A stretch of DNA of 63,856 nucleotides, filler included, from Aduncisulcus paluster (Eukaryota), in assembly GCA_024181965.1 (NCBI GenBank). It is 27 parts of 27 records of this genome, joined end to end, with 100 filler letters (N's around TTAATTAATTAA, not from the genome) between each part and the next. Parts side by side here need not be neighbours in the genome. Positions count along the whole stretch, not along the records: positions 23,248 to 25,208 come from BQXS01000210.1; 26 more parts are not named here. One strand, written 5' to 3'. Under the pieces are notes generated by a model. The model was given only the letters and a program-made list of their open reading frames with translations. It searched no databases and was not told where the DNA came from. Within the stretch, counting starts at the first letter, position 1. The number at the start of each line of letters is the position of its first letter. This document shows positions 1-63,856 of this stretch, piece after piece. Position numbers and translations under genes: made by a program.

Positions 1-4
1 AGAA

Positions 5-625
5 TTGATGAGATTTCACTCCAATGAAGCTGAGGAAGAAGATATTGGAGTACTTCGTCCTGATGGAGCCATTGATGAGGAGTTGCAACATGAAATTGAT
101 GAAATCGAGGAAACCAATATGCGTCGGCTTAGCAAAAAGAAGCGTAGGGAATTAGAGAAGAAATATGAGATGAAAAAGAGCAGACGTGGTGGTGATGTCA
201 AAGAAAGTGACGATATTCTTGAGGGAATTGAAACATTTGGAAAATTGGCATCTAAACTCGCTAAATTCTCGCAACAAGATGCTGACCATGACGGTATTGA
301 AGAGAAGATAACAATAGGCCGTCGTGGGGGTCGGGAAAAAGATTCTGAGGATGAAGATGAAGAGGACCTTCCAGATGATCTCCAAGGATTAATTGGAGCC
401 GATGGAAGAATAGATCTGGATAAACTTGACGCCATGCATGATGCGGATGACGATGAGCTTGATAGTGAGGAATTTGGGGCCGAGATTGAAATGGAAGATG
501 AAAATGAAAAAGAAACTGGTAAAAGGAGAACGAGAAAGAAGAGACTAGGTGAAGGGAAGAAGAAGAAGGAAAAAAGAAAGCAAGAAAGAGAGAGAAGAGA
601 AAGAAGAAGGCCTAAAAATAAATAA
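5..625 (+). CDS. Charged low-complexity protein C-terminus (5' partial), hypothetical
   Basis: Open frame from the window start; acidic tracts and a Lys/Arg-rich tail. Confidence 0.65.
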   Translation: MMRFHSNEAEEEDIGVLRPDGAIDEELQHEIDEIEETNMRRLSKKKRRELEKKYEMKKSRRGGDVKESDDILEGIETFGKLASKLAKFSQQDADHDGIEEKITIGRRGGREKDSEDEDEEDLPDDLQGLIGADGRIDLDKLDAMHDADDDELDSEEFGAEIEMEDENEKETGKRRTRKKRLGEGKKKKEKRKQERERRERRRPKNK

Positions 626-850
626 GTTAATAGATTTTCTATTCATTTCAATATCCTGAATTCACTATTCATGATAGTTCTGGATATTAGTGGGATTTTA
701 ACCGAAATCCGTTAAAAAAAGAAATTTAAGGTATGATATATTTTGATTTTCCATTTCTAAATCAATCTTTTGGTGACTATTCTTCTCCAGTGAAAAAGAT
801 ACGCCTTTTCCTTGAAATCCGACCAATAATAATCCAATATTTAACCAAAG

Positions 851-2167
851 ATGGCGGAAGCCTATCGACTAACGAATAGAGTGTTAATGAGATTTGGAGA
901 TATTGATCTTCCTCCCAGAGAAGAAATCTCCTCTGATAGAATGCGTATCAAGTTTTGGAAGGCATATATTTCTAAATTAGAACATGCTATGACAACATCT
1001 TATACAGAATTAGATAGAAAAAAGCTAGCTGATAAAATACCCATATTCACAAAGGAATTACCGAATCTGCAGGCTGCATTAAAGCAATTGGGTGTTTCTA
1101 AAAGAAGAATGTTCCTAATTAAGATTGGTTGTTGTTTATTAGAATATGTAAAATGCATTGTTTGCTTCGGGAAAACGATTTGCAGTGAATCGGTCATGGA
1201 TGTGATTTGTTTGAGCATTGAGGGTGCAACTTATTTAAAAACCGAATGGCTCCCTGAGCTTAAAATGAAAGGTGGAGATATTTTGAATGAAGTTGGAAGT
1301 GTTGAGACACATCCTCTCCAATCTCATTTATCTGATCGTTCTGGATTTGAGAGCGATCATGCAGGCTATGAAGATGATGTTTTGCTTGAAGATAATGGAA
1401 AAGCAGTGGCTTTTGGACAATATGAGGCTTCAACTGATGAGTATGACACCAGCAAGGATGAGGATAAAGAGTCTTCGGATGGTGATTTGGCACATATTCC
1501 CGTTGCAGAAATTAAGAAAGAAGAAACTTGGGGATCCAACGACAAGGAATTTGATTGCATCAAAGAAGCAGAAAGAACTTGTCGTGGTCTGATTCTTGTA
1601 TTCTCTCTATGTGCTCGAATGGAACTCCAAGAATCATGTGGATTCTCGCATAGGAGCAGTGTTATCCACACACATATTGCTAGGTCATCCACCACTCTTG
1701 TTCATTTTTCTTTGTATACTGCCCACATTGCAACATACAGGGCAGCAATAACACCTCAAAAATACTTCAAACAAATTAAGAATAGAGCTTCAAAGGTAGT
1801 CAAAGAGAGTTGGGAGAGTGTTTGCTATTTATTGGATGCTTTTGAACGGCTATTCTATCTCAAGGATATGAGTGTTGTGAAAACGGTATCTTCTTCGGTA
1901 AGTTCTATTTTTGGATATGTCATTCTATTTTTAGAGCAATACTCAAGTTGTGTTTCTCCTATTTCTCTCATATGTGAAGGTGTGTCGAATTCTGCCTTCC
2001 AATCAGGAAATTCTACTGGAAATGGAAATGCCCGTGGTTCTTCCCAAGTAGGTTCTCCATTTGGTCTTCAATCTCCACCGTATGCATCCCCCAGTGGTGC
2101 AAGGAAGTCCTTTGGAAGTATGGGATCTCCCATGGGATCATCTTATTCCGCCTCATCAGCCCTCACA
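851..2167 (+). CDS. Hypothetical protein (3' partial)
   Basis: About 440 codons open from an ATG after AT-rich intergenic DNA; no recognised domain. Confidence 0.7.
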
Positions 2168-2267
2168 NNNNNNNNNNNNNNNNNNNNNNNNNNNNNNNNN
2201 NNNNNNNNNNNTTAATTAATTAANNNNNNNNNNNNNNNNNNNNNNNNNNNNNNNNNNNNNNNNNNNN
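2168..2267. other. Artificial contig linker N44-TTAATTAATTAA-N44 (first of 26)
   Basis: Identical 100-nt spacer with stops in all six frames. It recurs at 3875, 5446, 7149, 9499, 11183, 16392, 23148, 25209, 26750, 28303, 30029, 31763, 33769, 40662, 44594, 46409, 50190, 51426, 53282, 54943, 56377, 57642, 58984, 60491 and 62685. Neighbouring contigs are not genomically linked. Confidence 0.98.
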
Positions 2268-2876
2268 GCTCAAAAACTACGCAAAGTCACAGGCTTCATC
2301 ATGCCACAGCAGGTGCTGTCGGTGGAATGACGCTCAAGATAAGAACCTTCTAACAATCTATGATTATTCTTTCCAGTTTATTGTTGATTTTGTTCTTGGT
2401 ATCTATATCAAAAAAATACCCGATGGTGACCTGTAAATCAATTCGAAATTTATGCTAAGGTTTATGGGCAGCCTTAACCTCGCCCGCAAGCTTTCATGTT
2501 AGATAATTGACTGGTTCGATCTATTCGATATCCGAGAGGCAGGTCCTTTTCTCTCGGTTTTTTGGTTGGCATACAATATGCAAATTCTAACAGAAAAGTC
2601 ACTGTGAAAATTAGCTTGTCTCAATAGGCGGCTTTTTTGCAAGTAAATGAGTTGTCAGTCCTTTCTTCTTGCACAAAGAGGGGAAAGATTGTAGCTTGAG
2701 TGTTATGCTATTTATTGACAAATAATGGAATTGTTTGGTGATTTTGATGTGAAAATGTATTCTCACGTAGTGAGAGATGGTTCGCAAAAAATTGTTGCTC
2801 AACTGTCTACTCAACAAAGAATCAGCAAGCTTGGAAATCTGTAACTCTGCCACTGTATGCATTATCTTAATCCAAA

Positions 2877-3578
2877 ATGAAGTCAGCTATACATCAACCG
2901 GAATTTCTACCCTGGATGGGGTATTTTTATAAAATGGCTCTTGCTGACGTTTACGTCATTCTTGATCACGTCCAGTTCAAAAAGAGGTATTTTGAGAACA
3001 GAAATAAGATTTTGACTTCCACAGGCAAGGCTCGGTGGTTAAGTGTGCCGGTATTATCCAAGGGGAAATATTTGCAGGCCATAAATGAGGTCGAAATAGA
3101 TGACTCACGCTCCTGGCGGAAAAAGTTTCTTGAGACAATCCGTCATTCCTACCACCAGACATCATTTTTCAGCTCTCTTTTTGCCAAGATTGAGGCTATC
3201 CTCCAGGGATTTGATAATCCTCGGCTCATTGATCTTAATATGGCATTTATCCATATGATTAGAAATGAGTTGGAGATAACAACTCCGTTGGTTTATTCAT
3301 CGGAAATATTAAATCCTCCACTTGAAACAGCACCTAAAGCGTCTGACCTTATACTCGAGCTTTGTTTAAAAGTCGGAGCAAGCCAATACATCTGCGGTCC
3401 TTTCGGGTGCCGGTATCTCACTTTGGATGATTTTGATAGGAATGGAATAAATATTGAGTGGCTTACTTATGATCCGCCACAATATAAACAACATGTTCCG
3501 GGGTTTATGTCTCATTTGTCCACTCTGGATGCACTGTTCAACCATGGACCGGCGGTCCGCAAACTAATGGTAGGGTAA
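2877..3578 (+). CDS. WbqC family protein (bacterial)
   Basis: N-terminal AIHQPEFLPWMGYFYK...DHVQF...NRNKI; C-terminal YxQ...F..HLSTLDALFNHG; both are WbqC signatures. Confidence 0.92.
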   Translation: MKSAIHQPEFLPWMGYFYKMALADVYVILDHVQFKKRYFENRNKILTSTGKARWLSVPVLSKGKYLQAINEVEIDDSRSWRKKFLETIRHSYHQTSFFSSLFAKIEAILQGFDNPRLIDLNMAFIHMIRNELEITTPLVYSSEILNPPLETAPKASDLILELCLKVGASQYICGPFGCRYLTLDDFDRNGINIEWLTYDPPQYKQHVPGFMSHLSTLDALFNHGPAVRKLMVG

Positions 3579-3579
3579 C

Positions 3580-3874
3580 ATGGCTTACTACATTTTGGGA
3601 CTGAATGACTCAAATTCTGCAGCAGCCATCATGCGTGATGGAGAATTAGTGGCTGCTGCTAGGCAGGAACGTTTTGACCGGATTAAATTTTCTGACCAGT
3701 TTCCTCTTGATGCAGTCTCGTACTGCCTTGGAGAAGCGGATATCGATATTAAACAGGTTGATCAGGTTGTCTTTGCATGGAACCCTGGGCACGAGTTGGA
3801 ACCGCAATTCTCGCCTCGGGCCCAAAGAGAGCATAGAAAATTTCTGCACTATGTGCCCAACCAGCTTTTAAGGC
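3580..3874 (+). CDS. Carbamoyltransferase (NodU/CmcH/TobZ family) N-terminus, bacterial, partial
   Basis: YILG...SAAAIMRDGELVAAARQERFDRIK...FP.DAVSYCL.EA; starts 1 nt after the WbqC stop, operon-like. Confidence 0.88.
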
Positions 3875-3974
3875 NNNNNNNNNNNNNNNNNNNNNNNNNN
3901 NNNNNNNNNNNNNNNNNNTTAATTAATTAANNNNNNNNNNNNNNNNNNNNNNNNNNNNNNNNNNNNNNNNNNNN

Positions 3975-4281
3975 TAATACCATTGTGGATGTCGGTGGGA
4001 TTAAAGATTCCGGTAAAGCCATCCCCAAGCGCATTCTTTCGAAACCTCTGACCCTGTCCAGTCATGTTGCCCTTGTTCAAGTTGACACTCGTGAGACTGT
4101 GTGTGTCCTCGTGTGTGATAAGTTGCACCATGAACTGATGCACATGGAGAACAGTGCACGTGTATCCTTGTCTCATGCTATTCAACATGTCGAAGAGAGG
4201 AAACCATTCCTTCCCCATTGTGCAGAGATGTTTGGAGTTATTGATGAGATTAAAACAATGTTCTTGAAGGTTATTGAGTGA
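3975..4281 (+). CDS. Hypothetical protein C-terminus (5' partial)
   Basis: Open frame from the contig edge with coding-like composition. Confidence 0.5.
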
Positions 4282-4575
4282 ATATTCCCAACCTTAGCTC
4301 GCACGATGATGATTTATAAGCTCTTTTGATGCTATAAGAAGGTCATTCTCAGGAGAATCATGTTCTTGAGTTTGAATCTAGTAAATCCACTATTCTTGCA
4401 TATCATCTATATTTTTTGTCATATTTTATTGAATTTCATGCATGTTTCATTTCTTCATAATATTTTTTCTCGTCAATCCAATTCATCCAGAATGGCATTC
4501 AATCCAGCCTGGATTTTGGCTGCAAACTCAATTCTTAGTGAATTTTAAACGTTCTATTTCTTGACGATAACAATA

Positions 4576-5181
4576 ATGCCAGACAAAAAAGTTGGATACT
4601 TCGGAATTGGAGGAAAACTTGCCATGTTAACCGTCCTTTTTTGTTCACCATTCATTTTGTTGGACGTTTTTTCTCTCGTCAATCTTCCATGGCCCCCATA
4701 CTTCCCCGCTGAGCGACGTAACATTTTTGGTTTCGTTATGATTGGATGTGGAGTTGCTTGTTTAATTGCCTCGGCAATCCAACACTCGAAGTTTTTCCCC
4801 AAAGATAAACTATGTACCTCTGGTGTTTACTATTGGTGCCAACACCCCATATATTCGGCATGGATATTGTTTTTAATTCCAGGCTTTGTTGTCATCTTTG
4901 GTCGAACCTGGTTATTGCTTATTTGTCCGTTTCTCACTGCTCTTGCTCTCAAGTTATTGATATCTGAGGAAGAAAAGGATCTAACACGAATGTTTGGTGA
5001 TGATTATCTTATCTATAAGGCCAGTACCCCGATGATCGTTCCTCTTTTCAAGATATTCAAACGTCCACCCAAAAATATTCATCCCACTTCGTCTGACAAC
5101 ATATGTTCAAAGAAAGGCAGCACCACCAAACATTCGAAAGGCGAAACGACAGAATTTCGTCATAAAGGAAAGAAGAAGTGA
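4576..5181 (+). CDS. Isoprenylcysteine carboxyl methyltransferase / PEMT-like membrane methyltransferase
   Basis: TM helices, LCTSGVY...QHPIY motif, EEKDL...FGDDY..Y...TP motif. Confidence 0.85.
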   Translation: MPDKKVGYFGIGGKLAMLTVLFCSPFILLDVFSLVNLPWPPYFPAERRNIFGFVMIGCGVACLIASAIQHSKFFPKDKLCTSGVYYWCQHPIYSAWILFLIPGFVVIFGRTWLLLICPFLTALALKLLISEEEKDLTRMFGDDYLIYKASTPMIVPLFKIFKRPPKNIHPTSSDNICSKKGSTTKHSKGETTEFRHKGKKK

Positions 5182-6109
5182 TCTATCAGATGGAGTGGTT
5201 TGTCTTGTCTAGCAATGGAGAAATCGTGTTTATTTGCCAATGGGATGTTCATTCGTGCAGTATCAGTGTTTCATTCGAGTGTGTTATATTGATGCCACTA
5301 ATAACTACAAACTTAATCATCTAAATAATTCTTTTGGAAATGGTGTCAATGGTTACTTGATATTTCTATACATTCTTTTCAATAAAAGTAACGTTTTCAG
5401 CATTGTAACATTACATTCACCCTTAATTTCGACAGTTTCATCCCGNNNNNNNNNNNNNNNNNNNNNNNNNNNNNNNNNNNNNNNNNNNNTTAATTAATTA
5501 ANNNNNNNNNNNNNNNNNNNNNNNNNNNNNNNNNNNNNNNNNNNNATGTGTCATCGATATGGCCATGCACCCAAGCAGAACATTCTTCAATATCACTCAA
5601 TGATCTGAATTTGTCATATATATTTGCAAATGAATATTCAATAATCTTTTGGAGAGAAAAATATATCCCTTCGGTTATTCCACCATATACATTTGGCAAC
5701 AATTTAGTAACATAAGGGATTATGCTCTCAGCTTGGCATGTTACAGAATTCGCAGAAAGAGTAGGAATAAATGTCCTTCTAAGGATGAAACAGATGTCTT
5801 TTGGGGTCTCTTGAACAAGACAGACCTCTTATGGCTTCCTGTACAAGCCGAACTTTCTCAAAATAACGTAATTCTCGACTGATATGGGTACAAGCAGAAA
5901 TGTTACTCCTGGTTCTAGTAGTACTTGTAACGGATGTCAATGTAAGCGGTTCATCAGCCCCAGCTCCAAAATCATCTTCCATTAATGGGAGAGTTGTGTC
6001 TATAGAGGTATGGCTGCTATCGATAAGAGCCCGACACTGAGCAACCATACTATTTTCAATGGTGTTTGCCTGAAACTCTTTGATCTTACAGAGAGTCATT
6101 TCAGGGTCC

Positions 6110-6199
6110 TGTTATCTTCTATGAAGACTTGGATCAAATTTATTAAAAATAAACGGTTGTCGATCGGAGTTCTAAAAATAGACCAATGAGAATCTCACA
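6110..6199 (-). mobile_element. Putative short (~90 bp) 3' LTR
   Basis: Minus strand reads TGTGAGA...AATAAA...GATAACA, directly after the purine tract GGGGGAAG (6200-6207) and downstream of a chromodomain ORF. The far (CA) boundary is inferred. Confidence 0.6.
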
Positions 6200-6256
6200 C
6201 TTCCCCCAGAACTGCGATCACGGCAGAGAGTACAATCATTCGGAATGGGATAAAAT

Positions 6257-6329
6257 TGCGAGGATAGGGATTTGAACCCCGACTCATGGTTTATGAGCCA
6301 AAAGACAAAACCAGTTGAGCCATTTCTTT
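6257..6329 (-). ncRNA. tRNA-Met(CAT)-derived Pol III cassette in retrotransposon 3' UTR
   Basis: A box TGGCTCAACTGG, CTCATAA loop, B box GGTTCAAATCC and downstream T4. Acceptor and D stems are not paired. Confidence 0.7.
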
Positions 6330-6812
6330 GGTTAAGAAATTCTGTGGCCGACTGATCTTTGCAAATTTTCCGGCTTGTGTTCCCTTCCATATTCGTTTTT
6401 CTCTGCACCTGTTATTTTGTTTACAACTCTTTTTTACAAATTTATACGCTTATCCTTCTTGTATTATTTTGGTTTAATTATAACTATTTTCTTAGAGCGG
6501 ATCATCTTGTACTGATCGATTGTATCCTATCTTCCGCTCTAGTGACCGTACGTTGATTCTAACATCATTTTTAGCGTCTCCTCAACGTTATCGTTTTTAA
6601 ATGTAACTTTTTATCTTACTTTCCACCACTTCATTTTTTTTGATGATTTCTGCTTCCTGTATCTCCCTGGTTTCCTGCGTTCATCCGAATTCGTCTTGAA
6701 AATATATTACTACTCCTTGATCTCTTCCCCCATATTAAAGCATATCCTCCAGTTTCAGTGTCACTATTTTCTTGACTTGATCATTGTTGATTTCTACACT
6801 TTTGCTTTAATA

Positions 6813-7146
6813 TCACCTTAATTTGACAGACTTTTCGGCCAGACGCCTCCTCAACGTGGGATTCCTTATCAAATAACCAGTCATTTGTTCTTCTAACCCT
6901 CTCACTTCGTCCCATGACAAGTAAGCGTTCTCCTCGAAGTTTTTCCATTTAATTTTAAACGAGATAGGCGTTTTCTTACCTCCTCGATGCGAAATGATTC
7001 GCTCTACTTCCCACTCATCTGAGTCTCGGCACTGAACCGATAGTAGCTCCTCCTCCTTTTCTCTCAGTATCACCTTCCTGGTTCTTTCCGTTCCCACCGT
7101 TTTTACATTGTGGTTCGCCAGATTTGAAATTTTAACTCTCCATGGG
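6813..7146 (-). mobile_element. Ty3/Gypsy integrase C-terminal chromodomain (partial)
   Basis: EWEVERIISHR...FKIKWKNFE..AYLSWDEV; frame is open to the contig edge. Confidence 0.85.
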
Positions 7147-7725
7147 CTNNNNNNNNNNNNNNNNNNNNNNNNNNNNNNNNNNNNNNNNNNNNTTAATTAA
7201 TTAANNNNNNNNNNNNNNNNNNNNNNNNNNNNNNNNNNNNNNNNNNNNCCAAATATTGTGCTTTCAAACGACGAACGCATGAACCTCGCAAAGCTCGTGT
7301 GCGACAGAATTTCAAACTAGAAACTGGAAGTATCCAATATATAATATAATAAAAATATCAAAAATAAATAAAATGAATAAAATGCTGTGCAAAAATAATT
7401 TAAGCATGAAATATCCTTACTTCTGTCCACACATCACACTGAAGCTGAAAGAACAGCACTTTTCGTTACAACTACGAGAGAATCTTTTGTGTTCGACCCG
7501 CTATTTCAGTATGTTTCCCCGATTCATGAAAAATATTTCTGTTGCTTTTCCTTTCGTTCTTTTTCATTTATTATTATTCTCTTTGTTATTCCTCACCATC
7601 CTTCTATTTGCATTCCTAGTCTGCTGGTCAATCGCATCTTCATCATTCATTCGTTCGTAATTTGTACACTCTAAGACTATTTCTATCTTCCATTGGTTGG
7701 TTGGTTGTTTCTTCCGTTTTCTACA

Positions 7726-9498
7726 ATGGGCAAAGACAAATCTACATCTAAAGCTTCAAAGGGTTCAAAGGGTTCAAAATCCTCGAAATCTGGGCACAAA
7801 CGTAAACAAGACGACAAGACTCTCACCTCTGCATCAGCTCTAAGGTGCAGGTGTTTGTGTGGTAGAGGTGGGTTCGGTGCCGTTTACATTGTGAGTATTG
7901 ACGGTGTTTCTCAACCATGTGTTCTGAAGAAACTGGTGCGAGTTGGTGATAAGAACGTGCTCAAAGCGTGTCGCAAGGAGTTCAAGGTCCAAGTGAAGCT
8001 GTTCATGAACCCCAAATGTTTCAACCGTATCCCTCGCCCCATCTACATGCTTGACCTTCTTGACGAGGACTACAAAGGTGTGTATGGGTTTTGCATGGAG
8101 TTTTGTATTGGAGGCAGTGTGAAAGACTTTTCCAGGAGTTGGTGTGTTGGAGGCAAGTATGGACGTGGATGTTCAAGCTCCTCTGTTGAATCTGAAGACT
8201 CAAGCTCTGACTCTGACTCTGACTCTGACTCCGATTCAAGCTCTGGCTCTGACTCTGACTCTGACTCAAGCTCCACTCGCATTGACCCCATGACTCTTGA
8301 TCCTTTGAGAGTGAGTGCATTGTGTGTTGGAATGATCGAGTGTCTTTCCGAAGTGTTCAAAGCCAAGCCCGACCTTATTCACCGAGACATTAAGCCCGAC
8401 AACTTCCTTGTTCGTGTTGATCCCGATTCCATGAAATGCACCACTGTTCTCTCTGATCTCGGTCTTGCTCAGATCCAAGACTCCATCTCCTCTTCCACGA
8501 CTTCCAAGAGCTTTGTTGATATATCCAGGTCTGAAGATACTGAAGCTAAACACAAACACAAATCCAAACCCAAATCCAAACCCAAACGCTCCATCTGTGG
8601 CACGCTTGTGTACAACTCTTGTGAAGCTCTCAAAGGAATTCAAAGCCAAGAGAGCGATGCTTACTCACTCGGGCTGACCCTGTTCGCAGTCTTCGAGGGT
8701 CAGGATCCTTTCCTTCAAATGAAAGTGTTACAAGGAATCGNNNNNNNNNNNNNNNNNNNNATTGGAGGCAGTGTGAAAGACTTTTCCAGGAGTTGGTGTG
8801 TTGGAGGCAAGTATGGACGTGGATGTTCAAGCTCCTCTGTTGAATCTGAAGACTCAAGCTCTGACTCTGACTCAAGCTCCACTCGCATTGACCCCATGAC
8901 TCTTGATCCTCTGAGAGTGAGTGCATTGTGTGTTGGAATGATCGAGTGTCTTTCCGAAGTGTTCAAAGCCAAGCCCGACCTTATTCACCGAGACATTAAG
9001 CCCGACAACTTCCTTGTTCGTGTTGATCCCGATTCCATGAAATGCACCACTGTTCTCTCTGATCTCGGTCTTGCTCAGATCCAAGACTCCATCTCCTCTT
9101 CCACGACTTCCAAGAGCTTTGTTGATATATCCAGGTCTGAAGATACTGAAGCTAAACACAAACACAAATCCAAACCCAAATCCAAACCCAAACGCTCCAT
9201 CTGTGGCACGCTTGTGTACAACTCTTGTGAAGCTCTCAAAGGAATTCAAAGCCAAGAGAGCGATGCTTACTCACTCGGGCTGACCCTGTTCGCAGTCTTC
9301 GAGGGTCAGGATCCTTTCCTTCAAATGAAAGTGTTACAAGGAATCGACAAAATTGAATTTGTCACCCAATTGTCAAGGTTAATACGGGCTGATATGGGTC
9401 CAAAACTCTGTGAATCCCGTCTTTTCAAAACTCTAAAAACCATTGAAGGTGGTAAGTTCAAGCCTGTTTATTCCTGTCTGAATGAAATATTCGAAGGA
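7726..9498 (+). CDS. Divergent Ser/Thr protein kinase (partial; ~600 nt duplicated across a gap)
   Basis: GRGGFG, CVLKK, IHRDIKPDNFL, SDLG, GTLVY, SDAYSLG. Confidence 0.9.
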
Positions 9499-9598
9499 NN
9501 NNNNNNNNNNNNNNNNNNNNNNNNNNNNNNNNNNNNNNNNNNTTAATTAATTAANNNNNNNNNNNNNNNNNNNNNNNNNNNNNNNNNNNNNNNNNNNN

Positions 9599-11182
9599 GT
9601 GAACTTTGGATCTGAAGTTGACACTTCTTCCTTAACGTGCTTGTCTGGCATTGAATCCAATCCCAACACTCAGTGCATCGGTGTCTACAACGAGTCCGAT
9701 GCATCCGTTTCTATCGAGAGTGGATGTGTTGAAGGGTGGTATGGCGATGAATGTCTTGCTGAATGTCCACTCCAAGGCACTGAGGAATGTGGAGGCTCTG
9801 AGTATGGAGCATGTGACAGTTCAACACATACTTGTGATTGCTCTGTCTCTGGTTTCCATGGTGATTCGTGTCAATATGTCACATTCGCTGATGCCAACCT
9901 TCTCTCTGCTCTGTGTTCACTTGTTGATGGTCATGACTCCACATGTGACGATCAGAGTGACGGTGATCTGACAGAGAGTGATCTTGCAGGGATTACATTG
10001 TCTGGTGATGAATGTCTTGATCTGTCCAGTCTTGATATCACTGACTTATCTGGACTTGAATATCTCACGAACATCTCATGCATCGATCTGAGTGGAAACA
10101 CTTCCTTGAGTAATATCTCTGTTCTTGACCCCTTGAGTGAGTATAACCATCTGACTGCTCTGAACATCTCCGATACATCCGTGGATGACTTGACCCAGAT
10201 CTCGTCTCTGTCTGGTGTTCTGACCTCTTTGAGCGTTGCAAATACAGATGTCCTGCTCTCTGATGTTGCATCTATTTTTGGATCATATCTCACGGAGCTT
10301 GATGTGAGTGGCATGGAATTGGATGATTTGTTGTGGCTCTATGAAGTTGATACTGATGATGCTGGTTCTGGTTCTGCTTCTTCCTCTTTCACGATCCTGT
10401 TCCCGATGTTAGAGTATCTGGATGCCAGTGATAACAACATCTCTGATCCATCTCCATTGTTCTTGCTCTCATCCACTCTCACCACACTTGATCTGCGTGT
10501 CAACAATATCTGTGGCATGGATGATGAAGAGGAAGTGAATGCTTTCGTGTCTGTCTTCATATCACCATTATCATCGTTGACAAGTGATGGGTATTCTATC
10601 TTCGCTGGTAATGATTGTCTTTGTACTTATGATTCCACATCATCTTCCATCTCACTCTCATCCAATATCGTCTGCTCTGAGATCTGGCCAGGTGAGTATT
10701 CTGCAACATGCTGTTCATCGTGTTACACCGATGTGAGTTCATCCTCATTATCGTGTGTGTTCATCGATGATGAAACCTCCGCCTTGTATGCCATGTGCTC
10801 TGGTCTCTTGGATAGCAATCAAAAGTGCATTGGAATAGGCTCTGATGGATCTATAAATGACATCTCCATTGTGTGTTCTGAAGGATGGTATGGCGATGAT
10901 TGTCTGTCCGAATGTCCTGTTGATGAGTATGGGTATGAATGTGGGAATTATGATGGAACCGATACTTGTGACTCTGAAACACACACATGCACCTGCTCTT
11001 CATCTTCATCGTCACCTCTCATGACTGGTGAACTGTGTGAGATTGAGAGTGGAGTGACACTACTGTCTTCCCTTGGGATGGATGTTGCCCTCGTCGAAGC
11101 TATCTGTGAGTCCATGTATGTTGATGACAATGATGCTGATTATGATGTTACTGCTGTTCAATCGTTATGTTCTTCTTCTTCT
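9599..11182 (+). CDS. Cys-rich EGF-like / internalin-type LRR surface protein (partial)
   Basis: C.EGWYGD.C repeats; LRRs LDLSS..ITDLSGLEYLTN and LDASDNNISD. Confidence 0.85.
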
Positions 11183-11282
11183 NNNNNNNNNNNNNNNNNN
11201 NNNNNNNNNNNNNNNNNNNNNNNNNNTTAATTAATTAANNNNNNNNNNNNNNNNNNNNNNNNNNNNNNNNNNNNNNNNNNNN

Positions 11283-12775
11283 CTTCCATTTGTCGGAATA
11301 GGAATCACACCGATTTAGCAAATACTTGCTATATGTCGCTTGCTTTGCATAGTCCTTGTATTTTTCCATCTCATCATCAAATCTTGAATTCATCTGACGA
11401 GAAATGCAAGGATATTCAGATAAATTGGTTAAAAGTTCAGCCCAAGGTCTGAAAAAACCATGCTGCTCAACAGTTTCAAGAAGAATATCTTTAAGATTAT
11501 CGTATATTTCAATAGCTTGTGTTGAAATGCAAGCCAAGTTTGCAAAGAATAAAAAACAATCTGGAACACTTCTACAAAACAATTCGGGCGTAATACGTTT
11601 GGTGTCAGAATCTACAATTATATCCAAAATCGGATAGAAAAGAAACCAGAGCTGAGAGCATCGACCTTCATTCGGAATGAAATTAAACCGACGTGAAGGT
11701 GAATAAGTATTGGTTTTGTCAATGGTGATATTGCTCAAAAAAATCATCCACCATTTCAGAGCTATATCAGAAGGATATTTCTTCATCCAAGGCAAAATGT
11801 GAGGAAGAAGAAGCGTCAAGAGTGGATCTTTCAGAGTGGAATCATCTGTAAAATTGAACCATTGACATATTTCAACAATATTCTCTACAAGTTCTATATT
11901 AAATGTTTTCACTTGTCCAAGAGTAAATATTTCACTAAGAAGAGGAGAAATTTGATGGAATATCGAAACTCGGAGAGAAAAACAGCGTTGTACAGTATAT
12001 AGCACCATTTTAAAAAAATCTACAGTAATAGAATTAATATCAGCTAATTCCTTATCTTGTTCTCTTAAAAGAGTTTCTACCTGGATCATGTAAGGCAAAA
12101 ATTGATTTAATTCAACAGTATTATCATAACTAATTCGATTCGAAGCGAAAAGACCTAAACATTTGAAACACATCGCAATTTCCTCTCGATGAGAAATAAT
12201 GGTTTCATTAGATGTACAAAATTGCCAAAAGACAACACTAATAGTTGAGAAAGATCGATAGTATAAATCGTCAAGATCAGACGATTTGGGAATAGAATTT
12301 GATAACCAAACTAAATAAGGCAAAGTGTCTGNNNNNNNNNNNNNNNNNNNNCTTGTCCAAGAGTAAATATTTCACTAAGAAGAGGAGAAATTTGATGGAA
12401 TATCGAAACTCGGAGAGAAAAACAGCGTTGTACAGTATATAGCACCATTTTAAAAAAATCTACAGTAATAGAATTAATATCAGCTAATTCCTTATCTTGT
12501 TCTCTTAAAAGAGTTTCTACCTGGATCATGTAAGGCAAAAATTGATTTAATTCAACAGTATTATCATAACTAATTCGATTCGAAGCGAAAAGACCTAAAC
12601 ATTTGAAACACATCGCAATTTCCTCTCGATGAGAAATAATGGTTTCATTAGATGTACAAAATTGCCAAAAGACAACACTAATAGTTGAGAAAGATCGATA
12701 GTATAAATCGTCAAGATCAGACGATTTGGGAATAGAATTTGATAACCAAACTAAATAAGGCAAAGTGTCTGTCAT
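11283..12775 (-). CDS. Helical (ARM-like) multicopy hypothetical protein; 5' part duplicated across the gap at 12332
   Basis: Long ORF; identical MTDTLPYLVWLSN...FTLGQ segment on both sides of the 20-N gap. Confidence 0.7.
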
Positions 12776-12989
12776 AAATTAATATCCTTGAGAGACTTTT
12801 AAATTTTATATTCTTGTAGTTTCGTCATCAAAACGAGTTTGTTTCGAAATCCGATCATGTCAATTGTAATGACCCAATTAAAACAATAATCGGTTGCCTT
12901 TATTATAATTAGCAACAACTAAAACCTTCCTTTTCGATTTTTTAAAATACAAAATTCCAATACTATGTTGATGGCATCAAAATATCGAA

Positions 12990-13015
12990 GTGTGTGTGTG
13001 TGTGTGTGTGTGTGT
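12990..13015. repeat. (GT)n microsatellite
   Basis: Seen directly in the sequence. Confidence 0.95.
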
Positions 13016-14031
13016 TAATCCCTCTCCGTCTGATTGGTTGCAATACATACCAGAAACATTATCAATAAAGGCCTTTTCGACATGTTCAACTTTCAGTCTT
13101 GGCAGATGTCTCAACAACAAAGATTAAACCATGTATATTTTAGCAAATTCCTCACCCTCATCTCTCTCAACTTCTCTACTCTTTTCAAGATCACATTTGT
13201 TTGTTTCCAACAAGCATAATTTGAATGTCAGAAGAGGCATATTTCCTGACTTCTCCGAGCCAAAGTGGGAAGATGTTCGAAAGTAGCATGCCTAGTGATA
13301 TAGTACACAACTATAACTCCTTCAACATGTCCGAAATAACAACGAGTAAGAGGTTTGAAAGTAATCTGTCCAGAACTATCCCAAATATCGAGTGTGAATT
13401 GACTTCTTCTGTTATTCAATAGTTTTTGTCATCTGAAATTTCTAATCGATAAACTAAATATCATAGCTCACAATATTATATTGTTGTCAAGAAAGAAAAG
13501 AGAATTTGAATCTTGTTCACGATCAAAGTTTGAAAACAAGAAACAATGGATATGTCAAGGTACCGATGATATTCACGGGATATAGATGCAACTTAACATC
13601 ATGAAGGAGAACAGAAGATATTTTATAATTCGATATGTTGGCAAAACTGGGACTTATGAGACGATTTTATGTCGGGAGTGGATTCACAAGGATGGCTTGC
13701 AATATATGAAACAAAGGAAAAGTCAACACATATTTATTTATATATTATGCAATATCACTTTCCGTGATTGTCAGACGGGGGTTGTGAGTTTGGTCGTCGT
13801 CTTTTTCTGCGTAAATAACATATTATATATTTACTGTATGCCATATATTTTACTACTTATACATTTAGACATATTTTAATTGGTGACTTCTAATTATACC
13901 CATTATTGTGCTGTGTGGTCGTTTCTTGTTCGTTTTGTTCGTTTTGTCTATGTCTCGGACTGTTCTCTTTAAAATTCGCAATTATTCAGTCTATTTTTAT
14001 TTTTTAGATAAGAAATTCTATCTCTATTCAA

Positions 14032-15195
14032 ATGAGTTTATCCACAGATGCTGTTATTCAAACTGTGGAACCCGAGTTTGTCCTCGAAGTTCGTGTCCTT
14101 GACAAAATGCTACCCTCCTCGGGGTGCACTTATTCTCCAATTCCTGGAGATGCCCCCAATATCAAGAGTGCAGAGCTTCCAACCATCAAAGCAATAGGTA
14201 TACATGAGATTGACCAACAGTTACACGATCAGAGTTCCTCTGCACAACTGATGATGAAAGGAGAGTTGAATCATGGACATTTTACCCATATCTCCATTCC
14301 TTTCTCTTCATCTTCCCCAATGAAAGGGGCTTATATCTGTCTAAAAGTCCATTTACCTCCATCACACCTTATCTTCACTCTCACATCTTCAAAGGGTGAG
14401 AAAACATCCAAGAAATACGAATTTCCTGGAATTATAAGCGGATTTGATCAAAGATATCATTGGTATTTCCTTCCTGTTGATCTCTCTGATGTTGTTCTGT
14501 GTGAGATTACAGGGAGAGGAATAATAGTAGGAATAGAGGGAGAGATTTTTCATATCAAATCCCTTGTTTTCATTAGTAGAGAAGAAACGACTGAAGAAAT
14601 GAAAGCTCGTGAAACCAGAGAGAAACTGTGGTCTGAAGCTCCAGTTGTGAAACCAGAGTTTGTTAAGGCAGGTGGTTTTGGATCTTTTGATAGAAAATCT
14701 ATTCCCATTCCACGTGATGATCCAAGGCTTGTATATCCTTCATTCTCAATGGTTAAGTGCAAGAATGATGTGTATAGCAAGGAATCTAGGTATTATGATC
14801 TGAGTTCAAGAGCACAAAAAATGTTAAAAGGGGAAGGTCATGGATACCGAGGTTGGGGCCCATTTTCCCATCTTTCCATCCCTTTCCCATCACCTAGTCC
14901 TTTGAAAGGTGCTTATATCTGTGGTTATAAGCGTTTCAGTTCACCCTGTCTCCTCTTCACTTTCACTGATTGTGATGGTAAGAAGACATCCAAGAAGTAT
15001 GAATTCACAAGACCGAAATATTGGTATGAATGGCGCTTCCTTCCTATTGATTTGCCGAATGTTGTTTTGTGTGAGATTGAAGGGAAAGGAAGGTGGAATG
15101 AGAAGAACAGTCGAATTTTCGGAATCCTCTCCCTTGTATTTTCTATGCCTGAGGAAATTGCAGCTGAACGATTATCTCTACTTCCATGGAAATAA
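14032..15195 (+). CDS. Lineage-specific protein with two tandem ~190-aa beta-rich domains
   Basis: Two copies of VxPEFV...PIP.D.P...SH(I/L)SIPF.S.SP.KGAYIC...FT.T...G.KTSKKYEF...W.FLP.DL..VVLCEI. Confidence 0.85.
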   Translation: MSLSTDAVIQTVEPEFVLEVRVLDKMLPSSGCTYSPIPGDAPNIKSAELPTIKAIGIHEIDQQLHDQSSSAQLMMKGELNHGHFTHISIPFSSSSPMKGAYICLKVHLPPSHLIFTLTSSKGEKTSKKYEFPGIISGFDQRYHWYFLPVDLSDVVLCEITGRGIIVGIEGEIFHIKSLVFISREETTEEMKARETREKLWSEAPVVKPEFVKAGGFGSFDRKSIPIPRDDPRLVYPSFSMVKCKNDVYSKESRYYDLSSRAQKMLKGEGHGYRGWGPFSHLSIPFPSPSPLKGAYICGYKRFSSPCLLFTFTDCDGKKTSKKYEFTRPKYWYEWRFLPIDLPNVVLCEIEGKGRWNEKNSRIFGILSLVFSMPEEIAAERLSLLPWK

Positions 15196-15650
15196 CCCAA
15201 GGATAATGCTATTGTCTGTAAAGAGGTCAGTCTTCTCAGAAATAATCGTTTGACAGATGTCTGATATGATATCAGTGATATGAATCCCATGGTTTACCAA
15301 GATGATAGATGCCGATTGGAGATGTTAGAGTTATTGAAGGAGGCGGATTTCCCGAGTTTGGTGAGGTTATTGGTATTTCCTTCATGTTGATTTCCCTGAT
15401 GTTGTCACCCTAATACCCCATTTCATCCATACTAACCTTGTTGTCTCATGTTCCATTTGTTTCGTTTCGTTTCGTTTTGTTTCGTTTCGTTGCCCGTTTA
15501 TTGAAGAAAAAGTCGATCAATTGGAATTAACCAATTGTAAAATAAACCCTAAAAGATTGAATCGGGATCGTATCTTGGTGGCGGTTTCTGTTGTTTCCCA
15601 ATACTGTTATTTCATTAAAATAAATGTGCGACAATCAGAATGATGAGAAA

Positions 15651-16391
15651 TTAACATAAGGGAGGAATATCCCGAGGGCATGGTGACTCAGAACGAGATC
15701 TTTGCTCAACCAAACCATTTTGGAACCTTTTCTTCCTTCTTCGAACGAACCAAAAGACTCCCGAAGCGATAACCAAGAGAGAAGAGAACACTATTGCGCC
15801 TCGGCGCATCCATATTATCCAAGCCCTGTATGGATATGTGCATAACTCGCCATGCCACAGATCGTCACAAGAACAAGCATAATAGGAGTAGGTACCAAAA
15901 ATGAATGACATTTTATCATTAAGAACACATTCACCATGCCCCCCACATACAACAGATTCTTCTTCTCCTTCCCCTTCTTCCACTGTATCTACGCCACAAA
16001 CGTCCACTTCACACATGTATCCACCCCAGCCATACTCACATTCACACATTCCATTTCCATCCCCAATAATACACGATCCATGCACACATCCATCACAATT
16101 CTCTCCAGCATCGACACACCACCCTCCAATGGAGCTGAAATGAGTGTCCGATGGACAAATACACTCATGTGTCTCAGCAACACACTCGGCGACATCATCT
16201 CCACAAAGAACTCCATCATCGCTCACTGGACACACTTCCTCACAAGTATCACCATACCATCCATCACCACATTGACAGTAAATTACATAAGCTCCCATTA
16301 CAAATGGGGTCACAGTGATCGAACTATCCTTCACAATCTTACATTGACCCTGTCCTTCAACACATCCTTGGCATTCCTGGTCATCACCACC
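15651..16391 (-). CDS. EGF-repeat type I membrane protein C-terminus (5' partial)
   Basis: Multiple EGF motifs (C.DGWYGDTC, CGGHGEC), a TM helix, then RRRKKR. Confidence 0.85.
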   Translation of the reverse strand, partial: GGDDQECQGCVEGQGQCKIVKDSSITVTPFVMGAYVIYCQCGDGWYGDTCEEVCPVSDDGVLCGDDVAECVAETHECICPSDTHFSSIGGWCVDAGENCDGCVHGSCIIGDGNGMCECEYGWGGYMCEVDVCGVDTVEEGEGEEESVVCGGHGECVLNDKMSFIFGTYSYYACSCDDLWHGELCTYPYRAWIIWMRRGAIVFSSLLVIASGVFWFVRRRKKRFQNGLVEQRSRSESPCPRDIPPLC

Positions 16392-16491
16392 NNNNNNNNN
16401 NNNNNNNNNNNNNNNNNNNNNNNNNNNNNNNNNNNTTAATTAATTAANNNNNNNNNNNNNNNNNNNNNNNNNNNNNNNNNNNNNNNNNNNN

Positions 16492-18838
16492 AAGTGGTTT
16501 GTCTGAGCCAGGGAACGTAGAAGACATCTCTGTACCGGAATTCTCGGGAACAAGAGATCCACGAAGGGAATCAGAAGTTGTATTGCCATCGTGACTCACA
16601 CCAGATGTGCCACCGTTCTTTCCTTGGGAAATACTCTGATCTTCCTTAGCGGAAACAGAACCATCGACATTGGTTGTTGAACGCTGAGATTTGTCCCCTG
16701 GGAATGTTGGTTGATGACCACTTATAGATGACTGTGCCTGCTCTGAAGATGAACCACCAGATTGTCCAACAAAACCACCTTTTCCTTTCTCTCTCTCCCT
16801 CCTTCTGATCTCTGCATCAGTTTGTTGATGGGATATGTCGCCACTCCAACCATCGTGAACAGTCTCGCTTATGGCACCATATCCAGCTCTGACAACCTCC
16901 TCGACACCATTCACTTTCCTTTTGGTTTCACGAGCAGTGTCACCAACACGCTTAACCTCAGTCATCATGTCTTTAAGGAGTTCATTAAGCTTTGTATGAC
17001 GCTTGACGGCAGCACTGCCTGGATCACGAGCAACACTGACTGTCCCACTCAATCTTTCTTCTGTATCCCTCATATCTCGTGTCTTATTAGCAATTGTGGT
17101 CGCAAGTGAATTGAATGCACCCTGCATACGTCGTAGGGCATCAACTTCTTCTTCTTGAGATGTCACAAGAGCTTCACTGACTCTGTCAATAATAGGATTG
17201 TTCAACATCTGTTTCCGATCAGCTTCGGAATGTCTTCGTTCCATCTCATCCTTAATCAGACGATTCATATAAGAGTGTTCTCGCATGACATCGGCAAGGG
17301 CATTGTCAACTTCCTTCCGTTTTCCTTCGCTATCTTTTCCAACAGAACACGTGGAAAGATCTGTCAGAGTACTATTGAGTCGAGCACGGGCTTCTTCCAT
17401 GTTGCGTTTGATTCTTTCAAGATTACGGTTGAATTCATTTCTATTCTTTTGTTCGTCGGCAAGAATCTCTCTTGCTTGCTCTCTTTCTTCAGGTTTGACA
17501 GATGGACTACCCACAAAAGAAGGGGAAATTCTTGGAAGATATTCTGAACGTTCTTTTGAGAAACTCAGGTAACGCAGTTGGACACCGGCACTACTGATGT
17601 GGTGTGATAGTAATCGAAGCAAGGAATGTTTGGAGTCGTTATATCTTGAAACATTGGCAGAGAGGACGGAGATACAATTATTCATGAATTGTTCAATTTC
17701 ATTCCGTTTCATTTTCTTACCAGTTTCAAGAATACGGCCTTGCAAGGCTCTGACGTCATCACGCACACGAGTAAACGCATGTTCCAGCAAGAAAATGCTT
17801 CGGATAACTTCCAAATCACGAGTTCCCCAGACGCTTCCACTGTAACCGGTCAAACCAGCAATTCCTTGACCATCAGAGATATCAGATTCACTGGTCAACT
17901 CTTTCTCAGAATCTGAAGGAAGACGGACAACTTTCCTTAATTTTTGATCATTGGATAAATCAGAAGGAGGGATTTCGATATCAAACACACAGGCTGTGGT
18001 TGGAATTGAACNNNNNNNNNNNNNNNNNNNNACGAGTTCCCCAGACGCTTCCACTGTAACCGGTCAAACCAGCAATTCCTTGACCATCAGAGATATCAGA
18101 TTCACTGGTCAACTCTTTCTCAGAATCTGAAGGAAGACGGACAACTTTCCTTAATTTTTGATCATTGGATAAATCAGAAGGAGGGATTTCGATATCAAAC
18201 ACACAGGCTGTGGTTGGAATTGAACATTCACGGCCACTAGTACACCCACTGCATGTTATATCCCTCCCACTCTCATCATATATAGTGACACCCATACTCA
18301 GAGGATATAAACTATCATCCTTGGACTTCTTTGAGGCTGTTTTATCAGACCCCAAAGGACTCTTTTCTCCTTCATAGAGGCCTAATCCAGCACCAGGGAC
18401 AACATTGCCATTGCTATCCACATACACACCTCCACATGGAACCACATAAGGTCTTGTCTTCACGGGTAATGAAGCGAAAGAATGAGCATGTCCAGACACA
18501 AATAATTCAACATACTGTTCCCTTGTAAGAGTTATCGTGGGGATAGTTGAGCTCATAATACTTGGAGATAAGTAAACAGATGGCATTTCAACATTACCAT
18601 CGGGATCAGAAGCATCAGAACCAGATCTCTTCTTTTTCTTCAGTTTTTGTCTCTCTTTATCTTGTTCCTTGAGGGTTTTAATGAACATTTGCCGTCTTTT
18701 CTCGATCTGACGCTTCCTGTCTTCATTAACACCAACCACAATGGCCTGTCCAATTGTCAGAGGGACGGGTTTGTCAGTGAAGGGATCAGACACACTCAAG
18801 GAAAGTGGAATGAGAATCCTGTCCAATGTCAAACCCAT
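16492..18838 (-). CDS. Coiled-coil region, probable cytoplasmic continuation of the upstream giant Cys-rich protein
   Basis: The two ORFs join across the gap at 18012 through a duplicated segment. The start overlaps the end of the upstream ORF in another frame. Confidence 0.7.
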
Positions 18839-21800
18839 AGCTATTGTGGGTAACGGAGTGGGAAGAAGAAGGAACGGAAGAGAGAGAAAGAGAAGGAAGT
18901 GGGATCATGTTGGAAGATGAGGAAGATGAGGAAGCAGTCACAGTGGGACTATTTCCAGCAATCTCCATGAGACTCTGTTCCTCATGTTTCTGTAATTGTG
19001 GGACAATCTGTTTATCAAACCAAAATTCATTGAAATCGTTCAGATAACTCTCCTCAGAGCCAGAAGGCAAGGGAACGATAGGGAGAAGCGTATGGAAGGC
19101 ACGAGATTCGTCAGTATCATAGCCCCCTGAATATATACAAGTACCAGTGGATATATCACACACACATCCTACAGAGATGGGAACAACATGTCCTGAAGAT
19201 GGTTGGATGACGAATTGGGAATAATTATCAGATGTGATGGCCACACATACCTTTGGAGTTGACTCAAGGCCAGCCTCAGATATCATGGAATCGAGAGAAG
19301 TGCAGGAATCAAGAAGAATGAAAGTTCCAGGGGCAGGATGGAATATAACACCTGGTTCATCGCTTGTGGTTGGAGGATCCACTGAAGGAACGCTGGAAGA
19401 GCGTGATGTGACGGCAGCAGACTCAGTCTCATCAGAGCTACCACTGGCTGGCTCGGCCTCGCTCGTGTTTGTCATTTCCATCTCACTGCGGGCTGAACCG
19501 GTAGTGTCGGCCAGAGACGGCATTCCAAATGCTGTTGAATGTCCCTTCATGCGTTTGATTCCAGTTCGGACACCAATGTTGATACCTTCAGACAGAACGA
19601 CATGACCGTCTTCATCAATGAAATCACCTACAGGAATGTGATCTAGTGATTCATTGCATAAAATACCACCTCCAATACTTACACCGGCATTATTGGCTTC
19701 AGAACCACCACGATGAGAGGCAGAAATGTTTGGGATTCCTTTCTTGTATTTTCCAATCTCACACATCTTGGACCCTGAGGAGTGCAATTGCTTTCCCTTT
19801 TTAGCCAAGGTTGAAATGGCACGATCAATCCTCTTGACGACCTTGGCACGGACAGTGGGATCATCAGTGTTCATCGCAAGATCAAAGGTGCTCACTAAAT
19901 CGAGCATAAGAGGGGTAATATCGTCAAGGGAACTCTCCAAATGCTCCATCTCTTCTAATCGCTTCTTCTTGGCTTGTTCAAGGCATGTTTGTTGTTTTTC
20001 AAGCATGGATACATATCTGTTGGTGAGTTTGTAACTCAGAGAAGATGTATCAAGTGTTTGAGTGGATGTTACTGATGAATCTTTGAGGGACCATGGTAAA
20101 TGAGAAGGATCAAGACCGATGGAAGGCAATCCTTCTTCACGTTCTGCTTTCTTGAAGACGTCTTCAAATAAAAAGGTGTCGTCAGAGTTAAGAATAGGCT
20201 TCGAATAGGATGAAAGATCAATTAAAAGAGTGGATGTTCGACGAGTAAGGAAGTCGCAGAGATCTTTTACGCTCTTATTGCTAATCTGAACAAGTTCTCG
20301 GACTTCTTCAATATCATTCGCAACATCTCCAACAATGGCGTGAGAAGAGTTAGTAAGATCATCGAGCAAGGAAGGAGTATTATATGCTATTAGCTGGGGT
20401 GGGACTCCTTCAATAGGGGTTACGACAACAGGATCGACAGATCTAAGGTTTGTGGTGTCCATCTTCTCTCTGTCTCTTCTTGTGAGATGAGCATACAAGG
20501 AATAACCACCAAGAACGAGGAATATTGATGTTACACACACAATCAAGATATAATACAACAGGAAGAAAGAGGGTTCAATCGAGATCGACTGAGTTATAAC
20601 TGTATTGAAACCGGCTTCAGCAAGAGCGACTTCAGTGGCTGAACGGATAGACTCACCTTCCTTACATCCTTCCCCGTCATCAACAACATTCACATACATC
20701 AACACGTCAATCTTATCCCCAGTATCCACATTAATAGGTTGGAGGACATAATGTCCAACAGAGTCAAAGGGAAGCCCAACAACGGTGCTCTCGTCGCTCT
20801 GAGAAAGATTACTAAGGGCTTGGCGAAGAGGACCGACATCGAGATCAGTGTTATCAGTCAATGCAGATGTAGTCACAAGCTGTGGAACATAGCCACTCAC
20901 AACATCAAACAGAATGACATCTCCAACACGGAGGCATACAATCGGATTTGTGATACCTGTGGATTCGAATGCATAAGCTTTCGAAGAGATTGGAGTATTG
21001 AACAACGGTTGGGAATCATCATCAGCAGAAATAAATGAGAAAGAAGAAGAAGTTTGTTTTGATTGTACAAAGTTATTATTTTGAATAGAATGTGACATGA
21101 GATCCGCATTTATGCTTAATACTGAGAGACTAGACCGAGTTCCAGTGATTCGGTCATACAATACTTGAGGGTCGACATCATAATAACTCACAAACCCATC
21201 ACTTGACAGACTTGTGTATGTTGTCAGACACTCGTCACTTCGGGTACATTCAAGAGAACCAATGAATCCAGCAGCAGCAAGTTCATTTCCATCAAGAGAA
21301 AGAGTGACACCATCTCCCTCATTGACAAGGGATAACTGTGAGCTTGAGACAGCAGGGGTCGAGAGCACAGACGCATTAGCTTGGCAATCATCACCACAAA
21401 CGCTCCACACGGCCTCTTCTCCGGCACAAACACATGTTCCAAAGGTATAAGAATATACTGCCTTACCATTTGGACAAGTGACGATACAATCCATCGAGTC
21501 TTGAGCCTCTTCTTCAGTCATTTGAGTAGATATACAACGACCATAGGAATCATATACTTCTTGGCTTCCACATGGGGATTTGATAATAGGTTGACAGTCT
21601 AACTTTGAATCAGAGTTAGGAGATTCATTCCCAAGTTCGTCAGTGAAAGTGTATCCAGGTTGACAAACACATGATTTGTCACTTCGTTGGAATGTTCTGA
21701 ATCTACCTGTACACTCACACGTGATACTTCCCACAGAACTATTGCTACTCTCACCACAGCTATTACACGCAGCACGACCAGGAAGGAACGAGAATGAATT

Positions 21801-23147
21801 CACACCACACGATACACAACTACTCTCGTCTGTGGCTTTCTTCTTAGGGTTATAAGTACCACTTGGACAAGGGATGGGGGAGACAAGAGGCTGTCCGCTG
21901 TCATCATACTGAGGACAATAATAACCAGCAGGACACTCGTAACCTCCATCTGTGGACTCGTCGACGGGGGTGGCTGTCTTGGCTCCACCAGAACAGATAT
22001 ACCCAGCGTCACAGACTTCCTGACTCAGACCGGCTGTATCGTCACAGTAATACCCAGCAGGACACGACGAACAGCTTGTCTCTTCGTCAATACGCAAGGT
22101 AGACAGAGAGGCGTTTCCGATAGTTCCAGAAGGACAAGTCGTGGGTTCCTCAGACCCAGCAGGACAGAAGGTACCACGGACACATTGGACAGGCTTGACA
22201 CAGGCTTCGGGACAATAATATCCTTCCGGACAGGCCAAACAATCAGTGAGACTCGTTCCCAATGTTGAGCTTCTGTATGTTCCTGCGGGACATTCCACGG
22301 GATCAATCGAGTGAGCTCCACAGTACATTCCTGCAGGGCAAGGGAAAGAAAGGTAGCTCGCAACAGCATCACGGGGGCAGTAATATCCTTCAGGACAGTC
22401 CAAACAATCGGTCACAAGGGTCCGTTGAGTCAGGTTATTGTATGTTCCAGCTGAACAAGCGATTTTCGTAATTCCATCGCTATCCACAGGGTAAGGACAA
22501 TAATATCCAACTGGACATTCCTGGGGAGACACACCTGTACATATGAATCCACTCTGGCAAGGCTGACAGTCGTCTTCAGAAGAACATCCAACTGTGAATG
22601 TCCAAGTGTTCGTTGTTGTACAGAATGTAGGGGTATCACATCCGGCACTGCAGATGAATCCGATTGGGCATGGTTCTCCGATAGTTGCTGGCATCAAGGA
22701 AAGCACAGGGTCATCCAACTTACCAGGAGTGGGGGTATAGGAAGCTGAACGACAGATGTATCCTGCGTCACAGATATCAGTCGTCACAGACACACAATAA
22801 TCATCAGACTCATCCCAACAATCGGGTTCACTGGCGACATCTTCTTCAAACACACAGTAATGACCCACGGGACAAGGGAGACACTGGTCCTCATCAATGA
22901 GTCCAGTAGTGCCATTGCTATAATATCCATCAGGGCATTTAACTGGAGAGCTACAGCCAGCAGCACAATAGTGCCCTGCAGGACAGGACACACGGTGAGA
23001 TCCACCTGTACAAAAATAGCCTTCAGGGCACTCTGTGCACTCACTCTGTCCAACTTCATCAGTGTAGTAACCAGCAGGACAGACGACGTGATCAACAGTG
23101 GCCTTCTCACACATGGAACCAACAGGACATATATATTCCTTTGGAGT
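18786..23147 (-). CDS. GCC2/GCC3 (ephrin-receptor-like) cysteine-repeat modular membrane protein (5' partial)
   Basis: Many CPAGYYC / CPxGTY repeats and a single TM helix (FFLLYYILIVCVTSIFLVLGGYSLYA). Confidence 0.88.
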   Translation of the reverse strand, partial: TPKEYICPVGSMCEKATVDHVVCPAGYYTDEVGQSECTECPEGYFCTGGSHRVSCPAGHYCAAGCSSPVKCPDGYYSNGTTGLIDEDQCLPCPVGHYCVFEEDVASEPDCWDESDDYCVSVTTDICDAGYICRSASYTPTPGKLDDPVLSLMPATIGEPCPIGFICSAGCDTPTFCTTTNTWTFTVGCSSEDDCQPCQSGFICTGVSPQECPVGYYCPYPVDSDGITKIACSAGTYNNLTQRTLVTDCLDCPEGYYCPRDAVASYLSFPCPAGMYCGAHSIDPVECPAGTYRSSTLGTSLTDCLACPEGYYCPEACVKPVQCVRGTFCPAGSEEPTTCPSGTIGNASLSTLRIDEETSCSSCPAGYYCDDTAGLSQEVCDAGYICSGGAKTATPVDESTDGGYECPAGYYCPQYDDSGQPLVSPIPCPSGTYNPKKKATDESSCVSCGVNSFSFLPGRAACNSCGESSNSSVGSITCECTGRFRTFQRSDKSCVCQPGYTFTDELGNESPNSDSKLDCQPIIKSPCGSQEVYDSYGRCISTQMTEEEAQDSMDCIVTCPNGKAVYSYTFGTCVCAGEEAVWSVCGDDCQANASVLSTPAVSSSQLSLVNEGDGVTLSLDGNELAAAGFIGSLECTRSDECLTTYTSLSSDGFVSYYDVDPQVLYDRITGTRSSLSVLSINADLMSHSIQNNNFVQSKQTSSSFSFISADDDSQPLFNTPISSKAYAFESTGITNPIVCLRVGDVILFDVVSGYVPQLVTTSALTDNTDLDVGPLRQALSNLSQSDESTVVGLPFDSVGHYVLQPINVDTGDKIDVLMYVNVVDDGEGCKEGESIRSATEVALAEAGFNTVITQSISIEPSFFLLYYILIVCVTSIFLVLGGYSLYAHLTRRDREKMDTTNLRSVDPVVVTPIEGVPPQLIAYNTPSLLDDLTNSSHAIVGDVANDIEEVRELVQISNKSVKDLCDFLTRRTSTLLIDLSSYSKPILNSDDTFLFEDVFKKAEREEGLPSIGLDPSHLPWSLKDSSVTSTQTLDTSSLSYKLTNRYVSMLEKQQTCLEQAKKKRLEEMEHLESSLDDITPLMLDLVSTFDLAMNTDDPTVRAKVVKRIDRAISTLAKKGKQLHSSGSKMCEIGKYKKGIPNISASHRGGSEANNAGVSIGGGILCNESLDHIPVGDFIDEDGHVVLSEGINIGVRTGIKRMKGHSTAFGMPSLADTTGSARSEMEMTNTSEAEPASGSSDETESAAVTSRSSSVPSVDPPTTSDEPGVIFHPAPGTFILLDSCTSLDSMISEAGLESTPKVCVAITSDNYSQFVIQPSSGHVVPISVGCVCDISTGTCIYSGGYDTDESRAFHTLLPIVPLPSGSEESYLNDFNEFWFDKQIVPQLQKHEEQSLMEIAGNSPTVTASSSSSSSNMIPLPSLSLSSVPSSSHSVTHNSYGFDIGQDSHSTFLECV

Positions 23148-23247
23148 NNNNNNNNNNNNNNNNNNNNNNNNNNNNNNNNNNNNNNNNNNNNTTAATTAAT
23201 TAANNNNNNNNNNNNNNNNNNNNNNNNNNNNNNNNNNNNNNNNNNNN

Positions 23248-23764
23248 AAGACAACTTTTCATAGGCTCGAATCAATTGGCTGGTGTTGGCTGGAGTGGTG
23301 ATGGATTTAATGAAAGCCAGGACGTCAGATGGATTGGAAGACCCAGATCTGAGCTTCCACATTCTATAAAAGGTTCCGGTGACGCACGAATCTGCCTTTT
23401 CCTGTCCTCCTCTAGCCACGTACAATTCATAGTCCTTTATGAATTTGTTAAGGTCTTTTGGTTCCATTGTATTGATCGTGGGCTTTTTAATGTGTGGATC
23501 GATCGTGGATAAGGATTGGGGTATTTGACTCCCATTTTTGGAAGATGTCGATGGAATTGGTGATCCGATCGATTTTGTCATAGTAGGAAGGTGTTTAACC
23601 TCGAGGCGGACGTGTTTATGGATTTCTTGGGAGGCTTCTTCGAACAGTTTGTGAAGATCTCTTTGTTCCGTCTCTGAGAAGTGATCTGGCTGTTTTAAAG
23701 CCTTGATTAATTCTTTAAGTTGATATTTGGCGGTGGTGGCACCGCATTGTGTAGGTGAAGACAT
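23248..23764 (-). mobile_element. Retrotransposon gag-like ORF (3' partial)
   Basis: Lies downstream of the LTR and leader. KPTINTMEPKDLNKFIKDYELY resembles APTLKEYSLENLNDFFLRYEAY in the ORF at 58552. Confidence 0.7.
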
Positions 23765-23893
23765 TGTTATTGTTGCAAACAATGAGTTAATTAAGAAGTT
23801 TGATTGATAATGCTACGAAAGCAGATAAATTTATCTGAAACGGCCGGGGATCGTCGTAGTAATAAAAACTTACACCTTTTGGTGACCCAAATT

Positions 23894-23924
23894 TACTTTC
23901 ATCGGGGATTTAAACCCGGTATCG
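23894..23924 (-). promoter_or_regulatory. Putative primer-binding site complementary to the element's own tRNA-like RNA
   Basis: Minus strand CGATACCGGGTTTAAATCCCCGATGAAAGTA versus plus strand 24243-24272 CGACACCGGGTTTCGAACCCGAGGAAAGTA. Confidence 0.7.
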
Positions 23925-23951
23925 GATCAGGGCAATTATTCGTTTGCCTGA

Positions 23952-24218
23952 TGTTTATAACGACGAAATAAAAGATATAACAAAATATAAAATAGATAAT
24001 ACTACTAGTATAATAGTATTATAAAAATCATTAGAAAAATAAAATAAATGTTCGTGAGAGAGATTCACAAGATTGATCTCTTTTGCTCACGCTACAAGCG
24101 CAGACAAATTTATTTAAGAACAAACACACGAACCGAAACTCCTAAAAATAGATCTCTGAGAATAATGAATAAAGTAAAATAAATAATAAAAATATGATAT
24201 AATATAAGGTATATTACA
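23952..24218 (-). mobile_element. LTR (~267 bp)
   Basis: Minus strand TGTAATATA...TTATAAACA, preceded by PPT AAAAGGGGCAGGA (24219-24231). The 3' end TTATAAACA is shared with the LTR at 61298. Confidence 0.8.
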
Positions 24219-24240
24219 TCCTGCCCCTTTTAGAAAAAGA

Positions 24241-24312
24241 AGCGACACCGGGTTTCGAACCCGAGGAAAGTATTTCACAAGACAGATGCTCTACCAATTG
24301 AACCAAAATTGA
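24241..24312 (-). ncRNA. tRNA-derived (Thr-TGT-like) Pol III cassette next to the PPT
   Basis: A box TGGTTCAATTGG, D stem GTTC/GAGC, T arm TCGGG-TTCGAAA-CCCGG and T5 terminator. Acceptor and anticodon stems are unpaired. Confidence 0.75.
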
Positions 24313-24991
24313 ATTAATAATATTTTAAACTAAACATATTTGATAGAAAATTATGGTGTTACCTACCATTGGGTTCCCGACAGTTTTTGGCATGCTTCAT
24401 AAAACTAATAAATTATATAAATTATTTATTTACCCATAATTAGAAACATTTGGAGTAAAATATGACAATGTTAATCAGCAAAATTTGGAATTAAGATCAT
24501 TTCAAAAATCATAACAATTTTTTGTCTCAAGAATATAAATCCTGCTTTGTACACATGATCTATAAAAAAGTCGAATCTTACATTTACAATAAGTTAAGAG
24601 GGAAGTATATTTGGTCGATTTACGGCGATATGATAAAATCAAAGAAAAATTGAAAAAAACTGAAATTTTGAAACTTATGGAAAAAGATGTGGTGACCATC
24701 TTGTTTTCGTGAATCTCTAACATATTATTATTTATTATTTTGTTTTATTAATATTATTTCTATTTTATTATTATTTATATTCTTAATTTATTATATTTAT
24801 TATGTTCCAACTTAGTCAATATTCTATTTTTAGATAATCTTGATTCTTCGTATAACTCAGTAAATTGTCTTCAAGCTTAGATTAAATTCCTTTCGGAAGC
24901 CTACTTGATACCACATTTTGATCAAAATTACTATTATCAGGTAATTTATTGTGTTAATTCCGAAACTGTGAAAATTGTGAACTTTCGATAA

Positions 24992-25208
24992 ATGACGAAA
25001 GTTAAAACCGTGAAAACCGTGAAAAACACTTCGAGTGTTAATACTAAGGGTGATTCTGATGTTGTGATAATCGGAAAACGTGGTAGCCCTAAGAGGAAAT
25101 CTGGTGATAGTGTTTCCTCGACCGTGACTCGTGATAAGTCTGAAATTATGTCTCCAACGATTAAATCTAGTGTTGAAAGTGATAAAACCGTTGAAGATTC
25201 CGTGAGTG
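24992..25208 (+). CDS. Hypothetical low-complexity N-terminus (3' partial), possibly element-derived
   Basis: ATG-initiated frame open to the contig edge. Confidence 0.4.
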
Positions 25209-25308
25209 NNNNNNNNNNNNNNNNNNNNNNNNNNNNNNNNNNNNNNNNNNNNTTAATTAATTAANNNNNNNNNNNNNNNNNNNNNNNNNNNNNNNNNNNN
25301 NNNNNNNN

Positions 25309-26749
25309 AGCCTTAATATCTTCTTGGAATTCCTCCTTTCACCAAAGGATTTTATGGAAAACGTTGCCTTTCCTTCATTTAACAAAGCTGCAATGGTCAT
25401 CATTGTGGCAGCAATATCATGATAAGGTCTCCAATGAACACTTCGATAATGGATCAAATTTTGAACAATTTCATGTGGCATATATTCGTAAGAAATACAT
25501 TCCAATTTATGTTTTGTTTCTCTGTCTCTATGATCAGACAGTTCAAGTGATTCTGACGCCTCATGAGATCCACCAAAGTCAGTCAAGACAACCCTGACCT
25601 GCTTTTCACGTTCGGCAAATAAAAAGTTGTGTGGTTTAATATCTTTGTGACAAAGCTTCCGACACATTTGCACGGTCCTCATACATCGGATCAATTCAAA
25701 GATAACCCTTGCAAGGATGAAGATGGGAAAGCAAGGAAGCCTCTGAGTTGAATCACCAGAAGAGTCCAGCATTTTTGTTGCAAACTTTCTGATCGCTATA
25801 TCGCACTTATCACCCAGATCGTCAATGTGAGGGCATATATCTCGAGCAAATTCACGAAGGGATTCAATGCATGGTTCCATTATGATTCCACACTGTTTAC
25901 GTTTCCCTTCATCCTTCACGAGATATCCAGGCTTGGGAACACAAACATATGGTTTGTCAACCTCTGATATTCCCTTGTCATGTTTACACTCCTTTCTAGC
26001 TCTCGTGGAGACTTGATACAGTAATAACAAGCAGTAGTATTCATTGGAAGCCATTTTTTCGGCATTTTCATAGGAAATTTCACTTGAAGTTTTAAATTTT
26101 TTGAATATAACCATTCTAGAAGAATCCATGCGAATGGGTTTGTGTTTAAATTTATATATTTCACCAAATCCACCACCAATTAGTTTTAGAGATTCAGTTT
26201 CAGCAAAGGCGAAAGGGTTTGATTTGTATTTTCGAATGTCAAGAGTCTCACCTTCAAAAATAATTTGTTGTTCATCTTTTTTTGAGGTTAACACAGGTTT
26301 ATCTTTGCCACATGTCAAATATAGAGATCCATTATCTGAATGTGAACACACATCAAGGACAGAAATAAAATGCATAAATAATGGTAAACATGCAGAATCA
26401 CAACCATCACATTCCAGTCTTGCTTTGAGTGAAGCAAAGTGTTTTGAGAGTGGCTTCAGGGATATCTCCCCATTCAAACATTTCAAAAGTTCAAGGAGGG
26501 AACTTAAACTTCCTGACTCCATTGAAACGCCACGAATAGAAGAAAGGTCCTGTGTTCCAGTGATCATAAAGATATTGTAAACAAAACTAACGATCAGATT
26601 TAAATTCGCATATGTTATCTGCTCCTCTTCATTGCATATGGCTATAATAGCCGTTTTAATGAGTGGAACAAAGCTTGCGGCAATGTTTACCCTTGCAGGA
26701 ATGTCTTTCTCAGAGCTCACAGGTGACAAGTCAAGGTAAGATAACATTG
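25309..26749 (-). CDS. Protein kinase (partial at both ends)
   Basis: IGGGFGEIY, IFKK, CHKDIKPHNFL, TDFG. Confidence 0.88.
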
Positions 26750-26849
26750 NNNNNNNNNNNNNNNNNNNNNNNNNNNNNNNNNNNNNNNNNNNNTTAATTA
26801 ATTAANNNNNNNNNNNNNNNNNNNNNNNNNNNNNNNNNNNNNNNNNNNN

Positions 26850-27281
26850 GGTTTGTTCCTTAGCGTATTGAGAACCAGCAGTTGCGTCCATTTGATAACT
26901 TCTAATGAAAATGTCACCAGCAGTTTGATCCAAGAGAGCAATGTCAGTTGTGCCATCATACATGTGAGTAAAAGCGGAAACACCATCGGATTGAACGAAG
27001 TCAACGTAGTTGGACTTTATCAGATCATCTTGCTTGCACAAATAACCAAAGTCATAAATGGCAACGATACCAGCAAGAATACCAACAAAAATAACAAGCC
27101 AAATGGCGACTTTCAAGATAAATTTGCAGATACAGCAACTACCCCACTCTTCACGACCACATTTGCAACAGCAAATGCATTGGCAACAAGAATTGTGGCA
27201 GCATGCATCATCTTCCTTTTTAACTGGGGTAACAACTTGCTGGGATGGGTACCCAGATTGCATCATCATCATTTGAGACAT
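26850..27281 (-). CDS. Single-pass membrane protein with Cys-cluster N-terminus (3' partial)
   Basis: MSQMMMMQSGYP...CCHNSCCQCICCCKC followed by a TM helix. Confidence 0.7.
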
Positions 27282-28402
27282 AGGGATAATAAAGTAAGGC
27301 AAGAAAAACAAGAAATGTTCTTTTGGGTTTATCCAAAATTAGATTGATCGGAGTTTGACTTCGAGATCGGATTATTTGAGATGGTTTACTAATAATATTT
27401 AATGTACTACTTTTTTTTATTGCCAAAACATTCTTTTCTATTAAAAATATTTCTTCAAATTTGGCCCTCACTGAGGCAGGGTTTGTAAGAATTACCACTT
27501 AGCATTTAAGTGGTAATTTTGGGGAAAACTTTGGCTTTTAGTGGTAAAAAAATTTTATTCAAGTGGTAACACAAGTGGTAAATGATTTTTTAATCAGAAA
27601 ACTCCACAACTGCCGCCGTTCGTCTACGTAGAATCGCCCACCTTCCAGCCTTTTGAATTCTCATAATCTAATTATTTTATATAATAAATGATAGAAATAT
27701 ATTAATAAATGAGCAAATGTCAAAAATAAGTTCTCTAAAATTTATTTTTCTCATGTTTACTAGGTATAACAAAAACTCAGGGAACCGTGAGCAGATTATC
27801 ATCCAGCGATCTGTTCTATTTTTAGGAATTCTAAATATAAATTGAGAGATTACTATTAATAAATATTATTAATCCGAAACTATTTTTAATTTTTTTCTCA
27901 TTTTAACGGAGATGGAATTTTTTTCGATTTTGCCTTACCTGAATATAATTGATGAAATTATTCCGATAATTTATTAATAATACACATTATAAATGATTAA
28001 TTTGCCATTGAATCGATATTATTATATGTGATTGAGTCTCTATTGATGTTCAAAAATCATCACCCCGAAATTATCAGAATATCCTGCTAAAATACCCAGC
28101 CAAGAGTTTTACTCCTGATGAAATGTTGATAACTTAATGTGGAATTGTTGGAAGGTATGAGTAATGAAGAAAGTGATTCTGGGGGTGAAACTATTCTATA
28201 ACTAAGCGTTGAGAGTGTTGATATACAAGAAAAGACTCCCTTTGTGTTGTTATGAGCAATAGCTCCAAAGTAAACAAATTGCAATATGGCTGTTTTGAAT
28301 TCNNNNNNNNNNNNNNNNNNNNNNNNNNNNNNNNNNNNNNNNNNNNTTAATTAATTAANNNNNNNNNNNNNNNNNNNNNNNNNNNNNNNNNNNNNNNNNN
28401 NN

Positions 28403-28780
28403 CCTCCATTCTACACAATGCCAGGAGGTGTTGGAGGCATTCAATATCGTTTCATCGGAATCTACTCTTTCCTCCACTTGAATCCTGCACGTTTTGTGGA
28501 TGTTGTCAGTTCGAATGCTGCCAAAAGATACGGTCTCTTCCCTCGAAAAGGCGCCATATGTGTTGGATCTGATGCCGATATTGTTATCATTGACACTTCC
28601 AAGAGTACAAAGGCTTCTGTTGATAGTGATTTCTTCTATGAGAATGCTGACTATACAGTGTATGAGGGCATGGAATTCAGGGGGAAGGTAGATATCGTCC
28701 TGAGGGGTGGTGAAACTGTCGTAAAAGATGGATATCTAGTTGCTGAGAAAGTTGGAGAATTTCTTAAAATGGAATGCTGA
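28403..28780 (+). CDS. Dihydropyrimidinase / cyclic amidohydrolase C-terminus (5' partial)
   Basis: PGGVGG...SSNAAKRYGLFPRKGAICVGSDADIVIID...DYTVYEG..FRGKV..V..GG. Confidence 0.88.
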   Translation, partial: PPFYTMPGGVGGIQYRFIGIYSFLHLNPARFVDVVSSNAAKRYGLFPRKGAICVGSDADIVIIDTSKSTKASVDSDFFYENADYTVYEGMEFRGKVDIVLRGGETVVKDGYLVAEKVGEFLKMEC

Positions 28781-29053
28781 GAAGAAAGAGAGAAATCTTA
28801 CCAATATTGAATGACACAAGGGTATGTTTGACTTGAACAATGAGCAATTTGTGTGCAGATATGTTCCATGATAATCGAATCATTCCAATTCTCATGGAAC
28901 TCCACGTTGTCACTGTTGATTACATTGACAGAGAATGCATCTTCGATTCGATTTCCCTTGACGATGCCAATTTGTCGCTGTTCTTTTCTCCTTCAGTATT
29001 CTACGATAGGTGCAAACAACGATAGTTTCTTGGCCTCGAATGATGGAGTATAT

Positions 29054-29116
29054 TGTGATTGTGATTGTGATTGTGATTGTGATTGTGATTGTGATTGTGA
29101 TTGTGATTGTGATTGT
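29054..29116. repeat. (TGTGAT)n microsatellite
   Basis: About 10 tandem units. Confidence 0.95.
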
Positions 29117-29399
29117 GTGATTAATTTATGATTAATTAGTTCCATGTTTTTACTTCATGAATGTATGTTTTTATAACAACAACAACAATAATAATACAGA
29201 ATAGAGAACAATTCCAAAACAACGCTCCAAAGTTCAATAATAATGTCTCATCGTGAAGGAGAGTATGCAACTTGTTCAACAATCAACAATCAACAATCAA
29301 CCTTCAAGCTTGAAATGAACTCTTCTCTCAATTGTTCCATTAACTTGATGGCATTAAGAATTAAGAATAAAATCTTACATCAGAATCTTTCCACATCAC

Positions 29400-30028
29400 T
29401 CACTGACTCTGATCCCAACCTTCCTCATGCTCAACACCAGCAACACCACATCTCATTCCTTCAATGGTTCCAACAGAGCCACCATACTTCTTGCGTTGCT
29501 CACGGATAATGGCTTCAATGCTTGGACACTCATAGTCTTCGCCAATCGTGGGAAGGAAAGGTTTGATGCATTGGACTTTCACACGAGCTTCATGCACACT
29601 CATGCGTTTGTCAACATCAAGCAGAGTGAGACCTGTGAATACTTCATTCAACACTTTATGAACAGGTTCGTACTTGCCATCCTCAATGGTCAAAAGGGTT
29701 TTGAAAAGGGGAGAACTGGAGAGTTTAGGGGTCATTCCATTGGATAACAGGAAACAAAGTTTCTTAACAAACTCCATTGTATCATCAATTCCTCTCAGAG
29801 TTGGATGACCAACGAAAGGTGGCAAGCACATGAACAGAGAGAGGATGGACATTCCCAAGGAGTGGGCATCACTGAGTTGTGATTGGAGACCTTCAACCAA
29901 TGCTTCGTACGAATTGAACACAAACGTTCCACACACAACACGACGCTCATCCTTCTTACCTTTCTTTCGGGCCGCATCAGTCGAGACAATCTGTTGGGAA
30001 GACGTTGAAGAGGAGACGGAATCCTGGA
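29400..30028 (-). CDS. Divergent kinase C-lobe (5' partial), same family as 7726 and 48888
   Basis: CGTFVFNSYEAL...SDAHSLG...TIEDGKY...CPSIE. Confidence 0.85.
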
Positions 30029-30128
30029 NNNNNNNNNNNNNNNNNNNNNNNNNNNNNNNNNNNNNNNNNNNNTTAATTAATTAANNNNNNNNNNNNNNNN
30101 NNNNNNNNNNNNNNNNNNNNNNNNNNNN

Positions 30129-31762
30129 TTATCATCAGCCAGGATTCCAATTGGATCTGAAGGACCCAGGTCACACGAAGATGGTCGTGACTGCAGTGCT
30201 CGGACAACGAGTGTCTGTCGGATCAGATCTGGAAGCCAAGATGATGAAGGAGGCGAAAAGCTTCTGCACTGGGACGAAGATGTCCGAGAGAGTGATTGAG
30301 ACTTACCTGGGCCACTGGCATTCACTAAGAATGGTCTATGACCTGGATCACACGGAGAACGATCTCCGACAGAAGGTTCTGGATTTGTTCATACAAGGAG
30401 TCCAAAACCCAAAGATGGCAGAAAATCTGCAGACTGCTGTGAGGGAAGCTCAAAAGGAGCTTCCGGATGACACCGTTCTCCCGTTAGGGAAGGCTATTGA
30501 CCTTCTGAATGATCAGAAGAAGGGTCTGGATAATCTACTGGCGCTAGCTGAGTTGATGAACCCAAGGAAAGGAGTTCAGAGAACCCGTACAAAGGAAAAG
30601 GATAGAGATCAGGATGAGGACGAGCTCGAGAGCGAGCAAGAACTGTCTGGTCTTTCTGAATCGGAGGAAGAACGTCCGAAGAAGCCTCGTCGCGAGTCGA
30701 AGGAAGTGACGTACTGGGGAATCCCACAGAAGAGAGGAAACTTTCCCCCGTGCCCGTATTGCGAGATGACCAATCATCCGCCCACACATTGTATGAAGGC
30801 ATACGGTGGTGATCACCATCCCTTGGGAAGAGGGAGGAAGGTGCCACTCACCAAGGAAGAAATTGATGGCTACATCCTTGAATTCCCCAAAAAGCTGGGA
30901 CGCAAACCGAACCAGGCAATGAGGGAAGCGCTTCTCCATAAGTGGAAGAGAGAAGCGCTGTTCAACGCCGTCCAACCATGGATGAAGAAAGCTGAGCTAA
31001 TACACTCAGGAGTGAAAGCACTAGTCAAGAGGGGGAAAGAGTACTCCCTCAGCTACGTGCAAAGACGTCTGGCGAGGAAGAATGGAGAAACCTTCCAACC
31101 GGAAGACCTGGATACAGGTAAGAGAAGGGCCTCCAGTAGATCAAGGTACGAGACACCAGTCTCTGGGACGGTACCCCAGTGGGGACCAATGGAAGGAATG
31201 GGACAAAGCATGACACATGCACCCACAGGTCCAAGCTCTGTACGAGGATGGATGATGGAGGTCCCACCAGCGGGTCCTACCGGAACACCTCAAGGAGGAC
31301 CTGGGAATGAATGCTTCCACTGCCACCAGTTTGGACATTTCAAGAGAGATTGTCCACTGTTAACGGAGGAGGAAAGGACCAAGCTCCGGGCCAAGCATGC
31401 GGAGCGGGAAGCAGAGCGCAAGAGAAAGCGTAATGCCAGATCTGGACACAAGGCGGGAGCCGCCAAAATCTCTAATAAAGATGAAGAATGTTATCCGGAA
31501 GAATTAATCAAGATGGACTGGGCGCGAGCCCATTCGAAGATAAACATCAGGAACGCTGATGGGAAAACCACTGAAGTGATGGCCCTGCTAGACAGTGGGT
31601 CGAACATCAACTTGTTGTCCAAAGAGGCAGCCGAAAGACATCACCTGCTCCCAGACAGTTGGGAACGAAAGAAATTGGGTCATGAGATCCTGGGTGTGGC
31701 TTCATCATCCCTCAAGGTTGAGGGTGAAGTGGAGCTGGTGGTCTCTATACAGCGGAAGGGAG
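30129..31762 (+). mobile_element. Ty3/Gypsy gag-protease polyprotein (partial)
   Basis: Zinc knuckles CPYCEMTNHPPTHC and CFHCHQFGHFKRDC, with aspartic protease ALLDSGS in the same frame. Confidence 0.9.
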
Positions 31763-32091
31763 NNNNNNNNNNNNNNNNNNNNNNNNNNNNNNNNNNNNNN
31801 NNNNNNTTAATTAATTAANNNNNNNNNNNNNNNNNNNNNNNNNNNNNNNNNNNNNNNNNNNNCTCCTTTTTGGAGTCATATGGAACACTATCATAACATT
31901 AGACATCCATAAAGAGTGATATAATACGAGAACTTTCCAACAATAGTCTCCAAAATGATCGGTAAAACATCATAAAACATGCATAATATGGAAAGAAGAT
32001 ACGTTATGTAAGGCACAGAATGTCCAAAAGATGTGTAATACAATATAAGATACAATTAACTGAAACATAACATGAACATAAAAAAACAAAA

Positions 32092-32173
32092 AGCTTACAG
32101 TACCTTACTTTCCCGAGTCGTCACCGACCTCAGTACTGATAAGGCCCGCGCTTGCTTAACTTGTCGATTCGAA
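32092..32173 (-). pseudogene. 5S rRNA, 5'-truncated copy
   Basis: Minus strand AAGTTAAGCAAGCGCGGGCCTTATCAGTACTGAGGTCGGTGACGACTCGGGAAAGTAAGGTACTGTAAGC followed by TTTTT matches the 3' two-thirds of eukaryotic 5S. The 5' ~40 nt are absent. Confidence 0.85.
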
Positions 32174-32183
32174 TAGTCCAGAA

Positions 32184-32190
<7 letters not shown>

Positions 32191-32265
<75 letters not shown>
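32191..32265 (+). repeat. Poly(A) tract, 75 nt
   Basis: Seen directly in the sequence. Confidence 0.95.
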
Positions 32266-32268
<3 letters not shown>

Positions 32269-32888
32269 ACTATGTCATCGGAATCGACTTGTTATATTAC
32301 AATGATGGTGGATGTGAGATAACAGTTTTGGTGGTTAGTATTCTTGATAACTCAATTCCTCAAAAATTATAATGGCTTATATATATATTGAGCGCTGAGA
32401 ATAAATCAGAAACAATCATAAAAGTCAGATATCAGTTATCAAAAATGACCAAAAACAACAGTGGAGATCAAGCAAATCATCGACTTCACTCAAACCATGA
32501 TAACCATGGCATGATCGTTCACTGGACACTCAGGAAAAAAGATAAATCGGAATCAATAAAAAGATTAGTATCATAGGGAATATTACCTTATAGTATGTGC
32601 AAAAGTATATTATTCTTGTGAGAGGTACATTGAATCACTGATTTCAAGATGAGAAATCACAATATGTAGAGAAACAGAGAAAATTAAAAATAAAATGAAC
32701 AACCGAAGGAAATAAGAAGCAAACCCAAAGGATACCGAAGAATTACACCGAGATAAACTTGAATTGAAATCATAACACATGGATTTGTCATATTAAGGTG
32801 AGCACATTAGTTTCTGAATAAAAGGAAACGAAGAATAATTTCAAAAACAATAAGTGTTAGAATTAAACTTTCTAGACATTAAACGTTT

Positions 32889-33458
32889 TTATGGTCCATC
32901 AACGGTTTTCTGGGTGGCAGTAACAGCGTGAACAGTGGTGAGGATACCAGACTCGAGGCCAAATGAATCGTGGAGAACCTTCACAACACCAGCAGTAGCA
33001 TTGGTGGTGCAAGAAGCGTTGGAGATAACGTCCTGATCAGCACGAAGAGTTTCATGATTTACACCATAAACGAACATTGGGGCATCGGGGGAAGGAGCAG
33101 AGATGAGAACCTTCTTGACAGATCCACCAAGATGTTTCTTGGCAAGGTCAGTTTTGGTGAAGATACCAGTGCATTCAATAACAATTTCAGCACCACAACC
33201 AGCCCAGTCAATATCTGAAGGGTCACGCTCAGAGAAGACACGCATAGATCTGCCATTAACAATGAGAGAATTCTCAGTGTGAGTCACTTCACCAGGGAAA
33301 GCACCTTGAGCAGAATCATACTTGAGTTGGTAAACCATGTACTCAGGGGGAATGAAGGGGTCGTTAAGAGCGACAACTTCAATAGTCTCATCCTTGACAG
33401 CAGATCTGAGAGTCATACGGCCGATACGACCAAATCCGTTAATTCCTATCTTAACCAT
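32889..33458 (-). pseudogene. GAPDH: Glyceraldehyde-3-phosphate dehydrogenase, truncated at residue 189
   Basis: KIGINGFGRIGR, ASCTTN, TTVHAVTATQKTVDGP, then TAA and AT-rich non-coding DNA. Confidence 0.85.
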
Positions 33459-33870
33459 AATAAAATGTGTATTTCTCCGAAAGAACGAAAGAAAATGGAG
33501 AAGATCATCAATTCATCGAGGTCCAAAAATAGCCATTTTTGATTTCGTTCATAACCTTCTGAAAAATCAAGCAAGCACAATTATATCCATGATTATATCG
33601 AAGTCGTTACCCAAAAAATTTAAAAATTACAGACATTTAACGCGATGAATTGGAGTAATTGTTGACAAAAACAATTTGATTTCAGCAAATTCCGAATATG
33701 AACATACACGTTGATTATAATTCAGAAATTACAGAAAAGCTACACTAATTTTATTTGGAATAAAATATNNNNNNNNNNNNNNNNNNNNNNNNNNNNNNNN
33801 NNNNNNNNNNNNTTAATTAATTAANNNNNNNNNNNNNNNNNNNNNNNNNNNNNNNNNNNNNNNNNNNNTC

Positions 33871-36800
33871 AGTGGTGCACTTCCGACGTGGGAAGTTGTT
33901 CCTACTGGGTCTATTGGAATAGATGGTGGATACGAGCCATGTCAAGAGCTTAGACCTGGACAAGGATACCTCACTGTTACTGAAAAGGACGATCTTGATC
34001 CATCTGGCTTCAGTGTTCTGGCTTCGTATGACACTCCAAGTGGGGCTTCGTGTCCTGTGGTTTGTGTAGTCGATGGGTATGAATTGAATCTCGATACAAA
34101 TGATTGTGATGTCGTGAGTGAAGTTGGACATTATAAGGATGCTTCAGATGAGTTGGTTTCGTGTATGTTCTTCTCGGAAAAACATAGTTATTCATATCAC
34201 GAAGGATCAATATACACAGATTCTAGTGCGACTATTCCAACTCAACACGTCGTGTGGCACCAAGCAATTGATGAAAATAGTATTTGTAAGTGTTCATGTA
34301 TGTATTCTGATGAACTCTTGATTGTAGAAGATAATATTTTCAAGTGCATTTCTTTCAATGACACGAATATTGTTCCAAAGCAATTCTTCAATTTTGAGGA
34401 CAATATTCCAGTGATGTCTGTCCATCCGGATATTGATATTCATAGTGCTCCTTTGAATGAATCTTCTTCCTTTTTCCAAGTTAAAACACTGATGGAGTTC
34501 AATTCGAGTGTGAATGATACTGAAGTGTTTCAATTTGATGAAGATGAATTCAATTTTTTCAGAGATTCAAGTTATTTGCCTCTGTTGGACTACGATGAGT
34601 GTTTTAAACCAGTTTGGAAGAATGTGTATGGTAGTTCCCAACAATATGATATCTTTACCGATGGTGTGTTTTTCCAAACTTTCGTCTCATTCAGAGACCC
34701 TGAAATTGCTGTAGACACGTTTACAATGGGGTTATCGGATGTGTTTTATGTGCTGATTCATGATACCTCAACCACTCTTGAAGTATCAATCCATCTTCAT
34801 GATAAATTGAAAGGGTTCTTCTTCAACCCATCTGATCCATCAGAATTTGAATTTGACAATTCTGAATCAACATTTTCGTATTTGTACGATGATATTGAAT
34901 ATCAACCATTGTTTGGATTCCATCTGACCGTGTCAATCGCTCCTCTAAATTATGATTATGCTGGTTACATTGCTATTGAAGAATTTAAGATTGAACTCGA
35001 TTCTTCAGTATTGGAGAAAATTGAAACTTTCTTGAACCTGCGAAATGATTCACGGNNNNNNNNNNNNNNNNNNNNTGAATATCAACCATTGTTTGGATTC
35101 CATCTGACCGTGTCAATCGCTCCTCTAAATTATGATTATGCTGGTTACATTGCTATTGAAGAATTTAAGATTGAACTCGATTCTTCAGTATTGGAGAAAA
35201 TTGAAACTTTCTTGAACCTGCGAAATGATTCACGGATATCATATTTGCTCTCTATAGCTTCTTCCTCGGTCTCAACTGACATTATGGAAGATTCTTTGCA
35301 AAACAGAATTGAACGATTCGAAAATTATACCGAAGAAGTTTTGACTCGTTCTGATGAATATGTAAGTCAAATTGAATCCATGATGTATTGTAATACGATC
35401 TTTACAACGACTGATGCCTTTTCTGAGGCTAGTTTTATCATGCCTCCGTATGTTATTCATGGATATGGATTCAGACCAAACATTCTCACTGATCTCCTCG
35501 GTGCCACAAACCTTATTAGCGTGTCTTCACCAACCTTCTTTGACAGCCAAGATGAAAGAGAAAATGAAATGGACGGCTTTATTTACCCATTCATTAGTTC
35601 AGATCCAAACTTTCTTTCTTATCCATTGACTGCATACGAGGAAATTGATGGAGATATTTTTTTGTTTAGTCACGATTGGTTTGCATTTATTATCGACAAT
35701 GCTTCAGAAATTGAAGTCTCTATTAGTGTGCTCGAGAGGGATGAGAATCAATGGAAGTATGATGATAATATTCAGTGTATGGTGATGTCATCAGATGACA
35801 TCATTTCATGTGAGTCAATTGCTGTTCATACTGGGGATATTGTATTTCTATCATCATCTTTCTCCCCGTATTTACGAAGAATATTAATATTTGAGGGATC
35901 AAATGAAGATATTAATGTTGTTTTGTATGGACTAGATGAATGGAATCCATTGAATGAAGCAAACTTTACGGGAACTGATTGGATTAATGAGAAGCTCTCC
36001 CAGTTCAAATATAAACTGATATCGTCTTATGAGTCATTTCTTCTTGGGAATTTTCAAGGATCCACTCCATTTGAACTGTTTTCGATATCCCAGTGCAGCA
36101 CATGCAATGTTTATATTCCTAATTCCTTTGAAGCATTCAATTCTTCTCTCCTTCCTTTGTGGCCATATGAATGTAACTCTGACGCATTCCTTCCTGTATA
36201 TGATACTTCTATTGATGCTCCACTTCTTTCTCAGGACCAAAAACAAGTATCTTGTCGAATTCCAAAAAGATCTGAAGATGAAAGTCCTCCAAATGAGTTA
36301 TATTCACGATTTGGATTAACTTTTGAAAATACTTCATATGCTTACATTCCATATAAAATTGAGGGGAATTTTGATGATGGAACATATTGTATTTTCTTTG
36401 AAAGGGGAGATATTGCATCAGAGAATTCGTTTGCTGCATTAGACCCGTCTATCGTATGTGAATGGGGAGAATCAAGTGAACTTCTGTCAATATGGGAAAA
36501 ATCCATTGATTCCTTTGAGGAATTTAGTTCCATTGTTTCTCAACTCTCTCCGGTATCTTCATATATTACTGATATGAACATATGTTGTCAACTCGATAGC
36601 CTCAAGAAAGAACCGAATGACTTGATTGTTATTGGTGGATTTGGAGAAATGATTCCTTCGTTTGTTACAAAATTATCCATTCCCGTTCCTCTTCAAACCC
36701 CGACGATAGCCATATATTTGGATAAGAGAATCATTGTTATTGAGAATTACATTTCATATTTGAAGTATTTTTGGACCAAAGAGGAGAAAAATATCTTGCA

Positions 36801-38055
36801 ACTTGAGTGCTCAGCTGTTGTCGATGATATTCCTTTCACCATAATCTCATCTCTCCGGTTGTGCAGTGCAGGGTTGTGTGCTTCATATGATGATTCTTAT
36901 GAATTGTTCTTTGGAAGTGAGAAAGAGGTTTTTTGTAGAATTATCGCGAATCAGATTTCTTTTGGATCAAAGATGAGTTTTTCTTCTTCCTATTCCTCCA
37001 AGATATTTGTTGATTCAGCTCTGTGGGATTATTCTCAAGCTTCTTTCTCAACCACACGTTCCTCAATTCTCTCTGCTGCAATCAGTTCCTCAATTTCTGA
37101 ACAATTGTCTTCTGCTTATTCGTTTGATGATGTTGTTCTCTCTCCTTCTCTGAGAGCTTTGCTAAATCTTGATGCTCCATTTGATGAAATTTCAGTTGAT
37201 TCTATCCTTCCATTTGGCCATTCTATATCTATTTGTCTCGAAGATACTAATATATTCGATGTTTCTGTCTTCTGGTCTCTTGATTCAAAAGAATCATATT
37301 CATATCAAGTCATTCCTCAGGTTAATGATAATTGTATTTCGTTTTTAACGCCATCGTTACCAATAATGAGAGAAATTGGAGATAAATTTGAAAAGGGAGG
37401 TTCATTTTGGAATATTAATGTTGAAGGGACCAGCATCAACGAGGGGAAATTAGTTTCATTCTCAAGTTCTGCTAGTGCTTTGATAGTTCCGATTGAATTT
37501 GTTGACATTACCGCCACCCTTGGAATATCAAGAAAAAGAAATATTGACGGGAATGAGGACATTTTCATTTCTACAAATAGTCCTGTCAAAATATTGATTC
37601 AACCCATCAGAGAATTGCTTACGACCACAATTAAAACTTTAATGAATGAGTGTGTGTCATCTTTGAACTCAACATTCACATTTCAAGAAATTGAAAATTT
37701 TGATGAAGTGTTCTTGTTACAAGAATCAACAGCAATTTCTTTGGAAAAAGAAGACACTTTTGACAATCTCATTGTTTGCACAGCACCAGCAAATGCCGTG
37801 TATATTGATGGATTTACTGATCCAATTCTGTTTATATCTTCAAGAACTATCTCCCTTGTTACTGAGGCACCTATAACTCCAACGCTTGAAGAAGACGATT
37901 CAAGTGATGAAGAAGAGGAAGAAGTTCCATTATTTGTTGAGAATAATACAACAAAAGGGATGTATTGTACTACTTTGGGAAGTAATCTTCTTCTCCTTGG
38001 AATTCTATTTATTGGGGTAATTGTGATTGGAAAATTGACGATTGACACAATTTAA
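33871..38055 (+). CDS. Large acidic type I membrane/surface protein (5' partial)
   Basis: Frame of more than 1300 codons open from the contig edge, with a C-terminal TM helix; duplicated segment across the gap at 35056. Confidence 0.8.
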   Translation, partial: SGALPTWEVVPTGSIGIDGGYEPCQELRPGQGYLTVTEKDDLDPSGFSVLASYDTPSGASCPVVCVVDGYELNLDTNDCDVVSEVGHYKDASDELVSCMFFSEKHSYSYHEGSIYTDSSATIPTQHVVWHQAIDENSICKCSCMYSDELLIVEDNIFKCISFNDTNIVPKQFFNFEDNIPVMSVHPDIDIHSAPLNESSSFFQVKTLMEFNSSVNDTEVFQFDEDEFNFFRDSSYLPLLDYDECFKPVWKNVYGSSQQYDIFTDGVFFQTFVSFRDPEIAVDTFTMGLSDVFYVLIHDTSTTLEVSIHLHDKLKGFFFNPSDPSEFEFDNSESTFSYLYDDIEYQPLFGFHLTVSIAPLNYDYAGYIAIEEFKIELDSSVLEKIETFLNLRNDSRXXXXXXXEYQPLFGFHLTVSIAPLNYDYAGYIAIEEFKIELDSSVLEKIETFLNLRNDSRISYLLSIASSSVSTDIMEDSLQNRIERFENYTEEVLTRSDEYVSQIESMMYCNTIFTTTDAFSEASFIMPPYVIHGYGFRPNILTDLLGATNLISVSSPTFFDSQDERENEMDGFIYPFISSDPNFLSYPLTAYEEIDGDIFLFSHDWFAFIIDNASEIEVSISVLERDENQWKYDDNIQCMVMSSDDIISCESIAVHTGDIVFLSSSFSPYLRRILIFEGSNEDINVVLYGLDEWNPLNEANFTGTDWINEKLSQFKYKLISSYESFLLGNFQGSTPFELFSISQCSTCNVYIPNSFEAFNSSLLPLWPYECNSDAFLPVYDTSIDAPLLSQDQKQVSCRIPKRSEDESPPNELYSRFGLTFENTSYAYIPYKIEGNFDDGTYCIFFERGDIASENSFAALDPSIVCEWGESSELLSIWEKSIDSFEEFSSIVSQLSPVSSYITDMNICCQLDSLKKEPNDLIVIGGFGEMIPSFVTKLSIPVPLQTPTIAIYLDKRIIVIENYISYLKYFWTKEEKNILQLECSAVVDDIPFTIISSLRLCSAGLCASYDDSYELFFGSEKEVFCRIIANQISFGSKMSFSSSYSSKIFVDSALWDYSQASFSTTRSSILSAAISSSISEQLSSAYSFDDVVLSPSLRALLNLDAPFDEISVDSILPFGHSISICLEDTNIFDVSVFWSLDSKESYSYQVIPQVNDNCISFLTPSLPIMREIGDKFEKGGSFWNINVEGTSINEGKLVSFSSSASALIVPIEFVDITATLGISRKRNIDGNEDIFISTNSPVKILIQPIRELLTTTIKTLMNECVSSLNSTFTFQEIENFDEVFLLQESTAISLEKEDTFDNLIVCTAPANAVYIDGFTDPILFISSRTISLVTEAPITPTLEEDDSSDEEEEEVPLFVENNTTKGMYCTTLGSNLLLLGILFIGVIVIGKLTIDTI

Positions 38056-39408
38056 TAATTTTTGTTTTACTATTTTTGTTTTATTTTAACCAATTTTCGA
38101 TTTGTTGACAACATTTTTTTTTTTTTTCTATTTTTAGGAAATCTATTTTTAGACACAAACTTGTTTGTGTTTCTTAAATGATTCAATATGATATGAATAA
38201 ATAATTCTTTTCAATATTTAAAAACTTTTATATATTTTTATAGTTGATTTCTGTATTAATTCCAGAAAATCTTCGCTAAATTAAGAAAAAAACATATGTA
38301 GCAGTTCCTTATTATTTTATTTAATATTCTATTTCTTTATAATTTGCGGGGAGAGAAAGTCATCAAAAACGCTATAGATTGACGCCTTCAATTGGCGTTA
38401 TCTTTTTGTTGATTTGCTTACTTTGCATTTCTATGATATTTTTCTTTATTATTATTGGTCCTTCTTTTACTTCCTCAAGTGATATTTTGACAAATTTAGA
38501 GATCATTTCTCCATCTATTGTTCCTTTTTCAACACTTTATGAGGAAAAGAAGGCGGAATACAAGGACAAAAAGGATTATTTGGAAACTGTGCCATCTCAA
38601 AAACCTTCACATCTATTAAAACGGGGAAAATCCCGAAAACACAAGCATAAAACTCCGAAAAAATATCGTTAATGGAAATATATTCAGGGAAAAGATTGGG
38701 TTGTTCTATTTTTAGAAATTCTATTTTTAGAACATCATTTTTCATTATTCCTTTCATTCATGCTAAATTCATCAAAAGTGCTCGTATTTACAACTTTTTG
38801 ATTTGTATCTCCAATTATTCTTTCAATATTTTTGTCATGGCGGATTTTCTTCGATAACTTTGCAGCGATCACCAGAGCTCGATAACTTCCGCTTTGTCCA
38901 ATCCGATCAATATATTCTTTTCTATGTGTTGATTTATAGCAGTTGAACTGTAATGAACATATTTTTACTCATTTTGGTTCAGATCGAGATTATTTGAAAA
39001 ATGGACAGTAAAAATTCTAAAACGGGGATTATGTACAAATAATGAAAATACCATGTAAAAATCCATAAAATTGGAAGAAATATTGCTTTGAATTTCTATT
39101 TTTAGAAAATCTATTTTTAGAACATGGATTTCTATTGACATTTATATTGGCTTCAAGCTTGTGAAAAGGACGAAAAACTTTCGTATTTCCTTCGAAATCG
39201 CACCTTTCCCATTTCAAATGTAACTGTATTTTAATATTTTCTCATAAATAAGTGATTAGGCGCGTTATCATTACAAAATTATTTTCCAGCCTTTGCAGTT
39301 ACACTGCGACATCAGCCTGAGATGTCACATTCATAAATTACCAATGAGCCAATTTCTATAATACTAATAGGATTACAAAATTTCACCATAAAAACTTTAT
39401 GCCACCTT

Positions 39409-40661
39409 TTATTTCTTCACTAATTGATCTTGAACCATCTTATCTTCAGCCGCTCTCCTTTTCCCAGGCAGATCTGGCTCAATTTTTTTTTCCATTTCTT
39501 TCCCTTTCTCCTGAGTTATTTCCATTTCTTGGACTGGGAGTGTTTTCTTTGGTTTTCGCATGTCCAACAACTGTTTTGGCAGTCCCTTTCGTTTGCATGA
39601 AATGAAGTTAATCATTCCCATTCTTCTTCTGCCCTGAACTCGCATGATATGATCCTTAAAATTGGTCAGAGCGGGCATTAATTGAACTGGAGGCCTGGCC
39701 TTTCGTCTTTCCTTCAGTTCAGCGGCCGATAAGCCTTCATCTTCCCTAGGAATTCCAAATTTCAGCCCAATACATAGCCATCCACTCTTACTCGTGCCTC
39801 TAGCATCAATATCAGAACTATCATTGATGATCTTGGGGTATATTCGTATTTCTTCAATAGGAATGGGGACATATTGGCGTTTTTTGGATATATCTTCGAG
39901 TTGGTAAAGTAATTGCCTGGCATGAGCCTCCACAAGACCTCGGAAAGACCGGTATTCAAGTGAAGAAGCAGAGGAAACTCGCAAGAGAAGAAAAGATTTG
40001 AACGAGGAAAAAAAATCGAATTCCTCGAATAAACTCTCCCATATAGCCTCCATGGAAGATTTTATTTCACCCATCTTGGCGACATCCTTTGCTTTTGCTT
40101 CCTCGTACTGCTGTCTTAACTCCATATCTTCCTTTATCTGGTCTCCTTCTCCTTGTTCTTCCTTGACTTCAAGTTTGTCAACTGGTTCATCTGATATATC
40201 TTCTTTGTCTCCTTTTCCCACCTTCTCTATTACACCTTCTTTTCCTCCTTCTTCCTCCTGATCCTCTTCTTCCTCTTCCTCCTCTTCCTCCTCTTCAAAA
40301 TCCTGCCACGCTAAAGATAATAAGAATCCAGGATCATCATCACCACTTCCTATATCTTCTCCATCACCATTCTTTGTCTCTTTGTACTCATCCGACGTCT
40401 TGGTAGAACGATATTCACCAGACGTAGTTTTAGTTGAAGTTGAAGAAGATAGAGCTGTGACATCTTTCCCTCTCCCCTCGACATCTGTAGCACATTTATC
40501 AGCAGAAAGAGTTGTGTCATTATTATTGTTCCCACTATTGCGCACCTTTGAAGTCACATACAACTCTCGTCTTCTCAGCCTCTCTTGATCTGCTCGAAGT
40601 TCCCAAGCCCTTCTAAGGTCTCCCAACTGAGCCAACAAACTATCTATCTCTCGGATGCTCT
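39409..40661 (-). CDS. Hypothetical protein with acidic tract (5' partial)
   Basis: Frame of more than 400 codons. Confidence 0.7.
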
Positions 40662-40761
40662 NNNNNNNNNNNNNNNNNNNNNNNNNNNNNNNNNNNNNNN
40701 NNNNNTTAATTAATTAANNNNNNNNNNNNNNNNNNNNNNNNNNNNNNNNNNNNNNNNNNNN

Positions 40762-43738
40762 GTTCAACTTTTCCACTAATCCCAGCCATTTCAAACTCAG
40801 AAATGTCACACAATGTACCTTCGGCATAGTCTGCAGCTTCACAGACGGAGGTTCTGAAATTATCATCGGGAATATAAAGTTGGAATTCATAGGAATCACA
40901 GTCATCTCCATACCAGGCAGATCGACACCCACATGTGATGGAAGAATTGCCTTCCTCAAGAACAGGCATCATAGTGGAATGACCCTCACACACTTGACAA
41001 CGAATGGCATCATCAACGGCGCTAGAGGAAGACACACACGTTGCACTGGCTGTATCGTACACATACCCACTAGCACACGCAGCAACACAGGAACCACTCG
41101 CTTTGTCAAGATAGTACCCATGCCAGCACTCAACAGCCCAGCGACCAGGATACACTTCACGGCACACTTGGTGATCAGCGGAGGACACAGACGCAGAACA
41201 ATGGCAGGTCTGGTCAGAATATGTCACAGATGAGAGGGCAGTGAATTTGGCTTGTAACTCACTCACCATTCCATCAATGTCACAGATGTTGTTACCACTG
41301 ATGTCAAGAGTGGTAAGGATTCCAGCAGGGAAGATATCTTCAGTGATGAGCACAGAAACATCAGAGATGGAGTTATCGGAGAGATCGAGGGTGGTCAACT
41401 TGAAGGGTTGGGTTATCGGATCACCAGAAGCAATTGGAGTTAGGTCCAATATATCACTGACTTCAGTTAATCCACACCCACTTACAGACAAAAATAGCAA
41501 ACCACTATCAATGGAACCATAATCGTTCGTATAACTCACTGTCTTTGCTAAGATCTGAACAACCAGTTTATCATACTCGGCGTTAGAATTGGTATCTCCA
41601 CTCAAATCATATCCATCAATATAGAGACCTAGCATAGAGGTGGCATATTCAAGACCTTGGAGTGTCGTAATCTCGTTCACATCAGAAATATTAGAGCTAT
41701 CCGTGACAATGTCAGATAACTTGAGGGTGGCACATCCAAAAACTCTCAAACTAGCAATACTAATGACACCATTACTTTCAATGCCACCGGACGTCAAACA
41801 TCCATTATCAGAGAGGTATGCTCGTATTTCATCGTCATGAACAGTATAACACTCACCATTATCACCTTCCTTGGCAATGAATGCACACTCTTTAGAATCA
41901 ACTCCATCAAGACTGTTGTACACCTCATTCAGGACAACGGAAGGACATTGGTCTTCTGTTCCAGGATCACAGTAATATTCTCCTGCGACAGCATTAAGGG
42001 GGCAGCTGTTGGGTAGATAATACTGATATAAAGAAGAAGAATTTGTATCAAAGGTAGGAAAAACACTGGTAAGGAATACTCGATACTGGGTGTCCGTCTC
42101 TGAACGACAAATGGGAATTCTAGCTGTTGTATAATCAGTATTGGCGACAGGGAGCATGGCTATTCCGNNNNNNNNNNNNNNNNNNNNAATGAATGCACAC
42201 TCTTTAGAATCAACTCCATCAAGACTGTTGTACACCTCATTCAGGACAACGGAAGGACATTGGTCTTCTGTTCCAGGATCACAGTAATATTCTCCTGCGA
42301 CAGCATTAAGGGGGCAGCTGTTGGGTAGATAATACTGATATAAAGAAGAAGAATTTGTATCAAAGGTAGGAAAAACACTGGTAAGGAATACTCGATACTG
42401 GGTGTCCGTCTCTGAACGACAAATGGGAATTCTAGCTGTTGTATAATCAGTATTGGCGACAGGGAGCATGGCTATTCCGATATTCCTGAATAGCACAGAA
42501 ATATCGTAAATGGACTCATTTCCGGTAATGTCAACATAATACAGCCTATTCATTACGTATAAAGAGGAAATATCATAAACATTTGTACTGTAGGTAGTGT
42601 CATCTGTCTTGTATGGGTGGAAGGAGACAAGCTGAGTTAGTGCAGAAAATGGAGCCACACTGGTGATATCGGTGAAGTCGCAATAAAATTCGGAAATATT
42701 GATTAAATTCTGGGCACCCTCAAAGGTCTTAATACTTATGTTTTCCAACATAATTGATCCAGTAAAGGTGGCCATCTCGAATTCGGTTAGATCACATTGT
42801 TCGTCGTCATATCCATAGGCTTCACAGCCCTTTGCTCTAAATAGCTGGTCAGGGATGTAAACTGAGAATCTGTCATCGCAAGAATCCCCATACCAGGCAA
42901 CTCGACAAGCAGTAGTCGGAGATAAGGCATGTTCCTCATAATAACACATAGTGTTTCCATCAATATATGCAGAACACTGTGAACTAGAGTCTTCGAGACA
43001 TGATAGAGTACTTTCGGCAAAATAATAGCCAGATTCACATTCAGCAGCATAATGACCAGAATAAATTTCATTACACTCCAAATGGTCACTCTCAGAAATA
43101 TAACGACCACATTCAACAGAAAATCCATACTGGCAGTTGTCTCCACTATATCCAACGTCACACTCACCATGCACAGATTGGAGCATTGTGAGAAGAGCAA
43201 AGAAGAAGAGAAGAGAGTTGATTGGGAATGAGATACGCCTAGAAGGAGCAGATAGAAAGGGTATCGATTGAAAACTACCCATATATATCATTGACTTGAG
43301 GAGAATTGTTATACTCAAGCCGAGAAAAGACAAAAGACAAGAGGGGTAAAGTGGGGGTTTCTCAACCGTGGTGGTGTCGTGAACATCGGTGGGAACACAA
43401 ACTTTTTGCAGAGAGAAGGCGGCACGATCAACAAAATGGTGAAATGACTCCATTATCATCGGATTTGACGATCCCTCGTCATCAAATGTTTGTGGAATTG
43501 AAAGACAAGCATATCCTCCATATCCCTCTCTTTTAGTAGGAGAAATAATAGAATTGTTCAGGTCACGCAGTGATTGTAATTGACCTAGCGGGTGATAAGA
43601 CTTCCTGCTTGAAGGCTCATATAAAACTTCGGAAATAGAAGAACACAAGAGTAAAGGTATGATAATACATAAAATACAAAAGATAATAAACAATAAATTC
43701 GAAAAAATAGATTTTCTAGGTGAGAGAAAACCACCCAT
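40762..43738 (-). CDS. Cys-rich EGF-like / LRR surface protein (3' partial)
   Basis: CRVAWYGDSC, ITTLQGLEYA, LDLSDNSISD, LDISGNNICD; paralogous to 9599. The start codon is uncertain. Confidence 0.85.
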
Positions 43739-45280
43739 GGAAAAACAGCGATACAATCTGTTTTTATGGGTATATTCCCCAGAAAATAGTACTTTAATTA
43801 CTCTTGATTTTGTTTTATCCAATCTAAATACAATCATTATCGGATGTTATATACAAAAATGCTTTTTTTTGAGATCTGCTTCTATTGTAAAGCTATCGGA
43901 ATATTAAAATTGGTTAATAGTTCAAAATACGATAAAATCGAAGAATTTTTATTAATGATGCATCTATTTATGCCATAGGATGAAAGAGCTACTCTCCGAA
44001 GGAATCGGTGTCATAAGAATTGTATTGTATGAAATCGCACAAATCAGCATCAATGTGATGTAATACGTTGAAACAAACAATTATATGATTGCCACGCAAA
44101 GTAATCCCATTCACAGCCAAAAGTGTCAGTGTTGTTTGTGACCGTGATATGAGGAGGGTGTTGTTGTCAATAACACCATAACATAAGTATTGAATAGAAT
44201 TTCATTGTATTGACTGTCTTTTGTTTTTTTTCATCTGTTTTGAGAGAGAAACGTAGAAACTTTAAGAAACACTCCTAACCCGAAATCCCCTTGTCTGAGT
44301 CTATTATTGACAATTAATTTCCCAAATAAATCATGTCGAGATACCCCAATCAACACCAATGTGAGCGATCATTGTCTTGTTGTAATCCAACGATTTTGGC
44401 AAAATCTCATTTTACACCGCCTTGCAAGCCATAAAATAGTATCTTGATGGAAGTTGTCTTATTAATATACATTCATGGTACTATTCTGATGATAAATTTC
44501 GGTTGAACCCTTGCTCTGCCAGTGTCAATCATTTCAAACCAATCATCTGCAATCCGAACAGAAAATCAATCTGATCGATTTTGAATCGTCAACNNNNNNN
44601 NNNNNNNNNNNNNNNNNNNNNNNNNNNNNNNNNNNNNTTAATTAATTAANNNNNNNNNNNNNNNNNNNNNNNNNNNNNNNNNNNNNNNNNNNNCATAGAC
44701 AAACAAGACATGTAAGACGGTCGAAATAGACAAGCACCGTACATATTGTATGATTTGGAGCAATTCAAAACGGATTGAAACAAGAAGAAAGTAGAACAGA
44801 TGGATTCATAGAGGATAGGAAGGTAGTTCATCCAAAAGGACCATCCTAACAAGGAATGCCAGCTAATTGAACCAGAAAAATAGCAAAAAGAAGACAGAAG
44901 CCCATGATAAAAATATTTCCGTATTTCCTCAGATAATATGACAAAACAAAACAAATACAGTCGGAAATACCATGGAAAGTCGATATACCTTCGGGAAATA
45001 CAAAAAGAATCGGAAGAATATGATTAAACGACGAAGAAACGACGGCGGAAAGAATCGAGAAAATATGGGTTTTCGAAAGAAAATACAATCGAAGATGAGT
45101 TGGGAAAGGTATAATAATAGCTTAAAAATATCATAGGAAGGAAGAAAAATTAGCAAGCCGAAGGAAAAAGAGCAAATTTCACAAAAATTATAAGAACAAG
45201 AAATATCAGAAGTAAGAACACGATAAATGTTTCTGAAATATATATAAATCATATATTTATAAATTATAATGGTAAAAAAT

Positions 45281-45925
45281 TGTTAAGAATAGAGTGAAAA
45301 AATCAAATTTCAAAATAATACAAAACGAAAGGAAAATTCAGAATAATAATAATGATTAAAGAAGTGCAAAAAGAAATAATTGAATTTTAACCCGTTAAAA
45401 TGTTCAAGAAATACATCTATTAGTGAATTACCAATGGGAAAGCAATTCTAGAACGATATAGGAATAATGGAAGTGATATAAGAAACAAAAAAGCACCCTA
45501 AACCATAATTTTAATAATATTAAAAGAGAATATCATAAAAAGAAATCAAAAATAACCAAATACGGGAAATTTTGAAAAACGACCAGGTTGCCGACGGAAA
45601 CTCGCCGGCTGACCGGTTGGGAGGAGGAAGGGATGCTGTTGGTTTAATAACCTTTATAATGATGGTGGAGCAAATTTACTAGTTTGAGAATAAAAGAATG
45701 CGCGAAGAAAGGTAAAATATAGTCTGTAAAGAAACACAAAAACTTTCAAATATGATCTTCGGTAATAGGATGGTAATAAACATTCTAATATCGAAATAAA
45801 TATATTAATTAAAATCGTATTATAAAATATGTATTAAATATTCAATAATAATACTCCTTAAAGAAAATAATAAAAACGTCTGCTTTTGGCAACAGCCGTG
45901 TTATTCTAACACTGCCCCTCCTTTC
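45281..45925 (-). mobile_element. PPT and 3' LTR of a chromodomain retrotransposon
   Basis: PPT GAAAGGAGGGGCAG (45912-45925), then TGTTAGAATA at 45911. A candidate inverted end TGTTAAGAATA lies at 45281; this far end is uncertain. Confidence 0.6.
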
Positions 45926-45964
45926 AAAGGGATTAACAATAAATAATGCGGATGTTCCAAAACG

Positions 45965-46408
45965 TTATTTCTTCTTCCTGCCTCTTTTCTTGGAAGGACG
46001 TTCCCCACTCTGAATCACCGCAGAAAAGATTTCGGGGTGTTGTAATAAGTAAATTTCAAATGGAATCAGCTCCAATACGTCTTTTAACGTGAGCCATTGT
46101 TCAGAGTCATCCATGTAATGGGCCAACACCTCCAGCTTCTTTCCGACGAATCGGTGGTCAGAAATCAGAGTAATGGGCCAGGCTACTGTGTCAGCAGACC
46201 TGCAGGCTTTTAAGTCGTCCAAAGTATGGCTTCCTAGAACGTGGAACATGTTGGAGTGTGGGACAGAAAACGTCTCCTTATTCAATAAATCTTTCACCTT
46301 GTATTTGTATCTTGATACGACCTCTGCAATTTGGAAAGGACCGAGGAGCATTGGTTGGAGACCTCGACCAGCAGACTGGTTCTTGATCCAGACAAAGTCA
46401 TCCATCTT
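45965..46408 (-). mobile_element. Ty3/Gypsy integrase C-terminus (GPF/Y motif plus degenerate chromodomain)
   Basis: LQPMLLGPFQI...YKV; WPITLISDHR...LEVLAHY...EQWL. Confidence 0.85.
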
Positions 46409-46508
46409 NNNNNNNNNNNNNNNNNNNNNNNNNNNNNNNNNNNNNNNNNNNNTTAATTAATTAANNNNNNNNNNNNNNNNNNNNNNNNNNNNNNNNNNNN
46501 NNNNNNNN

Positions 46509-48318
46509 CTACAACATGGTTGCCAGGATGCCCGAGTATCAGCCATCAGAGTCCTCTGAGTCGGTTGATCTGTCCAAGATGTATGTTGTTGTCACGGAGA
46601 ACCTTCTGAAGGTCATTCGAAAGATTGAGAGCACAATCAGTCACTCCTTTTCACTGCACACCTTTGACACTATTGCAGGCTGTGTGCGGAGGATGCATGG
46701 GTCACACATCGAGATGATAAACAAAACAATCCTTGATTTCTCGCAACATTGTCTCTCAAAGAATCTTGAAGATTTCACTCCATTCGTCATCCAGATCATG
46801 GGTGTGCTTGTACGCGAGCAATTGAAACGAGAGACCCAAAGAATAGCCTCCTCGGGCGGTGGATCTGTGGTCATTCCAAAGAGTTTTGACATGTTCTTTG
46901 GCAACATAATGAACAAATCCCTGTGGAAGGGACCAATGATTCCTGCACTGACGACTGTGGTGGAATCGTTCATTTCAAGTGCCCCTGCATATATTCTGAC
47001 TCACTCGTCATCCGATACCCCGACTATCTTGCGTCTGTGTAAACTTGCTGCCAATTTGGCTCGTATTCCGATGAGAGAAGGGGAAGGGTTCTCCATCTTG
47101 ACCCACATATGCTTGTATATCCTCTTCCCTAATCCCAATTCGACCCTCAGCCGGGTTCACTCTATCTCTTGCTCAAGCTCTTCCCTCTCTTCTCTCCCCG
47201 ATTCCCTCCTCTCTTCCTCTGCTGGGCTTCCATCAGAGCGTCAAGAGATCATCCGGGAAGGTCTGTGCTCATTCATCACAACAGCCATCACGCGTCTCGT
47301 CAAAGAGCACAAAGAGGCTGAGGAAAAGGGGACAAACTCGCCAGCAGCAAGGAGACGACTCTCCTTGAGTACACATTTATGCATGTTCATCTGCATGCTC
47401 TTCGCTAGGGTCAAGAATGTTGCGTGGGTTATCCAATGGTGCGGTGGATTGGATCAGTTCGTGGACCTCATGTTCATTGTTCTGGCCAATGTTGTTGAGA
47501 AGGGAGTCGACATTGCTTCTCGAGCGACTGTGTTGGTTGGAGTGAGTCGTCTTTTGTGCCATCAACATGTACTCAAGGAGATTGGACACCATTCAAAGGG
47601 TGAGGCTGTTGTTCTGCTGTTTGCTTGTCTTCTCACATGTGGGTTTGAGGCTGGCGGCATTGTCCTCCCAGGTCGTCATCCAGGGGCCCAATCGAAGGGA
47701 AAGGGGGACAAAAAGGAGAAGGAGATTGAGGAGTTTCTCATGGAGTGCAGGAGCAAGGGACGTAAGTTGCAAGACCACGAGNNNNNNNNNNNNNNNNNNN
47801 NGTTGGTTGGAGTGAGTCGTCTTTTGTGCCATCAACATGTACTCAAGGAGATTGGACACCATTCAAAGGGTGAGGCTGTTGTTCTGCTGTTTGCTTGTCT
47901 TCTCACATGTGGGTTTGAGGCTGGCGGCATTGTCCTCCCAGGTCGTCATCCAGGGGCCCAATCGAAGGGAAAGGGGGACAAAAAGGAGAAGGAGATTGAG
48001 GAGTTTCTCATGGAGTGCAGGAGCAAGGGACGTAAGTTGCAAGACCACGAGGGAATGGGTTACAGAGCTTCATTCAGTATGCTCTCTGAGGTTAGCAAGG
48101 GAAGGATATCGGACACTGTTTTTGATGTCTTCAAACATTCATGCAAGGATGAAATGGGAGCAGACAAGGGTGGGTATGTAACTGCCGATCTCAAAACAAC
48201 TATTCTAAGATTACTCAAACCTCAAATGCAGTTTGTCCAAAGGTTGGCATCACATGGAGGGTTACCAGAGAAAGCCAAGGGATTCCTTGGACAGCTATGG
48301 AGGCTTTTGAATGATTAA
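46509..48318 (+). CDS. CSE1: Exportin-2 / CSE1-like C-terminal region (5' partial)
   Basis: DFTPFVIQIMG...LW..PMIPALTTVVESFI...EGFSIL...GYRASFSML resembles the CAS/CSE1 C-terminus. Confidence 0.6.
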
Positions 48319-48887
48319 TCCATAATTAGTTCACTAATAGGAGATTAGATGAGAGATAGATATATATGAAGATGGAATTCAAGGAAGATCTGTCAGCCTA
48401 TTCTTGAATTATTTTGCTTTTATTCATGTTTATAGATCTACTCTATGTCACATAGACTATGTGTAAGTATGTGGGAAAATCGAAAATAATCCATTTTTAT
48501 CTTTCTTGAACAATAGTTTTTGCCTCAGAAATGAGTTCTTATTCCGATGGAAAATTGATCAATTTGAACCAGGATACTGGGTCAACTCCGTCTCTGGAGA
48601 AAAATAAAGCTTCCATTAACGAATTTTTGCAAGGAAATCTAAAAATAGAATTTCTAAAAATAGATTGTTATCCAATGGGACTTTCGATTCATGAACACTC
48701 AAAATATCTATAGAATAAAATTGATCTTGGCCTCTGGCTCAAACAAACCAGGTTCTTGTTGTTGACCACCGAAAGATGATGACTAAAGAACATTGGTCAG
48801 TTTTGGTTTAATGGAAAGAATTTGAGAAAGAATTATAGTTATCCATTTCATAGAAATGAAATCAAATAACCTCACCCCACTCCTCTC

Positions 48888-50114
48888 TCATTTCCCACTG
48901 CTACTGCTACTGCTATGGATTGTCCCTGTACACCCATCATACTCTTCAAGCTGACGGGCAATGTACTCCTCGATGGATGGACATTCCCACCCTTCTCCAA
49001 GACGCGGCAGTAAATATTTGATATCATTCGTCAGAGATCGAGCTTGGTGGATCGTCATTCGTTTCAGACGGTCAGGGTTCAACAGACCATCGAACACGAC
49101 AAGAAACACTTGATACACAGCATTGTATTTCCCACCTTCAATCGTCTCAAGGGAACAGAAGATCTCACTGTCTGTCAACTGTGGGTGGCTGACTTTATCA
49201 TGGGTAAGCTCAAGCAAAACAGAACGAAGATGCTTGTTGTATTCTTTGGATGGGGGAATAGATTCAACATTAGGATGAGTCATGAAAGGTTGTTGCATTC
49301 TATTGAAGAGAGACCATATTGTCAGCACAACTCCCCATGCATCACTGCGTTGGTTGTGATAGCCATTCTTCAAACTCTCAGGAGCATTGTAACATAAGGT
49401 GCCTGCAATCGATGGTTTGTATGAAAAGGACTTAGGCTCAGACTCAGACCTTTCTGTGGGTAATCCTGAACCATAGAAGGAAGATTGGCGAGACATCGTA
49501 TCACGGATCTGGACAAGACCCAAATCTCCAAGAAGAACAGTGCACTTATCTTTCGCACAAGAAGCTGTGCCAGCAGTATCATCATACCGAACAAGGAAGT
49601 TATCGGGTTTAATGTCGCGATGAACAAGTTGTTTCTTCACAGAAAAGATATCAGAAACACACTCGATGATAGCCACACACAGAGCAGCGATCTTCACAGG
49701 ATCATACACAAGGTCCTCTTCATCATCTTCACAAGGATCACATTCGTCAAAATCAACAGCCCAGCTCTTGGCAAACTCAATCACATTCCCACCTTGACAG
49801 AACTCCATCATGATGCCTAATGTTCCCTTCAGATCACCATCGAGAAGATCAAGGATATGCAGAGGACGAGGGATACAGCTTTGTAATGATGATTTGAAAT
49901 ACAACCGATGCTGACGAGAGAATTCTTTCTTCATGTCTTTCACACATTTCTCATTGTCTTCACATGACTCTTTGTTCTTCATACACTTCAGAGCACACAA
50001 CACAGGAGGCGAGCAGTATGAAGCAGGGTATTCGACACGAGCAAGGATAACAACACCGAACCCACCTTTCCCAATGATACAAAGAGGAGTAATGGTACAG
50101 GAGGAAGTCAAGGT
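48888..50114 (-). CDS. Divergent Ser/Thr protein kinase (5' end unresolved, possibly an intron upstream)
   Basis: IGKGGFG, CALK, VHRDIKPDNFL, GDLG, GTLCYNAPE, SDAW. Confidence 0.9.
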   Translation of the reverse strand, partial: TLTSSCTITPLCIIGKGGFGVVILARVEYPASYCSPPVLCALKCMKNKESCEDNEKCVKDMKKEFSRQHRLYFKSSLQSCIPRPLHILDLLDGDLKGTLGIMMEFCQGGNVIEFAKSWAVDFDECDPCEDDEEDLVYDPVKIAALCVAIIECVSDIFSVKKQLVHRDIKPDNFLVRYDDTAGTASCAKDKCTVLLGDLGLVQIRDTMSRQSSFYGSGLPTERSESEPKSFSYKPSIAGTLCYNAPESLKNGYHNQRSDAWGVVLTIWSLFNRMQQPFMTHPNVESIPPSKEYNKHLRSVLLELTHDKVSHPQLTDSEIFCSLETIEGGKYNAVYQVFLVVFDGLLNPDRLKRMTIHQARSLTNDIKYLLPRLGEGWECPSIEEYIARQLEEYDGCTGTIHSSSSSSGK

Positions 50115-51525
50115 CTGAGGGAGTGGGACAGGAATGGGGTGTTGATATGGTAGAATGCGATAAAGCTTACGTACAATTTATTAATAAACNNNNNNNNNNN
50201 NNNNNNNNNNNNNNNNNNNNNNNNNNNNNNNNNTTAATTAATTAANNNNNNNNNNNNNNNNNNNNNNNNNNNNNNNNNNNNNNNNNNNNCATACATACAT
50301 AACATCACAATACTCTATGATACATTCTATACAATGAAGCACTAAACCAAACTAGCTCTCTCTTTCTATCTCAGATATCAGAAAAATATCAAAAGAAGGA
50401 TGAATACCAAGACAGACTCGAGAGAAAGTTTACTACTGGAAAAACATAACCCAAATTATCCAATCCAGATTAAACCGATCAATTGACCAACCGATGGAAA
50501 AGTTCTTTAGGTTCTTGAAGCAAGATGAGATTATATTTTGAAGTGTTGAAGTCAGCACAAACAGTAATATTCTAACTTGAAGAAAGATAACCGTGAACAA
50601 AAGAGTTCTAGATCATGAATTGATACAGTTGATCACAAACCATACCAGATCATGTTGAAATGACCTTCACAAACATACTTAATGAGAATGAAGAATAAGA
50701 TCAGAAGAAAGAAACACACATATGCAGAAGACACTTTTCTCAACCATGTCGGTGTCAAAACTATTCCAAGAACATCACGTATAGACAGATACTCAATCCA
50801 CATCCACTCACAAGATAAGGATATCACGGATGAGCTTCTATACTGACCGATCAGACAGTTGGAACACTCAAGACAGATGTATCCTTCTCTCAAGCGAGGA
50901 GAAGTATGGACATTGGGTGTGATGTCGGTCATGAGTATAGTACTACTGGAGTCACGGTTGGGAGAGGATGTGGTAGCAAGGCAGCCAGACAACTATAGGG
51001 TCCTGAAGAAGATATTCTATACCAGATCCATTGGTCAGAGAGTGGAACATCAAAGACCATTGCAATACTTTCCCCTGTGCCCATGCAGCAAGGAGAGCAC
51101 TGTCTGGCACTGATCAGGTTCTGGTGGAACTATTCTATTGTATTAGAAAAGACCATGAATATATTGCACATCACAGATCCACACACAGTTGATGAGTTTC
51201 CATCAATATAGTACTAAAATTAAACGAAATTTTTGGCCTTAAAATACTTTTTCTTGCACAACGACATCGGATCATTCAACGAAGACGACTGGAAGCAAGG
51301 TTCAATACCAGATCAATATAAAATACCATATCCGCTACAAATCAATAAAGAATGCAAATATCAAATATTTTTTCGATAGAGGTTCCCCCACTTTTCTCAG
51401 CCACCGCCGGTGGAAAGTTTGTGTANNNNNNNNNNNNNNNNNNNNNNNNNNNNNNNNNNNNNNNNNNNNTTAATTAATTAANNNNNNNNNNNNNNNNNNN
51501 NNNNNNNNNNNNNNNNNNNNNNNNN

Positions 51526-51962
51526 CCTGCTAATTCTTCACTCAGGGGAGGAGTATCGCCATTTCTGCCGTGGGAGTATACATCGACGCGTAACGGCTGG
51601 GTTGGAATTGTGCATCTTCTAACTATGTATCGAAAAGCAGCATTAGGTAGGGTTGTAGTGTGGAGAGGGAATTGGTGATTTACAGTTCGCAACACATAGC
51701 ATGCTCCTGGTTTGATATTTGTTATTCTCATCGTCATAATTCTTTCTCTCTTTTGTTGATTTGTCAATGATCTCCAATCAGCTGGTAATTCTGAGACATG
51801 TCCTCCATGTAGGAATGGCCGGATCTTTTCAAAGATTTTCTCCTTTAACATCCCCCAAGAATCTATTCCTTCAACAAAATAATCTCCGAGTCTAGTAGAG
51901 GACCTACTGGCACTTTTTTCCTTTGAACTTATAACAAAATGAATGGTTACTGACTCTTCCAT
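51526..51962 (-). CDS. Hypothetical protein (3' partial)
   Basis: ATG after AT-rich DNA; open to the contig edge. Confidence 0.55.
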
Positions 51963-52544
51963 GATCGTTGATGAGAATATGGTTATCCAAAATAAACTAA
52001 AAGTATCACTGATAGTATCATGGAAAGAAAGACAATAAATAATTTGTTTGATTTTTTAAAATACAAAGATTGCATAATATAATATTTTTTTTTCTATTAA
52101 AGCATTGTTTTATATAATATATAAGCATTTATGATAAGATTAATATTTCCAATGAAATAAGATGAAAAAATTACATACGAATAATAAGATTAGAATTTTG
52201 ACAAAGGGTATTGAAAAATGAAAATTTATTTAAAATTAAAAAATTTATTTTTGAAAATAGAAATTTTCGATGAAAACTGCTCTATTGTTAATTTAAAATA
52301 AAATTCTTTAGGGCTAGCAAGTTTATTAAATAATTGATTCGAGATCAATCCTATCAATACTACAAGTATATATAATAATATTGTTAATGTTTTGGATTAT
52401 AAGGGATTTAACTTATTTGATTGAAAGAACTAAAAATAATTAATAACGTTAGGCAAAAACAAACTTTTTTGAAAATCTTGCGGGGGAGTGAAACCCTAAT
52501 TAACTAAAATTCGCGGTGAATTCAAATTAACCTATGGTTAATTC

Positions 52545-52576
52545 GGTATAAACTCTAAAAACACTTCCGTCCCTCC
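52545..52576 (-). mobile_element. PPT / LTR junction
   Basis: Minus strand GGAGGGACGGAAG followed by TGTTTTTAGAG (LTR start at 52563), downstream of the chromodomain ORF. Confidence 0.6.
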
Positions 52577-52928
52577 AACGAATGTTTCTTTACCAATCAG
52601 TGGTTAAAACGTTGAAATGTGATTTATATTCGTCAATATACCTAATAAAAACAATATATTCTTCTTAATTAGAGATGAAATTCTTGGTATTTTCGCTAAT
52701 TTTCAAGGAAAAAATGAATATTCCTAAAAAGCTGTAAAAGCTTTTCTACACACCGTAAAACGCTGGTTGTGGCATTTAAATTATATTTTAACTATTTTTC
52801 CATAATTTTTTCACATTTCTTTCTTAATTTTCAAGCAAAAACAGGAATTTGATATATATCTAATTTTACTATCCTAAACCGTGGACAGCGTATGATGAAT
52901 GTTTGTTTAAACTTTAATGCAACATCTC

Positions 52929-53279
52929 TTATTCAAAATTGACCTCTTTGTCCAGGAACTTCTTTCTTAGTTTCGGGTGTTCCGACAAATATTTCTCGAA
53001 CGCCTCTAATTCTTTTATCTCCGAGTAATCTTGCCATGAATCATCTTCCTTTCCAAAATTCTTCCATCTTATCCTGAACTTGATGGGTTTTTTGTTGCCA
53101 AATTTGTGTCGGATGATTTCGTCAACTAAAAATTCTTCCTCATCCTTTCCTGCGGCTTTTATGAGGTCTTCTTCTGAAGCACTTCCTTTGATAAACTTTT
53201 TTAACCTTTTGAATGGGCATAAAAACTCTTCTTCTGAATCCAGAGGTGATAATAAATATCTGAAACTATTAACTCTATC
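52929..53279 (-). mobile_element. Ty3/Gypsy integrase chromodomain (partial; missing from the ORF track)
   Basis: Manual translation: ...DEEEFLVDEIIRHKFGNKKPIKFRIRWKNFGKEDDSWQDYSEIKELEAFEKYLSEHPKLRKK...FE*. Confidence 0.88.
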
Positions 53280-53381
53280 TANNNNNNNNNNNNNNNNNNN
53301 NNNNNNNNNNNNNNNNNNNNNNNNNTTAATTAATTAANNNNNNNNNNNNNNNNNNNNNNNNNNNNNNNNNNNNNNNNNNNN

Positions 53382-54942
53382 GTCCTTGTTGATGGTGAAG
53401 TGATGTGCTATTCCAACGCACGTCTTATTGGAGATGTTGTTGTCAACACAAGTGCTAATGTCTCAAGTACTGATGCCTCCTCTTTGCGTTCATTCGTCAA
53501 AATGATGAGTGGAGAGACTCTTGATACTGTTGTCACCATCCAATTTGCTGTGACGCCCATGTTCGAGCAGGCACTTGACCTAATCTTCACATGTGACAAT
53601 TACCTTGGGTCTCAGTATTCTGTGACTGAGAGTATCAACTCTGTCGATGCAGATAACTCAGCTACCATCACTTTTTCGCTTGCAGCCGATAGTACCGTGT
53701 CTGGATCTGCGCTTCCATATCTGTATTATTGTGATATCAGTGTGGGAACAAGGAACAACAAATTATACGACTCGGAGACTGGAGAGGTCTTCTCGACTTC
53801 ATTCACTCCGGACCAATTTGTGTGTGCTGATCAGATGATCCGAATGGATATCAATAGCATTGAGTATTGTTATGATATGACAGATTTTGGGAACCTTGTG
53901 ACTTTGAACGGTCTTCCACTTGTTGTCGATGACTGTGGTGCTTCTACCCTTGTTGTTGGCGATTCTCCTTATGAGGTAACATTTGCCATGTCTGGTGAAT
54001 TTGTGAACAGCGAGAATGTGAATGTTTACGTTGAGTGTGGTGGAACAACGTGCGGTGAGTCTTCAATCGATTTTAGCTGTGATGTTCTTGATTCTACGGA
54101 AATCCTCGATGGTACTAAGGTTGGGACATTCAATTCCAGTACAAGTGAATTCATATATGCATTTCCTCCAAGCTCCAACGATGTGAACATCTCTCTTGTT
54201 GGATTCTCCTTTAAGTTTGATGTATACAGCGGTGTGAGTGGCAGTGGAATTTCCATGGTTCATTCCAAGTCTTTGACGATTGGTCTTGGACAATCCTCAT
54301 ATCTTGTTGATTCGTCCAGTATTGGTTCCTCGTTCAGTGTTGATATTGTGTCCGCGCCTGTCCCCGTGAGTGATGTTGTTCTCATGTATGAGTGTGATCT
54401 GACCGACTTTGTGATCTCTACGTTTGTCTTGACCAGCTCAAGTCAGGTCACAACGATGGATGTCACGTTGACCAATAATCTCTCCGATGGAACCTGTGGG
54501 ACTGTGACGGCCTACTGTATCCCCACTGTGTCGTATGGAGATGGTGTTGTCTACACGAGCAGCACTCAATTCGAAGATGAGAGTGCACTAACTGTGCAAC
54601 TCCAATACACCTCTGGTGATTGTGCCACAAAGACACTTGCGTTTGCTCCAAGAGATACGAGTGTGTACAAAGAATGCACTCTGACCAGTGGTCTGAACTA
54701 TTGTAATCCTAACACCATGCCCATCAAGATTATTCCTCTGGATGGATCTGATACCTCTCAACATTTCGATGGGATAAGCAGTTTCTTGATCAAGAATGCC
54801 AACTCACAGAGCATCGAACTCAACCAGAGTATCATCAATTCTAACAATGCCGATTCCTTGTATTTGCAGTTTATTGGTGATGTTGAGACAAACCGTGGTG
54901 CAGCCTTCGATTACACGAGTGGTCTCACCATTTCTGTCAGCG
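53382..54942 (+). CDS. Ser/Thr-rich beta-structured extracellular protein fragment
   Basis: Whole contig is open in one frame. Confidence 0.7.
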
Positions 54943-55327
54943 NNNNNNNNNNNNNNNNNNNNNNNNNNNNNNNNNNNNNNNNNNNNTTAATTAATTAANN
55001 NNNNNNNNNNNNNNNNNNNNNNNNNNNNNNNNNNNNNNNNNNCTATCACTCCCAGACAACCCTTCTTGTCATGAACAGCCGACCTGAGATTGAATCGCTG
55101 ATATCGGTGATAAATTATCAGTGATAATCGAACACAAATGGTGCCCATTGAATCACCCTTGGATCACCCAGAGACGGGAGCATACAGTGTGAGCCTCTGA
55201 CAATATGGCACAGGTAGACACGAGAACAATCAATAAAATATATATTATATTCAATATATATATAAAACATGACCAAGACACATGCAATTCAATTGCATGA
55301 ACCATTGAGCATGGAGCAACACATCAT

Positions 55328-56376
55328 TCACTCCTCATCAGCAGGATCCCTCTTTTCAGTCAGACAGGCGGCACGTTTCTTTTCGGCCCAGAAACGACGA
55401 GCAAATGTCATCCCAACCAGGATCGGGAATACCAAGGTTGCCTCCGCATATATCTTCACAGGGTGAGCAGTGCTCTTGATTTTACCCCAGCTCACAGCTT
55501 CATCGGGACGAGCTCCAGCATCACTGCCGTCAAACTCTTGGGCTGTGGAGATGATGACGGTGTAATCGGCACCCTCACGCATGAGGTTCGCATTCATGAT
55601 GTGATGTTTAGGAATCCCTCCACCAAGGATGATGCATCCACTCTGGCGAGCATTCAGAGCCAGATCATTGATGCGACGAATGTCTCCAACAATGTCCACC
55701 ACGAGACCAGGGTTCTTGTAGGTGTGGAAGAACAGCATGTCACCAATACTACCATCAGTGAGACCAGGACAGAACACGGGGATATCGTTTTTGTATGCCC
55801 AATAATACACACTCTCCTCGTTGTCGATCTCACGACCAAGTCTGTGGATGAACTTCGAAGGTGTCCAACGCACACCTTCCTCATCCTGCTCTTTCTTCAT
55901 CTGGTCAAGGATACCTCCACCAACCAACCAGTCATCGAACAGACAGTAGTTGCTGTTAGGCACAAGCATGTTCCCAATACGATTCAGACCACGACTACGA
56001 AGGTCTGCTCCAGGAAGCTTGAAGTCTCCAAGGTATGTGGGTGCAAGACACTTGATGAAATCCTCCTCAACACCACCAGCTGTCGTGACAATGCAATCAA
56101 CCATCTTGTTCTTCACGAGGAAACGAAAGATCTCACGCATACCACATGAGATCAGGTTTGACGTGTACCCAAGGAAGATTGTGCACTTCACTTGCTTGCG
56201 CTTCTCGGGGTCTTTCATATCCTCATCCTCATCATCAGCGATGGGTTCATCAGACAAACGCCAGTCAAGCATACGGTTCACTTCCTCGATGGCATGGCCA
56301 AGATTGGTTGCCTGGAACCCGAAATGCTTCAAACCATCAAAGAAGTCATCCCAGTTCCGACCTTTGTCAAAGTCAT
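55328..56376 (-). CDS. DHPS: Deoxyhypusine synthase (5' partial)
   Basis: [60 protein letters not shown]. Confidence 0.97.
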
Positions 56377-56589
56377 NNNNNNNNNNNNNNNNNNNNNNNN
56401 NNNNNNNNNNNNNNNNNNNNTTAATTAATTAANNNNNNNNNNNNNNNNNNNNNNNNNNNNNNNNNNNNNNNNNNNNCAACTATATTCATTCATTTATTTT
56501 TTTATATTTATCAGAAGATCGAAGATGTCATTTTTTGGTGGGACACTCTGATTTTTAATAAATTGTAACGAGTTCAAAACACTCTTTCA

Positions 56590-57111
56590 ATGAAATCAAT
56601 TAGAGTGAGCCAACATGAAACGCCAACTTATGAAGCATTTGTCACGATCAGGTCCTTCCGAGATCACATGCTTTCAGATTGGCGAGCGGGAGAAATTCGT
56701 AGTCGGGCATTCATTACAGCCTTCACATGGCTAAATAATTGTTTAAAGATTTATTATGCGATAATAGCTTTTCAGCCAAGTATTTGGGATCAGCCACTTG
56801 AGTTGAATCCGGAAATACTGATAGAGGGAATATATCAGGCAGGATTGTCAATAACCCAAATTGAAAGAAATGAATTGAGGAGATATTGTACAAATATCTC
56901 AGAATCTTGCACGATAAGAATGGAAATTGACTATCCTCATCTGAATTCAATAACAAACAAAATTATATTCTTACCAATATCGGGAGCTGCTGTCGAGAGG
57001 TTTTTCAGTGTTGTAAAACACTTTAATCAACCTCTTCGTGCATCCCAGACAACAGAAACACTGATGCAAAACTCGATGATGAAATACAATACGCGGATTG
57101 TGCAACTATAA
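56590..57111 (+). mobile_element. hAT transposase C-terminal dimerisation-domain protein
   Basis: YPHL....KIIFLPISGAAVERFFS......PLR......TL. Confidence 0.75.
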
Positions 57112-57305
57112 GGTAATAAACAGACTTTCTTTATTTTCTAGCAACAATAGTATTGTTGCAAATAAATAGGGGTTGTTGCGAAACAACTTTATTGTTTTGA
57201 AACAATCGGCTTGTTGTGCAACAACTCGGTTGTTGTGCAACAGGTCCTGTTTTTGTGGAACAAGTCTGTCTTTTTTGCAACAGCTCTAATATTTTAAAAA
57301 AATAT

Positions 57306-57641
57306 ATGGCCAGAAGATTTATAACAGAATTGTCGCAGGAAATTCATGATGTGTCTGGAGACATATCTGGATTAAGTGAAGAATCAGGATTTGAAGAAGA
57401 AACTGGAGATGATCAATTTGGGGAAAGAACTGTTAGTAATAGATTTTTACTGGAATTAATAGAATTAGATAGTACATTTAGAGAATTCTTTGGCATCCCA
57501 AAGGCACTTTTCGAAAACGTTGTTGCTATTTGTTGTCCTATAGTCACTGGGCCTCGTTGTGGTCGCAGAGATCGATTGTCCGACAGAGAAAAATTATTGG
57601 CAACTTTATTAAAGTTGAGAACTGGATGGAAAGGTACACGA
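57306..57641 (+). mobile_element. PIF/Harbinger/ISL2EU-type (DDE_Tnp_4) transposase N-terminal HTH (3' partial)
   Basis: FREFFGIPKALFE.VV...LSDREKLLATLLKLRTG. Confidence 0.75.
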
Positions 57642-57741
57642 NNNNNNNNNNNNNNNNNNNNNNNNNNNNNNNNNNNNNNNNNNNNTTAATTAATTAANNN
57701 NNNNNNNNNNNNNNNNNNNNNNNNNNNNNNNNNNNNNNNNN

Positions 57742-58299
57742 GCTCGATCTTGGCAACGAAATTATCTAACAAGCCAAGACAGGAAACTCCTATGCTCATG
57801 GAGCTCGCCGATGGCCGAAACATCACTGCTAAAGAAAGTGTCCAGCTCACGGTCAGAGTCCGTGGTGCTCTTGGTAAACCGTTGCTGTATACAGGTTGGT
57901 TCGTTATTATTCCCATGATGAGTTCCTCTCAGTTCCCTATACTCTTGGGAAAACCCTTTATTAATGAAACCGGCTGGTTCTCTGATGGCCTCAAGGGTTT
58001 GCCTGAAGTCATCCTGGATGTAGAAGAAGAAGAGCTTGATGTCGCCCAGGGTGGTGAACAGACAGGAGAATTCGATCTCACAAGTACTGCTCCTGAGTTA
58101 AAACTGGAAATTGAGCGGTTGATTCGGATGTACGACTCTGGAGAGTCACCACGAGGGATCTGTCAGGCTGAACCCTTCCGAATAGAACTCACCAATACAA
58201 CTCCTGTTCATACAGCTCCTCGCCATCTGTCTGCAACTCGAAGGAAAGCGCTCGAACCATTGATTGATGACTTATTGGATCGTGGTGCTATTGTACCAT
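57742..58299 (+). mobile_element. Ty3/Gypsy pol fragment (protease end to RT start), interrupted
   Basis: ELADG, ILLGKPF, FRIEL...PV...PR.LS...L...IDDLLDRGAIVP; homology then stops abruptly. Confidence 0.85.
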
Positions 58300-58551
58300 T
58301 GTCATGGGTCCATGGATGACAGAATATAAATCTTTATTATTTATTTTATTTTATAATTATAATCTGATATTATAATTAACATTTATACTTCGTTATAACG
58401 TCTTAACTCGATGTTCGGAAGGTCAAGCTTTTTGTGTTTTGAAAACTAGAGTTTTTGTATCTCTATTTGGCGCGAACATGGAACAAGGAATAAATTTGCT
58501 TACAGCCATATTATAAATTTACTTCGGATCAACAATAATATTATTGCTAAG
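58300..58551 (+). mobile_element. 5' LTR and leader of a nested retrotransposon
   Basis: TGTCAT starts exactly at the pol break. AT-rich body ending near CGTTATAAC (~58400), a hairpin at 58447-58465, then TGG...TAAATTTG. Confidence 0.7.
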
Positions 58552-58983
58552 ATGCCAACAGTAGATTCTAGTACGAATTCAAGTACTCCCGCCGCTGAAG
58601 GTGGAAGTGAAACAAAAGTTGTTGCTCCTACTCTTAAGGAGTATTCTTTGGAAAATTTAAATGATTTTTTCCTAAGATATGAAGCGTACGCCGCGGATAA
58701 GACCGTGAAGAAACCAGCGCATTGGTTTAAGTTGATTGACGCTCCTTTACGTGCTGCTTTGTTGGATGTGACCGGAACGAAGAAAGTTTCGACGGATGAG
58801 GAAGCTAAGAAGTTTAAGAAAGATCTTTTCTCGCTGGATGCTCCTGCTACGTCCTATGATTTGCACACCGAACTTTTTACAGTGGTGATGGAGAAATCTT
58901 TGTCAGTGACAGCATTTATTAAATATGTCACAAATTTTAAAAGAATTGTAAGTCAGGCTCCTGACCTAGGAGTGGATTCCACT
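58552..58983 (+). mobile_element. gag-like ORF (3' partial)
   Basis: Follows the LTR and leader; similar to the ORF at 23248-23764. Confidence 0.7.
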
Positions 58984-59083
58984 NNNNNNNNNNNNNNNNN
59001 NNNNNNNNNNNNNNNNNNNNNNNNNNNTTAATTAATTAANNNNNNNNNNNNNNNNNNNNNNNNNNNNNNNNNNNNNNNNNNNN

Positions 59084-60490
59084 CACACATATCCGTCGAC
59101 GTGCTCAACACAGAGCTTGGGATGTTGTGGGCAATGATGAAGAGCGCTTCACAAATGTCAGTCTCGGCAACGATCAGTTGTCCATTGTTCTCAACCTCGT
59201 CCATGCTTGCATACTCCACACAATCCATGGGAATGTCCAATGTGATATAGTTCACGGTCACATTGCCCTTGGCTTCAGTGTACACAACAATCTCCTCCGT
59301 CAGCGCACTGTGGTTGGTAATGTAGATATCATTGATCACACTCTGCGATGGACGATAGATCTTGTTCAGTTGAAGAATGTCGCCGTCAACAAGGGCATGC
59401 CCGAGGAAAGGAATGTACTCACCGATGAAGGCTGTGTGGGCAGAAGTCGTCTCGGTGTCAGTGAAGGAAGAGTTGCTGTTGGCAGCATACACTCGAAGGT
59501 TCTCGAGATCAGAATCACGACTTGTCTTCACAACATGGCCGCTGAACGTGAGAACACCCAAGAAATTGTCTTCATCCATGTCCCACGTGGAGGAAATCTC
59601 GCTGAGAACAATGTCATCGTATCCCATTGCTGTTACAACATATCTCGCAGATCCAGCCATAATAACAGGTTTAGAGAGAGCAATAGAATATTGTGAAAAT
59701 GATACCAGAGAGAATGGAGTTGAATACATGATACTATCGGCAGAACGAGCTCCAATTGTACCGCTGTACCACATTCGTTCATGAACATTATAATTCATAG
59801 TAACGGAAGCTGCTGGTACTTGTGAATATTCCCCATGTGATGATCCAATTGCCATGACAATGACATCATCGGTCACGGCATCAATCAGTGCAGAGTCCAG
59901 TGCGGTCAATGTGTGTGTCTCGGATGAATGTGAACTGATGAGCAACTGATCCTCATCATCATCAAGAGCTTCCTCATGGATCTCCTTATTGATCTGGTAG
60001 TACACGTCCATCGTAAACATATCCTCGGTCGGGGTGGTCAGGAAAGAGGATGTCTTCATGAGCACACTAACCTTGTCGGGATTACAATATCCCTCACGCG
60101 TGGTGTCGTATACAAACTCGGCGAGATCATACACCTCACTCTCGTTCTCATCGTAAATATAGGCAGGAATACTGGTCGAGGATAACGTGGCAGAGTATGC
60201 ATCGAGACAGAGATCGGACGAAGAGGTCGTCGATGAGGAATCGGTGTCAGAACACGTGTTGAGACTAACGAGCTGATGTTGTTGCAGGTCAGACTTAACA
60301 AACACACAGAACATCACAGACCCATTCCCATTGTCACGCCACACATACACCACAGGCATGGCAGCCACAAGGTCCATCGTCTCACTCATGAGCGTGTAAC
60401 GAGTACGCTCGAGCTTGGAGGACAACACGGAACGTTTGGGCAGCGTGGCAATGGAATTGGAGAAGGACAGTGTCGAATCTCCATCGGTTT
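59084..60490 (-). CDS. Hypothetical extracellular-type protein fragment
   Basis: Long open frame spanning the contig. Confidence 0.7.
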
Positions 60491-60590
60491 NNNNNNNNNN
60501 NNNNNNNNNNNNNNNNNNNNNNNNNNNNNNNNNNTTAATTAATTAANNNNNNNNNNNNNNNNNNNNNNNNNNNNNNNNNNNNNNNNNNNN

Positions 60591-61339
60591 CACTGAACGA
60601 CCGATTGAAAAATATGTTAACGGTGAGCTCCATTCATCATGTTCCTGATGATCCCAATTTCCCCGTTTTTCACACATTATACATCCCTTTCTCAAGTAAT
60701 CCAGTGGAAATCCCTTTCTCAAGTAATCCACAAGAAGAAGAAGAAGAAGAAGAAGAAGAAGAAGAAGAAGAAGAAGAAGAAGAAGAAGAAGAAGAGGGAA
60801 GACATACTGGACGAAAAGAAAGAAAGAGAGCCCCTATTTTATCGGGTATCTTCTGTTGTGTATACAATGAATTAATTTCGAAGAAACTACGTTTATCTTT
60901 GTATGATTCAAATCAAAACAAGACAACTAAGACCTTTTCTCTTTGTCCAGCTGCTCAATCAATTACACCCAAGGCCTCTCTAGATGGAGAGAAAGCCCTT
61001 GACGATGCCATGAAAGAATGTACTGTTCCGACAATTTCAGACCATTGTGTTAGAGATCAACACAATCAAATAACATATACGGTTGATGGGCCAACTTTGT
61101 TGACAATTCCTACATTTTCTTCTGATTCCACTTCCCCAATATCATCCTCACCCCGACAGAGTCCCTATCCATCCCATGATACAAATTGGAGTTGTTCCAA
61201 GAGTGATAGTCAAGGAGGAGATGATACATCGAAAAAAATCTATTCAAGAGAAAACACCAAAGGAATAAATAAAAGGAGTTATAAAATACTCATGGTGTGT
61301 AACGGATATAAAAGATCCGAATATATATTAAGAATATAA
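60591..61339 (+). CDS. Hypothetical poly-Glu protein whose 3' end reads into an LTR
   Basis: (GAA)n at about 60734-60793; the last 13 codons come from the LTR starting at 61298. Confidence 0.45.
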
Positions 61340-61391
61340 AATAATATAAGGAATAGAAAAGAATTATATTATTGGAATGAAATTATAAACA
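61298..61391 (+). mobile_element. 94-bp 5' LTR, copy 1
   Basis: TGTAAC...TTATAAACA; identity with copy 2 begins exactly at TG while the upstream flanks differ. Confidence 0.8.
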
Positions 61392-61585
61392 TACAGGCAA
61401 TCAGGGGGTCAAATAACCCTGATTGGCCGAACTCTGAACCCAAACAATAAATTTGGTCCGATTTTAAAACTTTTAGAATTATAGACCCCTCTAGAGTATT
61501 TCAGATAAATTTATCTGCTTATTATTTTCCGTTTATTACTACAATTTCTTAATTTAAAAAAACAAAGCGATCAGGGAATTTTCAA

Positions 61586-61849
61586 ATGGACTTCGCAAGC
61601 GTAGCTAGTGCTAAACAAGCATTAGATACTATTCTAACAAACGTAAGAAACTACTTCTACTCCCAAAAGGAGGGGAAGGCCATTTCGAAAAAATGCCGAG
61701 ATATTGTTAATGAAATTTCGAAACAAATCACAAAAGAAGCTCCAGCTGTGGTGACCATTCTCAGGGACATTCTAAAAATAGATTGGTTCGCTCGAGATCT
61801 GTTTATTAATAAATTGGACCGCATTATAGTTAGTTTGGCCACATTTTGA
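61586..61849 (+). CDS. 87-aa element ORF upstream of gag, copy 1
   Basis: Complete ATG-to-TGA ORF downstream of the leader. Confidence 0.65.
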   Translation: MDFASVASAKQALDTILTNVRNYFYSQKEGKAISKKCRDIVNEISKQITKEAPAVVTILRDILKIDWFARDLFINKLDRIIVSLATF

Positions 61850-61972
61850 TCAAAATCCTATCAAACTAAAGTTTATTGTATAATTGACGCCAAAATTTTT
61901 CTGNNNNNNNNNNNNNNNNNNNNAATATTGTACCAAGTGTGTATGTTCTGTTTCTTTCTTACCTTGTGATTT

Positions 61973-62066
61973 TGTAACGGATATAAAAGATCCGAATATA
62001 TATTAAGAATATAAAATAATATAAGGAATAGAAAAGAATTATATTATTGGAATGAAATTATAAACA
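61973..62066 (+). mobile_element. 94-bp 5' LTR, copy 2
   Basis: Identical to 61298-61391, with a different upstream flank. Confidence 0.8.
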
Positions 62067-62260
62067 TACAGGCAATCAGGGGGTCAAATAACCCTGATTG
62101 GCCGAACTCTGAACCCAAACAATAAATTTGGTCCGATTTTAAAACTTTTAGAATTATAGACCCCTCTAGAGTATTTCAGATAAATTTATCTGCTTATTAT
62201 TTTCCGTTTATTACTACAATTTCTTAATTTAAAAAAACAAAGCGATCAGGGAATTTTCAA

Positions 62261-62524
62261 ATGGACTTCGCAAGCGTAGCTAGTGCTAAACAAGCATTAG
62301 ATACTATTCTAACAAACGTAAGAAACTACTTCTACTCCCAAAAGGAGGGGAAGGCCATTTCGAAAAAATGCCGAGATATTGTTAATGAAATTTCGAAACA
62401 AATCACAAAAGAAGCTCCAGCTGTGGTGACCATTCTCAGGGACATTCTAAAAATAGATTGGTTCGCTCGAGATCTGTTTATTAATAAATTGGACCGCATT
62501 ATAGTTAGTTTGGCCACATTTTGA
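62261..62524 (+). CDS. 87-aa element ORF upstream of gag, copy 2
   Basis: Identical to 61586-61849. Confidence 0.65.
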   Translation: MDFASVASAKQALDTILTNVRNYFYSQKEGKAISKKCRDIVNEISKQITKEAPAVVTILRDILKIDWFARDLFINKLDRIIVSLATF

Positions 62525-62583
62525 TCAAAATCCTATCAAACTAAAGTTTATTGTATAATTGACGCCAAAATTTTTCTGTTAAA

Positions 62584-62684
62584 ATGGTACAAACAAGAAG
62601 CCAATTGAAAAACGCCAATACAGGTGAAAATGATGAAGAATTTGAAATTGTTGGTGATTTACAAACTGAACGCCATGATAGTGA
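62584..62684 (+). mobile_element. Probable gag start (MVQTRSQ...), 3' partial
   Basis: MxxTRS N-terminus is common in Gypsy gag; open to the contig edge. Confidence 0.5.
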
Positions 62685-63142
62685 NNNNNNNNNNNNNNNN
62701 NNNNNNNNNNNNNNNNNNNNNNNNNNNNTTAATTAATTAANNNNNNNNNNNNNNNNNNNNNNNNNNNNNNNNNNNNNNNNNNNNGTGTGACCTATGTTTC
62801 ATGTGGCCCCAAAGAATGCTAAATTATTTGTGGGTACATGTGTACCTTCCGTGGCTCACTTACAAACAAAAAATAGTCACCACGAATAAAAAAACATTAA
62901 ATAAAGCAAAATGTATCTGGTTTTTGCCATTTCGATATTTTTGCTTATAAAAACTCTGGTGTTCTGAGAAATTCAATCAAATTTTACAATATCCCCCACA
63001 ACATCAGAATTTCCATATAAGAACTGGGCAATAAAATAAATTCATAAGACAGTGGATATATATACGATATAATTTACCTAAATTTATAGTACGAACAAAC
63101 GAATGGAGAAAGAATTTAAAAATTCTTAAATTTTGTTACAAA

Positions 63143-63856
63143 ATGGCACGCACCAAACAAACTGGTAAAAAGATTACCGAAAAAACTGCTAAAAAGACCG
63201 TGGCGGATGCTAAGGGCCAGAAGAAGAAGCAGATAGCCGTTCCCCGCCGCGGCGCTTCCTCCCGATCCTCCTCCAGTTCCTCCCGATCCTCCTCCAGTTC
63301 TTCCCGATCCTCCTCCAGTTCTTCCCGATCCTCCTCCAGTTCCTCCCGATCCTCTTCCAGTTCCTCCCGATCCTCCTCTAGTACCTCTTATGGGGGAAAA
63401 GGAAAGGGAAAGAGAAGGATTCTCTCAGCACCACTTGCTCTCTCAGCCACGGACGCCGCGACAGCCGCAGTGGCCGCCCTCCAACGTAGGCCCCGTGACA
63501 TGCCAACTTTCTGGCGAAACCTCGGTATTGTGGCTGATGCCCATGCCGAGGATTTTGAGCTCCCCTCCGCTGACCTTTTCATCTCTCTCGCCGGTGAGAT
63601 GATAGAAATCTCAGCTGACCTCTCCCCATCTCTCTTCTCCAGGGCCCACACTCTGGCTGCCTTTCTTGTGGTTATAACTTCTGTCGCTTCGGAAGACGAG
63701 GTTATCAGTAAGCTGTCCCTGCTCTGTGCCCCATGGATGAGCGGGCAGTTGGCGAGAACTGAATCCTTTGCCATTCTCGTGGATGGGATTCAGTTCTTCT
63801 CCAATTGTTTTGCTCATCCATGGGGAGTTGACCACAGAGATACTCTCCTCCTCGAG
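63143..63856 (+). CDS. Protein with histone-H3-tail-like N-terminus, Ser/Arg repeats and a helical domain (3' partial; missing from the ORF track)
   Basis: Manual translation MARTKQTGKKITEKTAKK...(SSRSSSS)6...YGGKGKGKRR...; no stop before the window end. Confidence 0.85.
   Translation, partial: MARTKQTGKKITEKTAKKTVADAKGQKKKQIAVPRRGASSRSSSSSSRSSSSSSRSSSSSSRSSSSSSRSSSSSSRSSSSTSYGGKGKGKRRILSAPLALSATDAATAAVAALQRRPRDMPTFWRNLGIVADAHAEDFELPSADLFISLAGEMIEISADLSPSLFSRAHTLAAFLVVITSVASEDEVISKLSLLCAPWMSGQLARTESFAILVDGIQFFSNCFAHPWGVDHRDTLLLE
63257..63382 (+). repeat. 21-bp coding tandem repeat, 6 copies
   Basis: TC(C/T)TCCCGATCCTCCTCCAGT units encoding SSRSSSS. Confidence 0.95.

Follow-up and report, generated by a model that had tools for sequence, protein, structure and literature searches.

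tRNA-gene-like Pol III units near the 3' LTR of coding Ty3/gypsy retrotransposons in Aduncisulcus paluster

Helenus/TRIMp3 is the closest described system to the elements considered here; statements on this and the other published systems refer to the portions of the cited papers that were available. Helenus keeps tRNA-derived A and B boxes, has lost tRNA function and shows no complementarity between the unit and the primer-binding site (PBS), as is the case here (PMC10886601). Its defining trait, conservation confined to boxes A and B without pairing to the element's own PBS, is also found in the present units. Helenus elements are, however, non-autonomous and 311-1263 bp long, whereas those described here are coding gag-pol elements of 5.3-6.5 kb (L045, L046); they carry the unit in both LTRs as a presumed promoter, whereas here it is usually found outside the LTR, can face either way and has its own T-run; and they have a tRNA-complementary PBS, where a palindrome occupies the PBS slot here (PMC10886601). 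A Helenus-like unit inside the LTR occurs in five families of this genome and in the metagenome relative L204, but the unit at 6252..6329 is not of this kind. The studied element lies outside Helenus/TRIMp3.

Other systems share single features. Cassandra TRIMs also have an internal Pol III promoter in an LTR element, but theirs is 5S-derived, sits in the LTR and serves to transcribe the element (PMC10886601); the present unit runs straight into a terminator, and antisense units cannot transcribe the genome. Extra-TFIIIC sites, tDNA barriers and the isolated B boxes hit by TRE5-A are Pol III boxes without a tRNA product that are exposed by insertions, likewise here; sites of that type are host loci, whereas the present unit rides autonomous retrotransposons and keeps an A box and a terminator (PMC3159450). 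Skipper-2 elements of dictyostelids are LTR elements found 7-136 bp downstream of tRNA genes, and a group of LTRs starting TGTGGCA behaves alike in this genome, though not the element in the window (PMC5006619). By this analogy the TGTGGCA group amounts to Skipper-2-like behaviour in a fornicate as regards insertion site. In fungi, GalEa copia elements have a Conserved Hairpin Site, a palindrome including the last base of the LTR in place of the PBS, as here; GalEa is copia, whereas the present elements are Ty3/gypsy, with palindromes of 12-14 nt and the gag ATG within ~25 nt (PMC5445492). The available part of that paper reports no tRNA-like unit for GalEa (PMC5445492).

The literature found describes the Pol III units of LTR elements as promoters that serve short, non-coding TRIMs. 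For autonomous LTR elements, a search that was short on subscription journals and Repbase turned up no description of a 3' UTR unit of this kind. A unit kept by about 23 coding families, lying outside the LTR and facing either way, would represent a different retrotransposon use of the Pol III machinery, and it bears on how elements with LTRs of 76-90 bp distinguish their two ends. The unit survey across families and the targeting result are new here.

The element end and its unit

The window, the whole stretch of 63,856 nucleotides that was analysed, consists of 27 short contigs of Aduncisulcus paluster joined by N spacers; we take this species to be a free-living fornicate (a flagellate lineage). 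The studied element end lies within window positions 5546-7148, that is BQXS01000204.1 (G000:C204), on the minus strand. Bacterial-type, CCA-encoding tRNA genes are present in the assembly, which may include other organisms, and these genes were left out of the host tRNA set; two adjoining ORFs at window 2268-3874 are presumably bacterial in look. Genome-wide counts rest on the loci examined and on the matches listed (100 of 170; 100 of 162), with 63 of 1712 candidates scored.

An earlier note on this DNA had proposed the order chromodomain, 3' UTR, tRNA-like cassette, polypurine tract (PPT) and LTR, and every component was located on the minus strand:

6813..7148, minus strand: chromodomain-bearing 3' end of a Ty3/gypsy pol ORF (Pfam Chromo); the contig stops upstream
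6210..6812, minus strand: 3' UTR, ~600 nt
6525..6576, minus strand: short motif common to the 3' UTRs of several other families
6252..6329, minus strand: Pol III unit like a tRNA gene, in the element's sense orientation; acceptor stem gone, tRNA spacing retained
6311..6322, minus strand: A box
6286..6302, minus strand: segment like the anticodon arm of host initiator-type tRNA-Met, 14/17 nt
6265..6281, minus strand: T-arm with B box, 4/5 stem pairs
6252..6255, minus strand: T4, where host tRNA genes carry their terminator
6200..6209, minus strand: PPT
6110..6199, minus strand: 90-bp 3' LTR, TG..CA, with identical copies elsewhere in the genome
6172..6181, minus strand: near-palindromic CTA(W)4TAG box, present in most listed LTRs of the group

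The features of a Ty3/gypsy LTR retrotransposon are present: TG..CA LTRs, a PPT and a 5-bp target duplication, with the order protease, RT, RNase H, integrase and chromodomain found in the complete relative L046. The Pfam Chromo match on the ORF end (E=2e-5) scores 24.9 bits against a cut-off of 25.1, and on the integrase tree this ORF end is sister to the L014/L099 integrase with support 100/100. The source record of a related, complete polyprotein names it a Tf2-like protein of Aduncisulcus paluster. Three more identical copies of the 90-bp LTR occur in the genome, two solo LTRs, both bounded by 5-bp target duplications, and one 5' LTR (L004/L048). The window holds the chromodomain end only; the cognate 5' end (L004) encodes gag, zinc knuckle and protease. 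No contig spans both, and the link between them is the identical LTR alone.

The unit ends 58 nt ahead of the LTR, and the spacer from T4 to PPT measures ~42 nt, close to the ~45 nt between cassette and PPT that had been claimed. It is single-copy in the assembly: a genome search returned no second copy and thus no SINE-like dispersal. In multi-copy families the unit is always at one fixed place in the element, unlike a dispersed tRNA-derived SINE. Contigs of one run (its type guessed) span the LTR and its flank, not the unit, and are neutral on expression. The ~50-nt motif at 6525-6576 recurs in L014, L102, L115, L130 and L143, among families with and without a unit; read as a small ORF it has no start codon, and this reading was rejected. 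The CTA(W)4TAG box, which we take to resemble a MEF2/MADS site, occurs 15 times in the window versus 2.7 in shuffles, at sites in LTRs and in intergenic DNA.

The promoter boxes of the unit are as strong as those of host genes. With a matrix built from 21 host tRNA genes, its A+B score is 34.3 bits, against 26.9-40.6 for the host genes themselves. The only other strong match in the window is at 24305 (27.9 bits), followed by a next best of 15.1; the best score in 40 shuffled windows was 22.4 bits, and 0/40 reached 27.9. ARAGORN called no gene and Rfam no tRNA on the window, while a relaxed ARAGORN search returned noise only. Spacing and T-run accompany the two boxes, but the stems of a functional tRNA gene (7-bp acceptor, D and 5-bp anticodon) are lacking: the acceptor stem, already described as unpaired, forms 2/7 pairs and the D stem 2/4, against 4/5 in the T-stem.

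The description of the cassette as Met(CAT)-like holds for the anticodon arm, which matches the initiator-type tRNA-Met L323 at 14/17 nt, but not over the full length, where tRNA-Trp and tRNA-Thr score equally. The arm match was equalled by 18 of 20,000 shuffles (~0.02 after correction for 24 units), and this is the only one of 24 units tested with a clear isotype trace. A hairpin that would sequester the anticodon (GGCTCAT-AAACC-ATGAGTC) can form as suggested, but the minimum-energy fold instead pairs the A box with the 3' strand of that hairpin (-19.2 kcal/mol, z -1.86, equalled by 9/200 shuffles). Internal T4 runs, raised as a caveat because they could terminate Pol III, are present but not decisive, since 5/40 host tRNA genes have one.

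Recurrence and retained features among families

The window contains one further unit of this kind, with a repeat close by:

24230..24312, minus strand: first unit of this kind in the window, ahead of another family's PPT and LTR
23850..24096, minus strand: unrelated repeat within that family's LTR, bearing a mistaken complementary leader

The earlier note placed the two cassettes in the same slot of two chromodomain elements; the position before PPT and LTR is borne out, but no chromodomain ORF was seen in the contig of the first cassette. The complementary "leader" of that cassette was rejected, being part of the nested repeat that cut into the LTR; this type of repeat is also present in three other flanks, and the true 5' ends of the family and of its sister are a palindrome followed by ATG.

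Recurrence goes further than the two cassettes from which a recurrent design had been argued, while a fixed slot does not hold, given antisense and LTR-internal placements and many families without a unit. Among the loci examined there are about 23 unit-bearing families, 11 sense and 7 antisense in the 3' UTR and 5 within the LTR:

Sense in the 3' UTR: L001, L006, L014, L015, L141, L142, L144, L277, L354, L357, L115 (PPT displaced by an insertion in L115)
Antisense in the 3' UTR: L023, L045, L046, L091, L095, L112, L140
Inside the LTR: L048, L123, L063, L118, L353

Further A+B units of unassigned context are found in L050, L104 and L355. LTR-internal placement was considered for the L050 and L115 units and rejected, as both precede an inserted element. 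A+B units were also seen in the repeats L104, L105, L144:1068, L355 and L356, one of them preceding long, structured, GC-richer sequence. Of the A+B matches listed (100 of 162), 45 are such units and not tRNA genes; for annotation, A+B matches in this genome may be element units rather than tRNA genes.

The distribution is patchy. Among 49 integrase ends examined, 12 of the 22 that could be classified lack a unit. L012 and L013 have the LTR of L006 and its final 44 nt, with no unit within the 320-449 nt examined; in both, the 3' region is distinct and has an antisense reading frame that follows a CTA(W)4TAG box. On the integrase tree the sisters L001/L099 agree (sense), as do L045/L095 (antisense), while L115/L103 and L140/L123 disagree, L103 lacking the unit that its sister L115 has. 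The tree comprises 39 rows, with two fragments of <100 aa excluded, 14/36 inner branches open and six rows under half filled; it settles shallow groups only, and no order of gain and loss is therefore claimed. Two of 80 metagenome relatives carry a non-coding unit, L204 within the LTR (38.0 bits) and L251 in sense in the 3' UTR (25.2 bits, without T4); other metagenome matches >20 bits are coding or leader sequence, and the 3' UTR is short in many of these contigs. Two other integrase ends were seen in the window, both on the minus strand: one at 44694-46408 has its PPT 46 nt past the stop and no unit, and one at 51526-53281 has a 3' UTR broken by stacked LTR-like repeats.

The units keep the layout of a tRNA gene and lose its fold. 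Acceptor pairs average 2.8/7 in 24 units, where non-cognate chance gives 2.7 and 22 host genes 6.8. The spacer from A box to T-stem is 27-30 nt in 19/24 units, and T4 lies <=6 nt from the discriminator position in 16/24, versus 19/22 host genes. The two outer T-stem pairs form at 0.50 and 0.79, versus 0.36 and 0.52 in non-cognate combinations. Identity to the best host tRNA is 0.49-0.65, and core identity across families is 0.5-0.68 outside close pairs; between the sister elements L001 and L014, UTR similarity is limited to short patches, the A box among them. Central hairpins reach p<0.05 in 7/24 units (host 3/22), the families being non-independent, and are retained between the related families L048/L123, L023/L045 and L144/L277. 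Because the units were found via their boxes, box conservation is partly built in. Boxes, spacer, T-run and partial T-stem form the pattern of a promoter-terminator unit with some RNA constraint.

Position is held more loosely. Sense units end 22-69 nt ahead of the LTR in 9/10 families and 207 nt ahead in one; for the 7 families with antisense units, the distance between the LTR and the start of the unit is 78-266 nt. The CTA(W)4TAG box is missing in 4/4 LTRs with an internal unit and present in at least 13/14 LTRs with a UTR unit (one LTR incomplete), and several LTRs lack both box and unit.

Palindromic leaders and targeted insertions

The 90-bp LTR led to the element's 5' end (L004/L048), where the LTR is followed by 22 nt and then the gag ATG. 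A leader segment complementary to the cassette had been predicted at this place, and the prediction failed: the predicted segment matches <=7 nt on the element strand. The L004 junction is instead a 14-nt palindrome, CAATATTAATATTG, taking in the CA of the LTR. Palindromes of 12-16 nt across the 5' LTR end replace the PBS in these elements, with a sequence that varies by family, and in 5' ends taken without filter they occur in 10/10 that bear gag (9 perfect, 1 imperfect). The complete two-LTR copies L045 and L046 have LTRs of 76-79 bp.

Palindromic 5' ends, genome: L004, L045, L046, L051-L054, L058, L060, L064, L091, L274, L279
Palindromic 5' ends, metagenome: L204, L225, L244, L251, L253

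A unit whose Pol III RNA anneals to its own leader and primes minus-strand synthesis would be a self-encoded primer. These elements do lack a tRNA-complementary PBS, the longest match being 5-7 nt to 23 host tRNA 3'-extended sequences (an incomplete host set), and the studied unit resembles an initiator tRNA arm. However, complementarity in 12 cognate pairs of unit and 5' end was no higher than in non-cognate pairs: the cognate duplex ranked 2-12 of 12 and first in none, and the longest perfect complement was 6-8 nt in cognate versus 7-9 nt in non-cognate pairs (the set includes L204 and leaves out L048, and its 5' ends were chosen partly by the palindrome). Complementarity of >=10 nt between an element's own RNA and its PBS region was not found, families without a unit have palindromic leaders too, and the sole apparent positive is the nested insertion at 23850..24096. 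With the L004 leader, the 12 cognate pairs and the nested repeat all against it, the primer role was rejected as highly improbable.

The TGTGGCA group offers a view of the units from outside. Its 25 matches among the loci examined represent 24 sites. At 12 of these the LTR follows a host tRNA gene by 18-233 nt, mostly by 18-55 nt, and both orientations occur. These genes are of about seven types (Asn, Glu, Gly, Ile, Lys, Phe, Ser and Tyr are named), and the loci concerned (L133, L176, L288-L316) are sometimes stacked. At five of the 24 sites the insertion is 25-52 nt past a non-canonical unit, namely those of L050, L115, the L063 type and the L141 and L142 families, the last two assigned by 40-nt flank identity; four of the five units are element-borne. 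The remaining 7/24 are one-sided or unassigned. An A+B unit is nearby at 14/22 LTR starts of this group without a PPT, versus 0/29 in box-LTR families (Fisher p=2.5e-7; the control is 35 rows minus 6 PPT-bearing 3' LTRs, and up to 4 of the 29 are perhaps not LTR starts). No TGTGGCA insertion was seen adjoining the unit at 6252..6329, and the complete copy in L115 (P0099) gave no Pfam Chromo match.

In Dictyostelium, tRNA targeting depends on a working B box and has served as evidence of occupancy by TFIIIC/TFIIIB (PMC3159450). By analogy, the TGTGGCA insertions beside the units suggest that in vivo the units pass for tRNA genes, although the targeting element could read B-box DNA itself. The targeting family might thus serve as a ready in vivo read-out of occupied units. 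That the units exist for this purpose, as landing pads that draw tRNA-targeting elements to a harmless spot or build nested arrays, seems most improbable: 5/17 assigned targeted insertions do adjoin units, but such insertions part UTR from PPT and disrupt the element that carries the unit, as in the L115 and L141 cases, and no benefit is shown. Two targeted insertions, L298 and L299, lie in alike flanks; at L299 a B box lacking a clear A box is ~25 nt away. In L025, an element of the L023 family ends at the tail of an L141-type unit, that is, inserted right behind the T-arm.

Possible roles of the unit

The units are real, recurrent and probably functional, and there is a strong likelihood that they are bound and under selection. 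What they do is graded lower. There is an even chance that the unit is a tRNA-derived type-2 Pol III promoter with terminator, kept as a tRNA-gene mimic with a local job at the 3' end of the element. Boxes, spacing and terminator position are retained while the tRNA fold is gone, the unit serves whichever way it faces and at three kinds of position, and a tRNA-gene-targeting element takes such units as targets. A DNA-level platform fits best because conservation is orientation-free, position-tolerant, box-centred and next to the 3' LTR. TFIIIC, TFIIIB and Pol III would assemble on the unit, which would yield a short RNA of 70-90 nt; the local job, the least certain step, might be a chromatin barrier or a transcription roadblock beside the 3' LTR. 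Such a roadblock would halt antisense transcripts that start within the very short LTR at its near-palindromic box, a box that may fire both ways, Giardia-like; alternatively, the unit would keep the element's end open. An LTR-internal unit may instead stand in for the CTA(W)4TAG box. Precedents exist for tDNA barrier activity (PMC3159450), for TFIIIB as a Pol II roadblock (PMC5052057) and for bidirectional promoters in Giardia (PMC1885649).

Several observations count against a platform of this kind. Yeast TFIIIB blocks Pol II arriving from upstream of a tRNA gene, with no read-through seen in the available part of that study (PMC5052057), so sense placements would hinder the genomic RNA, which must pass. 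RNA-level constraint, in the hairpin and outer T-stem, is more than a purely DNA-level role requires. The 12/22 integrase ends, L103 and L012/L013 do without a unit.

The main rival is a small-RNA role; the passenger and primer readings are weaker. Some DNA viruses have small Pol III RNAs, and the unit might likewise be a gene for a trans-acting RNA, comprising central hairpin and T-arm, that serves as a silencing decoy or as a cofactor of packaging or reverse transcription. The terminator at the tRNA position, the hairpins, unrelated in sequence yet retained within pairs of related families, and the indifference to orientation and place would all suit it, but no common sequence or fold runs across families, the hairpin is weak in 17/24 units including the studied one, and a constant location at the 3' end is needless for action in trans; this role appears rather unlikely. 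That the units are neutral passengers, tRNA genes or fragments repeatedly captured by recombination and now decaying, is less probable again. On the integrase tree, the patchy occurrence and the changes of orientation point that way, as do the remaining likeness of the studied unit to the initiator tRNA-Met arm and a geometry of unit, 20-70 nt and LTR that looks like insertion downstream of a tRNA gene. With the acceptor stem down at chance level, however, decay would also have hit boxes, spacing and terminator; 23/24 units lack a clear host anticodon arm, units stay within the LTR or the final 270 nt, and they still serve as insertion targets.

Returning to the unit as a tRNA-gene mimic, a broader account can be offered tentatively, as possible rather than probable: autonomous gypsy elements may repeatedly have domesticated tRNA genes as a movable Pol III-recruiting module that insulates or silences the 3' LTR or makes a small RNA, and that is in turn parasitised by a tRNA-targeting family.

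Two other Pol III-type sequences were noted along the way. A 5S rRNA-like match at window 32092-32185 (minus strand; 29.1 bits, under the Rfam cut-off) has T-runs on both sides and is probably a divergent host 5S gene. At L358:968 (plus strand), a tRNA-like gene with TCA within a 6-7 bp anticodon arm and odd spacing may be the host selenocysteine tRNA.

What the first reader, a model, noticed from the sequence alone, without database searches (positions are those of the whole stretch)
23894..24312. LTR retrotransposon that appears to encode its own tRNA-derived primer matched to its own PBS
Seen: the minus strand reads tRNA-like cassette (24312-24241) > T5 > PPT > TGT..ACA LTR > hairpin > 31-nt segment (23924-23894) > gag. 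That segment, CGATACCGGGTTTAAATCCCCGATGAAAGTA, is near-complementary to the cassette's 3' half (complement CGACACCGGGTTTCGAACCCGAGGAAAGTA). There are 13 contiguous pairs including one G-U, a mismatch bubble over the T loop, then 12 of 13 pairs. The match extends into a part of the cassette that no longer looks like tRNA (TACTTTCC), which suggests cassette and site co-evolved. The cassette keeps its A box, B box and terminator but has lost acceptor and anticodon pairing, leaving the 3' end free. No TGG-type PBS abuts the LTR. Known: Ty3/Gypsy elements normally use host tRNAs or Tf1-type self-priming. Inference: this is an element-encoded Pol III primer RNA. An alternative is a 5'-3' cyclisation duplex in the genomic RNA.
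Basis: partly seen in the sequence, partly recalled or inferred. Interest (0 to 1): 0.9.

Follow-up and report, generated by a model that had tools for sequence, protein, structure and literature searches.

The report
tRNA-like module in a retrotransposon LTR
A retrovirus-like jumping gene carries a decayed tRNA-gene copy whose 3' half can pair with the element's own 5' region, but the site is in the wrong place to start DNA copying, so it more likely ties the two RNA ends together.

Summary
The sequence features exist and the complementarity is real. The duplex is -36 to -40 kcal/mol, 0 of 200 shuffles reach it, and 25 of 31 columns match. The downstream ORF is a true Gag relative (35% identity to a CCHC/protease/RT polyprotein whose N-terminus is also encoded in this window).

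The window is a chain of 27 short contigs joined by N linkers. The element sits on a 1,961-bp contig, is cut inside gag, and shows only one LTR copy.

A second family (5546-7148) has the same layout: conserved block, tRNA-like cassette with A box, B box and T-run, G-rich purine tract followed by TGT, promoter-like motif, AATAAA, TCAGGCAAAC. There it follows a chromodomain ORF, so the cassette belongs to the element.

Contig breaks in an independent assembly place the LTR 3' end at 23945 or 23836, never at 23925. The 31-nt site is therefore not a primer-binding site in the strict sense.

I read the cassette as a Helenus-like Pol III module in U3 or the 3' UTR. I favour pairing between U3 and U5, that is between the RNA ends (0.4). 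An element-encoded primer is unlikely (about 0.07). Covariation, host tRNAs and transcripts could not be tested.

The parts
23836..24368 (-). Repeated unit, my preferred reading of the F1 LTR (533 bp, TGGTAGG...GTTTCA). Shorter readings start at 24218 (TGTAAT) and/or end at 23945 (CAGGCA).
   Evidence: one X1 contig has a loose end at 24366, and contig breaks give last shared bases at 23945 and 23836; the block TGGTAGGTAACAC is shared with F3; no second copy in the window, so the limits are inferred.
24241..24312 (-). tRNA-derived cassette. A-box-like 24305-24294, B-box-like 24261-24251, and a 3' half (24272-24243) that pairs with 23924-23894. No acceptor or anticodon stem.
24234..24238 (-). 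T5 run directly after the cassette (Pol III terminator-like).
24219..24231 (-). G-rich purine tract AAAAGGGGCAGGA abutting TGTAAT (24218). Either the polypurine tract (short-LTR reading) or a conserved block inside U3 (long-LTR reading).
   Evidence: F3 has GGGGGAAG|TGTGAG at the same relative place. Two X1 contigs share this tract but differ upstream of about 24240.
24142..24152 (-). TCTATTTTTAG promoter-like motif. It is also common upstream of host ORFs in the window.
24101..24114 (-). AATAAA, followed by ATAAATTTGTCTG, a 13-nt complement (one G-U) of the palindrome at 23837-23825.
   Evidence: (I2 and D2).
23927..23951 (-). Hairpin TCAGGCAA...TTGCCCTGA. F2 has a hairpin at the same position.
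23894..23924 (-). 31-nt segment complementary to the cassette's 3' half. It lies in U5 or the leader, depending on the LTR reading.
   Evidence: I17; I1, I3.
23822..23837 (-). 16-nt perfect palindrome CAGATAAATTTATCTG at the candidate LTR end. It lies within a 22-mer identical in family F2.
23249..23764 (-). Gag-like ORF, 172 codons, open at the contig end.
23148..23247 (.). N44-TTAATTAATTAA-N44 linker between contigs (assembly artefact). The matching linker on the other side is 25209-25308.
24688..24928 (+). Another LTR family (Z), head to head with F1. LTR TGTGGTGACCAT...GATACCACA (24688-24915), then palindrome ATTTTGATCAAAAT. An ORF starts at ATG 24992.
   Evidence: (loose ends at 24688).
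6813..7148 (-). Family F3: end of an ORF with a chromodomain (probable integrase C-terminus). Stop codon at 6815-6813.
   Evidence: Chromo E 2e-5, 24.9 bits, just under the 25.1 cutoff.
6064..6389 (-). Family F3 unit with the same order of blocks as F1: TGGAAGGGAACAC (6389-6377); cassette with A box 6322-6311, CTCATAA 6297-6291 and B box 6278-6268; TTTT; GGGGGAAG|TGTGAG (6207-6190); TCTATTTTTAG (6182-6172); AATAAATTTG (6144-6135); TCAGGCAAAC (6073-6064).
61298..61750 (+). Family F2, with a second identical copy at 61973-62425. LTR from TGTAACGG; TTATAAACATACAGGCA; hairpin; TTTCA plus the same palindrome (61502-61517); Gag N-terminus (61586-61750) identical to P0002 residues 1-55, then cut by a Z-type LTR at 61747.

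Best explanation
Contig 23248-25208 holds the 5' part of a Ty3/Gypsy-type LTR retrotransposon (family F1). The element carries a tRNA-derived module shaped like a Pol III gene: A box, B box at tRNA spacing, and an oligo-T run, but no acceptor or anticodon stem. The module sits either in the first part of U3 (my preferred LTR, 24368-23836) or at the very end of the 3' UTR next to the polypurine tract (short LTR from 24218).

Either way, the module lies near the 3' end of the genomic RNA. The 31-nt stretch complementary to its 3' half lies near the 5' end, in U5 or the leader.

I propose that the two pair directly, within one genomic RNA or between the two packaged copies. This would bring the RNA ends together and so help initiation and the first strand transfer of reverse transcription. 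Ty1 does this with CYC5:CYC3, and Ty3 does it through a bridging tRNA. On this reading the module stands in for the bridging tRNA.

Shown: the module, its conserved position in two families, the complementarity, and that the site does not abut either candidate LTR end.
Inferred: the LTR limits, the U3/U5 assignment, and any function of the pairing.
For: - The pairing is far beyond chance and dominates the fold. The duplex is -36.2 to -39.7 kcal/mol against -22.5 for the next-best site, and 0 of 200 shuffles reach it.
- In a 441-nt fold of 24320-23880, the pairing closes the whole domain in both the MFE and the centroid structure (z = -5.4, 0 of 100 shuffles).
- 4 of the 6 differences between the arms fall in the 8 T-loop columns (Fisher p 0.026). 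One of the other two keeps a G-U pair.
- In run X1, the contigs covering the cassette differ from the window at 24276, 24288, 24291 and 24328. They do not differ in the pairing half 24245-24275 or in 23836-23974. That is 4 of 53 against 0 of 170 positions, p 0.003. The copies compared may be paralogues.
- The module belongs to the element. F3 has the same eight blocks in the same order and with similar spacing, downstream of a chromodomain ORF. The composite A-box/B-box/T-run pattern hits 2 loci in the window and 0 in 100 shuffles.
- F1 is a retroelement. Its Gag-like ORF matches P0002 (E 1.2e-9 library-wide; RVT_1 3.8e-21).
- There is precedent for 5'-3' pairing needed for reverse transcription. 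I read passages of PMC4974528 on Ty1 CYC5:CYC3, where CYC5 is also complementary to the primer tRNA's D stem, and on the Ty3 5'-3' bipartite PBS.
Against: - There is no covariation test. Only one family shows both partners.
- In F3 no complement to its cassette is found anywhere in its contig (best -26.5 kcal/mol, background level). So 0 of 1 other families that can be examined shows the pairing, if the region after its unit is U5 or leader and not flank.
- F2 and Z LTRs have no cassette. The cassette is therefore present in 2 of 4 LTR families in the window.
- Pairing in cis does not explain why the A box, B box and T-run are kept in both families.
- The LTR limits rest on one LTR copy, on contig breaks and loose ends of a contig-only run, and on per-contig depths that the tool says are not copy numbers.
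- X1 has no contig with the window's own cassette variant. Two X1 contigs that share the purine tract differ from the window upstream of about 24240. The cassette/purine-tract junction of the window is therefore not independently confirmed.
Confidence: 0.4

Rival explanations
1. The cassette is transcribed by Pol III into a small RNA of about 80 nt that pairs in trans with U5 or the leader of the element's RNA. It could act as a regulator of reverse transcription, translation or packaging. In the reader's version it is the minus-strand primer, after its 3' tail is cut at the duplex edge, much as Tf1 cuts its self-primer (that step is recalled, not looked up).
For: The A box, the B box at tRNA spacing (44 nt between box starts in both F1 and F3) and an oligo-T run directly after the cassette are kept in two divergent families, while the acceptor and anticodon stems are gone. 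The same pattern in Helenus LTRs is read as a Pol III promoter (PMC10886601, sections 3.5 and 4.1, read). The cassette's 3' region is single-stranded on its own. No TGG-type PBS follows either candidate LTR end.
Against: For the primer version: the duplex starts at 23924, which is 20 nt past one candidate LTR end (23945) and 88 nt before the other (23836). One unbranched X1 contig spans 23836-23974, so no copy diverges at about 23925, where U5 would have to end. The last 8 or more nucleotides of the cassette RNA are unpaired. No transcript evidence could be obtained. F3 shows no matching site.
Confidence: 0.2
2. The cassette is a Pol III/TFIIIC module of the TRIMp3 (Helenus) kind that entered the LTR, for example as a tRNA-derived SINE. 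It could serve as a promoter, boundary or target element. The complementary 31-mer is a decayed inverted second copy with no pairing function.
For: LTR elements with tRNA-derived sequence in their LTRs are known and are thought to arise by SINE insertion (PMC10886601, abstract and section 4.2). Common descent explains why the match runs into the part of the cassette that no longer looks like tRNA. The pairing is absent in F3.
Against: The differences between the arms are concentrated in the T-loop columns and spare the flanks (4 of 8 against 2 of 23 columns, p 0.026). The pairing parts are invariant between the window and X1 while the rest of the cassette varies. Both tests are weak and post hoc.
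Confidence: 0.2
3. The cassette is a host tRNA pseudogene lying beside an LTR insertion (Pol III-directed integration), or the contig is a chimeric join of repeats. In either case the cassette and the leader do not belong to one element.
For: The contig is a 1,961-bp unplaced piece between linkers, in a nest of repeats, with a Z-type LTR 320 bp away. X1 does not contain the window's cassette variant. Two X1 contigs that carry the purine tract and the start of the short-reading LTR differ from the window upstream of about 24240. Ty1 and Ty3 integrate into regions associated with Pol III transcription (PMC4974528 passage).
Against: The same cassette-plus-blocks unit, with the same order and spacing, occurs on an unrelated contig after a chromodomain ORF. 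Both cassettes are degenerate in the same way, so they are not working host tRNA genes. The specific complementarity to the leader would be a coincidence.
Confidence: 0.1

Closest known systems
Helenus, and with Cassandra and Ajax the 'TRIMp3' group (Kojima 2024, PMC10886601; abstract, Results and Discussion read)
   Same: An LTR retroelement carrying a tRNA-derived sequence in which the A and B boxes are kept but which is not a functional tRNA.
   Different: Helenus elements are 311-1263-bp non-autonomous TRIMs without gag, whereas this element has a Gag ORF. Here a T-run follows the cassette directly, so Pol III could not transcribe the element. [quoted passage not shown] Whether the cassette is inside the LTR here is not settled.
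Ty1 CYC5:CYC3 and the Ty3 5'-3' bipartite PBS (review PMC4974528, passages read)
   Same: Sequences near the 5' end, downstream of or around the PBS, interact with sequences in the 3' UTR/U3. The two genomic RNA ends are brought together and this is needed for efficient initiation. In Ty1, CYC5 is also complementary to part of the primer tRNA, so CYC3 resembles tRNA.
   Different: Ty1 uses a short complementary pair, and Ty3 uses host initiator tRNA as the bridge. Here a whole tRNA-gene-like module, with Pol III boxes and terminator, would supply one strand. No experiment exists for this element.
Tf1-type self-priming
   Same: No tRNA-type PBS, and element RNA pairs with element RNA near U5. 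A 13-nt stretch after AATAAA (24113-24101) is complementary to the palindrome at the candidate LTR end.
   Different: In Tf1 the first bases of the transcript pair with the PBS. Here the transcript start is unknown, and the cassette duplex does not abut an LTR end.
Priming by internal tRNA regions in Copia and Ty5 (as cited in PMC10886601 section 3.6)
   Same: Non-standard use of tRNA sequence in priming.
   Different: Those elements use host tRNA fragments that pair directly next to the LTR. Host tRNAs could not be examined here (0 in the window).

Membership tests
Ty3/Gypsy-type LTR retrotransposon | Gag, then protease and RT, in one element | tested here: inconclusive
   The ORF 23764-23249 is 35% identical over 89 aa to P0002. 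P0002 has a CCHC knuckle and a D[ST]G motif (both seen by eye in the sequence) and an RVT_1 match (3.8e-21). The contig ends inside gag, so pol of F1 itself is not seen.
Ty3/Gypsy-type LTR retrotransposon | Two LTRs in direct orientation with TG..CA ends and target-site duplication | tested here: not met
   Only one copy of the unit is in the window. TG..CA is possible for several limits (24368 or 24218; 23945 or 23836). A target-site duplication cannot be tested.
Ty3/Gypsy-type LTR retrotransposon | PBS complementary to a host tRNA directly after the 5' LTR | tested here: inconclusive
   No TGG-type site follows 23952, 23945 or 23836. No host tRNA is available, and no whole genome is held.
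Ty3/Gypsy-type LTR retrotransposon | Polypurine tract directly before the 3' LTR | tested here: inconclusive
   AAAAGGGGCAGGA abuts TGTAAT in F1 and GGGGGAAG abuts TGTGAG in F3. For the long-LTR reading, F3 has GCAGAGAAAAACGAATA before TGGAAGG, while F1's copy would be a 5' LTR with flank.
TRIMp3 / Helenus | tRNA-derived sequence with A and B boxes inside the LTR | tested here: inconclusive
   The boxes are present. The cassette is inside the LTR only under the 24368 start. That start is supported by one X1 loose end, by a rise in laid contig depth, and by the block shared with F3. It is opposed by the purine tract plus TGT at 24218 and by F2's LTR start at TGTAAC.
TRIMp3 / Helenus | Short non-autonomous element without coding capacity | tested here: not met
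   A Gag-like ORF follows the unit.
tRNA gene | Cloverleaf with acceptor and anticodon stems, scored by tRNA finders | tested here: not met
   ARAGORN finds 0 genes and gives only junk calls at lowered thresholds. The Rfam tRNA match is 14.3 bits against a cutoff of 29 and covers model positions 8-63 only. In the F3 cassette only the T arm matches. The fold of the cassette alone shows only the T arm.
   The duplex begins at 23924. The candidate LTR ends are 23945 and 23836. An unbranched X1 contig covers 23836-23974. The cassette's 3' tail is unpaired.
Tf1-type self-priming | The first bases of the transcript are complementary to the PBS | not testable with these tools
   A 13-nt complement exists between 24113-24101 and 23837-23825, but the transcript start is unknown.

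The most novel reading that the evidence does not exclude
A lineage of gag-encoding LTR retrotransposons carries its own Pol III small-RNA gene, derived from a tRNA. The RNA pairs with U5 of the element's genomic RNA and, after cleavage at the duplex edge, primes or gates reverse transcription. That would be a retroelement supplying its own tRNA substitute rather than borrowing a host tRNA.
Probability: 0.08. Interest if true: 0.85.

Novelty: new variant of a known kind. Interest (0 to 1): 0.5.

Why it matters
LTR elements with small-RNA-gene pieces in their LTRs (Cassandra, Helenus, Ajax) are so far known only as miniature, non-coding passengers. For Helenus, a link between the tRNA-like piece and priming was looked for and not found (PMC10886601, section 3.6).

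Here a gag-encoding element carries such a module, and the module matches the element's own 5' region over 31 nt. If the pairing works, it would show a tRNA-derived module replacing the host tRNA bridge or the short cyclisation motifs known from Ty3 and Ty1. It would also give a simple system for testing how the RNA ends are brought together for reverse transcription.

If the pairing does not work, the locus is still a useful warning. Such modules mimic tRNA genes and primer-binding sites in annotation.

Tried and rejected
- Whole genome: none is held for this window, so genome-wide tRNA prediction and collection of family members were impossible.
- Earlier notes of this scan: nothing by place, words or sequence.
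- Protein searches restricted to longer proteins: no hit with the Gag fragment or with the F3 chromodomain ORF.
- Exhaustive representative search: only P0002 as a real relative. P0003 is a repeat protein at E 2.8e-4 and I disregarded it.
- Metagenome scan with the conserved 20-mer: 7 loci, none with further similarity or a Gag relative, so I treated them as chance.
- P0002 against viral and prokaryote genome contigs: 0 relatives.
- Sequencing runs: no RNA holder is listed. X2 (kind guessed as RNA) has no cover on the cassette. Per the tool this is not evidence either way.
- Rfam on the whole contig at E up to 10: no tRNA hit.
- Self-priming test: pairing of the bases directly after 23945 with upstream LTR sequence gives only -13.5 kcal/mol. 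The F2 equivalent gives -10.8.
- F3's downstream ORFs against P0002: no similarity. The Atlas gave no usable hit.
- Comparison of the sequence upstream of the F1 and F3 cassettes: nothing beyond the cassette and the short blocks.
- Cross-family duplexes (F1 cassette with F2 leader, F3 cassette with F1 and F2 leaders): background level, or only T-arm self-complementarity.
- The '1469-aa ORF' is an artefact of reading through an N linker.
- A low-threshold ARAGORN cloverleaf over 23974-23895 suggested a sense-oriented tRNA-like fold of the leader. I did not pursue it, because such thresholds give 8 or 9 calls of that kind on this contig.
- Literature searches: one search found 2 papers and one search found 17 (15 listed). 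By title and abstract start, none describes a gag-encoding LTR element with a tRNA-like module complementary to its own 5' region. One search found Kojima 2024. Most subscription journals are not in the library, and that paper's supplementary figures and tables could not be seen.
Full report
**What the window is.** The window is not one stretch of genome. It consists of 27 contigs of 1.1-6.8 kb joined by N44-TTAATTAATTAA-N44 linkers. The finding lies on contig 23248-25208 (1,961 bp). The 1469-aa ORF that a plain ORF list shows next to it comes from reading through a linker into an unrelated contig. No whole genome is held. ARAGORN finds 0 tRNA genes in the window and Rfam finds nothing at the gathering score.

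**The observation.**
- cassette 24312-24241, with TGGTTCAATTGG at 24305-24294 and GGTTCGAAACC at 24261-24251
- T5 at 24238-24234
- AAAAGGGGCAGGA at 24231-24219
- TGTAAT from 24218
- TTATAAACA ending at 23952
- hairpin 23951-23927
- the quoted 31-mer at 23924-23894
- ATG at 23764

The cassette's 3' half (24272-24243) and the 31-mer form a duplex of -36.2 kcal/mol. The next-best site in the contig gives -22.5. With two more bases the duplex is -39.7, and 0 of 200 dinucleotide shuffles reach it (their best is -31.8; z = -6.7). 25 of 31 aligned columns are identical.

Because a T arm is self-complementary, I checked the flanks separately. 11 of 13 flank positions match, with P about 3e-5, or about 6e-4 after allowing for offsets and orientation. 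The complementarity is therefore real.

The cassette is not a tRNA. There is only a local Rfam tRNA match of 14.3 bits (cutoff 29, model positions 8-63) in a 161-nt search. No match appears when the whole contig is searched. Alone, only its T arm folds.

**It is a retrotransposon.** The 172-codon ORF from 23764 to the contig end has no Pfam family. An exhaustive search finds one real relative, P0002 (722 aa, E 1.2e-9, 35% identity over 89 residues). P0002 has a CCHC knuckle, a D[ST]G protease motif (both seen by eye in the sequence) and an RVT_1 match (3.8e-21). The first 55 residues of P0002 are encoded letter for letter at 61586-61750 and 62261-62425 of this window. A related family, F2, is therefore present.

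F1 and F2 share three sequence features upstream of gag:
- TTATAAACAT(A)CAGGCAA, followed by a hairpin
- TAAATTTGG
- a 22-mer, TTTCAGATAAATTTATCTGCTT, that holds a perfect 16-nt palindrome

**The cassette belongs to the element.** Contig 5546-7148 (family F3, minus strand) begins with the end of an ORF carrying a chromodomain (E 2e-5, 24.9 bits against a cutoff of 25.1). This is as expected for a chromoviral integrase tail, although a search restricted to longer proteins found no relatives. About 425 nt after the stop codon comes the same series of blocks as in F1, in the same order:

| Block | F3 | F1 |
|---|---|---|
| 5' block | TGGAAGGGAACAC | TGGTAGGTAACAC |
| Spacer to cassette | 67 nt | 63 nt |
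| Cassette A box | TGGCTCAACTGG | TGGTTCAATTGG |
| Cassette B box | GGTTCAAATCC | GGTTCGAAACC |
| T-run | TTTT | TTTTT |
| Purine tract + TGT | GGGGGAAG\|TGTGAG | AAAAGGGGCAGGA\|TGTAAT |
| Promoter-like motif | TCTATTTTTAG | TCTATTTTTAG |
| Poly(A)-signal-like | AATAAATTTG | AATAAATTTG |
| Last block | TCAGGCAAAC | TCAGGCAAAC |

The F3 cassette also has a CTCATAA loop. The composite A-box/B-box/T-run pattern hits these 2 loci and 0 in 100 shuffles. Both cassettes lack the acceptor 5' strand and an anticodon stem. The cassette is thus a conserved module of this lineage, not a host gene that happens to lie nearby. It is present in 2 of the 4 LTR families visible in the window. F2 and a fourth family, Z, lack it.

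**Where the LTR begins and ends.** This cannot be read from a second copy, because none exists in the window.

Contigs of one public run (X1) hold 72% of the contig's sampled words. They give the following:
- One unbranched contig covers 23836-23974 with 0 differences.
- The next contig covers 23248-23865.
- With a 31-letter word (my assumption for these contigs), the breaks put the last shared bases at 23945 (…CAGGCA) and at 23836 (…GTTTCA).
- The two contigs have mean depths of 6651 and 2557. The tool warns these are not copy numbers, so I use them only as a hint that more copies carry 23836-23974 than carry this gag.
- One X1 contig leaves the window at 24366, with a different flank that still supplies a TG before GTAGG.
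- Laid depth rises at that point.
- Two X1 contigs carry the purine tract and TGTAAT but differ from the window upstream of about 24240.

The candidates for the 5' end are:
- **24368 (TGGTAGG).** This is supported by the loose end, by the block shared with F3, by a purine-rich stretch before it in F3, and by the fact that neither contig then needs to be a collapsed assembly.
- **24218 (TGTAAT).** This is supported by the abutting G-rich purine tracts in F1 and F3, and by F2, whose two copies diverge exactly upstream of TGTAAC.

The candidates for the 3' end are 23945 and 23836. I prefer 23836. In family Z the clear LTR end (TGTGG…CCACA) is followed at once by a palindrome, ATTTTGATCAAAAT. The F1/F2 palindrome sits in the same way on …TTTCA.

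My preferred LTR is 24368-23836 (about 55%). What matters for the question holds under every combination: the cassette lies in U3 or the 3' UTR, and the 31-mer lies in U5 or the leader.

**Why it is not the primer site.** A minus-strand primer defines the end of U5, so the LTR must end next to the base that pairs with the primer's 3' end. Four observations count against this:
- The duplex starts at 23924. No X1 contig diverges there, and the stretch 23836-23974 is unbranched.
- The last 8 or more nucleotides of the cassette RNA, T-run included, are outside the duplex.
- F3 has no complement to its own cassette anywhere on its contig (best -26.5 kcal/mol, background).
- What follows the candidate LTR ends is not tRNA-like. 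AACGAATAATTG pairs with upstream LTR sequence only at -13.5 kcal/mol. The other candidate is followed by the palindrome. The palindrome has a 13-nt complement just after AATAAA (24113-24101), which leaves a self-priming scheme open but untested.

**What the pairing most likely does.** In a fold of 24320-23880, the cassette/31-mer helix closes the whole domain in both the MFE and the centroid structure (z = -5.4). The differences between the arms cluster in the T-loop columns (4 of 8, against 2 of 23 elsewhere, p 0.026). One of the two others keeps a G-U pair.

The X1 contigs differ from the window at four positions in the 5' two-thirds of the cassette and just upstream. They differ at none in the pairing half or the 31-mer region (p 0.003). 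These may be paralogues.

Known LTR elements need contact between their RNA ends for efficient initiation. Ty1 achieves it by direct CYC5:CYC3 pairing, and Ty3 by a tRNA bridging a 5' and a 3' PBS part (PMC4974528, passages). I therefore favour direct 5'-3' pairing, with the tRNA-derived module as the 3' partner (0.4).

This does not explain why the Pol III boxes and the T-run are kept. A small Pol III RNA acting in trans remains a serious rival (0.2, of which the primer version is about 0.07). The other rivals are a Pol III/TFIIIC module with a relic inverted copy (0.2), and a host pseudogene or chimeric contig (0.1).

**Comparison with what is known.** Kojima (2024, PMC10886601; abstract, Results and Discussion read) described Helenus. 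These are miniature non-coding LTR elements with a tRNA-derived sequence in the LTRs, with the A and B boxes kept. [quoted passage not shown]

The present locus shares the module but differs in four ways:
- it has gag
- a T-run closes the cassette
- the module matches the element's own 5' region
- its place relative to the LTR start is unsettled

I rate it a new variant of a known kind. My literature searches listed no paper describing such an element. The library lacks most subscription journals, and supplements were closed.

**Limits.**
- There is one LTR copy, and only one family shows both partners.
- No host tRNAs and no transcript data are available.
- The contig-only run lacks the window's own cassette variant, so the junction at about 24240 is not independently confirmed.

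Noticed in passing
whole window; e.g. 23148-23247, 25209-25308: The window is a pseudomolecule: 27 contigs joined by 26 linkers of N44-TTAATTAATTAA-N44, plus 7 N20 gaps inside contigs. ORFs and repeats that cross linkers are artefacts, for example the 8-nt-period 'repeat family' and the 1469-aa ORF.
   Followed up: yes
24688-25208 (+); 61747-61903 and 62422-62684 (+): A fourth LTR family (Z). Its LTR runs TGTGGTGACCAT...CCACA (229 bp in the copy at 24688-24915) and is followed at once by the palindrome ATTTTGATCAAAAT and then an ORF (ATG 24992; ATG 62584). One copy lies head to head with F1. The others cut the F2 gag after codon 55.
   Followed up: partly
23822-23837; 61502-61517; 62177-62192; 24915-24928; 61843-61856; 62518-62531; 6012-6031: A palindrome sits at or just after the candidate LTR end in F1, F2 and Z, and an imperfect one lies after the F3 unit. 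No TGG-type PBS is present. In F1 a 13-nt stretch after AATAAA (24113-24101) is complementary to the palindrome. This may point to self-priming or priming between paired genomes in this group. It was not tested.
   Followed up: partly
1924, 24823, 27815, 38127/38142, 38705/38720, 39095/39110 (+); 6182, 24152, 48664/48649, 61782, 62457 (-): The 11-mer TCTATTTTTAG recurs 16 times exactly, often as pairs 15 nt apart, shortly upstream of ORF starts and inside the LTR units. It is probably a core promoter motif of the host that the LTRs also use. At 1924 it may instead be the 3' end of a short intron.
   Followed up: partly
61298-61903 and 61973-62578: Two 100% identical copies of LTR, leader, 55 gag codons and a Z-type LTR lie on either side of an N20 gap, with different upstream flanks. 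This is either a real duplication or a scaffolding artefact.
   Followed up: no
5779-6099 and 5547-5828 (-): An ORF starts at an ATG inside the F3 unit (6099) and seems to continue in another frame across a GT...AG stretch of about 47 nt. It has no relatives and no similarity to Gag. It could be a host gene driven from the LTR, or it could be noise.
   Followed up: partly
16492-23147 (-): A very long cysteine-rich ORF (1453 aa without a stop on its contig) with internal repeats and a weak ephrin-receptor-like match (E 7e-4).
   Followed up: no
30129-31762 (+): A contig that is one open frame of 544 aa, with a weak CCHC knuckle and a weak aspartyl-protease match, at 51% GC. It is probably the gag-protease part of yet another retroelement.
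   Followed up: no
32191-32265; 55331-56374 (-): A run of 75 A, which is odd inside a genomic contig, and a clear deoxyhypusine synthase gene (E 3e-120) among the unplaced contigs.
   Followed up: no
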